A stretch of DNA of 64,000 bases from Bacteroidales bacterium (GTDB lineage Bacteria > Bacteroidota > Bacteroidia > Bacteroidales > UBA10428), in assembly GCA_016935355.1 (NCBI GenBank), contig JAFGRC010000009.1, forward strand, positions 16,057-80,056, in the 5' to 3' direction. A program made the translations under genes and the position numbers. Positions 1 through 64,000 of this stretch are shown here, in pieces (within the stretch, counting starts at the first letter, position 1; every line of letters starts with the position of its first letter). A model generated the notes under the pieces. The model was not told the origin of the DNA. It did not search any database and saw only the letters and a program-made list of their open reading frames with translations.

Positions 1-39
1 AAATTAGTTATTTTTACTGGCCAATCCACATAGTAAATT

Positions 40-1260
40 ATGAAACCTCTCATTGATATAGATCTTAATGATTATGACTATCATCTGCCAGATAAAAGAA
101 TTGCCCAGTATCCCATTCAGGAGCGGGATCACTCCAGAATCCTGATAAAAGGACACGATGGCTGCATCAATCAGGATACCTTCAAAAACCTGAGCAAGTA
201 TGTTCAAAAGGACAGCTGTATGGTTTTCAACAATTCCAGAGTCATACCGGCAAGATTGATATTTAACCTGTCCACAGAGTCTTTTGTCGAGATTTTCTGT
301 TTAAAACCCGTTGACCCGTCAGACTATCAATTGTCCATGCAAACCTCCGGAATTTGCACGTGGCAGTGCATGATCGGGAATAAGAGGCGTTTCAAAAAAA
401 ATGCACTTGAGAAGAAAATCAGTATAAAGGGAATGGAAGTGGTTTTCAGGGCTGAGAAATTGAATTTATCCGGATATGTGGCGGAAATCAGGTTCACATG
501 GGACAATGCCAGTCTGAACTTTGCAGAAATACTGGAACAGGCGGGAAGAATCCCGCTTCCTCCCTATATCAAAAGACCGGACAAAGCAATGGACAGGCTG
601 CGCTATCAAACCATTTACTCCCGGGTTGACGGATCGGTCGCTGCACCCACGGCGGGTTTGCATTTCACCGAAAATATTCTCTCAAAACTCAGGGAAAAAA
701 ATGTTCACATGGTCAATGTAACCTTGCATGTTGGTGCCGGAACATTCCTGCCTGTTAAAACATCCAGTGTTTATCAGCACAATATGCATGCTGAGTATTT
801 CAGTGTTTCGTATGAGGATGTTGAAAAGATTTGTAATGCTGCAGGACCTGTAATTGCTGTGGGCACCACCGCTGCTAGGACCATTGAATCTTTATACTGG
901 TTGGGTGTGAAACAAAGCCTTAATAAAGCGTATGCCAATAATGAATCTCTGGTTCTGCAGCAATGGGAAGCTTATCATCTTCCTGATACCGCCTCTTTTC
1001 ACCAATCGTTCCGGGATCTGCTGACCTGGATGCAAAACAACGGACTAAGAGAAATACATGCACATACAAAGCTTATGATCGTTCCGGGTTATGTGTTCCG
1101 GGTTGCCAATGCTCTGCTTACTAACTTTCACCAGCCCAGAAGCACTTTACTGCTTTTGCTTGCAGCTTTTACCGGTGATTCATGGAAAGATGTTTACGCG
1201 TATGCTATGAACCACAATTTCCGCTTTTTAAGCTATGGTGATTGTTCCCTTTTCTACTGA
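40..1260 (+). CDS. queA: S-adenosylmethionine:tRNA ribosyltransferase-isomerase (queuosine biosynthesis)
   Basis: ATG start. N-terminus YDYHLPDKRIAQYP, plus PLPPYI, AAPTAGLHFT, AVGTTAARTIES and LTNFHQPRSTLL are typical QueA motifs. At 406 aa it is somewhat longer than the E. coli type, with an insertion before the C-terminal PGY segment. Confidence 0.9.
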   Translation: MKPLIDIDLNDYDYHLPDKRIAQYPIQERDHSRILIKGHDGCINQDTFKNLSKYVQKDSCMVFNNSRVIPARLIFNLSTESFVEIFCLKPVDPSDYQLSMQTSGICTWQCMIGNKRRFKKNALEKKISIKGMEVVFRAEKLNLSGYVAEIRFTWDNASLNFAEILEQAGRIPLPPYIKRPDKAMDRLRYQTIYSRVDGSVAAPTAGLHFTENILSKLREKNVHMVNVTLHVGAGTFLPVKTSSVYQHNMHAEYFSVSYEDVEKICNAAGPVIAVGTTAARTIESLYWLGVKQSLNKAYANNESLVLQQWEAYHLPDTASFHQSFRDLLTWMQNNGLREIHAHTKLMIVPGYVFRVANALLTNFHQPRSTLLLLLAAFTGDSWKDVYAYAMNHNFRFLSYGDCSLFY

Positions 1261-1335
1261 AAGGGAGAGCTGGTAACTTTAAGGGATGGAACCGATTCAT
1301 GAACATGCAAATGGCACAGAACCAAATCATTTGGA

Positions 1336-2376
1336 TCATTGATGGATAAGCTCTTTGATGAAATGTGTAAAATCTTCGATATCTTCAGGCTGCGTATCGT
1401 ATGAAGTCATCCAGCGCACTTCATTCGTTGCTTCGTCCCAGACATAGAAGAAATATTCCTTCTGAAGGGGAGCAATGATCTTACGGGGAATCCTTGCAAA
1501 AATGCCGTTTGTCTCGACCTTTTGCGTTACCTGGATTTCCGGAATTTGTTCTGTTTCTTTATAAAGGATTTGTGCCATTTCATTGGCATGACTCGCATTT
1601 GCCTTCCAGATTTTCTGTGTGATGTATGTGTCAAACTGTATTGCAATGAAGCGCATTTTGGAGGCCAGTTGCATACCCTGTTTGCGGATATACCTGAAAT
1701 GTTCAGCAAGTTCCTTCCTGAAAAATATAACGGATTCACCGAAAAGCATTCCGTTTTTTGTACCTCCGAATGATAAAACATCAATCCCGGCATCTTTCGT
1801 GAATGCTTTGAATTCAAGGTTCAGCCGTACTGCAGCATTGGCGAGCCGGGCCCCGTCCACATGAAGATAAAGGTCATGTTTCTTTGCCAGTTGCGATATT
1901 GATTCAATCTCATCACGGGTATAGACTGTTCCCATTTCGGTGGGCTGACTGATCGAAATCACTTTGGGCTGCACATGATGTTCAAATCCAAAACCCTGTA
2001 ATTGTTGAAGGATGTTATCGGGATTCAGTTTTCCGTCAGTCGTATTTACCGGTAGCAGCTTGCAATTGCAGAACCTTTCAGGTGCTCCGCATTCATCCAC
2101 ATTAATATGTGCTGATTCGGCACATATTACTGCATGATAGGGTTGTAAAAGGGAGGCAAGACCAAGGACATTTGCACCGGTACCGGTAAGCACAAAGAAA
2201 GGTTCAGCTTCACGGCCAAATGTATTTCTGAGTGTATCTTCGGCTTTTCTTGTGTAGGGGTCATCGCCATAGGCAATGACATGTCCCCTGTTAGCCCTGG
2301 CTATTGCAGCAAGTATTTCCGGATGAATGCCTGAGTTATTGTCGCTGGCAAAAGCATGATCTTTTATAGCGTTCAT
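1336..2376 (-). CDS. ltaE: low-specificity L-threonine aldolase / beta-eliminating lyase family (PLP-dependent)
   Basis: 346 aa with ATG start. FASDNNSGIHPEILAAI, LTGTGANVL and FGGTKNG (PLP lysine region) resemble the threonine aldolase family. Confidence 0.72.
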   Translation of the reverse strand: MNAIKDHAFASDNNSGIHPEILAAIARANRGHVIAYGDDPYTRKAEDTLRNTFGREAEPFFVLTGTGANVLGLASLLQPYHAVICAESAHINVDECGAPERFCNCKLLPVNTTDGKLNPDNILQQLQGFGFEHHVQPKVISISQPTEMGTVYTRDEIESISQLAKKHDLYLHVDGARLANAAVRLNLEFKAFTKDAGIDVLSFGGTKNGMLFGESVIFFRKELAEHFRYIRKQGMQLASKMRFIAIQFDTYITQKIWKANASHANEMAQILYKETEQIPEIQVTQKVETNGIFARIPRKIIAPLQKEYFFYVWDEATNEVRWMTSYDTQPEDIEDFTHFIKELIHQ

Positions 2377-2512
2377 TTTGCAATCATTGAAAAATTACAA
2401 ATTAATCAAAATTGCACAATAAACAACATCCGAAATCTATTTTCGCGACCCGGTGCGGACAGAATTCCTTCAACAGGGTCAGGCGTATTAAAAGTTTTCC
2501 GGATCACACATC

Positions 2513-3004
2513 TTATTCCTGTTCCTGAAGGGAAACAAATTCAAGTGCCAGGGAATTGATACAATAGCGCAGGCCTGTAGGTTCAGGTCCGTCATCAAAA
2601 ACATGTCCCAGATGCGAATCGCAAACTGCACATGTGACTTCAGTCCTGACAATTCCATAGCTTGTATCCTTGCTGAATGAGAGGTTGCTTTCCGAATGCA
2701 CATCAAAAAAGCTTGGCCATCCGGTACCGGAATTAAATTTGGTATCCGAATCGAACAATCTGTTGCCACATGCAGCACAAATATAATATCCGGGTTCAAA
2801 AAACTTGTCATATTTACCGCTGCCGGGTGCCTCAGTCGCACCAAGTCTGCACACATAATACTGTTCCGGTGTCAGTATGCTGCGCCATTCGCTTTCCGTA
2901 CGCACGATTTTTTCATTACTCTCATCCATATTTTCCACATTTTTTTGTCCTTCAGCACTGCAGGAAATTCCTGCCATAAACAATATGATTAAAAAATACT
3001 TCAT
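2513..3004 (-). CDS. msrB: peptide-methionine (R)-S-oxide reductase MsrB with N-terminal signal/lipoprotein-like peptide
   Basis: SelR core motifs are present: GTGWPSF, CAVCDSHLGHVFDDGP and RYCINS. I prefer the internal ATG at 3004 (MKYFLIILFMAGISCSAEGQ, signal-like) over the track start at 3034. Confidence 0.85.
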   Translation of the reverse strand: MKYFLIILFMAGISCSAEGQKNVENMDESNEKIVRTESEWRSILTPEQYYVCRLGATEAPGSGKYDKFFEPGYYICAACGNRLFDSDTKFNSGTGWPSFFDVHSESNLSFSKDTSYGIVRTEVTCAVCDSHLGHVFDDGPEPTGLRYCINSLALEFVSLQEQE

Positions 3005-3133
3005 AATCTCTTTTTCTATATAAACAATACTCATCTGACTTTGTTAATAAAATTTAGTACAAATTATCTAATAGCTTGTTATTCTGAATTATATTTGCAC
3101 ACCCTAAAAAATGTACAACATAATCAGTACAAC

Positions 3134-4432
3134 ATGTTAATTTATAAAGTATTACGAATAGTTATTGGTATTTTTGTGATTATTTGGATTTTTTTCGGGG
3201 AAATCGCCAGCAGCTTCCCGTTCAAGAAGTCGCATGAATTGCCAGTTGCTGAAAGCAAAATAGTACCTTTTTCCCACAGGCTCAGCAATGATTTTTCATC
3301 ATACCCTTCCACTGCCGTGATCGACAGCGTTTTCACCGATTTCATGAGAAAAAGGGACATTAAGGGAGCTTCGGTTTCGATTACGCGGAACGGACATTTA
3401 CTGTATTCAAAGGGTTTCGGATATGCTGATGAAGAACTGGGTATACAGACGGAACCATATCATTTATTCAGGATTGCCAGTGTTTCCAAGCTTATCACAG
3501 CCGTTGCCATCATGAAAATGAAGGAAAGCGGGATACTGGATCTCAACGATAAGGTCTTTGGTCCGGACGGCATATTAAATGATTCCATTTATCTTGATTA
3601 CCAGGATAAACGCTTTGAAAACATAACGGTTCAGCAATTGCTCAATCATACGGCCGGGTGGAGGCACAAAGGAAGAGATCCGGTTTTTCGTGCGCTGGAA
3701 ATAAAGATGAAGGGTAAAATTATGGACCGGAACATCAATATGGATGATATCATATTGTTCGTATTGAAGCAAAAACTTGATTATGTACCGGGTACAATAT
3801 ATTCCTATTCCAATTTCGGATATGCCCTGCTTGGAAAGATCATTGAAATAAAATCCGGTATGCGGTATGAGGAATATTTGAATTATGAGATTTTTCAACC
3901 GTTGGGTATTTATGATATGCATCTGGGGAAAAGCTTTATGGAAGAACAGTTGCTGAATGAAGTACGTTATTATGATATGGAAAATACCGGATCATTTCCG
4001 GCTTATAACGCGACCGGAACGATGGTTCCCCTTACCTACGGTGCAAACAGTCTGGAGCTGCTCGGGTCAGCCGGTGGCTGGCTTGCCTCGTCACCGGAAC
4101 TGATCAGACTTGTCTGTGCTATCGATGGGTTTTCCGGTTTTCCGGATATTCTTGCATCCTCAAGCATTACTGAAATGACTACACCCATAAAGAGAAGCAC
4201 CCACCTGTATGGATGGCGCGGAAGTGATGGTTACGGGACCTGGTGGCGAACGGGAACGCTTTCCGGTTCAATTGCGCTTGTGATGCGTTACAATAATGAA
4301 TTCAACTGGGTTGTGTTATTGAATACCAGTCCTGTAAAAAGAAAGAAAATCCACAGTGAGATTTCACAGATTATATACAAAGCCATGCTCGGCGTTGACG
4401 ACTGGCCGAGGACCAATCTGTTCATGAACTGA
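3134..4432 (+). CDS. serine hydrolase, beta-lactamase/transpeptidase-like family, N-terminal membrane anchor
   Basis: SxxK motif (ASVSKLITAV) and a YSNFGY (YxN-like) motif. The track start at 3041 is a TTG. The first ATG at 3134 precedes a hydrophobic segment (VLRIVIGIFVIIWIFF). Confidence 0.7.
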   Translation: MLIYKVLRIVIGIFVIIWIFFGEIASSFPFKKSHELPVAESKIVPFSHRLSNDFSSYPSTAVIDSVFTDFMRKRDIKGASVSITRNGHLLYSKGFGYADEELGIQTEPYHLFRIASVSKLITAVAIMKMKESGILDLNDKVFGPDGILNDSIYLDYQDKRFENITVQQLLNHTAGWRHKGRDPVFRALEIKMKGKIMDRNINMDDIILFVLKQKLDYVPGTIYSYSNFGYALLGKIIEIKSGMRYEEYLNYEIFQPLGIYDMHLGKSFMEEQLLNEVRYYDMENTGSFPAYNATGTMVPLTYGANSLELLGSAGGWLASSPELIRLVCAIDGFSGFPDILASSSITEMTTPIKRSTHLYGWRGSDGYGTWWRTGTLSGSIALVMRYNNEFNWVVLLNTSPVKRKKIHSEISQIIYKAMLGVDDWPRTNLFMN

Positions 4433-4513
4433 TGCAGGTTTTGCAATGCAACGCAAAAACTCCGTCTGACTGCATCAAATATCGCTTAAATCCTTCACAG
4501 ACAAGTCCTTTTG

Positions 4514-7500
4514 TTAAATCCCTTCGTGATAATCCTGCAGCGATTTAACCCTGTATGCACCGCTGCGCCTGTCCCTGATTCCCTTTGTCGCTGCCAAGGC
4601 TGCAGAGGTTGTGGTAATATACAGAATATTGTGCTTGATCGCATTTTTACGGATATAGGAATCATCGTATTCACTTAATTTACCTGCAGGTGTATTGATC
4701 ACCAGCTGTATTTCACCGTTCTTAATTGCATCTACAATGTTGGGCCTGCCTTCATATATTTTATTGATGACCTCACTGTCAATCCCGTAACTTTTCAAAA
4801 ACTTGTGTGTGCCTCTTGTGCTGAGGATCCTGAAGTTCATCTCAGCAAACTCCTTCGCAGGTTCAAGTATTCCACCTTTATCCCTGTCAGCTATCGTAAT
4901 TAACACGGATCCTTCTGTAGGCAGTCCAGTTTTGGTCGCTTCCTGGGATTTAAAATAAGCCATTCCGAAGGTATCGGCCAGACCCAGTACTTCACCGGTA
5001 GAATGCATTTCCGGTCCGAGCAAAGGATCCACATCCGGGAACATATTGAAAGGAAAGACGGCTTCTTTAACGCCAAAGTGATTGATTTTTAGGGTATTCA
5101 GTTTAAATTCAGAAAGTTTCTTACCCAGCATGATCCTGGTGGCTATTTTAGCCATCGGGATGTTGCATACTTTGGACACCAGCGGTACGGTACGTGAAGC
5201 CCTTGGATTGGCTTCCAATATATAAACCTGCTCATTGCATATGGCATACTGAACGTTCATGAGACCCACCACACCAAGCTCCAAGGCTATTTTCCGGGTA
5301 TATTCGCAAACGGTCTCGACATGCTTTTCAGGAATGTTGACCGGTGGAATAACACAGGCTGAATCACCCGAATGTACTCCTGCATACTCGATATGTTCCA
5401 TTACTGCGGGGACAAAAGCATCTGTTCCGTCAGAAATTGCATCAGCTTCCACCTCGGTTGCATTCTCGAGAAATTTATCGATCAGTATGGGACGTTCGGG
5501 TGAAACGTCCACTGCTGCCAACACATATTGCTCAAGCATCTCACGGTCAAGGACGATCTTCATGGCACGGCCTCCCAGAACATAAGAAGGTCTCACCATC
5601 AGTGGATAACCTATATTCGAAGCGATATCAAGCGCCTCATCCAGATTGCTGGCCATCCCGGATTCAGGTTCCGGAATATTCAGCTTCTTCATGATCTGCC
5701 GGAACCTGTCGCGGTCTTCTGCCAGATCAATGGTATCGGTACTTGTCCCCAGTATGTTCACACCGCATTTTGCCAGTTCACCTGCAATGTTCAGCGGAGT
5801 CTGACCGCCAAACTGGACGATCACGCCCAGGGGCTTCTCCTTGTTGTATATGCTCAGCACATCTTCTACCGTGAGCGGTTCAAAATACAGTTTGTCGGAT
5901 GTGTCATAATCCGTTGAGACCGTCTCAGGATTGCAATTTACCATGATGGACTCAAATCCTGCCTCACGTATTGAAAAAGCCGCATGAACACAACAATAAT
6001 CAAATTCGATTCCCTGTCCGATCCTGTTCGGTCCTCCGCCCAGAACCATGATCTTTTTCCTGTTGCTGACATCAACCTGGTCAGGTGCATTGTATGTTGA
6101 GTAATAATAGGATGCATTTTCAACACCGCTTACCGGAACAGGTCCCCATGTTTCTCCCAAACCGGCCAGCAGTCTCTGCCTGCGGATGTCCTGTTCCGGC
6201 ACTGACAGCAACCTGGCAAGATACTTGTCCGCAAATCCGTCTTTTTTCGCCTCTGTGAGCAACTGATCCGGGAGACTCCTGCCCGTATAAGTCAGGATCC
6301 GTTCTTCAAGATCCACAAGTTCTTTCATCTGCTGAATAAACCAGGGTTTGATGTGGGTCTTTTCATACAAGTGTTGTATATCGGCTCCTTTACGCAATGC
6401 TTCATACATGATGAACTGCCGTTCACTTGAAGGATGCTGGAGCATGATCATCAATTCTTTCAGTGATTTTGAGTGAAAATCCCTCGCAAACCCAAGTCCG
6501 TATCTTCCATTTTCCAGTGATCTGATTGCTTTATGAAATGCTTCTTTGTATGTTTTGCCAATACTCATCACCTCTCCGACAGCCTGCATTTGTGTTCCAA
6601 GCTTATCTTCCAGTCCTTCAAATTTCTCAAAAGCCCATTTGGCAAATTTAACAACTACATAATCACCTGAAGGCGTATATTTTTCAAGTGTACCGTCGCG
6701 CCAGTAAGGAATTTCGTCAAGTGTAAGTCCGCCGGCAAGCAAAGATGACACAAACGCAATGGGGAATCCGGTAGCTTTTGATGCAAGAGCAGAAGAACGG
6801 GATGTACGGGGATTGATCTCGATGACTACCACCCTGCCTGTTTTCGGGTCATGGGCAAACTGAATGTTGGTACCACCGATCACTTCAATGGCTTCAACAA
6901 TATTATAGGAATATTTCTGCAGCCTTTTCTGCAATGATGCATCAATAGTAAGCATGGGAGCCGTGCAGAAAGAATCTCCGGTATGAACACCCATGGCATC
7001 TACATTTTCAATAAAGCATACCGTGATCATCTGATTTTTTGCATCACGGACCACTTCAAGTTCAAGTTCTTCCCAACCCAGAACTGATTCTTCAACCAGC
7101 ACCTGATTCACCATGCTTGCGGCCAGTCCCCGTGCAACAACAATCCTGAGTTCCTCAATGTTATAGACCAGGCCTCCTCCTGTTCCTCCAAGTGTGTAAG
7201 CCGGACGAATGACAACCGGGTAGCCCAGTTTTTCGGCCGTTCTTTCTGCATCTTCAACTGTATTAACTGCCTGACTTTTTGGCATGTCAATACCAAGTCT
7301 GTTCATGGTTTGCTTAAATGCGATACGATCCTCTCCCCTTTCGATCGCATCAATGTTCACCCCTATGACTTTAACTCCATACTGATCCAGAATACCCTTT
7401 TTAGCCAGCAGAGAGGAAAGATTCAGCCCCGTTTGTCCCCCGAGATTTGGCAACAGTGCATCGGGCCTTTCTTTCTTGATGATCTCAGTCAGTGCATATT

Positions 7501-7711
7501 CATTAAGCGGTTCTATATATGTTATATCGGCCATGTCCGGGTCCGTCATGATGGTCGCAGGATTTGAATTTACCAGTACTATTTTATAGCCCAGGGAACG
7601 CAGCGCTTTGCATGCCTGTGTTCCGGAATAATCAAACTCGCAGGCCTGACCGATCACGATCGGACCTGAACCGATGATCATAATCTTATTTATATCATTG
7701 CGCTTTGCCAT
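4514..7711 (-). CDS. carB: carbamoyl-phosphate synthase large subunit
   Basis: 1065 aa. Duplicated ATP-grasp halves (IIGSGPIVIGQACEFDYSG and VLGGGPNRIGQGIEFDYC) and a C-terminal MGS-like domain. Confidence 0.95.
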   Translation of the reverse strand: MAKRNDINKIMIIGSGPIVIGQACEFDYSGTQACKALRSLGYKIVLVNSNPATIMTDPDMADITYIEPLNEYALTEIIKKERPDALLPNLGGQTGLNLSSLLAKKGILDQYGVKVIGVNIDAIERGEDRIAFKQTMNRLGIDMPKSQAVNTVEDAERTAEKLGYPVVIRPAYTLGGTGGGLVYNIEELRIVVARGLAASMVNQVLVEESVLGWEELELEVVRDAKNQMITVCFIENVDAMGVHTGDSFCTAPMLTIDASLQKRLQKYSYNIVEAIEVIGGTNIQFAHDPKTGRVVVIEINPRTSRSSALASKATGFPIAFVSSLLAGGLTLDEIPYWRDGTLEKYTPSGDYVVVKFAKWAFEKFEGLEDKLGTQMQAVGEVMSIGKTYKEAFHKAIRSLENGRYGLGFARDFHSKSLKELMIMLQHPSSERQFIMYEALRKGADIQHLYEKTHIKPWFIQQMKELVDLEERILTYTGRSLPDQLLTEAKKDGFADKYLARLLSVPEQDIRRQRLLAGLGETWGPVPVSGVENASYYYSTYNAPDQVDVSNRKKIMVLGGGPNRIGQGIEFDYCCVHAAFSIREAGFESIMVNCNPETVSTDYDTSDKLYFEPLTVEDVLSIYNKEKPLGVIVQFGGQTPLNIAGELAKCGVNILGTSTDTIDLAEDRDRFRQIMKKLNIPEPESGMASNLDEALDIASNIGYPLMVRPSYVLGGRAMKIVLDREMLEQYVLAAVDVSPERPILIDKFLENATEVEADAISDGTDAFVPAVMEHIEYAGVHSGDSACVIPPVNIPEKHVETVCEYTRKIALELGVVGLMNVQYAICNEQVYILEANPRASRTVPLVSKVCNIPMAKIATRIMLGKKLSEFKLNTLKINHFGVKEAVFPFNMFPDVDPLLGPEMHSTGEVLGLADTFGMAYFKSQEATKTGLPTEGSVLITIADRDKGGILEPAKEFAEMNFRILSTRGTHKFLKSYGIDSEVINKIYEGRPNIVDAIKNGEIQLVINTPAGKLSEYDDSYIRKNAIKHNILYITTTSAALAATKGIRDRRSGAYRVKSLQDYHEGI

Positions 7712-7868
7712 TATAATTTAGTTCATAAACCGGGGTTGTATCACATTGACTTTTTTACATTGTGAACGCGGTGAAAGATCCATATTTGTCTATAAATAAG
7801 ATTTTTCGCTGTGACTCAAAACTACAGTTCACACATTCAGATCGCTTTTGAAACAACCTCTTATTCGA

Positions 7869-9053
7869 TTATTTTTGAATGATCTGACCGGTTTTTTTGT
7901 CTTTTAATATAAGTTTAACTGAACCGTCGGGCATTTTTTCCTCTTTTACAAAATAATAATCCTTATTGTATTCCTTGAATTTGTTGATCGGTTCTGTTTT
8001 TTCATTGCCCCGCCAGTTCTGAAGCTCAACGGGTTCCCATTTTTTTGATTTTGCGGATCGGTAACAGGCATCCATGATCTCATTCACAACATATCCGTCA
8101 TAAAAAGTTTCCTTGCATTCGATACCTTTCTCCATAGCGCTCAGCATATCAGCAAACATATTGTTATAACCCAGTTCAACCACCTCGTCGGCTACCGGGA
8201 AAATCCATCCTGTTGTACTTTCGGCTTTTTCAGCTATATAAGCTCCCTCCCCCACGGCAGTGAAGATTTCAATACCCGTACGCAAAAAATTGTTGATCCA
8301 TATCGTACCTTCAGTTCCCATGACTTCATCACGCAGGTCCATTCCTCCGCGGAATGACCAGCTGACTTCAAACTGGGCTACAGCACCATTTTCGTAACGC
8401 ACCAAACCAATTGTATTATCTTCTGCATCAATGGGTTTTACTATTGTATCCGACCAGCATACGACTTCCACAGGCCTGATCTCCTTTCCTATATAATTGC
8501 GTCCTATTTCTATGCAATGGCATCCGAGATCCAGCAAAGCACCACCGCCTGAAATTTCTTTGGTCCAGAACCAGTCACTGTGCGGACCGGGATGTGTTTC
8601 ACGTGAACGTGCCCATATTACCTGACCGACCACACCATTTTTTATGGACTCCAGTGCTTTTAATGTTTTTGCAGGATACACGAGATCCTCAAGGTATCCG
8701 TTAAATATGCCAGCTTTTTCCACAGCATCAAGCATGACTTTTGCCTCTGCAGCATTCCGTCCCAAAGGTTTGGTGCATAAAACCGCCTTTTTTGCTTCAG
8801 CAGCTTTAAGTACAGCTTCCTTATGCAGGTTGTTCGGCAAACCGACCACCACAACATCCACTTCCGGATCGTTCACAGCATCATGAATGCTCGTGGTCCA
8901 TTTCGGAATGCCATGTTTTTCAGCAAACTTCCGGCCGCTTTTGTCATCAAGCGAACAGACCATATGCACCTGATCACGGTTCCTCAGTCCGTTGATTGAG
9001 AGCGTGTAAAAACCAGCTATAAATCCGGTTCCCAGCATAGCTATTTTCGCCAT
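7869..9053 (-). CDS. Gfo/Idh/MocA family NAD(P)-dependent oxidoreductase
   Basis: N-terminal Rossmann motif ([13 protein letters not shown]), a C-terminal alpha/beta domain and an EKPL-like CTKPL motif. Confidence 0.75.
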
Positions 9054-9087
9054 AGATTTATATTTTAAGTTATTGAATAATAATTAT

Positions 9088-9936
9088 TTATTTAAGTTCC
9101 AGATGAACCATAACGGGCAGATGGTCCGAAGGCCATTTTACACCGTAACGGTCATCAATGGTTATGTGTTTGTCCACCGTGAAATCTTCCCTGCTGGTAA
9201 AAATGAAATCGATCCTGCGGTCAAGTTTACTGTTTGGTTCAAAGCCGTTAAAAGTACCGGCAGGTCCGTATGGTTTCATCATGCTGTAAGTTTTGCTGTC
9301 TGTCAATACACCGCTGATATACTGAACGGGTTCATCAACCTCCACGCAATTCAGATCGCCCATGAAGAGTACAGGATAATCATCCTGTTTCAGCAGCTCC
9401 CGGATTCTTTGCATGATTAAGGAAGCACCATTCAGTCTTGCTTCAACACCAACGTTATCAAGGTGCGTGTTGAAAACCCAGATGAATCTCCCTGAAGTCC
9501 TGTCCAGCAAAAGCGCGTAAGTGCACACCCTGTCGTATGCTGCATCCCACCCTCGTGAAGGTTTTTCAGGCGTCTGCGACAACCAGAATGTTGAATCTCT
9601 GATAACTTCAAACCTTCCGGTATTAAAAAATATGGCTGAATATTCACCCTGGGTTCCGCCATCTGTCCTTCCTCTCCCAACGAAATTGTAAGTGACAAGA
9701 CTGTTTTTGATATCCTGCAGCTGGTGGTGCAGGGCTTCCTGAACACCAAGAACATCAGGAGCGTAATAATTCAGCAATGCATTTAGCGCATCTTTTCGTT
9801 TATCCCAGTTGTTGGCAGTGTCAACAGGTATGTCTACCCTGATGTTGTATGTCATCACTTTAAAGCTTTGCCCAAATCCGTTCGAAACGAGGAACATGGC
9901 CAGACAGATAACGGCCGGTAATAATTTTCTGTTCAT
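9088..9936 (-). CDS. endonuclease/exonuclease/phosphatase (EEP) family protein, secreted
   Basis: Motifs TYNIR, VLGVQEA, FNTHLD, GDLN and SDHLPV. The internal ATG at 9936 gives a clean signal peptide (MNRKLLPAVICLAMFLVSNGFGQ). The track start is at 10047. Confidence 0.7.
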   Translation of the reverse strand: MNRKLLPAVICLAMFLVSNGFGQSFKVMTYNIRVDIPVDTANNWDKRKDALNALLNYYAPDVLGVQEALHHQLQDIKNSLVTYNFVGRGRTDGGTQGEYSAIFFNTGRFEVIRDSTFWLSQTPEKPSRGWDAAYDRVCTYALLLDRTSGRFIWVFNTHLDNVGVEARLNGASLIMQRIRELLKQDDYPVLFMGDLNCVEVDEPVQYISGVLTDSKTYSMMKPYGPAGTFNGFEPNSKLDRRIDFIFTSREDFTVDKHITIDDRYGVKWPSDHLPVMVHLELK

Positions 9937-10229
9937 ATTGAATCGTTTAATAAGTTCGTTCACACAAATTATGGTCAGCACAATTCCTGATAAATATAGA
10001 TAAATATTTGGAATCATTTGATTCAGCGTTTGCAGTTCTTCCGTCATATAAACCGGTATATTGTTTCCAACAGGTGATGATCTGATAAAAACCGCCCAGG
10101 CATAAATGATCCAAATGCATCAAGTGAAAAACGGACATATAAATTTAACCCTACCCGGTTTTTTTCGTATACCTGTATGTGAGTTCATCTAAATCTGGTT
10201 ATTCTGAATCAGGCGCAAAACAGGTAAAA

Positions 10230-10439
10230 ATGAAAAGCAGAATCGTAATCTTACTGGTGTTTGTTTTCTTATGTGCCGGTACCGGGGCCTGTGGATCACA
10301 GAAATATGCCACAAAGCGGATCAATCTTATGATGCCCAAAAAATCGGAAATGGCCAATAATGACCGGTACAAGGAACCCGCTGAGAGAAAGACCAATAAG
10401 GTCAACACCAAAAAACCAAAAAGAAAGAGCTTTTTTTAA
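10230..10439 (+). CDS. small hypothetical secreted/lipoprotein-like protein with a lysine-rich tail
   Basis: The ATG at 10230 gives MKSRIVILLVFVFLCAGTGACGS (a signal peptide with Cys) followed by a basic low-complexity tail. I recognise no family, so it may not be expressed. Confidence 0.35.
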   Translation: MKSRIVILLVFVFLCAGTGACGSQKYATKRINLMMPKKSEMANNDRYKEPAERKTNKVNTKKPKRKSFF

Positions 10440-10483
10440 AGCGTATAGCTGAAAAACTTTTCAACAATTTTTCTAAGTATATA

Positions 10484-10511
10484 TTATTAATATACAGTAA
10501 TATATTAATAA
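10484..10511. repeat. perfect 11-bp inverted repeat TTATTAATATA-N6-TATATTAATAA in the leader of the giant surface-protein gene
   Basis: Read directly: 10484-10494 is the reverse complement of 10501-10511. It is composed only of A/T and its function is unknown. Confidence 0.85.
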
Positions 10512-10918
10512 CAGTCATTTGGATGTTAATTCCACGATACAGTTTTTCTGATTAGCTTTAAAGCATACGGATTTCATAAGGGAAACCGGAATGAATATCC
10601 GAATTTCATGATATTTTGTCAATTGATAAAGTTAATACACCATTATTTGATAACCAATTTGCCTTCAATTCCGTATTCATGAAACACCCATGTAAAATGA
10701 TTTACACAAACAAGCCTGTTTATTTGGATGTTCTCCCGATTGTGTCGGGATAAACTATACGACCATTAAAAGTCAAAAAAATAAACGTATGAAGCCTGAC
10801 AATCTGTTCATGCCTGTTTCTTCTTAATGATTCAAAATATAATTATTTGCAAAAGAGATCGGAAAATATAAATCCCGCCATTTGTCTCCCTGGCATATTC
10901 CCGGCCACCTTTAAAAAC

Positions 10919-13900
10919 ATGCTTCCTGTCAGGAGTCTAATCATCCTTACCATCCTTATATTCACTATTTTTTCTGATGTTTATGCCATCACATTGTATT
11001 CTTATCAAACCGGAGACTGGGACAATGCCGATACCTGGACCACGGATCCGGGAGGTACGACACTCACAGGATCACAGGTTCCGGCAGCAGGTGATGCTGT
11101 TTATATATTGTCTTCACGGACCGTCACGCTTACATCTGATGTAACAACAACCGGACTGACTATCGTCATCAACAGCGGAGGCATTCTTGCACTGGACAGT
11201 TACCAGTTTACGAATACAGTCGATTTGCTTGCAGGCCAAGGCATCCTCAGACTGACATCAGCAAATTTCCCGGTTGTAACGACAAATTCTTTTGTCAATT
11301 CCGCAGGCGGAACCACTGAATACCGCAATTTTACCGGTGCACTTACACAGGATACGTATAATCATCTCAAAATAATCAAGTCAGATGAAAACAGCGCCAG
11401 CTACACGGTTACGATCGGCAGTGACCTGACCGTAAACGGTGATTTTCACATAACCCGCACCCAGGGTACAGGGACCATTACCACAACAATTGGTAACAAC
11501 ACTACTGTACGTACCATAACGATTTCAGGAGATTTCAAAGTTTCTTCAGGCGGAATTCTCAATACCGGCAATTTTAATGCCATCCACAACATCAGCCTGA
11601 GCGGGGATCTTTACAATTACGGATCCATTGATCTGAGCAATTCGGCGCAATATGCAGCCGCAACGAACGGAGCTGCTTCATTCACTTTTTCGGGTGCGTC
11701 GGACAACAGCCTGCACTGTGCCGGAACGACTGATTTTTACCGGTTTATACTGGACAAGGGAACGGACCGTACCTATATATTAACGGTAACATCGACCGAT
11801 GCGTCATATTTCAGACTTCTCGGACCGGTTTCTTCAACCGGCGGCGACTGGAGTACACTGCCATTGATACTGCAGAACGGTACACTGAAGCTTCGCAGCG
11901 CAGTGAACATTCCTGTTCTGGGCAGAGATACGGAAGCAGGCGATATCAGGGAATTCCACATTCCCGGAACGGCAGGATTGTGGATCGACGGTGCCAACGT
12001 TGCCACATCCGATGACGAAGGCGGCTGGAGGGGCATGACGGTATACGGACTGTTCCGCATCTCAAGCGGAACATTTACCAATCAGAATAATACCGGTGGC
12101 ATTACATATTTCGGAAATATAACCCAGCCGGGATATCTTCTCATCGAAGGCGGCACGGTTTATACCACGCAGGTAAAACAGGCCGATGTTAACGGAAGGG
12201 TGACGTACCACCAGACAGGCGGTTCACTCAGAATAACCGGTTATTCTGATTCAAGAGGTCAATCAGCCGTATTTGCCCTCCCAACGGAAGACTTCGTTTT
12301 CAACATGTCGGGTGGAAGCATTTATATAGCCGGGGTCAATACGACCGCCACGAATGGCATCGATATTCGTGTGGGTGCATCCAATTACAGTGTCACCGGT
12401 GGCAACGTGACCGTGGTGCGTCCCAGTGGCGCGGATGACCAGACCAACTTTGAGATATATTCCACCATACCATTTTATAATCTGATATTAAAGGATACTT
12501 CAGCAGCAGGAACGCAACTGAATTACATATTACAGCATGACCTGTCGGTCCTCAATGATTTTACCCTGCAGGAAAGAACACTCAATGCTGTAAATTTCAA
12601 TGTGTCAGTCGGTGGTGATTTTATAATTGCCTCCGGTGCAACCTATACTCCGGGCACCAATACAACTATATTCAATGGTACAGGTGATCAGACATTTACG
12701 GGTAACGGAACCATTACTTCGGGATTTAATAAGTTGAAGATTGACAAACCCTCCGGCACAATAAGCCTGTCAGGAACACCGGCTTCATTCACAGTCCGTG
12801 ACTCACTGCAAATCCATCAGGGAACACTTGACGACGGAGGTAAAACCATAAATGCCGAAGGCCATCTGTATGTGGCCGGAATTCATACAGGGACAGGCAA
12901 AATTGTATTAAACGGCTCCGGAAGCCAGACACTGAATTTTGAGATATTCGGTACTCCATCTCTGGGGAATGTGGAACTTGACAATGCGTCCGGCGCAAGT
13001 CTGCACAACAACGGTACAATTGAAAGCTTTACCTTCACTGACGGAATGATGGATCTGGTCCAGTACAGGCTGACCGTTAAGACAACACCCATTGCAGGTT
13101 TTTCCGATACCCGGTATTTCCAGACCAACGGCATTGCCTCAAACGGCGGACTGAGACTTGCCGTGGATGCGTCCACACTTACAACCGGTAACAGTCTTGT
13201 TTTTCCGATTGGTGTATCAGGGAAATACACTCCTTCCACCATCATTGGCGGTTCATCACCCGGAACCGGAACAGGGTATGTTACTTTTGTTCCTGTAAAC
13301 TCCGTTCATCCGTCAGAAAATCCAAGTGGCAGACATCTTAATTATTATTGGAGATGCAGTGCATCAGGCATGCCGGCAATATCAAATGTTTATTACCAGT
13401 GTTACAACAATATTGGTACCGACTGGGAAACTGGTGTCAACAGGGCTTATACTTTAATATCGGGGACAACAGGATGGAATATCGGAAACAATGGAACTGC
13501 AAACCAGCCAAATGTAACGCTTAACGGAGTCCCCAATTCCAACGGATTTATTTCTGCTGATATTACTGCGGGCAACAATGGTGCGTTTAACAATGTAACC
13601 GCTTATTATTCAATAGCTTCAGGCGCATTTAATTCAAATTCTGTCTGGTCAAACGAAAGCCATACCGGACCTGTCGCAACTCATGCTCCTTCAAATGCAT
13701 CCGACATCATTTATATCGGAGGTGATGCGGCAACATCAAGGAACGATTCCATTTGGGTTACTGCCGGTTTCAGTGCATCAAGCATCACGATCAACGGCAG
13801 TTATACAGGTGACGATCATATGCCTGTGCTGAACATACAGAACAACGGAGGATCCATTAATGTTGATGTTATTAAAGGTGGTGGAAAATTTACCACCACG

Positions 13901-16900
13901 TCAGCAGTGATACCATCAGCAGATTACGGTGACTTCACCAGTAGCAGCACGGCTGTATTCAATTATCACGGTGCCACCTTCACTTTGGGCACTACGGTAA
14001 CATCCTATCCGAACCTTCTGATTACGGCGACTGCAGCCAACCGGATAAAAACCCTTCCCAATACCAACGTTGTAGTGAACAGGAATCTTATCCTGTCAAC
14101 GGATGCAACCGGTAATACCTTAAGATATAACGGTACTGGCGGCAATTTAACTGTATACGGAGATGTAAAAATGCGCAACAGTTCCAGACTTCAGCTGGAT
14201 GGTACAACAGCCAGGAATCTGGTGTTATACGGTGATATCAATTTTCGTTATCTGAATTCGGATGATTCCAACACCCTTGGTGTTAACTCCGGCACTGCCG
14301 CTCACCAGATTAAATTTTACGGTGACAGCATCATTATGGGACAATCCAGCATAAGTCTCACCAACAGCATCATGACCGTATATGATCCCGGAACTGCTGT
14401 GGTAACTGATAGAACCGGAGGCTCGGGAACCATAACACTGAGCAGGCTGGTCATCAGCAAGGATGTTCCTGCAGATACGGTTAAAATCAACCATCCCTTG
14501 GTACTATCCGGTTCCACAAACGGATCGGTAAAAGCACTGGAATTATCAACAGGCCGGCTTGAACTCAGCAACAGTAATATTGACATTACATTAAGCAGCG
14601 GCGGAGCGGACTTCAGCATTCCGCAAACCGCAGCACTGGTTGTTCAGGATGGATCGGTTGTCAGGGTAACAGGAAGCAACACGGGAATAAGTCTTGACGG
14701 ATTGTTACGGGCCGAAGATAACGCCCGGATCCATCTGGGTGATGGCAGCACCTCTGATAACCGCTACATCGAATATTCGGCTTCCGGAAATGCAGTGATC
14801 GAACTTGCCGGTAATTCAGAATTGCTGGTAAACTCACAGATCAGGCGTTCCTTATTCCAGACGAGCGGAATACTGAAATACCGGCAATACGATAACAGCA
14901 GTGCAGTAGTTTATGGACGTGGAGCTGATGTGACGCGGGCAAAGCTGGAAATTGAAAATACCGGCAGTGCGTTTACCATGTCGGGTGGAACACTAACCAT
15001 CGTAAGAGGCGGGGGAATAACGTTCGGGGACCTTTATCTGCGCCCGGAATCAGGTTCAGCTACGGGCGGTACCATATATCTCGGAACACAAAATGTCGGG
15101 TTCCAGACCCTGAACGTTGACGCAAACATTGCCCTGAACAACCTGACTCTAAATGGAACGGGAGCTGCGAACACACTGGAAGTCATGGTAAACCCGCTGA
15201 TCCTGAACGGGGACCTCACCATCAGCAATACCAACAGTTACGTTACAACCAATAATATAAATGTGTCTGTTAAGGGGGATTTCATCAATAACGGCACCTA
15301 TACACCGGGAACGAACACAACGACATTAAACGGTGACTTACAATCAATTGAAGGAACAACAAGCACCCATTTTTACAATCTGGTTGTGAATCCTTCCACA
15401 TCTGTCACACTTGCCAATGATATTACGGTAGACAATACACTGACCATAAACAGCGGAACTTTTTCCACGGAAATTCATGATGTAAATGCAAAAGCTAATG
15501 TTGTAAACAACGCACTGCACACCAGTGATGGGAGTTCTGGAGGGATCTTGCTGAATGGTACAGCACTTCATATTTTATCAGGTACAGGGACATACGGAAG
15601 ACTGGAACTTGATAACAGTTCAGGTGCCAGGCTTCAAAGCAGCATCTCAGTGAATGAAGACCTCCTGCTTACCAGCGGTGTACTCGACATCAATCAATAC
15701 CTGCTGAGTCTGGGCAGCAACAGTGACATTGTGGGAAGCGGTTTCAGTGCGGCAAAGATGATCAAACCCGACGGCGTTTTATCCAATGTTGGCATACGGA
15801 AGTCGTTCGGAGCAGGACCTGCTGCATTTACTTTTCCACTGGGCGTGACCGGCAAGTATACGCCTGCTGAACTCACCATTATTGATAACACTTCGGCGGG
15901 CTCGATCAGGGTAAATGTGATCAATGACAGGCATCCGGCTGTTACCGATCCCGATAACGTACTTCAATATTACTGGGAAGTGGAAAGTTCGGGAATTTCT
16001 GATTTTGAAGGCAACGTGCAGCTTCATTATGCAGATGCAGATGTAATGGGTTTGGAAAGCGAATATGTGGCAGCAAGGCTGATTGTTCCTCCGGGGACTG
16101 ACTGGAGTAAAGCTGCACCGGGAGCTTCCACTGACAATGTGGACGAAAGTCTGAATACCATTTCATTTGATTTTCCTGCCGGTACATCAAGCCTGGGAGG
16201 TGAATATACTGCAGGGACCGATGAGGCAATACCTGACGAGGTACCTGTTTATACCAGCAATTCCGATGGTGAATGGGATGATGTGAATATATGGACGCCG
16301 GTTGCACCGGCAGGGGGTCCGAATGGGTTTATCGTGATCATCAGGACTGAAGACTCTGTCTCAACAAATGGCAACAAACGGTTTGCATACCGTACGACCA
16401 TAAACGGCACACTGGATGTCGGTTCTTCATATGGTCATAACCTGGGCAATGTGAATGGAACCGGTAAACTTTATCTGAGCGGTCCTGTACTTCCTGCCGG
16501 CAGGTTTACCTCATTCCTTTCCTGTTCAGGCGGCACACTGGAATACGGAGGAAATACTGACTATACCATCATTGCCGACCGCATTGATACGGTAAGAAAT
16601 CTGTTTTTTACGGGTACGGGCATCCGGACGCTTCCGGATAAAGACCTGGTGGTCTGCGAACTGCTGCAGATAGATGGTCCAACGCTGAATAATGATGATT
16701 TTGATCGTAAAATAACGCTTTTCGGTGGTATTGAAAGAGTGAATACCGGAGCATTTATCAGCGGAGACGGTCCGGGAGCAACCATTTCTTTTAAAGGCAC
16801 CGCTCCGCAGGAGATGGGTGGTGCTGCAGGTAATTTTACCGGTACCAATGCTTTCAACAACCTGGAAATTGATAACGGCTATGGATTGACGTTGAACGGA

Positions 16901-18259
16901 CCGCTTGAATTAAACGGTAATCTTTTGCTTACGGATGGTGTAATCACCACGACTTCCGCCTGTCTTTTGTCCATGGTTGAATGGAACACTATAGTAGTCC
17001 CTTCAGCAGGTTCATCTGAATCATTTGTGAACGGACCCATGTCAAAAGATATTTTTGCCGGAGACGATTTTAATTTTCCAACAGGTAAAGGTTCACGTTA
17101 TGGCGTGACGGGGTTGCTGGATGCGGGCCAGGGTGCCTGGGAAGCTGAGTATTTTAATACCGGTTATGCATCTTCAGATGTCACTGCACCCCTAACGGAA
17201 GTAAGTTCGACAGAATACTGGCATATTGCCGGTCCGGCCGGAATGCAGGCATATGTTAAACTGCGCTGGGATGCACAGAGTGATGTTACACCCCTGACCA
17301 CTCAGAACGGTATCGGTGATATACGAATTGCCGAGTACAATACCGGGACCTCAAGCTGGGTAGCAAAAAGCACGTCTGCTTCAGGTGATGATTATGATGG
17401 CACGGCTCTGACCACGGTAAAGATGGATCTTGATGAACACGATTATACACTTGGATCGGTTTCCACCTTGAAACCAAGGGCCGGTTTTCTGAGTACGGCA
17501 GATGCCTGCACCGGAGATGACCTCTTTGTTGTTTTCACCACCATGGCTGCTCCCTATGTGTTTACTTATTCTATAGATGGCGGAGCCGATCAACCGGTAA
17601 CCACGTCATCCAATCCATACACCATAAATACTTCTGTTGCTGGCAGATACAGACTGACAAGCTTCACAGGCGGAGTGGTGGATACAAATTCCGTAATGGT
17701 TTATGAATCGCCAACAGCATCAATAAGCAGCAGTGACGGTGACAATACGATCTGTACAGGAGAAAGCGTGACCTTTACGGCCGGCGGAGGAACGAACTAT
17801 AACTTTTACGTAAATGGTATTTCCGTCCAGAACGGTTCATCGGCTACATATGTCAGTTCTTCGCTGACGGACGGTAGTATCATCTATGTTGTGGTCACCA
17901 ATGCATCAGGATGCGCGGATTACAGCGAAGATATAGCCATGACCGTACATGCAGGACCGGTTCCCGTAATTGACGGAAGTGTGATCACATGCACGGGCGA
18001 TATCGAAACCTACACCACGGAATCAGGCATGACAAACTACAGCTGGACCGTCATCGGTGGAATCATATCAGCAGGCGGTACATCAACGGATCATTCGGTG
18101 ACCGTCACCTGGGAAACTACGGGTACGCAATCGGTTTTTGTCAACTATGAAAATTCCTACGGATGCAGTGCAGTTGACGATACGGAGCTGAATGTTGAGG
18201 TTTACAGGAGACCGGAAACCGGACCGGCATATCATATTCCGGATAATCATTATGAATGA
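10919..18259 (+). CDS. giant secreted repeat protein (beta-helix-like adhesin) with C-terminal Ig/PKD-like domains; no T9SS CTD recognised
   Basis: The track start at 10847 is a TTG. The ATG at 10919 gives the signal peptide MLPVRSLIILTILIFTIFSDVYA. The protein is rich in T/N/G/S and has three super-repeats (see findings). Three Cys-initiated Ig/PKD-like domains occupy 17460-18199. It ends in ...VYRRPETGPAYHIPDNHYE. Confidence 0.8.
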   Translation: MLPVRSLIILTILIFTIFSDVYAITLYSYQTGDWDNADTWTTDPGGTTLTGSQVPAAGDAVYILSSRTVTLTSDVTTTGLTIVINSGGILALDSYQFTNTVDLLAGQGILRLTSANFPVVTTNSFVNSAGGTTEYRNFTGALTQDTYNHLKIIKSDENSASYTVTIGSDLTVNGDFHITRTQGTGTITTTIGNNTTVRTITISGDFKVSSGGILNTGNFNAIHNISLSGDLYNYGSIDLSNSAQYAAATNGAASFTFSGASDNSLHCAGTTDFYRFILDKGTDRTYILTVTSTDASYFRLLGPVSSTGGDWSTLPLILQNGTLKLRSAVNIPVLGRDTEAGDIREFHIPGTAGLWIDGANVATSDDEGGWRGMTVYGLFRISSGTFTNQNNTGGITYFGNITQPGYLLIEGGTVYTTQVKQADVNGRVTYHQTGGSLRITGYSDSRGQSAVFALPTEDFVFNMSGGSIYIAGVNTTATNGIDIRVGASNYSVTGGNVTVVRPSGADDQTNFEIYSTIPFYNLILKDTSAAGTQLNYILQHDLSVLNDFTLQERTLNAVNFNVSVGGDFIIASGATYTPGTNTTIFNGTGDQTFTGNGTITSGFNKLKIDKPSGTISLSGTPASFTVRDSLQIHQGTLDDGGKTINAEGHLYVAGIHTGTGKIVLNGSGSQTLNFEIFGTPSLGNVELDNASGASLHNNGTIESFTFTDGMMDLVQYRLTVKTTPIAGFSDTRYFQTNGIASNGGLRLAVDASTLTTGNSLVFPIGVSGKYTPSTIIGGSSPGTGTGYVTFVPVNSVHPSENPSGRHLNYYWRCSASGMPAISNVYYQCYNNIGTDWETGVNRAYTLISGTTGWNIGNNGTANQPNVTLNGVPNSNGFISADITAGNNGAFNNVTAYYSIASGAFNSNSVWSNESHTGPVATHAPSNASDIIYIGGDAATSRNDSIWVTAGFSASSITINGSYTGDDHMPVLNIQNNGGSINVDVIKGGGKFTTTSAVIPSADYGDFTSSSTAVFNYHGATFTLGTTVTSYPNLLITATAANRIKTLPNTNVVVNRNLILSTDATGNTLRYNGTGGNLTVYGDVKMRNSSRLQLDGTTARNLVLYGDINFRYLNSDDSNTLGVNSGTAAHQIKFYGDSIIMGQSSISLTNSIMTVYDPGTAVVTDRTGGSGTITLSRLVISKDVPADTVKINHPLVLSGSTNGSVKALELSTGRLELSNSNIDITLSSGGADFSIPQTAALVVQDGSVVRVTGSNTGISLDGLLRAEDNARIHLGDGSTSDNRYIEYSASGNAVIELAGNSELLVNSQIRRSLFQTSGILKYRQYDNSSAVVYGRGADVTRAKLEIENTGSAFTMSGGTLTIVRGGGITFGDLYLRPESGSATGGTIYLGTQNVGFQTLNVDANIALNNLTLNGTGAANTLEVMVNPLILNGDLTISNTNSYVTTNNINVSVKGDFINNGTYTPGTNTTTLNGDLQSIEGTTSTHFYNLVVNPSTSVTLANDITVDNTLTINSGTFSTEIHDVNAKANVVNNALHTSDGSSGGILLNGTALHILSGTGTYGRLELDNSSGARLQSSISVNEDLLLTSGVLDINQYLLSLGSNSDIVGSGFSAAKMIKPDGVLSNVGIRKSFGAGPAAFTFPLGVTGKYTPAELTIIDNTSAGSIRVNVINDRHPAVTDPDNVLQYYWEVESSGISDFEGNVQLHYADADVMGLESEYVAARLIVPPGTDWSKAAPGASTDNVDESLNTISFDFPAGTSSLGGEYTAGTDEAIPDEVPVYTSNSDGEWDDVNIWTPVAPAGGPNGFIVIIRTEDSVSTNGNKRFAYRTTINGTLDVGSSYGHNLGNVNGTGKLYLSGPVLPAGRFTSFLSCSGGTLEYGGNTDYTIIADRIDTVRNLFFTGTGIRTLPDKDLVVCELLQIDGPTLNNDDFDRKITLFGGIERVNTGAFISGDGPGATISFKGTAPQEMGGAAGNFTGTNAFNNLEIDNGYGLTLNGPLELNGNLLLTDGVITTTSACLLSMVEWNTIVVPSAGSSESFVNGPMSKDIFAGDDFNFPTGKGSRYGVTGLLDAGQGAWEAEYFNTGYASSDVTAPLTEVSSTEYWHIAGPAGMQAYVKLRWDAQSDVTPLTTQNGIGDIRIAEYNTGTSSWVAKSTSASGDDYDGTALTTVKMDLDEHDYTLGSVSTLKPRAGFLSTADACTGDDLFVVFTTMAAPYVFTYSIDGGADQPVTTSSNPYTINTSVAGRYRLTSFTGGVVDTNSVMVYESPTASISSSDGDNTICTGESVTFTAGGGTNYNFYVNGISVQNGSSATYVSSSLTDGSIIYVVVTNASGCADYSEDIAMTVHAGPVPVIDGSVITCTGDIETYTTESGMTNYSWTVIGGIISAGGTSTDHSVTVTWETTGTQSVFVNYENSYGCSAVDDTELNVEVYRRPETGPAYHIPDNHYE

Positions 18260-18399
18260 CGTCCAAAAAATGAATTACAAACCAGAAGAATAACATGAAG
18301 AAGAATAACAAACATACGATAGTACACTCCAAATCTTTAAACGGATCGGAGAAAACCCCATTGAAATAAAAATTTTTATGAACTATTAAATTGATAAAA

Positions 18400-19371
18400 A
18401 TGAGAAAAATGAAAATTTTGAGATCGGTTTTATGCGTTGAAGCTGCAATGCTTTTGAGCGTCAGTGCTTTCAATCAGACAACGCATGACGGTTCCACGGT
18501 ACCTGCTGCCGGAGTTGTGACATACACGCCCAGCACAACGGAGGCGACCACACACATGACTGAAGGAACAACTGTTCCGGTTTACGCACTGCCCGATCCG
18601 TATTATCATCCGAATTATGATGTGGAAAACGCGATTTTCACGTTAACAAATGGATTTACGTGGACATGGTCCGGTACAGCCGTTGATAACCTTACGGTCA
18701 ATCAGGCTTCCACTGATGACAACTATGTTACCGTGACTGCGGCATCCGGTGATGCCGGCAGCTATGTGCTGTCGGTGACGGAAAATGCACCCGCACTTTA
18801 CGGTGGTTGTTCGGGTCCACAGGTTGACCTGAATATTGTGGTTCACGCGGAACCCGGTGTGACAATGGGAGGTGATGCCACCTATTTATTCTGTGCAGGT
18901 GATGCGGGTCTGCCAGATGATATCCAGACTATTATTTCCGATGGCTGGCAGCAATACCGGCTGGTCTGGTCGCTTGAAATCGCAACCCTGGATGAGCTTG
19001 GTGCAAAGGAATTTTATTATGATGATGAAAACGGCACCAATCGCGAAGGTGTACAGAAATATGCTGAGGAATATACAACGGATACTCCGCAGAGTATTGC
19101 AGATGCCGGATCTGCTCCGGATCTCATGACTTTTGGTGCATTCAATGTGATCAACAATGGGACCAGAAATGCTGTGACTGTGTATACGTATACGCTGACC
19201 GGCATTAACGACCAGGCTTCAAGGTTTGGTGATTTCATCGATTTGGCCGGTGACGATTCGGATGCTAGTGCATTTACATATTACGCTGCCGGTGAAACAG
19301 TAGTTGTGACGGTTTATCCTGCACCTGTAACCGGCCCGATCTATCATATTCCGAACAACTGGGCACAATAG
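18400..19371 (+). CDS. secreted PKD-like domain protein sharing the C-terminal TGPxYHIPxN motif
   Basis: Signal peptide MRKMKILRSVLCVEAAMLLSVSAFNQ (ATG at 18400 or 18409; the track TTG is at 18391). A PKD-like module ends in GGCSG. The protein ends in ...VYPAPVTGPIYHIPNNWAQ. Confidence 0.7.
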   Translation: MRKMKILRSVLCVEAAMLLSVSAFNQTTHDGSTVPAAGVVTYTPSTTEATTHMTEGTTVPVYALPDPYYHPNYDVENAIFTLTNGFTWTWSGTAVDNLTVNQASTDDNYVTVTAASGDAGSYVLSVTENAPALYGGCSGPQVDLNIVVHAEPGVTMGGDATYLFCAGDAGLPDDIQTIISDGWQQYRLVWSLEIATLDELGAKEFYYDDENGTNREGVQKYAEEYTTDTPQSIADAGSAPDLMTFGAFNVINNGTRNAVTVYTYTLTGINDQASRFGDFIDLAGDDSDASAFTYYAAGETVVVTVYPAPVTGPIYHIPNNWAQ

Positions 19372-19389
19372 TGAACAGATTTTAAAATT

Positions 19390-20436
19390 TTGTTTTTCGC
19401 CACTGCATACAACATTTTGAAAAAACGGCATTTCATATCATTGCTTTTTCTAATCATAAGCTTCGTGTTGGGGTACGGGCAGGATTTACCTTATGCCTGT
19501 GCCGGCAACACGGAGTCCTATGGCGTGACCGGCTGGGAAAACTCGGTTTTTTTCTGGGATGTTGAAGGAGGTGAGATCATTGATGGCCAGGGCAATGATA
19601 CGATTGTCGTCAGGTGGAATTTTAACAGGGGAACGCACCGGATCTCAGTAACCGAGCAGTCTGAATTCGGCTGCTTTGGAATTCCCGTGGAAGCCGAACT
19701 GAATATCCAGGCGCCTGTTGCCGATATAGGAGATGAAGCCGGAGTATGTGCGGGCGACAGCTATGAATTTAATGCAGAGACCAGTTACAGTTATGCGCTG
19801 ACCTATCTTTGGTCGGATAACAGCACCAGTTCCACTCTGATAACCAGTGATCCGGGAACCGTCTGGGTACAGGTTACCGGAGCTGATGGTTGTGTCGATT
19901 ATGATTCTGCCTATCTTGCGCTATTTCCGTTACCTGTTGTGGATCTGGGAAATGACACTGCTTTGTGCGGAAGCGCTACATGGCTTATTGATGCAGGTGA
20001 CTATGCTACCTACCAATGGTCGACCGGGGATATCATCAACCCGATCCTGGTTGATGGCAGACGAAAAGAACCTGAGGTGCTCTGGGTTGAAGTCACTGAT
20101 TTTAATGGATGTAAAGGTTCTGATACTCTTGTGCTTGAAGTGTGCGATGTATACATTTTGTTCGAGAATATGCCCAATACCATTACACCGGGTGATAAAA
20201 ACGGACAAAACGACACATGGGTCATTCCGAATATTGATATGTTCCCGGATGCGGTTCTGGAGATCTATGACCGCTGGGGAAGACTTATATGGAGGACCAC
20301 TGATATTCACAACAATCCCTGGAACGGAGAATCATTGTCGGGTAAGGAAATGCCTATGGATGCCTACTATTTTGTGCTTGACTTAAAAATCTCGCATATT
20401 GATCCCTTAACGGGCTATATAAACCTCATCCGGTAA
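19390..20436 (+). CDS. T9SS type-B C-terminal sorting domain protein (gliding motility-associated CTD / CHU_C type) with PKD-like N-terminal modules
   Basis: The C-terminus reads ITPGDKNGQNDTWVIPNIDMFPDAVLEIYDRWGRLIW...WNGESLSGKEMPMDAYYFVLDL, which matches the type-B CTD pattern. There is no in-frame ATG near the 5' end. Candidate TTG starts are at 19390 and 19417; the latter gives (M)KKRHFISLLFLIISFVLGYGQ. Confidence 0.8.
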   Translation: MFFATAYNILKKRHFISLLFLIISFVLGYGQDLPYACAGNTESYGVTGWENSVFFWDVEGGEIIDGQGNDTIVVRWNFNRGTHRISVTEQSEFGCFGIPVEAELNIQAPVADIGDEAGVCAGDSYEFNAETSYSYALTYLWSDNSTSSTLITSDPGTVWVQVTGADGCVDYDSAYLALFPLPVVDLGNDTALCGSATWLIDAGDYATYQWSTGDIINPILVDGRRKEPEVLWVEVTDFNGCKGSDTLVLEVCDVYILFENMPNTITPGDKNGQNDTWVIPNIDMFPDAVLEIYDRWGRLIWRTTDIHNNPWNGESLSGKEMPMDAYYFVLDLKISHIDPLTGYINLIR

Positions 20437-20497
20437 AACAGTTATTTAATGAAAATGCCATATTGTAAAAACCGATACCGAATGTTCTGAGAACCAA

Positions 20498-21535
20498 ATG
20501 AAAAATACAAGATTGCACATAATGGTCCGATTTGCCGTTTTGTTCGTGCTGATGTGTACTTTTAGGTCACATGCACAACAATTGCCTGTTTACAGTCAGT
20601 ACATGATGAATGCTTTTCTCATCAATCCTGCTGTTGCAGGTCATGAAGGCTATACTGCAATCAATGTGACCGCAAGGGAACAGTGGCTCGGAATGCAGGA
20701 TGCCCCGGGAACCTATGCCATCAGTGCTCAAACAAGGATGCTGAGGAACAGTTATATTTCCCGTTCAGCTTCCATCAGAAGGCGCAGAAGGGTCATGTCG
20801 CGCAGCGGCCGTGTCGGATATGGCGGCTATGCATTTACGGATATGGCCGGAGCTTTCAACCGTACCGGGATACAGGGAACCTATAGTTATCATATTGAAT
20901 TTTCGGCATCACAGCTTTCGTTCGGGATTTCCCTGACGGGCTATCAGTTCCGCATCAATGAAGAAAAGATGAACCTGCTTGATCCCGATGACCAGCTATT
21001 ATTGAATACCGAGAAATCAGCACTGATACCGGACGCAAATTTCGGCGTTTATTACACCGATCAGCATCTTTATGCTGGTTTATCTGCCATGCAGTTGTTC
21101 CAGAGCCCGCTTAAACTGGGTGCCGACGAGGATGGTCCGGGATTTAAAATGATGCGGCATTATTTCATTATTGGAGGTTACCGGTTCGAAATAAACCGGG
21201 ATATCCTTCTGGAACCTTCATTCCTGTTTAAGACTACAGAAAAGTTCATTGCACAGATCGACCTGAATGCAAAATTGTATTTCCAGGAGAATTACTGGGT
21301 GGGACTGTCCTATCGTTCAGGCGGTAGTTACAGCCTGGTAGAGGAATCCTTTAACGGAAAAGGCTCGTCTGCCATCATCATGGGAGGAGTCCGTGTGGAT
21401 AAATTTTATTTCGGATACGCTTTTGACTATACCTTTAACGCCATTGGTGCCCGTACACTCGGTTCACATGAAATCATGGCGGCCGTTAAATTTGGTGATA
21501 ATGCAAGGCGTTACAAATGGCTGAACAGATATTAA
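20498..21535 (+). CDS. PorP/SprF family type IX secretion system membrane protein
   Basis: A signal peptide followed by AQQLPVYSQYMMNAFLINPAVAGHEG, the signature N-terminus of PorP/SprF. The rest is a beta-barrel-like sequence ending in a terminal aromatic residue (NRY). Confidence 0.85.
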   Translation: MKNTRLHIMVRFAVLFVLMCTFRSHAQQLPVYSQYMMNAFLINPAVAGHEGYTAINVTAREQWLGMQDAPGTYAISAQTRMLRNSYISRSASIRRRRRVMSRSGRVGYGGYAFTDMAGAFNRTGIQGTYSYHIEFSASQLSFGISLTGYQFRINEEKMNLLDPDDQLLLNTEKSALIPDANFGVYYTDQHLYAGLSAMQLFQSPLKLGADEDGPGFKMMRHYFIIGGYRFEINRDILLEPSFLFKTTEKFIAQIDLNAKLYFQENYWVGLSYRSGGSYSLVEESFNGKGSSAIIMGGVRVDKFYFGYAFDYTFNAIGARTLGSHEIMAAVKFGDNARRYKWLNRY

Positions 21536-21636
21536 GGTTGAAGCTGCAAAAGCAGCAATGTGGCTGATTTCACAGGGATTAAAGTCAACAGCGGTATTGA
21601 TGTCTATCTTGCACAAGGACAAAATACAGAAAAGGT

Positions 21637-22263
21637 TTATAACATATTCGCTTCCCATATGATCCATGCATATACTGTAAACCGGATAAAACGCGACAAG
21701 GACCACCAGGCATAATTTTTACCCGGATATTTTACCGCTCCAACCAACATGGCTACTGCCGAAAAAGGTACAGGTGTAATTGCAGCAACCAGGATCAGAT
21801 ACAATCCGTAGACCTGCAGAAGCATCTCGGTTCTGCTTAGAAATCGTTTCCGCAGATACTGATACAATCTGGTAGTGTTCAGATAACGTCCGAACAGGTA
21901 GCCCAATATACCTGCCATATAGGATAGAATGGCAAACAATGCCACGTATCCGATATAACCTGACAACTGGCCGGTTCGCAATGCCCAGAGCATAAATAAT
22001 TCAGGGGGGATGATGCCAAAAACGATTTCCGAAACAACAAAAACCATTATGATCAATACGGTCTCTGAAAGAAAGGGTTCAAAACGCAACAGCAACTCTT
22101 TGTCAATATTATGCTTGGCAAAGACAAACAATGCTATGATAAAGGCAAGCCAGATGAATCCTTTCAGCAAATTGCGAAAAAAAAACGTGTATTTACTTCT
22201 TTGGTCTGTCATGTTGGTTATGCCGCTTGAAATGACTGGTCGCGGAGAAGGATGGGTATTCAT
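21637..22263 (-). CDS. DedA/YqaA-like (VTT domain) integral membrane protein
   Basis: Several hydrophobic helices, and the GYLFGRYL motif resembles the DedA/YqaA family. An alternative ATG lies at 22212. Confidence 0.45.
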   Translation of the reverse strand: MNTHPSPRPVISSGITNMTDQRSKYTFFFRNLLKGFIWLAFIIALFVFAKHNIDKELLLRFEPFLSETVLIIMVFVVSEIVFGIIPPELFMLWALRTGQLSGYIGYVALFAILSYMAGILGYLFGRYLNTTRLYQYLRKRFLSRTEMLLQVYGLYLILVAAITPVPFSAVAMLVGAVKYPGKNYAWWSLSRFIRFTVYAWIIWEANML

Positions 22264-22285
22264 GAATGAATGAACTTCATTCGCC

Positions 22286-22924
22286 CTAATGCAGCTTTAC
22301 CCCGATCATATGAATGTATTCTTCCCGGGTGCGGTTATCCTTTAAAAAACAACCTGTAAAGGCGGAAGTTGTAGTTACAGAATTTTGTTTCTGTACTCCG
22401 CGCATGACCATACAAAGATGTTTGGCCTCAATGACCACAGCAACACCCATAGGATTCAGGGTATCCTGAATACAGTCCCGGATCTGCATGGTCAGCCTCT
22501 CCTGGACCTGTAACCTTCGGGCAAATGCTTCCACTACCCTGGCAATTTTACTCAATCCCGTTATATATCCGTTGGGTATATAAGCCACATGAGCCTTTCC
22601 AAAAAAAGGAACCATATGATGCTCACACAACGAGTACAATTCAATATCTTTAACAATGACCATTTGCCTATAGTCCTCATGAAAACGCGAAGCCTGCAAA
22701 ATTTCTGCCGGATCAATATAATATCCGTGTGTAAAATACTGCATAGCCTTTGCCACCCGGTCAGGAGTCTTTAGAAGACCTTCCCTGTTTGGATCTTCGC
22801 CCAGGTTGGACAATACTTTTCTGTACAACGCAGCAAGTGATTTCGTCTTGCGGCCATTGAACTTGTCAATTCTTTCAAATCCTGTTTCAGAAATGCCTTC
22901 CAGTACTATTTTCCTTGTTTCCAT
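22286..22924 (-). CDS. folE: GTP cyclohydrolase I
   Basis: Motifs [32 protein letters not shown] and HLCMVMRGV. Confidence 0.9.
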
Positions 22925-22973
22925 ATTGGTGCTTCAATGATTCTGATCAATTGGCCTTTTTTGCGATACGAAC

Positions 22974-22981
22974 CAAAAATA
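22974..22981 (-). promoter_or_regulatory. candidate Bacteroidota -7 promoter element (TAnnTTTG) for folE
   Basis: The minus strand reads TATTTTTG about 50 nt upstream of the folE ATG. This is a motif match only. Confidence 0.3.
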
Positions 22982-23168
22982 TTATAACTTTAGAACGTTC
23001 AGCTGTCGACAAATTTAACCCGAATAATTCACAAATTAATTATTAAAGTGTTTAATTATTCTGAAGAAAAGGCAAAGCTGACATTTTTACCGGAGTTTGC
23101 TTTTATAACAAAATCTTTCATCCGGGTTGAATATCTTTATACCGACCTTAAATAAAATAGAATTGCTC

Positions 23169-23852
23169 ATGAAAATCCTTATTGTTGCCGCTACGAACAA
23201 TGAAGTGAAGGAATTGCGTGACAAACTTGAATTGATCGCGAAACTGAATGACAATTTATACAACTACCGCCTGGGTATGCTGGATATTGACATTCTTGTT
23301 ACAGGTCACGGAAGTGTATTTATGACATATCACCTGCTTAAAACATTCAGCATTTTTAATTATGATCTTGCAATCAATGCAGGGATTGCAGGAAGTTTTG
23401 ACTACTTTCTCGAGCTGGGCTTTGTCGTGAATGTTGTTCAGGATGAGTTTGCCGACCTGGGATTTGAGGATAAGGATTCCTTTTTTACACTCAGCGAAAA
23501 AGAAATGCTTAAAGAAGATTCATTTCCGTTTACGGGTGAAGTATTGCGCAGCATTGGCACATTTGAGCTGACAGAAGTGGATTCCCTTATCCCGGTTAAA
23601 GCCTTCACAGTTAATACAATGCATGAAAAAATGGAAAATATTCAGAAATTAAAGTCCAAATTCAGTTGTGAAATTGTCACCATGGAAGGCGCCGCATTTT
23701 TTTATGTTTGCCTGATGGAAAAAATACCTTTCCTCCAAATTCGTGCAATATCATATTTTGTGGAACTCCGTAAAGTCGAAAACTGGAATTTTTCATTGGC
23801 GATCAAAAATCTTAGCGCTTCCGTATTTGATATTCTGATGTCTTTACAGTGA
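23169..23852 (+). CDS. nucleoside phosphorylase-fold hydrolase, futalosine hydrolase (MqnB)-like
   Basis: MKILIVAATNNEV... together with ...EGAAFFYVC resembles the MqnB/MTA-SAH nucleosidase family. The track start at 23127 is a TTG; the ATG is at 23169. Confidence 0.5.
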   Translation: MKILIVAATNNEVKELRDKLELIAKLNDNLYNYRLGMLDIDILVTGHGSVFMTYHLLKTFSIFNYDLAINAGIAGSFDYFLELGFVVNVVQDEFADLGFEDKDSFFTLSEKEMLKEDSFPFTGEVLRSIGTFELTEVDSLIPVKAFTVNTMHEKMENIQKLKSKFSCEIVTMEGAAFFYVCLMEKIPFLQIRAISYFVELRKVENWNFSLAIKNLSASVFDILMSLQ

Positions 23853-23890
23853 AACCAGTTGTAAAATAACCGAAGATATATTCAATAAAT

Positions 23891-24856
23891 ATGATCGCAA
23901 TAACAGGTGCCGCAGGTTTTATTGCAAGCAACCTGATCGGCAGCTTTAATTTGAGCAAGATACACGGGATTATCGTTGTGGACAGATTTACAAGCGAAAA
24001 GAAAAATAAAAATCTGGCTGACAAACACTATCATGAGCAGATCGACCGTGATCATTTCATTTCATGGTTCGTTAAAAACCACCAGTCCGTTGAGTTTGTC
24101 TTTCATCTTGGAGCAAGGACGGATACAACTGAGTTCAGAAAAAGTGTTTTCGACAGGCTGAATCTGGAATATTCAAAGAGGATATGGGAGATCTGCTCGA
24201 AATGCTCCATTCCTCTTGTATATGCCTCTTCAGCTGCCACATATGGCATGGGAGAATTGGGCTATCACGATGTACATGAGATCATACCCCGATTGAAACC
24301 CCTGAATCCTTATGGTGATTCCAAAAATGAATTTGACAAATGGGTGCTGAAACAAACGGATACGCCTCCATACTGGACAGGACTGAAATTTTTCAATGTA
24401 TACGGTCCGAATGAATATCATAAAGGCAGAATGGCATCGGTCGTTTATCACGCTTATGAGCAAATTAGAAAACGAGGTGTAATGAGGTTGTTCAGATCAC
24501 ACAGGATTGATGTGGCTGACGGTGAACAAAAGCGCGATTTTATATATGTCAGGGATGTCGTGGATGTAATGTTGTTTTTTTATCATAACAGACCTGATTC
24601 AGGCATTTACAATGTTGGAACCGGCCGGGCCCGGTCTTTTCTGGAACTGACAAAAGTCACTTTCAGTGCATTGAACATGGTACCCAATATTGAGTTCATC
24701 GATACCCCGGCCGATATCAGGGATACTTATCAGTATTTTACGGAAGCCGACATGAAGAAGCTATACCGCTCGGGGTATACCGGTGAATTTACGCCTCTTG
24801 ACAAAGGAGTGAAGGATTACCTGCAAAATTACCTGATCCCACATAAGTACCGTTAA
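23891..24856 (+). CDS. hldD: ADP-L-glycero-D-manno-heptose 6-epimerase
   Basis: ITGAAGFIASN Rossmann motif, YASSAATYG, and FNVYGPNEYHKGRMASVVYH, which closely matches the HldD/RfaD signature. Confidence 0.8.
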   Translation: MIAITGAAGFIASNLIGSFNLSKIHGIIVVDRFTSEKKNKNLADKHYHEQIDRDHFISWFVKNHQSVEFVFHLGARTDTTEFRKSVFDRLNLEYSKRIWEICSKCSIPLVYASSAATYGMGELGYHDVHEIIPRLKPLNPYGDSKNEFDKWVLKQTDTPPYWTGLKFFNVYGPNEYHKGRMASVVYHAYEQIRKRGVMRLFRSHRIDVADGEQKRDFIYVRDVVDVMLFFYHNRPDSGIYNVGTGRARSFLELTKVTFSALNMVPNIEFIDTPADIRDTYQYFTEADMKKLYRSGYTGEFTPLDKGVKDYLQNYLIPHKYR

Positions 24857-25048
24857 TGAAAAAAAAAGGATGAAGGGATTCAGGTGATGGGTCTGCTGAC
24901 CCAAATATGTTATCAGTACAAAGCAATGAAGGTAATGATCGATAAGATAACGAATACTTTTGTATCAACATAAACAGCTCACCATTGTTGTATATTGTAA
25001 GTGATTCTGTACTTGTTAAATGAACAATTAACATGTATAAAAGTTTAG

Positions 25049-25056
25049 TATTTTTG
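25049..25056 (+). promoter_or_regulatory. candidate Bacteroidota -7 promoter element (TAnnTTTG) for sucAB
   Basis: TATTTTTG lies 43 nt upstream of the sucA ATG, inside a 242-bp intergenic region. This is a motif match only. Confidence 0.3.
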
Positions 25057-25098
25057 ATATACATTTACAACGGTACGCAATAAGAAGGGACTGCAGCA

Positions 25099-27915
25099 AT
25101 GGACAAGTTTTCTTTCATAGATCAGGGCAATATTGATTCCATAGAAAACCTCTACAGTCAATATGAAAACAATCCCGGTCTGGTGGATCAAAGCTGGCGG
25201 CACTTTTTTCAGGGGTTTGAATTCGCCAGGCAACTGTATCCAGATCCGCCTGCTGAAAATACAGATCATCTGGACAAAGAATTCAGGGTACTGAACTACA
25301 TCGATGCATTCCGGAAACGGGGTCATCTGTTTACAACTACGAATCCCGTGAGGACGAGGAGAAAATACCTGCCTGCCCTCGATCCCGAAAATTATGGACT
25401 GAATGAACCGGATTTGAATAAGGTTTTCCATGCCGGGACTGAAATTGGGCTGGGCAATTCATATTTAAAGGATATTATATCCCATCTGCAGGAAACTTAT
25501 TGTCAATCAATTGGATCCGAATTTATGTTTATCCGCAATCCTGAAAAAATCGACTGGCTTATAAAACGAATTGAAAGCTCCAGGAACAGGACAGTTTTCA
25601 GCGAACATGACAGGAAGCAGATTTTTTCACATTTGTTAAAAGCTGTGGGATTTGAAAATTTTATTCATAAGAAATTTACCGGTCAAAAACGCTTTTCGCT
25701 TGAAGGAACTGAGACGCTTATACCTGCTCTGTACTATCTGATCGAGAAAGGTTCAGATCTGGGCGTGGAAGAATGCTTTATCGGAATGGCCCATCGCGGA
25801 AGATTGAATGTACTGGCCAATGTTCTGGAAAAACCGTATGAGAAGATCTTTCAGGAGTTTGTGGCTGAGGAATATGAAGATTCCATAGCCCTGGGAGACG
25901 TCAAATACCATCTCGGATATTGTAATCAGATCCGGTTGAACAATGGGAACAGCATTGCCCTGCACCTGGTTCCGAATGCTGCACATCTTGAATCGGTTTC
26001 ACCAATAACTCAAGGCATTACAAGAGCCAAGATCGATCATAAGTTCGGAGGAGATGTTGCACGGGCACTTCCGGTACTCATACACGGTGATGCAGCTATA
26101 GCGGGACAGGGAATCGTATATGAGGTTGTTCAGATGTCAGAGCTGAGCGGATATAAAACCGGCGGAACCATCCATATAATCATTAACAATCAGGTAGGTT
26201 TTACCACGAACTACCTGGATGCCAGGTCCAGCACATATTGCACCGATATTGGAAAAGTGATCAAAGCGCCTATTTTTCATGTGAACGGGGATGATGTTGA
26301 AGCGCTGGTGCATACGGTCAGGCTGGCAATGGAATACCGGCAGGTATTCCATACTGACGTTTTTATTGATATTCTTTCATACCGTAAATACGGGCATAAC
26401 GAAGGTGACGAGCCCAGGTACACACAACCCACGCTATACCGGGCTATTGAAAATCATCCCAATCCCAGGGATATTTATGCGCAGATGCTTATCGGACAAA
26501 ATATTTACACATCAGGAGAGATTGCAGAAAAAGAGGAGGAATTCTACGATTTTCTGGAAGAAAAACTTCAGGTTTCCAAAAGCATGGGAAAAGTTGATAT
26601 TCAGCAGTTCCTGTATGGTGACTGGAAAAAATATAAACATGCAGACCTTGCTGATTTTAGCAGACAGGTTCCCGGTAAATTGTCCAAAAAGTTTCTGCAA
26701 CAAATAGCGAGGCGAGTAAATTATTTACCCCGGGATAAAAAATTTATTGACAAAACCAATCGGCTGATAAAAAACAGGATCAAGATGTTGCTTGATCAAA
26801 AAGTGGATTGGGCGCTTGCTGAGTTAATGGCTTACGGAACACTTGTTTATGAAGGTTACCCCGTCAGGCTAAGCGGACAGGATTCTATCCGGGGTACTTT
26901 CTCGCACCGGCATGCTTCGCATGTGATTGAGGATACTGATGATGCATATACTCCTTTGAAATATGTGGATAAAAATCAGGCATCCTTTAACATATACAAT
27001 TCACCGTTAAATGAGTACGGAACACTTGGCTTTGAATACGGATACGCATTGGCGGCACCACAAGGGCTGACCATCTGGGAAGCACAGTATGGCGATTTTG
27101 CCAATGTTGCCCAGGTGATCATAGATCAGTACATCAGTTCCGCTGAAGAAAAATGGGGATTGATGAACGGTATTGTTCTGTTCCTGCCGCACGGATATGA
27201 AGGTCAGGGACCTGAGCATTCAAGTGCTAGGATAGAAAGGTTTTTGCTGCTGGCTGCACGCAACAACATGCAGATCGTGAATCCCACCACACCCGCTAAC
27301 ATGTTTCACATACTCCGGCAGAGTGTCAGAAGGGATTTCCGTGTACCACTGATCATTTTTACGCCCAAAAGTCTCCTGCGTCATCCCGGATGCATTTCAC
27401 AACTGGATGAACTTGCCGAAGGCCGCTTCCAGGAAGTTATCGAAGATCATAATGTGGATCATGAGGAAGTCAGGCGGCTTGTATTCTGCACAGGTAAGAT
27501 ATATTATGATCTGGCTTCAAGAAAGGAGGAACTTCTGGCAAAAGATGTTGCAATCGTCCGCATTGAACAGTTGCATCCGTTTCCGCTCCACCGAGTCCGA
27601 ACCGTCATTAGTCAATTTCCCAATCTTGTGCTGACATTGTGGGTGCAGGAAGAACCTGTAAACATGGGAGCCTGGAGACACATCCGGCATGAATTCAGAG
27701 ATCATGAGATCATTCCCGTTTGCAGACAGGCAAGCGGAAGTACTGCAACCGGACTTACCAAAATACACAAGCGCAGTCAGGAAGAAATCATCAACAAGGT
27801 CTTTCGCAAATGTGTTTGTGAACTTAAGAATCGTTACTGCGGATTGCAATGTCCGGATGGCAGTATACGTGAGCAGATCCTGAAAGAGTACGGCTATTTT
27901 TCAGAAATATCATGA
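25099..27915 (+). CDS. sucA: 2-oxoglutarate dehydrogenase E1 component
   Basis: 938 aa. Motifs GMAHRGRLNVLAN, HGDAAIAGQG, YRKYGHNEGDEP and GQDSIRGTFSHRHA. Confidence 0.92.
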   Translation: MDKFSFIDQGNIDSIENLYSQYENNPGLVDQSWRHFFQGFEFARQLYPDPPAENTDHLDKEFRVLNYIDAFRKRGHLFTTTNPVRTRRKYLPALDPENYGLNEPDLNKVFHAGTEIGLGNSYLKDIISHLQETYCQSIGSEFMFIRNPEKIDWLIKRIESSRNRTVFSEHDRKQIFSHLLKAVGFENFIHKKFTGQKRFSLEGTETLIPALYYLIEKGSDLGVEECFIGMAHRGRLNVLANVLEKPYEKIFQEFVAEEYEDSIALGDVKYHLGYCNQIRLNNGNSIALHLVPNAAHLESVSPITQGITRAKIDHKFGGDVARALPVLIHGDAAIAGQGIVYEVVQMSELSGYKTGGTIHIIINNQVGFTTNYLDARSSTYCTDIGKVIKAPIFHVNGDDVEALVHTVRLAMEYRQVFHTDVFIDILSYRKYGHNEGDEPRYTQPTLYRAIENHPNPRDIYAQMLIGQNIYTSGEIAEKEEEFYDFLEEKLQVSKSMGKVDIQQFLYGDWKKYKHADLADFSRQVPGKLSKKFLQQIARRVNYLPRDKKFIDKTNRLIKNRIKMLLDQKVDWALAELMAYGTLVYEGYPVRLSGQDSIRGTFSHRHASHVIEDTDDAYTPLKYVDKNQASFNIYNSPLNEYGTLGFEYGYALAAPQGLTIWEAQYGDFANVAQVIIDQYISSAEEKWGLMNGIVLFLPHGYEGQGPEHSSARIERFLLLAARNNMQIVNPTTPANMFHILRQSVRRDFRVPLIIFTPKSLLRHPGCISQLDELAEGRFQEVIEDHNVDHEEVRRLVFCTGKIYYDLASRKEELLAKDVAIVRIEQLHPFPLHRVRTVISQFPNLVLTLWVQEEPVNMGAWRHIRHEFRDHEIIPVCRQASGSTATGLTKIHKRSQEEIINKVFRKCVCELKNRYCGLQCPDGSIREQILKEYGYFSEIS

Positions 27916-27936
27916 TAAGTCAAACGAAGAACTGCA

Positions 27937-29193
27937 ATGACCATTGAGATCAGGATACCAAGTCCGGGAGAATCGGTCACGGAAGTTGCCATCGGGCGCT
28001 GGCTGGTGGAGGACAATGAATACGTTGAAAAGGATCAGGAGGTTGCAGAAGTTGAAACGGATAAAGCAACGCTTCCTCTGATATCACCTGAAGCTGGTGT
28101 CATTCAGATCCTTGTCCGGCCCGGTAAGAAATTGCAGGCCGGTGACGTTGCCTGCAAGGTTCATACTGAAGTCAGAACGGATATTCCCGGCGAGGGAAGC
28201 AAAACAGGCAAAAGGACTGGTTCAGGTGGAAAGCAAAACGATTCCTCATCAGATGCAGCAAAAAAAGCGACCAGGGAACAGGCAACAGGCATTTCCTCAC
28301 ATAGTCCGAAAAAGCAACATGATCAGATAAAAGTAACTCCATTGGCAAAGAAAGTCATGGAAGAAAACAACCTGAACCTGGAAGAGATCATAAACGGACT
28401 GAAGAAACTGACCCGTCGTGAGGTTGAACTGGTGATCCAAAATACGTCTCTTCCTGATGACAGCATACCTTCTGCTGATCCCGGGGAACGCAGCAAACAG
28501 ATCACGCCAATGTCACCATTGCGGCGCAAGCTAAGCAGGAGGCTGGTTGCTGTAAAGAATGAAACAGCCATGCTGACGACATTTAATGAAGTTGATATGA
28601 GCGCTTTGCTTGGTACGAGGAAAAAATACCAGCAGCAATTTGCGGAGCGGTTTGGGATGAAGCTGGGACTGGTGTCCTTTTTTGTAAAAGCTTGTGCTGC
28701 TGCACTCATGGATTTTCCCAGGGTAAATTCAATGATCGATGGCGATCAGATCATCACGCCCGGTTATGTTGATATTTCCTTTGCCGTACAAACGGAAAAA
28801 GGACTCATGGTTCCTGTCATTAATAATGCACAAAAACTTTCCATTTCAGAAATTGAAAGATCAATTGCAATCCTTGCTGAAAAAGCCAGGAACGGAAAAC
28901 TTTCCATTGAAGAAATGACAGGAGGGACATTTACGGTAACCAATGGCGGTGTATTTGGTTCCATGCTCTCTACCCCGATCATAAATCCCCCCCAATCTGC
29001 CATACTGGGTATGCATAACATTGTCAAGCGTCCGGTAGTCGTTCAGGATCAAATCGTGGTCAGACCTGTTATGTATCTTGCACTTTCTTATGACCACCGT
29101 CTTATAGACGGCAAGGAATCAGTCGGTTTTCTGGTCAGGGTAAAGGAACTTATCGAAAATCCGGCAATCATGATGAAGGATGATTTTGAATAG
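27937..29193 (+). CDS. sucB: dihydrolipoyllysine-residue succinyltransferase (2-oxoglutarate dehydrogenase E2)
   Basis: N-terminal lipoyl domain (VETDKATL), a linker, a peripheral subunit-binding domain, and a catalytic domain with SYDHRLIDG. Confidence 0.9.
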
Positions 29194-29289
29194 ACCTTAT
29201 CGGGACTTTACCGTCTCGGCATAATGAAACTTGCATTATTTTTGCTTTCAGCATATAATTCTGACAACCATTATCCAAACGCTAGCCAT

Positions 29290-31239
29290 ATGAGAACACT
29301 TCTTATTACCCTTCTGCTGCTTGCTTCCAATTTGAGGTTTGCATCCGGACAACAATACCAGGTAAATTCCCCGGATGGTAACATTCAGATCGATATTACC
29401 GCAGGACCCGACATTGCCTTCAGTGTAAATTACCGTAATGAAGCCATCCTGAATCCTTCAGGCATCAGCATCAGTATTGATAAAACGACTCCCGACGTAT
29501 GGAAAGTCCGCCGTATCAGAAGAAGAACCGTTGAACAGGATATCCATCCGGTAATCCGTGAAAAATCAAAAACCATCAGGGATCATTTCAATGAAATCAC
29601 GATAGAATTCCGGAACCACATCCTGCTGACTTTTCGTGCTTACAACAACGGCGTGGCGTACCGTTGGGAAACACAAATGCCGGACAGTATTGAAATTCTG
29701 GATGAAACCGTTCACTTTGCTTTTCACCAGAATGATTCAAGCCTGTACCCCCTCGAGAGCAGTTTTTATTCGCATAACGAAAGACTTTATAAACATTTTG
29801 CAATACATGAGATCAGCAGGGACAGTCTTGCAAGTCTGCCGGTCCTGGTAACCCATGACGGAATTAAAATGCTGATCTCCGAAGCAGATTTGTACAATTA
29901 TCCTGGCATGTGGCTTACAGGTAATTCCGGTACCGGACTCACAGCAACTTTTCCGCCCTATCCTGCTGAAGAGCGCCTGGTAAGGGACAGGGACCGGAGG
30001 GTGATCAGAACTGAAAACTTCATTGCATATACTGAGGGTAACCGTACATTTCCCTGGAGGGTCATAATGATCGAAAGGAATGATGCAGGATTACTTGTGA
30101 ATCAACTGGTTTATCAACTGTCAAGGGAAACTGAAGAAGATTTCAGCTGGGTCAGACCGGGAAAGGTGTCCTGGGACTGGTGGAATGCCCTTAACCTGTA
30201 TCAGGTCGATTTCAGATCCGGCATAAACACTGAAACCTATAAGTACTATATCGATTTTGCAGCCCGGTACGGTCTCGAATACATCATCCTGGATGAAGGC
30301 TGGTCTCCCACGACTGACATTACAGTCTGCATTGAAGACATCAACATGCCCGAACTACTCTCTTATGCCGCTGAAAAAAATGTCGGCATGATTCTCTGGG
30401 TACTCTGGACCAGTCTTGATAACCAGATGGAAGCAGCGCTTGATCTTTATCAGCGATGGGGAATAAAAGGAATTAAAGTTGATTTCATGCAAAGGGATGA
30501 TCAGGTTGCGGTAAATTTTTATGAACGGACAGCAAGAGAAGCTGCTGAAAGAAAACTGATCGTGGATTTCCACGGATCATTCAAACCGACGGGAATGGAG
30601 CGCATGTATCCCAATGTATTGACAAGGGAGGGCGTTTACGGACTGGAACAGTCAAAATGGGACAATACCAGGAGTATCGCGCCGGAGCACAACGTCACCC
30701 TGCCTTTTATACGCAATGCAGTCGGTCCCATGGATTATACACCGGGGGCTATGCTCAATGCCCAAAGCCGTTCATGGGCACCCTTCAACAGCCGCCCCAT
30801 GAGTCTCGGTACGAGATGCCATCAGCTTGCCATGTATATAGTTTTTACGAGTCCTTTGCAAATGCTGTGTGATGCCCCGTCGAATTATTACAGGGAACCG
30901 GAATGCATGGAATTTCTGAGCATTGTCCCGGTAGTCTGGGATCAGAGTGTTGCCCTTGAAGGGAAAGCCGGTGATTATGTCGTTGTGGCCAGGAAAGCTT
31001 TGTCGGGAGACTGGTATGTGGGAGCCATGACCGACTGGACTGCAAGGGACCTTCAAATAGATTTCTGGTTTCTGGAAGAAGGGGATTTCCGCATGGACAT
31101 CTGGCAGGACGGGGTTAATGCCGACAGGGTAGCAGTCGATTATTCCAGATACACGGAAATTGTGAACAACGACATGAAGAAAACCATTGATCTTGCTCCC
31201 GGCGGTGGATGGGTAGCCAGGATATACCGGTTTCCATAA
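29290..31239 (+). CDS. glycoside hydrolase family 97 (SusB-like alpha-glucosidase)
   Basis: Motifs YIILDEGW and GIKGIKVDFMQRDDQ plus the GH97 length. The ATG at 29290 gives the signal peptide MRTLLITLLLLASNLRFASGQ. The track start is at 29224. Confidence 0.85.
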   Translation: MRTLLITLLLLASNLRFASGQQYQVNSPDGNIQIDITAGPDIAFSVNYRNEAILNPSGISISIDKTTPDVWKVRRIRRRTVEQDIHPVIREKSKTIRDHFNEITIEFRNHILLTFRAYNNGVAYRWETQMPDSIEILDETVHFAFHQNDSSLYPLESSFYSHNERLYKHFAIHEISRDSLASLPVLVTHDGIKMLISEADLYNYPGMWLTGNSGTGLTATFPPYPAEERLVRDRDRRVIRTENFIAYTEGNRTFPWRVIMIERNDAGLLVNQLVYQLSRETEEDFSWVRPGKVSWDWWNALNLYQVDFRSGINTETYKYYIDFAARYGLEYIILDEGWSPTTDITVCIEDINMPELLSYAAEKNVGMILWVLWTSLDNQMEAALDLYQRWGIKGIKVDFMQRDDQVAVNFYERTAREAAERKLIVDFHGSFKPTGMERMYPNVLTREGVYGLEQSKWDNTRSIAPEHNVTLPFIRNAVGPMDYTPGAMLNAQSRSWAPFNSRPMSLGTRCHQLAMYIVFTSPLQMLCDAPSNYYREPECMEFLSIVPVVWDQSVALEGKAGDYVVVARKALSGDWYVGAMTDWTARDLQIDFWFLEEGDFRMDIWQDGVNADRVAVDYSRYTEIVNNDMKKTIDLAPGGGWVARIYRFP

Positions 31240-31292
31240 TAAACATTAAATTTGCAGGAACATATCCGTAAAACCTAAAAAAACAAATAATA

Positions 31293-32546
31293 ATGAAAAG
31301 ATTCAGTGCTCTCAAACCGCTGCCAGGTTTCTGCATGGCAGTGATTGTCGTGTTCAGTCTGCTGGTTTCATCCTGTAAGAAAACCGTTGACGAAGAAAAT
31401 TACGGTGATTATCTGCTTGAATATGAAAAAGTGAGTACGCTAAGTCTGGTTTCAATCCAATTATTGCTGTCAACACTCAACCAGCAGTACCCGGATGCAG
31501 GTGCCGGTTCCCTGATTACCAATACACAATATGGCGTCGATGTATACAGGATAAAATACGAAACACACTATGGCGATTCTCTAATTGAAGCATCCGGACT
31601 GGTATGCATTCCGATGGCTGGTGAAGCATTTCCGCTGATCAGTTTTCAGAACGGCACCACCACACTAAATGACAACGTACCCAGCTTGGATCCTTACAGG
31701 ACGGAATACATGCTCATCCAGAGTATGGCAGGAAACGGTTATGTCATGGTCATGCCTGACTATATCGGTTTCGGTGCTTCAGCGGATATCGTACACCCTT
31801 ATTTTAACAAGGAGTGTACAGATCAGTCGGTTATCGACATAATAAAAGCTGCCGTTGAACTGACCAATATTGGTGGCATAACTGCAAGCTGCAGCGGGAA
31901 TTATTATCTGATGGGATATTCACAGGGGGGAGGTGCTACATTATCTGTCCTGGATGCGATTGAAAATGGTCCTGATCCCGGATTTGACGTTGTTGCCTCA
32001 TCATGTGGAGCGGGTGCCTATGATCTGGCTTCCGTGACAGAATATTATATAAGTCAGGAAACCATACCAAGTCCCTTATATCTTCCCTATTTCATTTATG
32101 CCCAGCAGGTTTACGGAACCATACAGGATGAACTGGACAAGTTTTTCAATGAACCATATGCCAGCCGCATGCCCGGATTGTTTAACGGCACAAAATCAAT
32201 TGCTGAGATCAATTCCCAGCTTACTGGTGTGATACAGGATCTGCTCTCGGCTGAAGTCATTGAGGACTTTACAGACGGGGCTGATTTTGCGCAACTCAGA
32301 AATGTTATGGCAGATAACAGCACATATGCATGGAATACAGTCTCGTACATAAACTTATACCATGGTACGGATGACATGGATGTGCCATCTTCACAGTCAT
32401 CCGCAATATATGATGATTTTATCGAACTCGGGGTAAGTCCGGACCGGGTAAAATTTTTTGAATTTGAAGGGCTTACGCACAATACAGGCATTATACCCTG
32501 GGGTGTTGCAACAATTTTATGGTTTAATGAACTGGAAACAAAATAA
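31293..32546 (+). CDS. alpha/beta-hydrolase (lipase/esterase-like) lipoprotein
   Basis: Lipoprotein signal (LLVSSCKK), a GYSQGG nucleophile elbow, and a late HG/D pattern. Confidence 0.6.
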   Translation: MKRFSALKPLPGFCMAVIVVFSLLVSSCKKTVDEENYGDYLLEYEKVSTLSLVSIQLLLSTLNQQYPDAGAGSLITNTQYGVDVYRIKYETHYGDSLIEASGLVCIPMAGEAFPLISFQNGTTTLNDNVPSLDPYRTEYMLIQSMAGNGYVMVMPDYIGFGASADIVHPYFNKECTDQSVIDIIKAAVELTNIGGITASCSGNYYLMGYSQGGGATLSVLDAIENGPDPGFDVVASSCGAGAYDLASVTEYYISQETIPSPLYLPYFIYAQQVYGTIQDELDKFFNEPYASRMPGLFNGTKSIAEINSQLTGVIQDLLSAEVIEDFTDGADFAQLRNVMADNSTYAWNTVSYINLYHGTDDMDVPSSQSSAIYDDFIELGVSPDRVKFFEFEGLTHNTGIIPWGVATILWFNELETK

Positions 32547-32551
32547 ACGGA

Positions 32552-33265
32552 TCAGAGAAAATTCTTGTTCACATAATCCTGGAATTTATCTTTGTATTGT
32601 TCGCTCACCGGTATGTATGTTTTCCCGAATATGATTCTGCTGCGTTCAATTGTATGGATTTTTGCGAGATTCACAATAAATGAACGGTGCACACGCATGA
32701 ATTTTGAACCGGGAAGTTTGGATTCCAGGAGTTTCAGGGAAGTCAATGACAATATGGGTTTGGCTTCAATTTGAGTGTATACTTTGATATAATCTTTAAG
32801 CCCTTCGATATAAAGGATATCGTTAAAATTGATCCTTTTTATTTTATATTCCGATTTCAGGAAAAGAAATTCATCATCGGCTGATATGTGGCTGTGCGTC
32901 ACCTGTTCCAGTTTAATGAATCTCCTTGCCTTGTTAACAGCTTTCAGGAATTCTTCATAGCTGAAAGGTTTCAGCAGGTAATCCACGACATCGAGCTTGA
33001 AGCCTTCAAGAGCATATTTTTCATAGGCTGTTGTAAAGATTACCTTGGGCCCTTTCTCCAGGGTACGGGTGAATTCTATGCCACTCAGGTCAGGCATCTG
33101 GATGTCCACAAAAATCAGGTCCACGCTTTCCCGGCTCATAAATTCAACGGCATCCAGAGGATTGTCAAATTTTCCGACGAGCTTTAAACCGGGCGTCTTT
33201 TCAACATATCCTTCCACAAGTTGCAGAGCCAGCGGTTCATCATCAATTGCAATGGTTCTGATCAT
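32552..33265 (-). CDS. LytR/AlgR-family response regulator (receiver + LytTR DNA-binding domain)
   Basis: Receiver motifs IAIDDE, FVDIQMPDLSG and KPF. The C-terminal LytTR region includes FMRVHRSFIVN. Confidence 0.85.
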   Translation of the reverse strand: MIRTIAIDDEPLALQLVEGYVEKTPGLKLVGKFDNPLDAVEFMSRESVDLIFVDIQMPDLSGIEFTRTLEKGPKVIFTTAYEKYALEGFKLDVVDYLLKPFSYEEFLKAVNKARRFIKLEQVTHSHISADDEFLFLKSEYKIKRINFNDILYIEGLKDYIKVYTQIEAKPILSLTSLKLLESKLPGSKFMRVHRSFIVNLAKIHTIERSRIIFGKTYIPVSEQYKDKFQDYVNKNFL

Positions 33266-34593
33266 GACTTATATTGCTTCAGATCGATTTCAAGGTGCAC
33301 TTGAAATTCCTTCTCGCTTTGATCAATTTTCAGCTTGTGCTGATTCGGGAACAGCAGGTTCAGCCTTTTGGTGACATTTTCAAGACCGATGCCGTTGTGC
33401 TGTTCTCCTTCTTCTTCAGATGGCTTTTTCCCCAGGCTGTTCATGCACTGAAAATACAGCTTTCCCTTTTCCACGTGCATGGAAATTTCTATATATGATT
33501 TTTCACGGAATGTGATGCCGTGTTTAAAAGCATTTTCAATGAAAGGTATGAAAAGCAGCGGTGGCATTGAAAAATTTTCATATTGTTCCGGAAACCTGAC
33601 CGATAATGTAACTTTATCGCTCATTCTCAGTCTCATCAAATCGATATAATTGTTCATGAATTCAATTTCACTGCTGAGCTGTGTCTTCCCCTGTTCCGAT
33701 TCATAAAGCAGGTAACGCATCAGCTTTGAGAGCTTCAGGACTGCCTCCTGAGAATCCACAGTATTGATCGCAATCAGTGCGTAAATGTTGTTCAGGGTGT
33801 TAAAGAAAAAATGAGGACTTATCTGATTTTTCAGCAATGCCAGTTCCGAATTCAGCTTTTCCTTTTCAAGTTCTTTTTGTCTTTTTTCAATTCTTGCATG
33901 CCGTTCCATTACTTTTAATCCGAGTGAAAAAAAGGTAAAGAAAACAGCTGCCAGCGCATAATTGTAAACCTGAAAAGGAAATGGCCGCAACAGCCTTCGC
34001 AGATCGCCCGGAGGCCTGGATCCCCTGTCATTGTCATTATTCGTGGGCGGACCATAAACTGATGAGCCTTCAGTCCCCCGGTAAAACCTTGCCGAATCAC
34101 TCCTTACACCGGCAACCGAAGTTGTATCCGTCCGGTTTCTCGCCGTTCTGCTGATGTTTGAAGGAATATTTGCAGTCCGGTTGCTGTCGTATACATTTCC
34201 CGCAATTCTCCCAGGATTTTCCTGATATCTTGCATAATTTAGTGTATCCAGACCTGAGGAGTCGGCTATACTTGCAAGCCTTTCTGTCCTCTGTCTTCTG
34301 AAGAATGTTTCATTTGCAATTTCAGTAAGATAATATATCCCGACCATCAGAACGATTGCTGATGCAAAATATATGAGTTTCTTACCGGTAAAGTAAAATC
34401 TTGGAACCAGAAAGAGAAAGTTGACATAGAAAATAACGAGGTAAGTCCCCGTATTCACAAAAAACCACCAGGTAAAAAGGTTGCTGTAACCCCAATAGCG
34501 TCCGCCCAGATATTGGGGTAAAACAATCAGAATGATCCATGCCAGGACATGCAGGGCAATTTTAGCCGTATTACCCGTAAACTTACCATTCAT
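33262..34593 (-). CDS. LytS/YehU-type sensor histidine kinase (His_kinase + HATPase_c) with a long low-complexity insert
   Basis: SPHFFFNTLNNI H-box region and NAFKHG N-box. The gene overlaps the downstream response regulator by 4 nt. About 110 aa of R/N/S/T/G-rich sequence lies between hydrophobic helices. Confidence 0.8.
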   Translation of the reverse strand: MNGKFTGNTAKIALHVLAWIILIVLPQYLGGRYWGYSNLFTWWFFVNTGTYLVIFYVNFLFLVPRFYFTGKKLIYFASAIVLMVGIYYLTEIANETFFRRQRTERLASIADSSGLDTLNYARYQENPGRIAGNVYDSNRTANIPSNISRTARNRTDTTSVAGVRSDSARFYRGTEGSSVYGPPTNNDNDRGSRPPGDLRRLLRPFPFQVYNYALAAVFFTFFSLGLKVMERHARIEKRQKELEKEKLNSELALLKNQISPHFFFNTLNNIYALIAINTVDSQEAVLKLSKLMRYLLYESEQGKTQLSSEIEFMNNYIDLMRLRMSDKVTLSVRFPEQYENFSMPPLLFIPFIENAFKHGITFREKSYIEISMHVEKGKLYFQCMNSLGKKPSEEEGEQHNGIGLENVTKRLNLLFPNQHKLKIDQSEKEFQVHLEIDLKQYKS

Positions 34594-34758
34594 ATTCTTA
34601 AAAGCATCAAATGTAAATGAACATGCTAATTTACAATAATGTTCATTACGGCAGCAAAAGGAATCGAAGGATCAGGACATTTCATAGACAGAAACCCGTT
34701 TTTTGAGACTGAATAAGTTTTTTTTCAATTGTCTGTTTATTTTTCTTAAAATTGCATT

Positions 34759-35415
34759 ATGGAATGGCCAGGTAAAATCAGGATCTGTGTCGGCAGTTAT
34801 ATACTGAGGCAGCAGCTGAAAAAAAGAAAGCGAAATCCGGCAGTTTGCAACCTGGCTGAAGCAAAGAAAATAGGCATCATTTATAATGCGACCGAACTGG
34901 CCGGTTTTGAAATCATAAGGGATCTGGCAAAAAGAATTTCAGATCATGATGTGACAGTGAGCATCCTGGGATATGTTCACAGCAAAAACCTGGTTGATCA
35001 ATATCTGTACAGAAAGGATTTTGATTTTTTTCACAAAGGCAATCTGAACTGGTATGATAAACCCTGCTCGGAAATTACAGACAAATTCATGAATGAACCT
35101 TTTGATATTCTGATCAATCTGAGCCTTGAAGATTATTATCCCATACAGTACATAACAGCTTTATCACCTGCCAGATTCAAAGCAGGAAGATATTCATCCG
35201 AGGATACTGCCCTCGATCTGATGATTGACATCGAAAAGGAGAAAGCACGGATGAAGAAGCTTCAGTCAGAAATATCTTCCGGACAAATGCAAAAATCAAA
35301 TGACAGAAAACCTGATCCCGGCATGACAAAAAGGACTGACACCGAGTTACAGCTTAACTTCCTTATTAATCAACTCATGCATTACCTTATGATCATCAAT
35401 AAAAACAATCCATGA
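34759..35415 (+). CDS. hypothetical protein (conserved-looking N-terminal domain, charged C-terminal tail), translationally coupled to dapA
   Basis: 218-aa ORF with ATG start. Its stop overlaps the dapA start (ATGA at 35412-35415). I recognise no catalytic motif. Confidence 0.5.
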   Translation: MEWPGKIRICVGSYILRQQLKKRKRNPAVCNLAEAKKIGIIYNATELAGFEIIRDLAKRISDHDVTVSILGYVHSKNLVDQYLYRKDFDFFHKGNLNWYDKPCSEITDKFMNEPFDILINLSLEDYYPIQYITALSPARFKAGRYSSEDTALDLMIDIEKEKARMKKLQSEISSGQMQKSNDRKPDPGMTKRTDTELQLNFLINQLMHYLMIINKNNP

Positions 35416-36299
35416 TGAAAAAAAGACTAACCGGTACGGGTGTTGCTATTGTCACACCCTTCAGAAATGACCAAAGTATTGATTTTAAATCGCTCGGCAA
35501 ACTTCTGAACCATATCATCGAAGGCAATGCAAACTATGTGGTTGTACTGGGTACCACAGGTGAATCAGTCACCCTGTCAAAAGATGAAAAGAAAGCTGTC
35601 GTCAGTTATGTCGTGGAAGTTGTCAATGACAGAATCCCTGTTGTTGTTGGTATAGGAGGCAACAATACACAGGAAGTTGTTGATGCCGTCAGGCATTATG
35701 AATACGACGGAGTGAGTGCCGTATTGTCGGTCTCCCCTTATTATAACAAACCGTCCCAAAATGGTATATACATGCACTTTAAGACCATTGCCCAGGCCTC
35801 TCCGGTCCCGGTTATTGTGTATAATGTACCGGGCCGGACCGGATCAAATATAAATGCAGAAACTACCGTAAAGCTTGCACGGGATTTTAAGAATATTGTT
35901 GCCATAAAGGAAGCGTCCGGTAATTTGGGTCAGATTATGCAAATTATTAAAGATAAGCCGGACAGTTTTCTGGTTATTTCCGGAGATGATGCACTTACGC
36001 TGCCAATGATTGCATTAGGGGCATCTGGCGTTATATCCGTCGTAGCAAATGCTTATCCGAAAGAATTTTCGAACCTGGTAAACCACGCATTGAATAACAA
36101 TTTTCCGGAGGCCACAGCTTTGCAATACAAATTACTCAATATCATGACGGCATTATTTGAGGAAGGCAGTCCCTCAGGTGTTAAAGCCGTGCTGGAAATT
36201 CTGAAAATCGCACAGAATAATGTCCGCCTGCCTCTGGTACCCGTGAGTGAAAAACATTACAAGAAATTGCAGGGACTGGCCAGGGCTATGGCTGAATGA
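35412..36299 (+). CDS. dapA: 4-hydroxy-tetrahydrodipicolinate synthase
   Basis: Motifs GVAIVTPF, GTTGES and YNVPGRTG, with the active-site Lys context AIKEASG. Confidence 0.9.
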   Translation: MMKKRLTGTGVAIVTPFRNDQSIDFKSLGKLLNHIIEGNANYVVVLGTTGESVTLSKDEKKAVVSYVVEVVNDRIPVVVGIGGNNTQEVVDAVRHYEYDGVSAVLSVSPYYNKPSQNGIYMHFKTIAQASPVPVIVYNVPGRTGSNINAETTVKLARDFKNIVAIKEASGNLGQIMQIIKDKPDSFLVISGDDALTLPMIALGASGVISVVANAYPKEFSNLVNHALNNNFPEATALQYKLLNIMTALFEEGSPSGVKAVLEILKIAQNNVRLPLVPVSEKHYKKLQGLARAMAE

Positions 36300-36306
36300 T
36301 TTTCAA

Positions 36307-39300
36307 TCACATCTTGGTTGCCATGGAGGGCGCACCATGGCAATGCTTGTATTTCTTTCCGCTGCCGCAGGGACAGGGATCGTTCCGTCCGACCTTCTTT
36401 TCCACCCTGACCGGCTGGATATGTTCTTCTTTTTTCTTTCCGGCAGACTGCTCACGCTGAAATTCACGTTTTTGTGCTTCCAGATTGCTGTAATCCGTTC
36501 TTCTGGGTCCCTGAGCCCGCTGGATACCGCTGGAATCGCGAACAGGGATCTGACCCCTGATCAGTATACCCACAGCATCCTTGTTGACTTTATCGATCAT
36601 GTTCCTGAAAAGCTCAAAAGACTCGAATTTGTATATCAGCAAGGGATCCTTCTGTTCGTATGTGGCTGTTTGTACCGACTGCCTCAGATCATCCAGTTCA
36701 CGCAGATGTTCTTTCCATGCCTCATCGATAACATGCAGGATGATGTTTTTTACATATGATTTTACCAGTTCCTCACCGTTTGTTTGATATGCCTTCTCGA
36801 GGTTGGTTACAATATTGTACACCTTTGTACCATCAGTGATCGGCACGACAATATTTTCATATTGTTTTCCCTGTTTTTCATAAACTTCCTTTACAACCGG
36901 AAAGACCTGCTTTGAAATGAGGGTCTGCTTTCTGAGAAAGGTTTCCCTTAAAACTCTGTATATTTGCTCTGTTATGTCCCCGGGTGACAGCTTAATGTAT
37001 TCTTTATCCTGAAAGGGTGTTTCCACTGACAGATAACGAAAAACGTTATAACGGAATTCCTCAAAATCGACTATTCCATGGCACTGTTCAACAATACTTT
37101 CGCAAACATCATACATCATACTTGCCACATCCACCTCAATGCGTTCACCGAATAATGCGTGTTTTCTTTTTGTATAGATAACCTCACGCTGGGAATTCAT
37201 CACATCATCATATTCCAGCAACCGTTTTCTGATCCCGAAGTTATTTTCCTCAACTTTTTTCTGTGCCCTTTCTATGGATTGCGTAATCATCTTTGCCTGA
37301 ATAGGCTCTCCTTCCGACCAGCCCATGCGCGCCATCCAACCTGCAATACGGTCCGAAGCAAAAAGCCGCATCAGGTCATCTTCAAGTGAGACATAGAACT
37401 GTGAAGAGCCCGGATCTCCCTGCCTGCCTGAACGACCGCGCAACTGCCGGTCAACCCGCCTGGATTCATGCCTTTCCGTGCCAACTATGGCCAAACCTCC
37501 GGCTTTCCGGACTTCCTCGCTAAGTTTGATGTCTGTACCCCTGCCCGCCATATTCGTAGCTATGGTAACCGTACCACTTTTGCCTGCATCAGCCACGATC
37601 TCCGCTTCACGCTGGTGCAATTTTGCGTTCAGCACATTGTGCTTGATCCCTTTCAGTTTCAGCATCCTGCTCAGCAGTTCCGAGATCTCCACAGAAGTAG
37701 TCCCTACCAGCACCGGCCGTCCTTTATCAAAAAGACTTACAATCTCATCGATAACATTATTGTATTTTTCCCTTTTCGTCCTGAATACCAGATCATCCCG
37801 GTCATCCCGGATTACGGGAAGATGCGTCGGGATCACCACGACATCCAGCTTGTAAATGTTCCAGAACTCTCCGGCCTCCGTCTCGGCTGTACCGGTCATA
37901 CCTGCCAGTTTCCTGTACATCCTGAAGTAGTTCTGCAATGTGATTGTGGCAAATGTCTGTGTGGCAGCTTCAACCTTAACCCTTTCCTTTGCTTCGATCG
38001 CCTGATGAAGGCCCTCTGAATACCTTCGTCCCTCAAGAATACGGCCTGTCTGCTCATCGACAATCTTTACCTTGTTATCCATCACAACATAATCAACGTC
38101 ACTTTCAAACATGGTATAGGCCTTAAGCAACTGATTTACCGTATGTATACGGTCCGATTTTATGGCATAATCCTGCAGGATCTGATCCTTTTTGTTGAGC
38201 TTATCATTGGGTGACAGGTCAGATTTTTCCAGTTCGGCGATCTCAGAACCTATATCCGGCATGATGAAGAAATCTGCATCATCGGCAGAACCCGTTATCA
38301 GGTCAATCCCCTTTTCCGTCATTTCAACCGAGTTCAGCTTTTCTTCAATTACGAAGTACAGATCATCCGTTACCTTATGCATGTTCTTGCTGTTCTCCTG
38401 CATATAGAAGTTTTCGGTCTTCAGCAGCAAAGCCTTGTTTCCCTGCTCACTAAGGAATTTGATCAGCGGCTTGCTTTTGGGTAATCCTTTAAAAGCCTGA
38501 AGGAGCTTAAAGCCTCCTTCTTCCGTTTTATCCTCACTGATAAGCTTCTTTGCTTCTGCCAGAAAATTGGAAACCAGATTGCGCTGAACATTGACCAGCC
38601 GTTCAACCTGAGGTTTGAATTCCTCAAACGACTGAATGTCTCCTTTGGGAACAGGACCGGAAATGATGAGGGGTGTTCTTGCATCATCGATCAGTACGGA
38701 GTCAACCTCATCTACAATGGCATAATTGTGCTTTCGCTGTACAAGATCAGATGGATTAATAGCCATGTTGTCACGCAGGTAATCAAAACCAAATTCGTTG
38801 TTGGTTCCATAGGTGATGTCAGCCAGATAGGCCTTTCTTCTTGATTCGGAATTGGGCTGGTGTTTATCAATACAATCCACAGTAAGCCCGTGAATTTCAA
38901 ATATAGGACCCATCCATTCTGAATCCCGCTTTGACAGATAGTCATTAACCGTTACAATATGGACCCCTTTGCCGGCCAATGCATTAAGAAATACCGGCAA
39001 GGTAGCCACGAGCGTTTTACCTTCACCGGTGGCCATTTCGGCAATTTTTCCCTGATGCAGCACAACACCTCCGATCAACTGTTCATCATAGTGCACCATA
39101 TCCCAGGTTGTCGGATTACCTCCGGCAATCCAGGTTTTCATATACCTGGCTTTATTGCCGACGATCTGAATGCTTTCACGTTTCGCAGCAAGTTCCCTGT
39201 CAAAATCATTGGCCGTGACTTCAATGTACTCATTTTCCTTGAACCTCCGTGCCGTTTCTTTCACGATCGAAAAAGCAACAGGAATCAGGTCCGCGAGAAT

Positions 39301-39609
39301 GGCTTCGGTCTTTGCAGCGATCTCCTTCTCGATCCCGTCAATTTCGTTATAGATCTCTTCTACTTTTTCCACTTCCAGTGTCCCGGTATCAATTTCCATT
39401 TTCAGTTGCTCGATCCTGTCTTCATCTTCCCTGACATGGTTGCGGATCTGTTCTTTAATTTCAACGGTTTTTGCCCGCAGCTGATCGTTGTCGAGCAAGA
39501 CTACTTTCTCGTATTCCTCAAGAATGTTATGCAACAGGGGTAATATTGCTTTAATATCACGCTGTGACTTGCTTCCGAATAACTTTTTTAAGATTTTACC
39601 TGGTTCCAT
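36307..39609 (-). CDS. secA: preprotein translocase ATPase subunit SecA
   Basis: 1100 aa. Motifs [32 protein letters not shown] and [10 protein letters not shown], plus a C-terminal zinc motif [14 protein letters not shown]. Confidence 0.95.
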
Positions 39610-39667
39610 CTTGTAATAGATTCTGCATATTGCAAATTTAACGCATTTTACTAGGTTTCGTCTGCAT

Positions 39668-40900
39668 TTATGATGTCATATTCCTGATTATTTCACTGGC
39701 AAATTCTGAACATTTGAGCTTTGTGGCTCCCGGCATAAACCTTTCAAAGTCATAGGTCACTTTTCCGGCTTTAATGGATTTCTGCAATCCTTTAATGATC
39801 AGTTCGCCTGCTTTATCCCATCCGATGTATTCAAGCATCATAACGCCTGACAGTATCAACGAACCGGGATTCACCATGTCTTTACCGGCATATCTCGGTG
39901 CCGTTCCGTGAGTGGCTTCAAAGACCGCATGTCCGGTTTCATAATTGATGTTCGCCCCGGGAGCGATACCAATTCCCCCCACAATAGCGGCAAGGGCATC
40001 TGATATATAATCCCCGTTCAGGTTCAATGTGGCAATAACAGAATATTCAGAAGGTCTCGTGAGGATTTGCTGCAAAAAAGCATCTGCAATAACATCCTTT
40101 ATGATGATCTCTTCCCCGGATTGTGGATTTTTCATACAACACCATGGACCTCCGTTAATTTCAGCTGCCCCGAATTCCTTTTTTGCCATCTCATAACCCC
40201 AGTCGCGAAAAGCACCCTCCGTAAACTTCATGATGTTGCCTTTATGTACCATTGTCACAGAAGGCAGCCGGTGCCGGATGCAGTATTGTATGGCAGACCT
40301 TATCAGTCTTTCAGTACCTTCCCTTGAAACGGGCTTGATGCCAATGGAAGAAGTGTCCGGAAAACGGATCTTTGTAACACCCATTTCATGAATAAGAAAG
40401 TCAAGGATTTTGTTTACCTGTTCTGATCCTGACATCCATTCAATACCTGCATAAATGTCCTCAGAGTTTTCCCTGAAGATAACCATGTCCGTATGGGCCG
40501 GATTTTTTACGGGTGAAGGCACACCCTCGTAATATCTTATGGGACGCAAACAGACATATAAATCAAGGACTTGCCTGAGAGCAACGTTTAAGGACCGTAT
40601 GCCCCCGCCTACAGGTGTGGTAAGTGGCCCCTTGATAGCCACCAGATATTTCCGGATGGCAGCCAGGGTTTCTTCGGGCAACCATTCTCCTGTCAGCCGG
40701 AAGGCTTTCTCACCCGCCAGCACTTCCTTCCAGCAGATCCTTTTCTTTCCGGAGTATGCTTTTGCGACAGCTGCATCAAATACACGGACGGCAGCCGCCC
40801 AGATATCCGGACCCGTGCCGTCACCTTCGATAAAGGGAATGACGGGATTATCGGGTATGATCAGTTTACCGTTCCGAATGGTTATTTTTATTCCTTCCAT
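39668..40900 (-). CDS. icd: NADP-dependent isocitrate dehydrogenase (homodimeric type)
   Basis: Motifs [42 protein letters not shown] and [11 protein letters not shown]. Confidence 0.9.
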
Positions 40901-40923
40901 TTGTGCTAATGATTAAAATGATG

Positions 40924-42672
40924 CTATTCCAGTTCCAGGTTTAGCGTTTCTTTTAGTTTTGATAACAGGGGATTTTTAAGGTTCAGGTAGGCAAACTTCT
41001 CATCGCTTGTATACAATCTGACCTGATCTCCGTTTGTTGTTTCAGAAACAGCCGTTTCAACAGAAATTTCAGGGTTTTGCATTTCACGCCGTAAAAATTT
41101 CTCCAGTTCTGCTTTTGTGCTTGTATTGAAATCTTCAAGTTGTGCCTGATTGCTCAAAGTGATCATAATTCTGTTTCCGGAAGCTATTTCGGGTTTGGTG
41201 TTCTTAAGTGCGACAGCCATTCTGGGCCTGTTCCTGTGAATCTGATCCGCGTATGCTGCCCAGCACATATTGAGAAATTCCCGGGATATTGCCTTATCGG
41301 ATCCTGTCAGGGCTGTATCAGCCTGTAATTCACTGCTCTCCTGATCCTGACCGGTATCATGATCCGGAATGTCCATTATTTTTGATGTCAGCGCATCTTT
41401 TATGGATATGCTTTCCCCGGTTGAAGCATATTTTTGATACGGCTCATTCACGGTTACCTTACGCCCGGCAGAATGAGATCCTGTTGCAGGATGAGATCCG
41501 GTTTCTGTCTTGTTTTTTGCAGATGAAACGATTTCAGGAACAGGTATGTGATCGTTTTTATGATTCAGGTTTTTTTTTTCAGCATTCAGAGCGCAGAGTC
41601 TGATGAGTGCCAGTTCAACATGAAACCGTTGATTTTTGCTTGATTTGTAACCCACTTCACATTGGTTGCAGATTTCAAGTGCCTGAAACAAAAATTCAGG
41701 AGTACATAACGAAGCCTGTTTGATATACTGATCTTTCATGGTCTCACCTGCTTCCAGCAATTGAATGGTCTCAACATCACGGCTTACCAGAAGATCACGA
41801 AGATGACCCGACATACCACCAATAAAATGGAATCCGTCAAAACCCTTTGAAAGGATCTCATCATAGATCAGCAATGCGTTTGCGGTTGATTTACTGATAA
41901 AAGCTTCCGTCAGTCTGAAGTAATATTCCCGGTCAAGCACGTTGAGGTTCTCCGCAACTTCCTTGTATGTGATGTTATTTCCTGTAAAACTGGCTGTCTG
42001 ATCAAAGATCGACAAGGCATCACGCAAAGATCCTTCAGCTTTGACGGCAATCACGTGCAGTGCGTCCTTTTCATATTTGATGTTTTCAGAATCCGCAATC
42101 TTCATCAGATAGGTTATTATATCATCCGGATGGATCCTGTTAAAGTCAAAAACCTGGCATCGCGAAAGAATGGTAGGAAGTATTTTGTGTTTTTCAGTCG
42201 TTGCCAGAATGAATATCGCATGCGAGGGAGGTTCTTCCAATGTTTTCAGGAAGGCATTGAAAGCCGATTGTGATAACATATGCACCTCATCAATGATGTA
42301 TATGCTGTATTTACCAACCTGAGGATGAATGCGTACTTTTTCAATCAGACTGCGGATGTCATCAACCGAATTGTTGGAAGCGGCGTCCAGTTCATGAATG
42401 TTAAAAGATCTTGATTCGTTGAAGGCCAGACAGGATTCGCATTTTCCGCAAGCTTCAGCGGATTCGTCCAGGTTATAACAATTCAAAGTCCGTGCAAGAA
42501 TGCGTGCGCAGGTTGTTTTTCCCACACCGCGTGGTCCGCAAAACAAATATGCATGTGCAATTTGTCCCGTTCTAACCGCATTTCTGAGCGTACTGGTAAC
42601 AGAAGGTTGTCCGATAACGGCATCAAAAGACACAGGTCTGTATTTCCGCGCTGATACAATATAATTACCCAT
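40924..42672 (-). CDS. dnaX: DNA polymerase III subunit gamma/tau
   Basis: Walker A GPRGVGKTT, zinc module CGKCESC, DEVHMLS and SRCQ, followed by a tau-type C-terminal extension. Confidence 0.9.
   Translation of the reverse strand: MGNYIVSARKYRPVSFDAVIGQPSVTSTLRNAVRTGQIAHAYLFCGPRGVGKTTCARILARTLNCYNLDESAEACGKCESCLAFNESRSFNIHELDAASNNSVDDIRSLIEKVRIHPQVGKYSIYIIDEVHMLSQSAFNAFLKTLEEPPSHAIFILATTEKHKILPTILSRCQVFDFNRIHPDDIITYLMKIADSENIKYEKDALHVIAVKAEGSLRDALSIFDQTASFTGNNITYKEVAENLNVLDREYYFRLTEAFISKSTANALLIYDEILSKGFDGFHFIGGMSGHLRDLLVSRDVETIQLLEAGETMKDQYIKQASLCTPEFLFQALEICNQCEVGYKSSKNQRFHVELALIRLCALNAEKKNLNHKNDHIPVPEIVSSAKNKTETGSHPATGSHSAGRKVTVNEPYQKYASTGESISIKDALTSKIMDIPDHDTGQDQESSELQADTALTGSDKAISREFLNMCWAAYADQIHRNRPRMAVALKNTKPEIASGNRIMITLSNQAQLEDFNTSTKAELEKFLRREMQNPEISVETAVSETTNGDQVRLYTSDEKFAYLNLKNPLLSKLKETLNLELE
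41570..41579 (-). other. A10 homopolymer (coding strand) inside dnaX; candidate recoding/slippage site
   Basis: The coding strand reads GCT GAA AAA AAA AAC CTG (codons 364-369). The -1 frame stops after KKKPES and the +1 frame after KKKT. That the run is functional is inference. Confidence 0.4.
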
Positions 42673-43014
42673 TCATATGAACTTTACATGCAAAGATATT
42701 TATTTCTCAAATCTTACAGGGATCAGTGCCTGTTAACATTTAATTTTTTTCAAACATGTATTGTCTGTTCACATTCAAACACAATCGTTATCACAGTGTT
42801 GACAATGCTGCACATTTGCTTTCAGATCCGGTTTTACTGCTGCCATTTGCCTGTTTTCTGCAGGGGATTTTCAGGACTGCAATCCTGATTTCACTTTAAT
42901 CATGACAGAGCATGTATTCGGCACCATCCACAACATGTTCATCAATTAAAGGTCAGGTTGTCAGTGAAATAATCGTATACACAATTGGAAACAAATCTTT
43001 TAAGCGTTTACATC

Positions 43015-43410
43015 ATGTCATACAACTGGAGCAACCGGACCATACTGATCGCCGAAGATGATGAAATGAATTACCGTTATCTGGAGCTTATTTTTGAGAG
43101 GTTCACACACATTAATGTCATCTGGGCCATTAACGGCAGAATGGCAATAGATTACTGTCAGATTTACCAATATATTGACATTGTGATCATGGATATGCAG
43201 TTACCTGTGGTTGACGGACTCGAAGCCGTCAGGCAGATCAAGTCAATTAAGCCTGAGCTTCCCATTATCGCACATACAGCGAGCACATACAATGATGCAA
43301 TTGAACAGTGCCTGGATGCAGGATGCGATGACTATATTTCCAAACCTGTCAGCATTGAGGATTTACTCAACCGCATTGAAAATCTGTTGAATCCCGTCGC
43401 CACCAGTTAG
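43015..43410 (+). CDS. stand-alone response-regulator receiver domain protein (CheY-like)
   Basis: Acidic pocket EDDE, phospho-acceptor context VIMDMQLP, HTAS and SKP. The track start at 42985 is a TTG; the ATG is at 43015. Confidence 0.75.
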   Translation: MSYNWSNRTILIAEDDEMNYRYLELIFERFTHINVIWAINGRMAIDYCQIYQYIDIVIMDMQLPVVDGLEAVRQIKSIKPELPIIAHTASTYNDAIEQCLDAGCDDYISKPVSIEDLLNRIENLLNPVATS

Positions 43411-43550
43411 TTCAGAACCGTTTCAAAAAGTCGGTCCAATTCCTCAAAATTCTTTAAAATCGTTGCAGGAAATCGTTTTTATCAGGATTGCAGTTTCAGC
43501 ATTCGGTTTTTTGTTTTATATTGGTGCTGAAATCAAGATAACCCAACATT

Positions 43551-45455
43551 ATGAGAACCCTCCCCCATCTTTTTGAGGATTGCGTGAACAAATACAGCAG
43601 CAATGTTTTCCTGCTGGAAAAAAGCAATAACAAATATAAAGGTACGACTTTCAAAGAAGTACAGGAAAAAGTCCATCAGTTCGCAGCAGGACTTATTCAG
43701 CTGGGAATAAAAAAAGGAGACCGGGTGGCGCTGTTTTCGGAAGGAAGAAATGACTGGGTGATCAGCGAGCTGGGAATATTCTTTGCCGGTGCGGTGGACG
43801 TGCCCCTGTCGGTGAAACTTACTGAACCTGTAGATCTTGTTTTCCGGTTGAATCATTCGGGAGCAAAATATATCATCGTTTCAAAAAGCCAGGCAAAAAA
43901 GATCCTGCCTTTGAAAAAGGAATTAAAACATCTTGAAAAAATAATTCTGCTCGATGATCTGGAGCGTTCTGAAGAATTTATAATCTTTTTCTGTGACGTG
44001 TTAAAAACGGGAGAAGGTTTTCTTCGGAATAATGCCGCACAATTTCAGGAAAGATGGCAGTCGGTTGATGAGAACGATTATGCAAACATCTGTTACACTT
44101 CGGGGACAACGGCAGATCCAAAGGGCATTGTTCTGAGCCACCGCAATTATACCGCAAATATAGAACAATCCCTGAGCCTTTTTACCATACCCATGTTCTG
44201 GACTACCCTTCTCATATTGCCATGGGATCATGCGTTCACGCATACATGCGGTATTTATACATTGATGTCGTGCGGGGCGAGTCTGGCATCCGTCCAGGTC
44301 GGTTCAACACCTATGGAAACCCTGAAGAACATTCCTGTTAACATCAGGGAAAACAGGCCCTGTCTGCTGCTGAGCGTACCTTCGCTGGCGAAGAACTTTA
44401 AGAAGAACATTGAAAAAGGTATCCGGGAAAAAGGACAGGCAGCAGTGAAACTGTTCAACGCCGGTCTGAAGATCGCATACCTGTACAACGGTTCAGGATT
44501 TAACAGGGGCAAGGGCTTCAGGATATTTCTGAAGCCGCTTAATGATCTTTTTGATACCATTATTTTCAAAAAGATCCGTGAAAATTTTGGCGGAAGGCTT
44601 GAATATTTTATCGGTGGCGGTGCATTGCTGGACATCGACCTGCAGAAATTTTTCTATGCCATTGGTTTACCCATGTATCAGGGATACGGATTGACCGAGG
44701 CCTCTCCGGTGATATCAGCCAATACACCATCGCGGCACAAGATGGGTTCATCAGGAATTCTGGTCGATAACCTTGAAGTCAAAATCTTTGATGACGAAGG
44801 CAATGAGGTTCCTGCAGGCGAACAGGGAGAAATCGTTGTAAGAGGAGAGAACGTAATGCAGGGTTACTGGAACAATCCTGAGACCACAAAAGAAACGATC
44901 AGAAATGGCTGGTTGTTTACAGGTGATCTGGGTTATTTCGACCGCGACGGCTTCCTGTATGTTCTGGGTCGATTTAAAAGCCTGCTGATCAGTGACGACG
45001 GAGAAAAGTACAGTCCCGAAAGCGTTGAAGAGTCACTTGTCCAGCATTCGGATTTCATTGAACAATGCATCCTTTACAACAACCAGAATGCATATACCGG
45101 CGCATTGATCTATCCGGATGTTGCTGCCATTAAGTCGTACATGAAGACGCACGGCATTGAGGCAGATGCGAATATGCCCGGAGTGATCTTGCAGCTGATC
45201 AGAACCCAGATTGATCAGTTTCTGAAAGGAGGAAAACTTGATGGTATATTCCCCTACCGTTGGTTGCCTGCAACGTTTGCCGTTATTGAGGAAGGATTTA
45301 CCGAAGAAAACCGACTGATGAACAGTACATTAAAAATTGTACGTCCCCGGATCGTGGAACGCTATCAGGACCGTCTGAACTACCTGTACACACCGCAGGG
45401 TAAAAACATAATTAATGAATCCAACGTCAGTACATTATTAAAACTCTTGCAATAA
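43551..45455 (+). CDS. long-chain fatty acid--CoA ligase (AMP-binding family)
   Basis: Motifs YTSGTTADPKGIVLSHRN, QGYGLTE, TGDLGYFD and the overall ANL architecture. Confidence 0.8.
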   Translation: MRTLPHLFEDCVNKYSSNVFLLEKSNNKYKGTTFKEVQEKVHQFAAGLIQLGIKKGDRVALFSEGRNDWVISELGIFFAGAVDVPLSVKLTEPVDLVFRLNHSGAKYIIVSKSQAKKILPLKKELKHLEKIILLDDLERSEEFIIFFCDVLKTGEGFLRNNAAQFQERWQSVDENDYANICYTSGTTADPKGIVLSHRNYTANIEQSLSLFTIPMFWTTLLILPWDHAFTHTCGIYTLMSCGASLASVQVGSTPMETLKNIPVNIRENRPCLLLSVPSLAKNFKKNIEKGIREKGQAAVKLFNAGLKIAYLYNGSGFNRGKGFRIFLKPLNDLFDTIIFKKIRENFGGRLEYFIGGGALLDIDLQKFFYAIGLPMYQGYGLTEASPVISANTPSRHKMGSSGILVDNLEVKIFDDEGNEVPAGEQGEIVVRGENVMQGYWNNPETTKETIRNGWLFTGDLGYFDRDGFLYVLGRFKSLLISDDGEKYSPESVEESLVQHSDFIEQCILYNNQNAYTGALIYPDVAAIKSYMKTHGIEADANMPGVILQLIRTQIDQFLKGGKLDGIFPYRWLPATFAVIEEGFTEENRLMNSTLKIVRPRIVERYQDRLNYLYTPQGKNIINESNVSTLLKLLQ

Positions 45456-45557
45456 TAATCCCTCCGGGCATGATCTGTTAAACCTGATCCCCTGTTCCAA
45501 ATGTTGCAACGGATGCATTTCTTTAACCAGTATGTGTATTAAATACATCTGCTTTAT

Positions 45558-45565
45558 TAATTTTG
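45558..45565 (+). promoter_or_regulatory. candidate Bacteroidota -7 promoter element (TAnnTTTG) for metH-metF
   Basis: TAATTTTG lies 39 nt upstream of the metH ATG. This is a motif match only. Confidence 0.3.
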
Positions 45566-45603
45566 CCTGTGTAATCGATCACTTCAAATTGATTTGATAA
45601 GTC

Positions 45604-48600
45604 ATGAACAAGCCTGATATTAAAGACCTGCTGTCTGAAAAAATCCTGTTGCTTGACGGGGCAATGGGAACCCTTATTCAGAAACTCAGGTTTGAGGAAA
45701 AAGATTATCGCGGGAAGCAGTTCATGGATCATCCTGGCAACCTTAGTGGAAATCATGATGTTCTTTCCATTACACAACCTGAAGCCATCAGACAGATACA
45801 CCTGGAATATCTGAATGCAGGTGCAGATATTATCCAGACCAATACATTCAATGCCAATGCAATATCCCAGTCAGATTATGGACTGAGCAATCATGTGTAC
45901 GAGATGAACTATGCATCGGCAAAAATTGCAGCCGTGGCAGCGCAAGAGGTTACCAGGCGCGATCCTTCCAAACCAAGATATGTTGCAGGATCACTCGGTC
46001 CAACCAACAAAACGGCATCAATTTCACCGGATGTAAACGATCCGGGTTTCCGTGCCGTTACATTTGACGGCCTGGTTTCTGCATATGGTGAACAGGCTCG
46101 GGCCCTGATCGAAGGTGGTGCTGACCTGCTGCTCATCGAGACCATATTCGATACGCTCAATGCAAAGGCTGCGTTATTTGGAATCGAAGAAATTTTTACA
46201 AATATTCAAAAAAGGCTGCCTGTCATGATTTCAGCCACCATAACAGACGCCAGCGGCCGGACGCTCTCAGGACAAACGATCGAAGCATTTCTGCATTCAG
46301 TATCCCATGCACGTCCCCTGAGCATAGGTGTCAATTGCGCCCTCGGGGTAAGGGAAATGTTTCCTTATGTCAAAGAACTGGCTACAAAATCACCTTTTTT
46401 TATCAGTGCACATCCCAATGCCGGACTCCCCAATCAGTTCGGTGAGTATGACGACACACCCGGCAATATGAAAGATCTTTTCAGGGATTACCTTGAAAAC
46501 AAATGCCTGAATATTCTTGGCGGTTGCTGCGGAACCACTCCGGAACATATCAAAGCATTTGCGGAACTGGCAGGATCCTACCCGCCCAGGGAAATACCAG
46601 CTTTGAAGCCTGTTACCTGTGTCAGCGGACTTGAAACACTTACCATCAGCAGCGAGAGCAATTTTGTCAATATTGGTGAAAGAACGAATGTTGCAGGCTC
46701 GGTAAAATTTGCCAGACTGATACGCGAGGAAAAATTCGAGGAGGCGGTCGCCATAGCCCGCGAGCAGGTAGAAAACGGTGCACAGATACTGGATATTTGT
46801 ATGGATGATGCCATGCTCGACGCAGAGAAATGCATGGTGCATTATTTAAACCTGCTGGCATCTGAACCGGAGATCGCAAAATTGCCTTTCATGATCGATT
46901 CATCCAAATGGTCGGTCATAGAATCCGGCTTAAAGTGTGTTCAGGGAAAACCGATCGTAAATTCACTGAGTCTGAAAGAAGGGGAGGCGCTTTTCGTTGA
47001 ATACGCCAGGAAGGTAAAACAATATGGTGCCGCCCTCGTGGTCATGGCTTTTGATGAACAAGGTCAGGCGGATACGTTTGAACGGAGGATCTCAATCTGT
47101 GAACGGGCATACCGCATACTGACGACAAAAGCAGAATTTGCACCTGAAAACATCATTTTTGATCCCAATGTTCTTGCAATAGGGACAGGTATTGAGGAAC
47201 ACAGCAATTATGCAGTAGATTTCATAAAGACCATAACCTGGATCAAGAAAAATCTGCCACATGCAAAAGTGAGCGGAGGCATCAGCAATCTTTCCTTCGC
47301 TTTCAGAGGTAACAATACAATACGTGAAGCCATCCATTCTGTCTTTCTCTACCATGCCATCAAGGCCGGTCTGGATATGGGTATTGTAAATCCGGGAATG
47401 CTTGCGGTATATGATGAACTTCCCGGCGATCTGCTTGAGCTTGCGGAGGATGTTGTATTAAATCGCCGGATCGATGCGACAGAACGGTTAATTGACTATG
47501 CCAACGCAAATCAGAACAGGAACATCAAAGAGGAAAAATTCCTTGAATGGCGCAACTTGAGTCTGGAAGACAGGATCAATCATGCAATTATCAAGGGGAT
47601 CACAGATTTCATCGAAGCAGATGTTCTTGAGGCAAGACAAAAATATTCAAAAGCCCTGCATGTGATTGAAGGACCTCTGATGAACGGGATATCAGTAGTG
47701 GGTGATCTTTTTGGTGATGGCAAGATGTTTCTTCCCCAGGTGGTAAAAAGCGCACGGGTAATGAAGAAAGCGGTTTCGGTCCTGCAACCTTTCATTGAAC
47801 AGGAAAATGAAACGGATCCGGCATCCGGAATCAGTTCGGCCGGTAAAATTTTACTGGCCACTGTAAAGGGTGATGTACATGACATCGGGAAAAATATTGT
47901 GGGTATCGTGCTTTCATGTAACAATTATGAGGTCATTGACCTTGGCGTGATGGTCCCGACTGAAAAGATCATCCGGGAAGCATTGACCGGCAAGGTTGAC
48001 ATCATTGGTTTAAGCGGACTGATCACACCGTCTCTTGAGATTATGACAGATGCGGCAAAACAGCTTGAAAAACAACGGATAAAAATACCCTTGCTGATCG
48101 GCGGTGCAACGACTTCCAAAATTCATACTGCAGTAAAGATCGCTCCTCATTATCACGGACCCGTTGTACATGTGAAAGATGCCTCTAAAAGTGTTGGCGT
48201 GGTCAGCAACTTTTTATCAACATCAAAAAGAAAATCATTTGAGAAGCTGATCCGGGATGAATATGAAGAGTTGCGCAGGACATATGAAGGAGTGAAAAGC
48301 AGGACCGACTACATCACACTTGAAGCGTCCAGGAAAAACAGGTTCAAAATTGACTGGGAAAGCGAACAAATTGATATACCTCAGTTTACAGGAATTAAAA
48401 TATTCAGGGATTATCAGATTGAAGAAATTCGCAGATATATCAACTGGGTATTCTTTTTTGTCGTTTGGCAATTGAGGGGCAGGTTTCCGGCCATACTGGA
48501 TGATCCGGCAATGGGAGCCGAAGCAAGGAAGCTGTATGATGATGCAAATAAGCTCCTTAACAGGATTGCCGATGAAAAACTCATAACGGCAAATGCCGTG

Positions 48601-49290
48601 GTGGGTATATTTCCGGCCAATGCTGTCGGCGATGACATTGAAGTCTACACGGACAATTCAAGACAAAAGGTATCAGCCTGTTTTTATAATCTCAGGAATC
48701 AGGAATTGAAGACAAATGGTTCAACGGTAAATTTATGCCTGTCAGACTTCATTGCCCCGAAATCCAGCGGACGGGAAGACTATATAGGAGCTTTTGCAGT
48801 TACAGCCGGTGTGGGTACAGAAGCTGTCATCAGGGAATTCTCAGAAGAACAGGACGACTATCATATCATTATGGTAAAGGCTCTGGCTGACAGGCTGGCT
48901 GAAGCTTTTACCGAGCTGATCCATGAGAAGGTGAGAAAGGAAATATGGGGATACGCTCCTGATGAAAACATATCCCTTGAAGCACTGCTTCTTGAAAGAT
49001 ACAGGGGTATCAGGCCCGCACACGGCTATCCTGCCTGTCCCGACCATTCAGAGAAACAAACACTCTTCCGCTTGCTTGATGTTGAAAAAAGAGCGGGAAT
49101 TACCCTTACCGAAACATTTTCAATGAATCCTCCTGCATCAGTGAGCGGACTCATATTTGCGCATCCGCTTTCAAAATATTTTCATGTAGGTAAAATCAGC
49201 AGGGACCAGGCTTCAGATTATGCAACCAGAAAAGGATTGTCTTTGAAGCGGATCGAAAACCTGCTGGCATCAAATCTGAATTACAAATAA
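45604..49290 (+). CDS. metH: cobalamin-dependent methionine synthase
   Basis: 1228 aa. Homocysteine-binding (GGCCGTTP), pterin-binding, B12-binding ([10 protein letters not shown]) and AdoMet activation domains are all present. Confidence 0.95.
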
Positions 49291-49333
49291 CAAAGGCTGC
49301 TATTAAACCGTATATCATATATCAACACGGCAG

Positions 49334-50200
49334 ATGATGAAGATCAGAGATTTATTTGGACATTCGGATAAAACATTCTCATTTGAGTTTTTCCCGCCCA
49401 GAGATGAGGTTTCCGCAGTGGACTTCGGTATAAACGTAGGTCAGCTCATTAAGCTCAACCCTTCTTTCGTTTCAGTGACCTATGGAGCCGGAGGTTCAGG
49501 TCAGGAAAAGACCTTCACACTGGTGGACTTCCTTCAGAATAAAATCGGACTGACAACAATGGCACATTATACATGCGTGGGTTCGAACCGGGAAAAGATC
49601 TTTAACGACATGCAATATCTTCAGAAGCTAGGAATTGAGAACCTGATGCTCCTAAGGGGAGATCCACCGGCAGGATCCGTTTCCTTTCAGGCCCCGAAGG
49701 ATGGATTTTCACATGCCAGTGATCTGATCAGGTTTGTCAGGGACAACTATGATTATTCCATAGGAGGAGCCGCATACCCTGAAAAACATCCTGAAGCCCC
49801 CACACTGGAGGAAGATATCGGGCATTTGAAAGAAAAATACCAGTCGGGGTCGGATTTCCTGATCACACAATTGTTTTTTAACAACGAAGCATATTTCAGT
49901 TTTGTAAAGCTCGCCCGTGAGCGCGGGATCAACTGCAGGATCATACCCGGGATCATACCCATTACCAGCTATGCCCAGATCAACAGGTTCGCGAATATGA
50001 CAGCTGCGCACATCCCGCATGAATTGCATGAGAAGCTTGAAGAATACAAAGACAATCCGGATAAAATATACCAGGCCGGCATCGACTTTTCCATCGGGCA
50101 GTGCAGGGATCTGCTTGAAAAAGGCGCTCCCGGCATACATTTTTATACCCTGAACAAATCGCGTGCTGCCGTGGAAGTCTTCGAGTCGCTGAACCTCTGA
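49334..50200 (+). CDS. metF: methylenetetrahydrofolate reductase
   Basis: Motifs FEFFPPR, VTYGAGGS, LRGDPP and ITQLFF. It lies 43 nt downstream of metH on the same strand. Confidence 0.9.
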   Translation: MMKIRDLFGHSDKTFSFEFFPPRDEVSAVDFGINVGQLIKLNPSFVSVTYGAGGSGQEKTFTLVDFLQNKIGLTTMAHYTCVGSNREKIFNDMQYLQKLGIENLMLLRGDPPAGSVSFQAPKDGFSHASDLIRFVRDNYDYSIGGAAYPEKHPEAPTLEEDIGHLKEKYQSGSDFLITQLFFNNEAYFSFVKLARERGINCRIIPGIIPITSYAQINRFANMTAAHIPHELHEKLEEYKDNPDKIYQAGIDFSIGQCRDLLEKGAPGIHFYTLNKSRAAVEVFESLNL

Positions 50201-50249
50201 TCTGTTTTGTACGTCGATGCAACAAAGGTAAGACATCTCCGGTCCGTCT

Positions 50250-50900
50250 GTTACACTATCTTTCCTACCGCAGCAACAGAAATATACATTATTACTGATG
50301 CAACAATTCCAATGATAATCAGTCCGATCATCAAAATGATCCATTGGATTGTATCTGTGTAAATTACAGCTTTCAGGCCACCGAGTGCAGTATATAATAT
50401 GGCGATCACACCCATAATCATCAATGCCCATTCCAGCTTCAGACCGGAAATGGTTGATGAAGCCAGTTTTGCACCGGCAAGTATCTGCGAACTTGTAAAT
50501 CCCAGATATCCTATTGCCGAAATAACACCTGCGAGTAGTGTGCAACCCTGTTGTCGTATACACTGCCTAGAAATTGCGGAAATGAGAAAAATCCCCTGCC
50601 TTTTGTCAGCCTTAAAACATAAGGTATCAGGAATACACCATTCAGCCAGGCACCGGTCAAACCTGTAAAAAGCAGCCAGCTACCTGAGAGCTCCATAATA
50701 AAACACAGCCTGCCCAGTCCGATTGAAAAACCACCGCCAACATCTGTCGTGACAACGGACAAACCTATATATAGACTGTTCATCTGTCTGCCTCCGACAA
50801 AGTAATCTTCTATGGTTTTGTTTTTTCTTAAAAAGAAAAATCCCACATAAAGCATGGCTGCCATATACGAAATGAAAATGAGCAGATCAACAACCTGCAT
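50250..50900 (-). pseudogene. sodium:solute symporter (SSF) family remnant; frameshifted and 3'-truncated
   Basis: The frame from 50900 gives DYFVGGRQMN...TTDVGGGFSIG and stops at 50508-50510. Shifting frame near 50535-50550 restores TLLAGVISAIGYLGFTSSQILAGAKL...YTALGGLKAVIYTDTIQW, which ends at a TAA (50250-50252). Only about 217 codons remain. Confidence 0.7.
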
Positions 50901-51738
50901 CCTGAATATGTTTGTAAAACACGTTCATGCTTTCAATATTACCGGCTATATTTGTGTTTTTGATCAGGGTTCCGGCGTACCTGTAATGCAGCCTGAGAAA
51001 GGTCCGGTTCATAGCCGTCGAATTTAAGCGGGCGATTGTATAGAGGGTGAAAATTCCCTGTTGTTTCATTTCCTGTTCCATGGCTGATAAAAGAATCACT
51101 GACAGGCTATTCCCCCTGAAATCAGGTAAAGTTGCGAAATCGGTCATTTCTGCATTTGCACCTTTTCTGTCAGTTTCTGCTGATGCCAGAGCAGTAAGCT
51201 GACCCTGTCTTTCAATACCGAAAAATTGAACATTGTTCTTCATACCAAACAGGATATATTCAGAATCGAATATGGGAAACGGATAACTGTCAAATACCTG
51301 TTTGTATAATCCGGCAATTTCGTCAGCGCGATCCGCTTTAAGCTTCAGTAATGAAAAGCCGGACTTTAGTTTTGCCGGATTTTTGATTTTCCCTACGGTC
51401 AGCAATTGTTGCGAAAGTTCTTCCAGCTTTTTATGTTCAATACTCATGATTCTGTCAGAATCAAGAAATTTGGAAAGAAAGAAAACATCTTCCCTGTTGT
51501 TGTAAAACCTTGGAATATGAGCCTCAACAATGAATCCTTTCGACAGAAATGCAGGTGTTGCCCAACAGGGCACTTTACAGAATATCTTTGTATATGCATG
51601 TTCTCTTGTCAGATTGTTGATATGTTCTATTATACCGGGGAAATCTTCCTGGACCAGCTTCATCAGGTATACACGGCCATTCTTATGTCCCTGCTGAACA
51701 ACTGATCCCCTGCCATATGTTTCAATCTTGTCCTGCAT
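50887..51738 (-). CDS. ablB: beta-lysine N6-acetyltransferase (GNAT, AblB-like)
   Basis: 283 aa, overlapping the 3' end of the aminomutase gene. The C-terminal GNAT region reads [14 protein letters not shown]...[15 protein letters not shown]...IESMNVFYK, as in AblB-type proteins. The call is from recall, not a search. Confidence 0.68.
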
Positions 51739-53044
51739 GTTCCTCCCTTCTTTGCATCCGTTCTGTATCTTCAGGAATTAAGGAAATCACATCAGATGAA
51801 TCTGCAAGCAGTTTTTCGATGCCTATTGCTTTGGATTCATCGTATTCGTTCAGGTTCAATTCAAGTTTACAGTTCTCGCAATCGCGGTCGCACATTCTGG
51901 GTTCGTAACGGTCAGGTTCCTTATACGTTGTTATAACGCCTTCATAATTTCTTAACACGACTTTATTTGTCGACCATGAAATAATGTAGTTCGGCATTAT
52001 CGGTATCTTGCCGCCACCGCCAGGCGCATCAATTACATAGGTAGGTCGTGCCAGTCCGCTCGTATGCCCAACCAGGCTTTCCATGATCTCTATACCCTTC
52101 CCGATTGGTGTCCTGAAATGAGATAAACCTTCTGACAGATCACATTGATATAAATAATAAGGACGTACCCTATTTTTTACAAGCTTATGAACCAGTGCCT
52201 TAATGATTCTTGGACAGTCGTTTATATCTGCCAGCAAAACCGACTGATTTCCCAGCGGGAAGCCTCCGTCTGCCAGTTTTGAAAGAGCTTCCCTGGATGA
52301 AGCAGTGATTTCACGTGGATGGTTGAAATGTGTGTTGATCCATAAGGGATGATATTTTTTCATCATTTCAACCAGTTCATCAGTGATTCGGTATGGAAGG
52401 ACGACAGGCATCCTTGTCCCTATGCGGATGATCTCTACGTGCGGTATTTTTCTGATTTCTGACAGCAGCCAGTCGATTTTATGATCCGGCATCATTAACG
52501 GATCACCGCCGGAAAGCAATACATCACGGATCTGCGGTGCATCGCTGATGTATTTTATTCCTTTGCTCAATTGCTTTTTGGAAGGTATGTAATCAATATC
52601 ACCGACTTTTCTTTTTCTTGTACAATGCCTGCAATACATAGAACAAATGTTGCTTACATGGAACAATACCCTGTCGGGATAACGGTGGGTAATTCCTTCC
52701 ACCGGACTGTCACGTTCTTCAGACAGCGGATCCTTAAGTTCAGACTGGACTGTAACCAGTTCCTGCATGCTTCCAAATGCCTGTTTGAATACGGGATCAT
52801 TTTCATAATTTTCCCTGTCAATCAGGGATAAATAATACGGTGTTACGGATAATGGAAACCTCTCAAAGGTTTTCTTCAATCCTTCCTTTTCTTCTTCACT
52901 AAAGTTTATTCCGGTCAGATACTCAAACTGTTCAATGGACCTAATGCAGTGTTTAAGCTGCCACCTCCAGTTCTTCCAGTTCGAAACCCCGGAATCCATT
53001 TCAATTTTACCTGCAATCTCCTGTTGTACGGTATTATATATCAT
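51722..53044 (-). CDS. ablA: lysine 2,3-aminomutase (radical SAM, KamA/AblA)
   Basis: Motifs [12 protein letters not shown] (CxxxCxxC), SGGDPL and WRWQL at the N-terminus. The track start at 53083 is a TTG, so I prefer the ATG at 53044. Confidence 0.85.
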
Positions 53045-53196
53045 ATTATTTAAAATATTGTTTCTATACGAAATAAAATGCAAATATCACACCATTTCAG
53101 GTCAATTAAAAATTATTGGTGATAATATTGCTTTATGTATATGATATGTATTGAAAATCAGAAGTGTATTAAAACCTATGCACCCGGGGCTGGCTA

Positions 53197-53697
53197 TTAT
53201 GGCAATGTGTGATGTTCATCCAATTCTTCCGGTTCATGATCTATTGCTATAACAGGTATAGACTTGATTTCATGAATATTGAGAAGGTTTATCAGCATAT
53301 CCAGGGTGTCCTCCATTCTTTTCAGGTGTTCAGGGTCAAGTTTGTTCAGTTTTTCTGTTAATTGTTCGTGCAGAAGAAATGGTATCCTGGAAAGAAGTTT
53401 CGATCCTGAAGATGTCAATGCAACGATCATGACACGTTTGTCCCCTGACTTGGGCAGCCTTGCCACATAACCCTTTCTCTCAAGACGGTCTACAATTCCG
53501 CTTACCGTACTCGAATTCAGATTTAAAAACCTGCACATGGCTCCCTGTGTTGATTGAAAATCCGGACTCCTGTGCAAATACCCCAGGCATAAAGCCTGAG
53601 GAATACTGACTCCGTATTCTTTTTGTATCTTTTTGGATTCCAAATTTATGGATCTGACAATCCTTCTTATTTTAATTAAAATTTCAGTAGTGTCCAT
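53197..53697 (-). CDS. MarR family transcriptional regulator
   Basis: Winged-helix pattern (SSTVSGIVDRLERKGYVARLPKSGDKR). 166 aa. It sits on the same strand directly upstream of ablA. Confidence 0.8.
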   Translation of the reverse strand: MDTTEILIKIRRIVRSINLESKKIQKEYGVSIPQALCLGYLHRSPDFQSTQGAMCRFLNLNSSTVSGIVDRLERKGYVARLPKSGDKRVMIVALTSSGSKLLSRIPFLLHEQLTEKLNKLDPEHLKRMEDTLDMLINLLNIHEIKSIPVIAIDHEPEELDEHHTLP

Positions 53698-53866
53698 TCT
53701 CAGTTTTTATGAAAATTACAAAAAGTTTTTATACAAACTATTATACAGATCCTAAATGTGCAGCACAAGAAATGATTTCACCGGGATAATTTATTTATGT
53801 TCACGAACTATACCATATAAATGCGGTGAAAACCGATAATTTTTGATACTGCATCAGACTTTTTTT

Positions 53867-53874
53867 TATATTTG
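53867..53874 (+). promoter_or_regulatory. candidate Bacteroidota -7 promoter element (TAnnTTTG) for the MFS transporter gene
   Basis: TATATTTG lies about 95 nt upstream of the ATG at 53969, in a 271-bp AT-rich divergent intergenic region. This is a motif match only. Confidence 0.25.
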
Positions 53875-53968
53875 AGAAACATTTATATTTATTCATCATC
53901 TTTTACCTGGTTTTCAAGAATAAGTAAATATGGAATTATTGATTGATGTTTAACCTAAAATTTACAAC

Positions 53969-55378
53969 ATGACTGAACAAAAAAACACTCAGGTAATGGG
54001 CATGACCATTATGGGAATGATCTTTTTCCTTTTTGGTTTTGTTACGACATTTAACATTACACTTGCCGACAATTTCAAGGCGGTTTTTGATTTATCCAAC
54101 TGGCAGGCACAACTGGTAAACGGAGCTTTTTTCTTCTCCTATTTTGTATTTTCCTTTCTTTGCGGCGGCATCATAAAAAAGATAGGCTATAAGGGAGGGG
54201 TAATGCTGGGATTGTTCCTTGTCGCACTGGGAAGTTTCCTGTTCTTTCCGGCTGCCAAAGTTTTATCATTTCCCTTTTTTCTGGTTGCTATTTTCGTAAT
54301 GGCTACAGGAGTTGTGTTCCTGCAGGTGGCAGCAAATCCTTATGTGACCGCGATTGGTCCATCAGCAACTGCTTCCGGAAGACTAAATTTAACACAATCT
54401 TTAAATTCTATTGCAACGTACATTGCACCGATCATTGCAAGTGTTTTTGTTTTTAAAGAAGCTGCCGAGGCTGCACTTGGAACGGTATTGACTGAGGCAG
54501 AGAAACTGCAGGCTGCACAGGAAGCTGCAGCAGCTGTCCCAAAACCATTTATCATCATCAGTATCGTAGTTATTATCATTGCAGCAGTGATCTGGATGAT
54601 GAAGCTTCCGCTGATCCCCACCAAGGGCATTGAAAGAAAAAGCGTATGGAAATACCCTCATGTTATTTTGGGTGCACTGGCAATTTTCTTTTATGTTGGT
54701 GCTGAAGTTGGAACTGCTGCTTACATTCAGGTTTATTTGCAGGAAGTAGCAAATTTAACGAAAACCGAAGCTGCCAAAATGATCGCCCTGTATTGGGGTG
54801 GAGCGATGGTTGGAAGGTTTTACGGATCCTATATGCTGTCAAATGTGGAACGGTCAAAGAAATACCTTTACACAATCCTGGTCCTGGGTCTTGCAGTTTT
54901 TGTCGGCTGGTATTTAAACAGGGATATTACCCAGGGTTTGATCTTTGCCGGTATCGCACTGGTGAATTATCTTGCCATGCAACTTGGCAAGGGTAATGCA
55001 AAAAACACACTTGCAGTATTTGGCATCATAGCAATTATTTTGCTGATTGCCGTAATGAGTTCAAGCGGAAACGTTGTATTGTGGGTTGGCATATCAATAG
55101 GTTTATTCAATTCCATCATGTTCCCCAATATCTTTGCGCTGAGTGTTGATGGTCTTGATAAAGGTGAATTGAGCATGGCTTCAGGTCTGATCAATACACT
55201 CATTGTTGGAGGAGCCATAATACCCGTGCTGATGGGTTTGATCGCAGATGTAAGTCCTCTTCTCGCAAACGGCACTCATACTGCGAGGTTTACTTTTATC
55301 CTTCCCATTATTTGTTATGCATACATTGTCTTCTTTGCCCTCGTCGGAAGCAAGCACGATCTGGAACAGCAGCCCTGA
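53969..55378 (+). CDS. MFS sugar transporter, FucP/GluP (fucose or glucose/galactose:H+ symporter) family
   Basis: About 12 predicted TM helices. N-terminal pattern FFLFGFVTTFNITL...QAQLVNGAFFFSYF...LQVAANPY is typical of the FucP/GluP family. Confidence 0.75.
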   Translation: MTEQKNTQVMGMTIMGMIFFLFGFVTTFNITLADNFKAVFDLSNWQAQLVNGAFFFSYFVFSFLCGGIIKKIGYKGGVMLGLFLVALGSFLFFPAAKVLSFPFFLVAIFVMATGVVFLQVAANPYVTAIGPSATASGRLNLTQSLNSIATYIAPIIASVFVFKEAAEAALGTVLTEAEKLQAAQEAAAAVPKPFIIISIVVIIIAAVIWMMKLPLIPTKGIERKSVWKYPHVILGALAIFFYVGAEVGTAAYIQVYLQEVANLTKTEAAKMIALYWGGAMVGRFYGSYMLSNVERSKKYLYTILVLGLAVFVGWYLNRDITQGLIFAGIALVNYLAMQLGKGNAKNTLAVFGIIAIILLIAVMSSSGNVVLWVGISIGLFNSIMFPNIFALSVDGLDKGELSMASGLINTLIVGGAIIPVLMGLIADVSPLLANGTHTARFTFILPIICYAYIVFFALVGSKHDLEQQP

Positions 55379-55408
55379 AAGAATGATGCTGACGTATAAA
55401 AGTTTAAG

Positions 55409-55437
55409 AAAACGGCAGGATGATTCCTGCCGTTTTT
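55409..55437 (+). terminator. rho-independent terminator after the MFS gene
   Basis: Stem AAAACGGCAGG / CCTGCCGTTTT with the 6-nt loop ATGATT, running into a T-tract. Confidence 0.55.
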
Positions 55438-55456
55438 GATAATTCTATAACCTGTA

Positions 55457-56143
55457 ATGCAAATTGAAATTTTACATCTGATTGAAGGCGCCCGGCAGGC
55501 AAGTGGAATAACTGTGGTCATTGATGTGTTCCGGGCCTGTTCCCTGGCATGTTATATGCTTGATAAAGGTGCTGTGAAAATTATTCCTGTAGGGACTGTT
55601 GAAAAGGCCTACCTGTATAAAAGGGATCATCCCGGTTATCTTCTGATAGGCGAACGAAACAACCGTACCATACCCGGATTTGATTTCGGCAACTCCCCGC
55701 ATGGAATAAAAAACGAAGATTTCACCGGTAAAACAGTAATACACACTACAAGTGCCGGAACACAGGGAATTGTAAATGCAGTAAATGCAGACGAGATCCT
55801 GACCGGAAGTTTTGTCAATGCGGGTGCCCTGATCAGGTATATAGCCGGAAAAGATCCGTCACACGTTTCCCTGGTGTGTATGGGTTATGCTGCCCGTCAT
55901 CCCATAGAAGAGGACAGCCTTTGTGCTGAATACCTGAAGCAAAAACTGGAAAAGCATGAACCTGATTTTGCTGCCATGGTCGAGGATATTAGAAATACAA
56001 GCGGTAAAAGGTTTTTCAATCCCGAAACACAGGAATATTGTCCTAAAGAAGATTTTGATCTTTGCCTTCGTCTGGATGCTTTTGATTTTGTTATCAAAGC
56101 AGAAAGAGATGAAGAATTTGGAATTGTCTTGAAAAAGAAGTAA
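55457..56143 (+). CDS. comB: 2-phosphosulfolactate phosphatase family protein (ComB-like)
   Basis: VVIDVFRACS, the GERN.. region and HTTSAGTQG resemble the ComB family. 228 aa. Confidence 0.7.
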   Translation: MQIEILHLIEGARQASGITVVIDVFRACSLACYMLDKGAVKIIPVGTVEKAYLYKRDHPGYLLIGERNNRTIPGFDFGNSPHGIKNEDFTGKTVIHTTSAGTQGIVNAVNADEILTGSFVNAGALIRYIAGKDPSHVSLVCMGYAARHPIEEDSLCAEYLKQKLEKHEPDFAAMVEDIRNTSGKRFFNPETQEYCPKEDFDLCLRLDAFDFVIKAERDEEFGIVLKKK

Positions 56144-56286
56144 CCGTTACCCGGATTTCCACCATTTTGGTCCTTTTTTAAATATTGTTAAAAATTTTTA
56201 ACACTTATTTTAAAACATTTTGGCTTAATAAACGTAATTTTATAGTGCATATGAGTCATTGTTAAATCATTAATACAAATTACAAA

Positions 56287-56688
56287 ATGAAGATATCTTC
56301 CTTATTTTTAGTTATATCATTTATTTTACTGACAGGTCTGGTAAAACCGGTCAAAGCCCAGGAATCGGGAAATGTGGCCTCTTCGATTGAATGGACTGCA
56401 ACCACCTTTGATTTTGGTAAAATTGATCAGGGTCAACCGGTTACGGCCGAGTTTGAGTTCAGGAACACCAGTATGGTACCCCTGATCATTAATTCTGTAC
56501 AGCCCTCCTGCGGATGTACCGTTGCCGATTATCCGAAGGAACCCATTCAGCCCGGTAAATCAGGAAAGATTGCCGTTACTTTTAATGCAGCATCAAAAGG
56601 GGCGTTTCAAAAATCTGTGCTGATATCCACAAATGCTACAGAAGGCCGTGCTTCACTGATCATTAAGGGAGAAGTAGCGTCATTGTAA
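56287..56688 (+). CDS. DUF1573 domain-containing secreted protein
   Basis: A signal peptide followed by FDFGKI...F.F.N.....I..V..SCGCT......P..PG..G.I.V.FN, the DUF1573 signature. Confidence 0.8.
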   Translation: MKISSLFLVISFILLTGLVKPVKAQESGNVASSIEWTATTFDFGKIDQGQPVTAEFEFRNTSMVPLIINSVQPSCGCTVADYPKEPIQPGKSGKIAVTFNAASKGAFQKSVLISTNATEGRASLIIKGEVASL

Positions 56689-56722
56689 ACGAACATGCAT
56701 TTTCTTTATAAGTGTAGTCTGT

Positions 56723-56749
56723 AAGCGGTTCATCGAAACCGCTTTTTTT
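56723..56749 (+). terminator. rho-independent terminator after the DUF1573 gene
   Basis: Stem AAGCGGTT / AACCGCTT with the loop CATCGA, followed by T7. It overlaps the track's TTG start (56748) of the next ORF, which argues for the ATG at 56769. Confidence 0.6.
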
Positions 56750-56768
56750 GTTATATTTAACAGACCAT

Positions 56769-57314
56769 ATGAAAGTCATCAAAAAAGCAGCTGTTTTCTG
56801 CGGATCTTCCACAGGGTCAGATCCTGTATATTCGAAAGCCTGCCTGGAACTGGCAAGGTTGTTAAACAAACACAAGATCAGTCTGGTATACGGTGGAGGC
56901 AATATTGGATTAATGGGTATTCTGGCCGATGAAATGTTAAGACTTGAAAGCGAGGTTATCGGTGTCATTCCACAGAAGCTTGTGGATATAGAACTGGCAC
57001 ATACCGGATTGACACAACTGCATATTGTACATACCATGCATGAACGTAAGGCATTAATGATGGAGCTTGCTGATATATTTATAGTGCTGCCCGGTGGTAT
57101 CGGGACCCTTGATGAATTTTTCGAGGTGTTTACCTGGCAGCTGCTGGAATATCATTCAAAAAAAATAAGTGTTTTGAACATCAACGGATTTTATGACCAG
57201 TTGATTCTTTTTATTCAAAGCATCATTAAAAAGGGATTTCTCAATCAATCGCAGATCAAATCCTTAATTATCAGCGATTCACCACCGGAATTGATCATGA
57301 GCCTGCTTGCATAA
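56769..57314 (+). CDS. LOG family protein (cytokinin riboside 5'-monophosphate phosphoribohydrolase-like, TIGR00730 type)
   Basis: Motifs VFCGSS, VYGGGNIGLMG and PGGIGTLDE. Confidence 0.85.
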   Translation: MKVIKKAAVFCGSSTGSDPVYSKACLELARLLNKHKISLVYGGGNIGLMGILADEMLRLESEVIGVIPQKLVDIELAHTGLTQLHIVHTMHERKALMMELADIFIVLPGGIGTLDEFFEVFTWQLLEYHSKKISVLNINGFYDQLILFIQSIIKKGFLNQSQIKSLIISDSPPELIMSLLA

Positions 57315-57324
57315 ACCCTCTGCT

Positions 57325-57900
57325 TTACTTTACAATACCGGAAAAACCCATAAAGGCAAGTGAAAGCAATCCCGCAGTGATTAAGGTGATCGGAAACCCT
57401 TTCATACCTTTGGGATTACCGGTAAGAACCATCTGTTCTCGAATACCTGCCATCAGGACCAGCGCGAGCGTAAAGCCGACGGCAATACTTGCAGCATACA
57501 ATACACTCATGACCAGGTTGAGTTCTTTTTGCATGGCAAGTATGGCAGTTCCCAGAACCGCACAATTTGTCGTGATTAACGGAAGATAAATTCCCAATGC
57601 CTGATATAAAGCCGGAACCGACTTTTTCAGAATGATCTCAACCACCTGCACCAGAAACGCAATAACAAAAATAAAAGTAATGGTCTGCATGAATTGAATT
57701 CCCAGTGGAACGAGAAGATAATTGTAAATGAAATAGGTAACAAGGTTTGCAAGCGTCATAACAAACATCACCGCCATACCCATACCGACCGAAGTATCGA
57801 TTTTTGTCGATACTCCCAGAAACGGACATATTCCGAGAAATTGCGCCAGCACAACATTGTTGACAAGAATCGCGGATATAATTAAAATAATGTATTCCAT
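57325..57900 (-). CDS. rnfA: Rnf electron transport complex subunit A
   Basis: 191-aa polytopic protein. NNVVLAQFLGICPFLGVS is the RnfA/NqrE-type signature. Confidence 0.9.
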   Translation of the reverse strand: MEYIILIISAILVNNVVLAQFLGICPFLGVSTKIDTSVGMGMAVMFVMTLANLVTYFIYNYLLVPLGIQFMQTITFIFVIAFLVQVVEIILKKSVPALYQALGIYLPLITTNCAVLGTAILAMQKELNLVMSVLYAASIAVGFTLALVLMAGIREQMVLTGNPKGMKGFPITLITAGLLSLAFMGFSGIVK

Positions 57901-57911
57901 GGCAACTGGCT

Positions 57912-58517
57912 TTATAAATTATACTTCATTCTGATCCTGTTCATAACTGCAATCAAAAAACCATAGGTTATAAAAGCACCGGGAGGCAAAACAAAAAGGA
58001 GCAATGTCGATCCTTCTGCTCCGAAAATCCGGATGTTGAATATCGTTCCGTTGCCCAGTATTTCACGTATCGCGCCCATCATGGTAATAGCCAGTGTAAA
58101 ACCGAGACCCATGCCCAGTCCGTCAAGAAATGCGTACAGAACCTTGTTCTTTTGTGCAAAAGCTTCAGCACGACCGAGTATCATGCAGTTCACCACGATA
58201 AGCGGGATGAAAATCCCAAGCGCCTTATACAATTCAGGCGAATAAGCATTCATTACCAGATCCACTATGGTGACAAAACTTGCAATGATCACGATAAAAG
58301 CCGCAATGCGCACCTTATCCGGAATGAAATTCTTGATCAGACTGATGATGACGTTGGAGCACAGCAGGACGAAAAGTGTTGCAGCTCCCATGCCCAGTCC
58401 GTTTACCGCTGAAGTGGTTACCGCAAGTGCGGGACATGTCCCCAGCACCAAAACAAAAATGGGGTTTTCCTTGATCAGTCCGTTGGTTAAATATTTCAGA
58501 CTACTCATAATCATCAT
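57912..58517 (-). CDS. rnfE: Rnf electron transport complex subunit E
   Basis: [18 protein letters not shown] is the RnfE/NqrD-type signature. Confidence 0.9.
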
Positions 58518-58523
58518 GTTTTT

Positions 58524-59117
58524 TTATTCATTGGTTTCTGTTGTGGCATCAGTCACAGCACTCGTGTCTTGTATCAGGATATTGTACGCTCTCTGCAATG
58601 CATCACAATAAGCCCTTGAACTGATTGTGGCTGCAGTTATGGCGTCAACCATACCGCCATCCTTTTTAACCTGCAATGAAAAATTGCCGGGATTTTTACC
58701 GATAAACTGTTCCCTGAAGCCGGGATCAGTCATTTTGGTCCCCAGACCGGGAGTTTCCTTATGCTGGAGGACCGAAACGCCATAGATTGTTCCGTCAGGA
58801 AGAAAACCGGCCATCAGCTCTATCCGTCCTCCGAACCCGTTATCCGTATAAGTCTTTATGGCATATCCTACGGATTCGTCATTTTGCGTAACCGGATAAA
58901 TGACGATCCCGTTACTTTCAATCATATCGGATACCGGATCACTGTTAAATTCAGGCAGGACTTCCCGGATCGCTTCAAGTTCTTTTTTCATGGCTGCGGC
59001 TTCAATAGGATCCTTGGTTTTCAGGTACACAAAGGCCAGGGCAGCCGACATGGTAACTGATATCAACACAAGTGATAATACCATGTTGATCAGTGTGGAT
59101 GCAAGCCGTTTAGCCAT
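58524..59117 (-). CDS. rnfG: Rnf electron transport complex subunit G (FMN-binding)
   Basis: N-terminal anchor, HKETPGLG, and the FMN attachment context DAITAATISSRA. Confidence 0.85.
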   Translation of the reverse strand: MAKRLASTLINMVLSLVLISVTMSAALAFVYLKTKDPIEAAAMKKELEAIREVLPEFNSDPVSDMIESNGIVIYPVTQNDESVGYAIKTYTDNGFGGRIELMAGFLPDGTIYGVSVLQHKETPGLGTKMTDPGFREQFIGKNPGNFSLQVKKDGGMVDAITAATISSRAYCDALQRAYNILIQDTSAVTDATTETNE

Positions 59118-60111
59118 TTTTCACCTCCTCCCCGAAACGTTTTGGCCTAATATATTTATTGATCAGCGGCACAAAAGCATTCATGATCAGAATGGCAAAG
59201 GATACCCCTTCCGGATAAGCTCCAAAAATCCTGATCACCACGGTTATCAGTCCGATAAATACCGCGTAAATAACCATACCGGCCTTTGTTACCGGTGAGG
59301 TTACCAGATCCGTTGCCATGTAGATCGCTCCCAGCATAACACCACCGGTTAGTATATGAAACAAGGGAGAAGCATATTTTGCAGGTTCAGCAAGCCACAA
59401 TATCCCGGTAAAGATAAAGACTGTCGCAATCATTGTAACCGGAATGTGCCAGGTAATAATCTTCTTGTAAAGCAACCAGAAAAATCCGATGATCAAAGCA
59501 ATAGCTGATATTTCCCCCAGCGAACCTCCCATCTGTCCCATAAAAAGCTGCATGTGACCAGGTATTTGCTGAAGTGCATCGGCAGCAGTCGCTCCGCTTC
59601 TGACCGTCTCCTTGAGAATTCCCAGTGGTGTGGGACCGCTCACCGCATCGAGATACTGAATTCTTGATTGTAAAGGTAAAGGCCAGGTGGTCATGTGTAC
59701 CGGAAAAGAAATAAGCAGGAATACACGGCCGGCAAGCGCAGGATTGAAAGGATTGCAACCCAGACCTCCGTATGCCATTTTTCCAACGCCTATTGCAAAA
59801 AGGCTTCCGAGAACAATCATCCACCACGGTAGATTTGATGGCAGATTGAATGCCAGCAACAAACCGGTAACGATTGCCGATCCGTCACGTATGCTGATTT
59901 CGGTATGCATGATATACTTCTGGATCAGCATTTCAAAAACAACACATGATAAAATGGATATGGCAGTCACGATAACCGCACCGATTCCGAACATATAAAG
60001 TGAAACAAGAAATGCAGGCACAAGCGACAATACAACTCCATACATCAGATGTTGAACTGACTGATCGCTGGTTACGTGCGGAGACGGAGAAACGGTGAGT
60101 ATTTTGCTCAT
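59110..60111 (-). CDS. rnfD: Rnf electron transport complex subunit D
   Basis: SPSPHV N-terminus, polytopic, YMATDLVTSP flavinylation context. It overlaps rnfG by 8 nt. Confidence 0.9.
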   Translation of the reverse strand: MSKILTVSPSPHVTSDQSVQHLMYGVVLSLVPAFLVSLYMFGIGAVIVTAISILSCVVFEMLIQKYIMHTEISIRDGSAIVTGLLLAFNLPSNLPWWMIVLGSLFAIGVGKMAYGGLGCNPFNPALAGRVFLLISFPVHMTTWPLPLQSRIQYLDAVSGPTPLGILKETVRSGATAADALQQIPGHMQLFMGQMGGSLGEISAIALIIGFFWLLYKKIITWHIPVTMIATVFIFTGILWLAEPAKYASPLFHILTGGVMLGAIYMATDLVTSPVTKAGMVIYAVFIGLITVVIRIFGAYPEGVSFAILIMNAFVPLINKYIRPKRFGEEVKNG

Positions 60112-61442
60112 GGCTTTCTTCTTGTTCTGATGATTTTACCGACATTGGCCTTTGCAAGCCTGATATAATCCAATAATGGGCGGCGGGCGGGACATATATA
60201 GCTGCATGAACCACATTCGATGCAATCCATAACATGCGCACGCTCCAGTGCATCAAAATGATCATGCTGTGACAAAGGCATCAGCAGGTAAGGTTCCAGT
60301 CCCATGGGACAAACGTCAACACATTTTCCACACCGGACACAGGGCAGTATTTTGTGGCGACGGGATTCTGAATCGGGAAGCATCAGAATGCCTGAAGTAC
60401 CCTTAACAACAGGGATCTCAGTGTTGCTTAGTGCCTTGCCCATCATAGGTCCTCCACATATGATCTTACCCGTATCCGAGGGTAAACCTCCGGCAGCCTC
60501 AATTAATGCCGATACCGGGGTGCCTATCCGGACCCGCAAATTTGAAGGCTTGCTGACCGACCTGCCGGTTACGGTGACGATCCTTTCAAACAAAGGTTTG
60601 TTTTTCTGCACGGCTTCATATATGGAAAAAACTGATCCCACATTGAAAACCAGGGCACCGACATCCATCGGCAAACCGCCTGACGGTATTTCCCTGCCTG
60701 TTATTGCTTTGATCAACTGCTTTTCCCCGCCCTGCGGATATTTTACCTTTAAGGGCTGTATTTGTATACCTCCGTATTGCGCTGACAGACTTTGCAAATG
60801 CTGTATGGCATCAGGCTTGTTGTTCTCTATTCCAATAACAGCTTTGTTCAGGTTCAATGCTTTCATGAGTATTTTTACACCCACCATCAGTTCTTCACCT
60901 TTTTCAAGCATCAGCGCATGGTCAGCCGTCAGAAACGGCTCACATTCAACTCCGTTAATGATCAGGTTATCAACTTTTTTTCCTCGGGGAATGGTAAGTT
61001 TTACATGTGACGGGAACGTTGCGCCACCCAATCCAACAATTCCGGATTCTGAAATCCGGTTTATGATTTCGGTTCCGTTCAGTTTGATCTCCCGGTCAAC
61101 TGACCCGTCACGAATGATGTTATCCAGCCACTCGTCACCGGAAACCTCTATAAAAACAGCTGGCCGTTTGTAGCCGCTAACATCATCCGCCACATCTATT
61201 TTTATAACTTTACCGGACACAGAAGCATGTACATTACTCGAAATGAAACCGTCGCCCTTGGCAATGATTTGTCCGGTTTTCACCTCATCTCCCCTGTTGA
61301 CAACAGGTTTTGCAGGGGCACCGAGATGTTGTGACAAAATGATTGCCACAGAGCCGGGCACTGGTAATCCCTGTATTCCTGAGCGGGCTGATATTTTGTT
61401 TTCGTGTGGATGAACGCCTCCCTTGTTGAATGTTCTGATCAC
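60108..61442 (-). CDS. rnfC: Rnf electron transport complex subunit C
   Basis: GLGGATFP, and two 4Fe-4S motifs (CVRCGKCVDVCP and CIECGSCSYICP). A GTG start overlaps the rnfB stop (GTGA). Confidence 0.9.
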   Translation of the reverse strand: MIRTFNKGGVHPHENKISARSGIQGLPVPGSVAIILSQHLGAPAKPVVNRGDEVKTGQIIAKGDGFISSNVHASVSGKVIKIDVADDVSGYKRPAVFIEVSGDEWLDNIIRDGSVDREIKLNGTEIINRISESGIVGLGGATFPSHVKLTIPRGKKVDNLIINGVECEPFLTADHALMLEKGEELMVGVKILMKALNLNKAVIGIENNKPDAIQHLQSLSAQYGGIQIQPLKVKYPQGGEKQLIKAITGREIPSGGLPMDVGALVFNVGSVFSIYEAVQKNKPLFERIVTVTGRSVSKPSNLRVRIGTPVSALIEAAGGLPSDTGKIICGGPMMGKALSNTEIPVVKGTSGILMLPDSESRRHKILPCVRCGKCVDVCPMGLEPYLLMPLSQHDHFDALERAHVMDCIECGSCSYICPARRPLLDYIRLAKANVGKIIRTRRKP

Positions 61443-62374
61443 TGCTTCTCCTCCTTTCCTGAAATGGTATTTTTAGCAGTTGTGTCAGCCGGTTCAATTC
61501 CAGGTTCAACCGGCTTATTCTGCTCTTCCGGGAGGTTTTCCGGTCTGGGTTTTTTAACCGGGAACCCGATTTCAAGTATGCAGTTGGTGGGACATTCCGG
61601 CGCACATTTCCGGCATAATTTACATTTGTCAGAATCTATAAAAGCAAGATTGTTCTTCATCGTAATGGCATCGTGCGGACACACTTTGAAACATTTTGCA
61701 CAACCAATACAGGCAACTGAACAGTTCTTCCTGGCTATGCCTCCTTTATCCTCATTCATACAGGCCACATAGATCTTTCTGTTCCCTTTCCAGCGTTTTC
61801 TCAGCTCAAAAAGGTCTTTCGGGCATGCTTTAACACAGGCCCCGCAGGCCGTACAATTCTCATCATTCACCACCGGCAGTCCTGTCTCCTGATCCATATG
61901 CAAAGCATCAAACTTGCATGCTTCCACACAATCACCAAATCCCAGACATCCGTACTGACAACCCGTTTCCCCTCCGTATAGTGCAGCCGCTATGGAACAG
62001 GTGGCTACTCCGTCATAAACATTTGTACGTGGCCGGTATTCACATGCCCCGTTGCATCTAAGCACTGCAACACGGGAATCCTGACTGACCACTTCCTTGC
62101 CGAGCAATGCAGCGATCTTTTCCATGGTTTCTTTTCCGCCAACGGGACAATAAAGATCATCCAGGGTTTCTGCCTTGACCAGTTGTTCCGCAAAATTCCG
62201 GCAACCGGCAAAACCACAACCGCCGCAGTTTGCACCAGGAAGTACAGCTTCGACCAGATCAATTTTCGGATCTTCATAAACCTTAAACCGCTGTGCAACA
62301 AAATACAGGACAAATGCTGCCACAATGCCCAGTGAAGTCAGTATGATGATGGTATATAAAATGGCAGCAGTCAT
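61439..62374 (-). CDS. rnfB: Rnf electron transport complex subunit B (polyferredoxin type)
   Basis: N-terminal TM helix, CGGCGFAGC, several CxxCxxCxxxCP motifs, and a Pro/Glu-rich C-terminal tail. Confidence 0.9.
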   Translation of the reverse strand: MTAAILYTIIILTSLGIVAAFVLYFVAQRFKVYEDPKIDLVEAVLPGANCGGCGFAGCRNFAEQLVKAETLDDLYCPVGGKETMEKIAALLGKEVVSQDSRVAVLRCNGACEYRPRTNVYDGVATCSIAAALYGGETGCQYGCLGFGDCVEACKFDALHMDQETGLPVVNDENCTACGACVKACPKDLFELRKRWKGNRKIYVACMNEDKGGIARKNCSVACIGCAKCFKVCPHDAITMKNNLAFIDSDKCKLCRKCAPECPTNCILEIGFPVKKPRPENLPEEQNKPVEPGIEPADTTAKNTISGKEEKQ

Positions 62375-62375
62375 C

Positions 62376-62798
62376 TCAATCCGGTTTACGCAAGGTGAAT
62401 GTAAAGGTATTGCTCAAACGGTCGCGCAATAAATACAATGTGAAATAATAAGGCAGCAGCACTGCAACAGAAATGAAACCGGCAATCCACTCTTCCTTTG
62501 TGAGCGCATTAAATAGCAAAAGTGTTATCATAAGCAGAAAGAGCGGAAGCACATATCCGAGCAAAACAGCTTTATTGCCCATGGAACGTTTCATCATAAC
62601 AGTAACGGTATCACCTGCAGAAAGTACCAGCGAACTGTCATCCGCCTCGATCGTTTTGTCCTTCATTTCAGACAGGGTGCAGAAGCTGCGGGCATGGCAA
62701 TTTCCACATGCAGAAAGCTGCCTGATCCGGATCAAAACCTTATGTCCGTTCACTTCTTCAACCGTTCCCTGCTGTTCAATACAGACTGTATCCTCCAT
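62376..62798 (-). CDS. RseC/MucC-like (SoxR-reducing system) small membrane protein, first gene of the rnf operon
   Basis: 140 aa. A Cys-containing N-terminal domain (ACGNCHARSFC) is followed by two TM helices. The gene ends 1 nt before rnfB. Confidence 0.7.
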   Translation of the reverse strand: MEDTVCIEQQGTVEEVNGHKVLIRIRQLSACGNCHARSFCTLSEMKDKTIEADDSSLVLSAGDTVTVMMKRSMGNKAVLLGYVLPLFLLMITLLLFNALTKEEWIAGFISVAVLLPYYFTLYLLRDRLSNTFTFTLRKPD

Positions 62799-63173
62799 GT
62801 TCCGAGAGCCCGCTTTTAAAAGGTGTAAAAATAATAAGGTTCAGAATTTCAAATCATGAAAAAAGTAAAATTTCAATAATTTAGAATTATTACAAATACG
62901 GATCAAATTCCGGTAAAACAAAACTAAGCTTAAATACTGAAAATGTGACCTTATTCACACGTCAGGTCTATATATGGCATATTTTTTGAAATATTAAAAA
63001 TAAGTGTTGGATCATAAGAAAGCAAGATGCCAATAAGGTTCTGTCATTTTATTTTCCGGCCCCAATATATTGTTGATCAGGTTATCTATCTGATTGTTAA
63101 ACATATGTTTCTTAAAATTTTCCGGTCGGAAATTATGACAGTAAACATTAACATTTAAAACACTGACTGGATC

Positions 63174-64000
63174 ATGAAAAGAATAATTGATACAGGAAAG
63201 CAGATCTTAAGGTATGGCTTAATTTTATTCTCCGTGTTCCTGTTAACGGAAACAGCCATACAGGCACAATACTTCAGCAGAAACAAACCTTCATACAAAA
63301 CATTTGATTTCAAGGTACTCCAGACTCCGCATTTTGAAATTTACCATTACTTTAAAAACGATTCGATGACGGACATCCTCGCACAATGGGCGGAAGAGTG
63401 GTACCAGATGCATCAACAATCATTCCGGGATACATTCTTCATGAGGAATCCGTTGATCATCTATGATAACCATGCTGATTTTCAACAGACCAATACAATA
63501 AGTGGACTGATTGGCGTGGGAACGGGTGGTGTGACCGAAAGCGTAAAAAACCGTGTAATCATACCTGCAGCTTCAACACTCTCACAAACAGATCATGTTC
63601 TGGGACATGAAATGGTCCATGCATTCCAGTTCAACCTGCTTTTGAACGCTGATTCAAGTATCGGCATGTCGTACAATAACATACCGCTATGGATGATCGA
63701 GGGTATGGCTGAATATTTTTCGATCGGAAGTGTGGATCCGAATACGGCCATGTGGATGCGGGATGCTCTTATAAATGAAGATTTTCCAACGCTCAAAGAT
63801 CTGTCAACCGACTACAGATATTTTCCCTACAGATATGGTCACGCGTTTTGGGCGATGGTTGGAAAGACCTGGGGAGATACTGTAATCCTGCCACTTTTTA
63901 AAGAAGCTGCCAGGTTCGGATACGATAGAGCGTTCAGGAATATCCTGGGACTCAATTCAGAAAATCTTTCATCCATGTGGAAAAGTTCGATGGAAACTCA
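63174..64000 (+). CDS. secreted zinc metallopeptidase (HExxH, MA-clan-like), 3'-partial; runs off the window
   Basis: Not in the supplied ORF track. The frame from the ATG at 63174 is open to the window end (275 codons by my translation). It has a signal-like N-terminus (ILRYGLILFSVFLLTETAIQAQ), HEMVH, and a downstream EGMAEY. Confidence 0.65.
   Translation, partial: MKRIIDTGKQILRYGLILFSVFLLTETAIQAQYFSRNKPSYKTFDFKVLQTPHFEIYHYFKNDSMTDILAQWAEEWYQMHQQSFRDTFFMRNPLIIYDNHADFQQTNTISGLIGVGTGGVTESVKNRVIIPAASTLSQTDHVLGHEMVHAFQFNLLLNADSSIGMSYNNIPLWMIEGMAEYFSIGSVDPNTAMWMRDALINEDFPTLKDLSTDYRYFPYRYGHAFWAMVGKTWGDTVILPLFKEAARFGYDRAFRNILGLNSENLSSMWKSSMET

Follow-up and report, generated by a model that had tools for sequence, protein, structure and literature searches.

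How many proteins does a dnaX gene make when its coding strand passes through ten consecutive adenines? The question is raised by a locus in a 64,000-nucleotide stretch of DNA from a Bacteroidales bacterium (contig JAFGRC010000009.1), here called the window, where an earlier note had suggested from the letters that the A10 run could be a site at which a short gamma and a full-length tau are produced from one gene. The gene is the sole long ORF at the dnaX locus in the ORF list of the window (Table 1), and its 582-aa product is 100% identical to the NCBI entry 'MAG: DNA polymerase III subunit gamma/tau [Bacteroidales bacterium]'. It matches NCBIfam NF011531 at 760 bits, TIGR02397 (dnaX_nterm) covers residues 4-360, and Pfam finds DNA_pol3_delta2, the ATPase lid and DNA_pol3_gamma3, the last of which ends at residue 362. 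Domains I-III are homologous to the E. coli gamma/tau chains in 1JR3 and 3GLH, and the codons for them (1-362) are predicted to be common to tau and gamma. Crystal structures are available that include E. coli gamma chains of 368-373 residues (1XXI and 1JR3, which we take to be clamp-loader complexes).

Beyond domain III the protein changes character. In an AlphaFold2 model (34 homologues) the last helix of the N-terminal fold comprises residues 348-360, and pLDDT is below 50 at residues 365-424 and 431-458 of the linker, which is variable in a 120-protein alignment except for an E/Q-K-K-N/K motif. The folded C-terminal domain is presumed, from its position and conservation, to be the equivalent of the polymerase-binding end of tau. 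Its matches in Pfam were sub-threshold and none in the PDB was credible by sequence, which leaves an assignment to tau domain V by sequence unsupported and is the reason that we read the function of this domain from its position.

Table 1. Features of the dnaX locus, in coordinates of the window
Feature	Position	Strand	Extent or product	Basis
dnaX, single ORF encoding full-length tau	40924..42672	minus	582 aa, 65.2 kDa	ORF list, NCBIfam, Pfam
Clamp-loader domains I-III (AAA+ module, lid, collar)	41587..42672	minus	codons 1-362	Pfam and NCBIfam coordinates, 1JR3/3GLH homology, AlphaFold2
A10 slippery run (T10 on the plus strand)	41570..41579	minus	codons 365-368 (gAA AAA AAA AAc), gene nt 1094-1103	
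+1-frame stop TGA, 2 nt past A10	41565..41567	minus	ends the -1 A and +2 A products	simulated mRNA
-1-frame stop TAA, 9 nt past A10	41558..41560	minus	ends the +1 A product	simulated mRNA
Disordered, poorly conserved linker, tau only (predicted)	41299..41580	minus	codons 365-458	pLDDT and 120-protein alignment
Folded, conserved C-terminal domain, tau only	40942..41283	minus	codons 464-577	AlphaFold2 pLDDT ~80-87, conserved columns of alignment A1

Codons 364-372 are GCT GAA AAA AAA AAC CTG AAT CAT AAA on the coding strand. The run starts in codon 365, ~63% of the way through dnaX and directly after domain III, the end of which is placed at residue 360-362 by Pfam, NCBIfam and AlphaFold2. Because the last N-terminal helix ends at residue 360 and confidence is very low from residue 365, the disordered linker begins with residues encoded by the A10. 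When mRNAs with altered run lengths were simulated, one additional A gave a product ending in NAEKKKPES* (371 aa, 41.7 kDa) and one A fewer a product ending in NAEKKT* (368 aa), while two additional A's gave EKKKT* (369 aa) and two fewer gave EKKPES* (370 aa); the calculated mass of the predicted domain I-III gamma is 41.3-41.7 kDa. The sequence and the simulated mRNAs agree with the earlier note on the presence of the run, on the stops in both alternate frames, on the position of the run directly after the last helix of domain III, and on a -1 frame that reads KKKPES-stop, which is the end of the product with one extra A. Its reading of the +1 frame as KKKT-stop needs a correction: a single deletion yields EKKT*, and KKKT* belongs to the product with two extra A's.

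Statistics within the window say little about the run. It is the only one of 10 or more in the window, and at least one A10 or T10 was present in 60 of 100 dinucleotide shuffles of the window, so that it is not rarer than chance there. Its significance comes instead from conservation at the same position in relatives. Related loci (160) were taken in equal parts from GTDB species genomes (80, alignment A1) and metagenomes (80); 157 were usable, and the end of domain III was placed in each by tblastn. Since these loci are relatives of one another, picked for their similarity to the query, the proportions given below describe a sample rather than a census, and the counts overstate the number of independent observations.

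A run of nine or more A's lies between -4 and +71 nt from the end of domain III in 105 of the 157 loci, with A10 by far the most frequent length (78 loci, against 14 with A9, 12 with A11 and one with A13). Two further loci carry A10 or A11 ~250-270 nt downstream of the domain III end, with stops directly after. Such runs occur at 3.9 per kb in the target segment, as opposed to 0.029 per kb elsewhere in the same loci, a ~130-fold difference, and the coding sequence of domains I-III holds none in 162.5 kb. At the protein level, E/Q-K-K-N/K occupies the run position in almost all of the 120 best homologues (51-79% identity), in a linker that is otherwise unalignable. The run falls in codon phases 0, 1 and 2 in 18, 50 and 37 loci, respectively, and accordingly encodes KKKx, [EQ]KK[NK] or xKKK, always with at least two Lys. 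Every Lys codon in the run is AAA, as against 70% of those elsewhere in the same genes (log10 P ~ -39, with the loci taken as independent), and constraint on the protein would not account for a tract of AAA only in every locus. The bases flanking the run are unconserved across the run-bearing loci. To judge from these patterns, selection is acting on the nucleotides of the run rather than on the peptide. In the four closest relatives (72-79% aa identity, independent assemblies), GAAAAAAAAAA is identical while adjacent synonymous sites differ, and the -1-frame TAA is kept in all four.

The stops are conserved together with the run. Among the 84 single-ORF loci, a -1-frame stop occurs within 17 nt of the run in every case, compared with 45% at control positions in the same genes, and a +1-frame stop within the same distance in 87%, compared with 32-38% at control positions; both alternate-frame stops are found within 30 nt in 79 of the 84, against 30% at control positions. 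The alignment check proposed in the earlier note, for a conserved run of at least nine A's with near out-of-frame stops, thus came out in favour of its suggestion of a gamma/tau recoding site at the boundary of domain III and the linker, which is strongly supported by the conservation of the run and its stops. Based on these comparisons, the A10 is very probably a real and strongly conserved recoding signal. The run is nonetheless not indispensable, because about one-third of the relatives sampled lack it, with every locus titled Bacteroidaceae or Prevotellaceae in this third; among loci titled Bacteroides it was seen in one only, an A11 in an uncultured MAG (Bacteroides sp.).

We propose that the A10 is a programmed transcriptional slippage site of the type known from Thermus thermophilus, which would provide both tau and gamma from one dnaX, and we put the probability of this reading at roughly two in three. 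RNA polymerase, on reaching the T10 template, would realign the nascent RNA and thereby give rise to a mixture of mRNAs with A10, A11, A12, A9 and so on. Templated messages, and those with insertions or deletions in multiples of three, would be translated into the full-length tau of 582 aa. A single extra A would direct ribosomes into the -1 frame, to terminate at the TAA after KKKPES (371 aa), and the loss of one A would bring them to the TGA after EKKT (368 aa), so that either short product would be a gamma-like protein consisting of domains I-III only. From sequence comparison we infer that the slippage takes place at transcription, how efficient it is, and that the cell makes the short product and puts it to use.

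Several features favour this type of mechanism. The length of the run is held at 9-11 whatever its phase, although a phased heptamer would be enough for ribosomal frameshifting; in a large share of the bacterial genomes covered by Baranov (2005), selection against slippage-prone coding runs was evident from length 9. Stops are kept in both alternate frames, and at the tract the window has no SD-like element, significant flanking structure, Rfam match or terminator. The T. thermophilus dnaX gene, in which an A9 within a single ORF is followed by stops in both alternate frames and slippage has been shown experimentally (Larsen et al. 2000, as described in PMC1088944 and PMC5009743), is by these likenesses the closest functional analogue of the gene in the window. 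Both have one uninterrupted tau ORF with a sense-strand run of at least nine A's after the clamp-loader domains and near stops in both alternate frames, neither needs stimulators of the E. coli type, and the short product, a predicted one in the window, lacks the tau C-terminus. The two differ in phylum and in the length of the run (A9 versus A10), as well as in the nature of the evidence, slippage being experimental in T. thermophilus and predicted from sequence in the window. The T. thermophilus run is also located 'seven-eighths' through its gene, whereas that of the window lies ~63% through, right after domain III, so that the predicted gamma would be a bare domain I-III protein.

Further evidence comes from the way in which the reading frame of tau is arranged around the run. 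Of the 105 run-bearing loci, 84 have a single ORF like the window, 13 have tau in the -1 frame, two have it in the +1 frame and six are unclassified; the single-ORF form is therefore the majority in this sample (84 of 99 classified loci). In split loci (for example L049, L060 and L144-L146), the zero frame stops a few codons past the run, and the shifted frame holds an ORF of more than 580 nt; in the cases that tblastn could place, this ORF contains the homologue of the C-terminal domain of the window. The C-terminal domain of the window is itself in frame 0, and the window is not of the two-ORF type. Because tau lies in another frame in the 15 split loci, slippage at the run appears to be needed there for full-length tau. 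As split genes are common, scattered on the tree and present also in finished genomes, slippage at the run has to be an efficient process in this phylum, and a single-ORF gene with such a tract should then yield a substantial fraction of out-of-frame message. Homopolymer assembly errors could explain some of the split loci from metagenomes; finished genomes share the split architecture.

Antonov et al. (2013; PMC3711429) treated the occurrence of both shift directions in one gene family as a criterion for transcriptional realignment, and the existence of both -1 and +1 split genes in our sample points in this direction. The same authors described 17 two-ORF dnaX genes from 12 genera, for which they predicted transcriptional realignment, and in their Suppl. 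Fig. S3 aligned nine poly-A motifs from such genes, with A10 in Flavobacterium johnsoniae, F. psychrophilum, Cytophaga hutchinsonii, Chlorobi and Coraliomargarita, and A9 in Capnocytophaga ochracea. Their set thus includes Bacteroidota whose dnaX carries an A10 at the corresponding position, with an identical predicted mechanism, and the two-ORF architecture recurs in 15 of the relatives examined here. The window differs in the assignment of the frames: in the two-ORF genes the zero frame encodes gamma and tau is reached by a shift, whereas in the window the zero frame encodes tau and gamma would be reached by a shift.

On a neighbour-joining (NJ) tree of the N-terminal domains, Fitch parsimony required a minimum of 10 changes of architecture and of 15 gains or losses of the run. 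A broader proposal, to which we would give even odds, is that the A9-A11 run is an ancestral, phylum-wide device for high-efficiency transcriptional slippage, residing mainly in single-ORF genes, which has passed through at least 10 switches between tau-templated and gamma-templated forms and was lost in Bacteroidaceae and Prevotellaceae. Switching would be understandable under this proposal because both products would be made either way. If it is true, Bacteroidaceae and Prevotellaceae would make gamma by another route or not at all, and natural pairs of the two architectures would constitute a ready-made system for asking what purpose gamma serves.

The most serious competitor to transcriptional slippage, though an unlikely one, is that the shift occurs on the ribosome, through -1 frameshifting or the sliding of tRNA-Lys on poly(A) in the manner of E. 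coli dnaX, RNA polymerase having little or no part in it. Phased heptamers (A_AAA_AAA and A_AAA_AAC) are indeed found inside the A10, as any run of at least nine A's necessarily holds a phased A_AAA_AAA, but both are much less shift-prone in E. coli than A_AAA_AAG, which is absent from the run, and a heptamer on its own would not call for a run kept at 9-11 nt in every phase. In E. coli, ribosomes have been documented to slide along iterated AAA codons (Koutmou 2015, PMC4363877), and with a phased heptamer in every such run translation may make a contribution of its own. Of the two stops, that in the -1 frame is conserved more tightly, as would suit a -1 shift; the +1-frame stop is nevertheless also kept near, and the split architectures include both directions. 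No tRNA genes were found in the window; E. coli relies on a single tRNA-Lys.

The elements that stimulate frameshifting in E. coli dnaX also bear on this alternative. The E. coli gene resembles that of the window in that a truncated gamma (a predicted one in the window) ending a few codons past the shift site accompanies tau, and in that the slippery sequence is A-rich and composed of Lys codons. E. coli, however, has A_AAA_AAG, an upstream SD-like element, a downstream stem-loop and the Rfam DnaX element, and none of these accompanies the A10. The 22 nt upstream of the run, AGACTCTGCGCTCTGAATGCTG, contain no GGAG, GAGG or AGGA; an Rfam scan of 40800-42900 gave no match at E up to 1, the DnaX element included; and the flanks of the run folded no better than shuffles (z -0.45 to -0.86; upstream -0.64), with -5.9 kcal/mol (z -0.45) for the 70 nt downstream. 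An E. coli-type cassette in the window is ruled out by these results, and of the two mechanisms offered in the earlier note it is thus the Thermus type that fits. Downstream structure gave no signal across the 105 run loci either (mean z -0.24). Upstream of the run, SD-like 4-mers show some enrichment across loci (32% versus 12%), as a ribosomal shift might lead one to expect, but the enrichment is mostly due to GGAG abutting the run in loci that cluster together on the tree. The 45 nt upstream had a mean z of -0.73 across the 105 loci, with 14% below -2, a weak tendency measured against mononucleotide shuffles. An intrinsic terminator making use of the T10 of the plus strand was considered as well and ruled out, as the terminator scan puts none at the run.

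A run-less relative shows what a ribosomal site may look like in this group. At L120, GGAGGG is followed by a 10-nt spacer, A_AAA_AAG, a -1 stop and a GUCCCC/GGGGAC hairpin, 47 nt after domain III, and from this arrangement the locus appears to use ribosomal frameshifting. It is the exception among the run-less loci, in whose linkers no other phased slippery heptamer was seen. The contrast between L120, with its full stimulator cassette, and the A10 loci, which are without one, favours a non-ribosomal route at the A10.

We consider it more doubtful still that no recoding occurs and that only tau matters, the run being kept as a Lys-rich patch of the linker, as a DNA A-tract, or as a mutational hotspot with switching at the level of DNA. 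Such an explanation would be in keeping with the two or more Lys that are always encoded, with the third of relatives that have neither the run nor an obvious substitute, and with the insertions and deletions that have clearly occurred in the DNA of the run during evolution, at 10 or more switches of architecture. A protein motif, however, would use AAG ~30% of the time, and AAG is never used in the run; codon phase and AAA/AAG usage together rule out a Lys motif maintained at the protein level. Nor would such a motif call for a stop in each alternate frame only a few codons away. The split loci could not make tau without slippage at this same run, and in both architectures run length peaks sharply at 10, which speaks against a contingency tract subject to rapid variation. 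That the run is a chance homopolymer or a sequencing or assembly artefact, as its frequency in window shuffles and the metagenome-assembled source could suggest, deserves almost no credence and is refuted by its recurrence where domain III gives way to the linker, seen in 105 of 157 loci drawn from separate assemblies and from isolates, by the ~130-fold enrichment, by an ORF that is intact with A10, and by identity in four independently assembled close relatives.

The Thermus-type slippage that we favour for this locus is not a new principle, its mechanistic class and its presence in Bacteroidota having been proposed in 2013. The earlier note knew of no described case in Bacteroidota, but the phenomenon was already in the literature through the Flavobacterium, Cytophaga and Capnocytophaga genes of Antonov et al., whose prediction was the only item returned by our literature search for experimental work on dnaX slippage in Bacteroidota. 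In the searchable literature we found no description of the single-ORF form in Bacteroidota, of the spread of the run, of the repeated flipping of architecture, or of the lack of the run in the loci that bear the titles Bacteroidaceae and Prevotellaceae and, with one exception, Bacteroides. The single-ORF form escapes frameshift-finders such as GeneTack.

The locus adds a Bacteroidales example of the putative Thermus-type route, and the survey around it shows that the A-run is the norm among the Bacteroidota sampled, with the genomic frame of tau having flipped repeatedly around it. There are practical consequences for annotation: split dnaX genes of Bacteroidota should not be called pseudogenes, and a DnaX product of 41-42 kDa is to be expected from single-ORF genes that bear the run. 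Each independent route to gamma argues for selection on the short form. In Caulobacter crescentus, a gamma-like form of DnaX that lacks the tau C-terminus likewise arises from a single ORF, although there it is generated post-translationally, by partial proteolysis by ClpXP, and involves no slippery sequence. A route of the ClpXP type may be relevant to the run-less Bacteroidaceae and Prevotellaceae.

Two routes to gamma, the short DnaX product comprising domains I-III, may exist among these dnaX relatives, judging from their sequences: slippage on an A-run and, in the metagenome locus L120, an E. coli-type cassette. The A10 run is absent from L120 dnaX, which carries GGAGGG and, separated from it by a 10-nt spacer, an A_AAA_AAG heptamer in phase, then a -1 stop (KKV*) and a stem-loop (GUCCCC...GGGGAC; -17.4 kcal/mol) that begins about 5 nt downstream. 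This arrangement resembles the whole -1 frameshift cassette of E. coli dnaX and is apparently complete; it had no match in Rfam.

Two other loci were counted as lacking a run near domain III, L021 and L130, and both have one farther downstream, with stops (caataa..., tag...) directly behind it. The position of the slippage site within the linker can therefore vary. Neither a homopolymer of at least 8 nt nor a phased slippery heptamer was found in the linker of a further run-less group (L016, L018, L020, L037, L041, L044, L050, L057, L064, L072, L079 and L083-L094), which consists of loci with titles such as Bacteroides, Bacteroidaceae and Prevotellaceae, together with metagenome loci that bear no title and group alongside these. 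Many of these loci share a GGGC-N3-4-GCCC motif about 30-60 nt past the end of domain III, which encodes G-R-S-P or G-L-C-P and is followed by K-K..K-P-I-F.

Coordinates of the features in the window and in related dnaX loci
Feature	Location	Strand or orientation	Past domain III	Remarks
A10 or A11 run	L021		+271 nt	stops immediately after
A10 or A11 run	L130		+248 nt	stops immediately after
L120 dnaX cassette	L120:2590-2720, metagenome contig Ga0214919_10000839		47 nt	apparently complete
Putative coding ORF, 208 aa	window 21637..22263	-		contains T9 (FFF)
Conserved gene order	window 39668-43410; also L161-L165	response-regulator gene divergent		comparison with closest relatives

Among the 105 relatives with an A9-A13 run within -4 to +71 nt of the domain III end, predicted structure in the 45 nt upstream of the run was mildly in excess: z averaged -0.73 and fell below -2 at 14% of the loci. 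A single group of related loci has an SD-like GGAG immediately adjoining the run, an arrangement also present in the T. thermophilus sequence as published (GAGGGAG-A9). The upstream structure and GGAG could reflect phylogenetic inertia or an influence of the nascent RNA or the hybrid on slippage.

The gene order of the window, shared with its closest relatives, is the response-regulator gene, dnaX, an isocitrate/isopropylmalate dehydrogenase family gene and secA. Elsewhere in the window, an A9 on the plus strand (22177-22185) reads as T9 at about codons 27-29 of the 208-aa ORF, a slippage-prone length within a putative coding region. Another A9 (24859-24867) lies two bases past the TAA stop of the ORF at 23891..24856 and is intergenic, ahead of a 938-aa ORF that begins at 25099.
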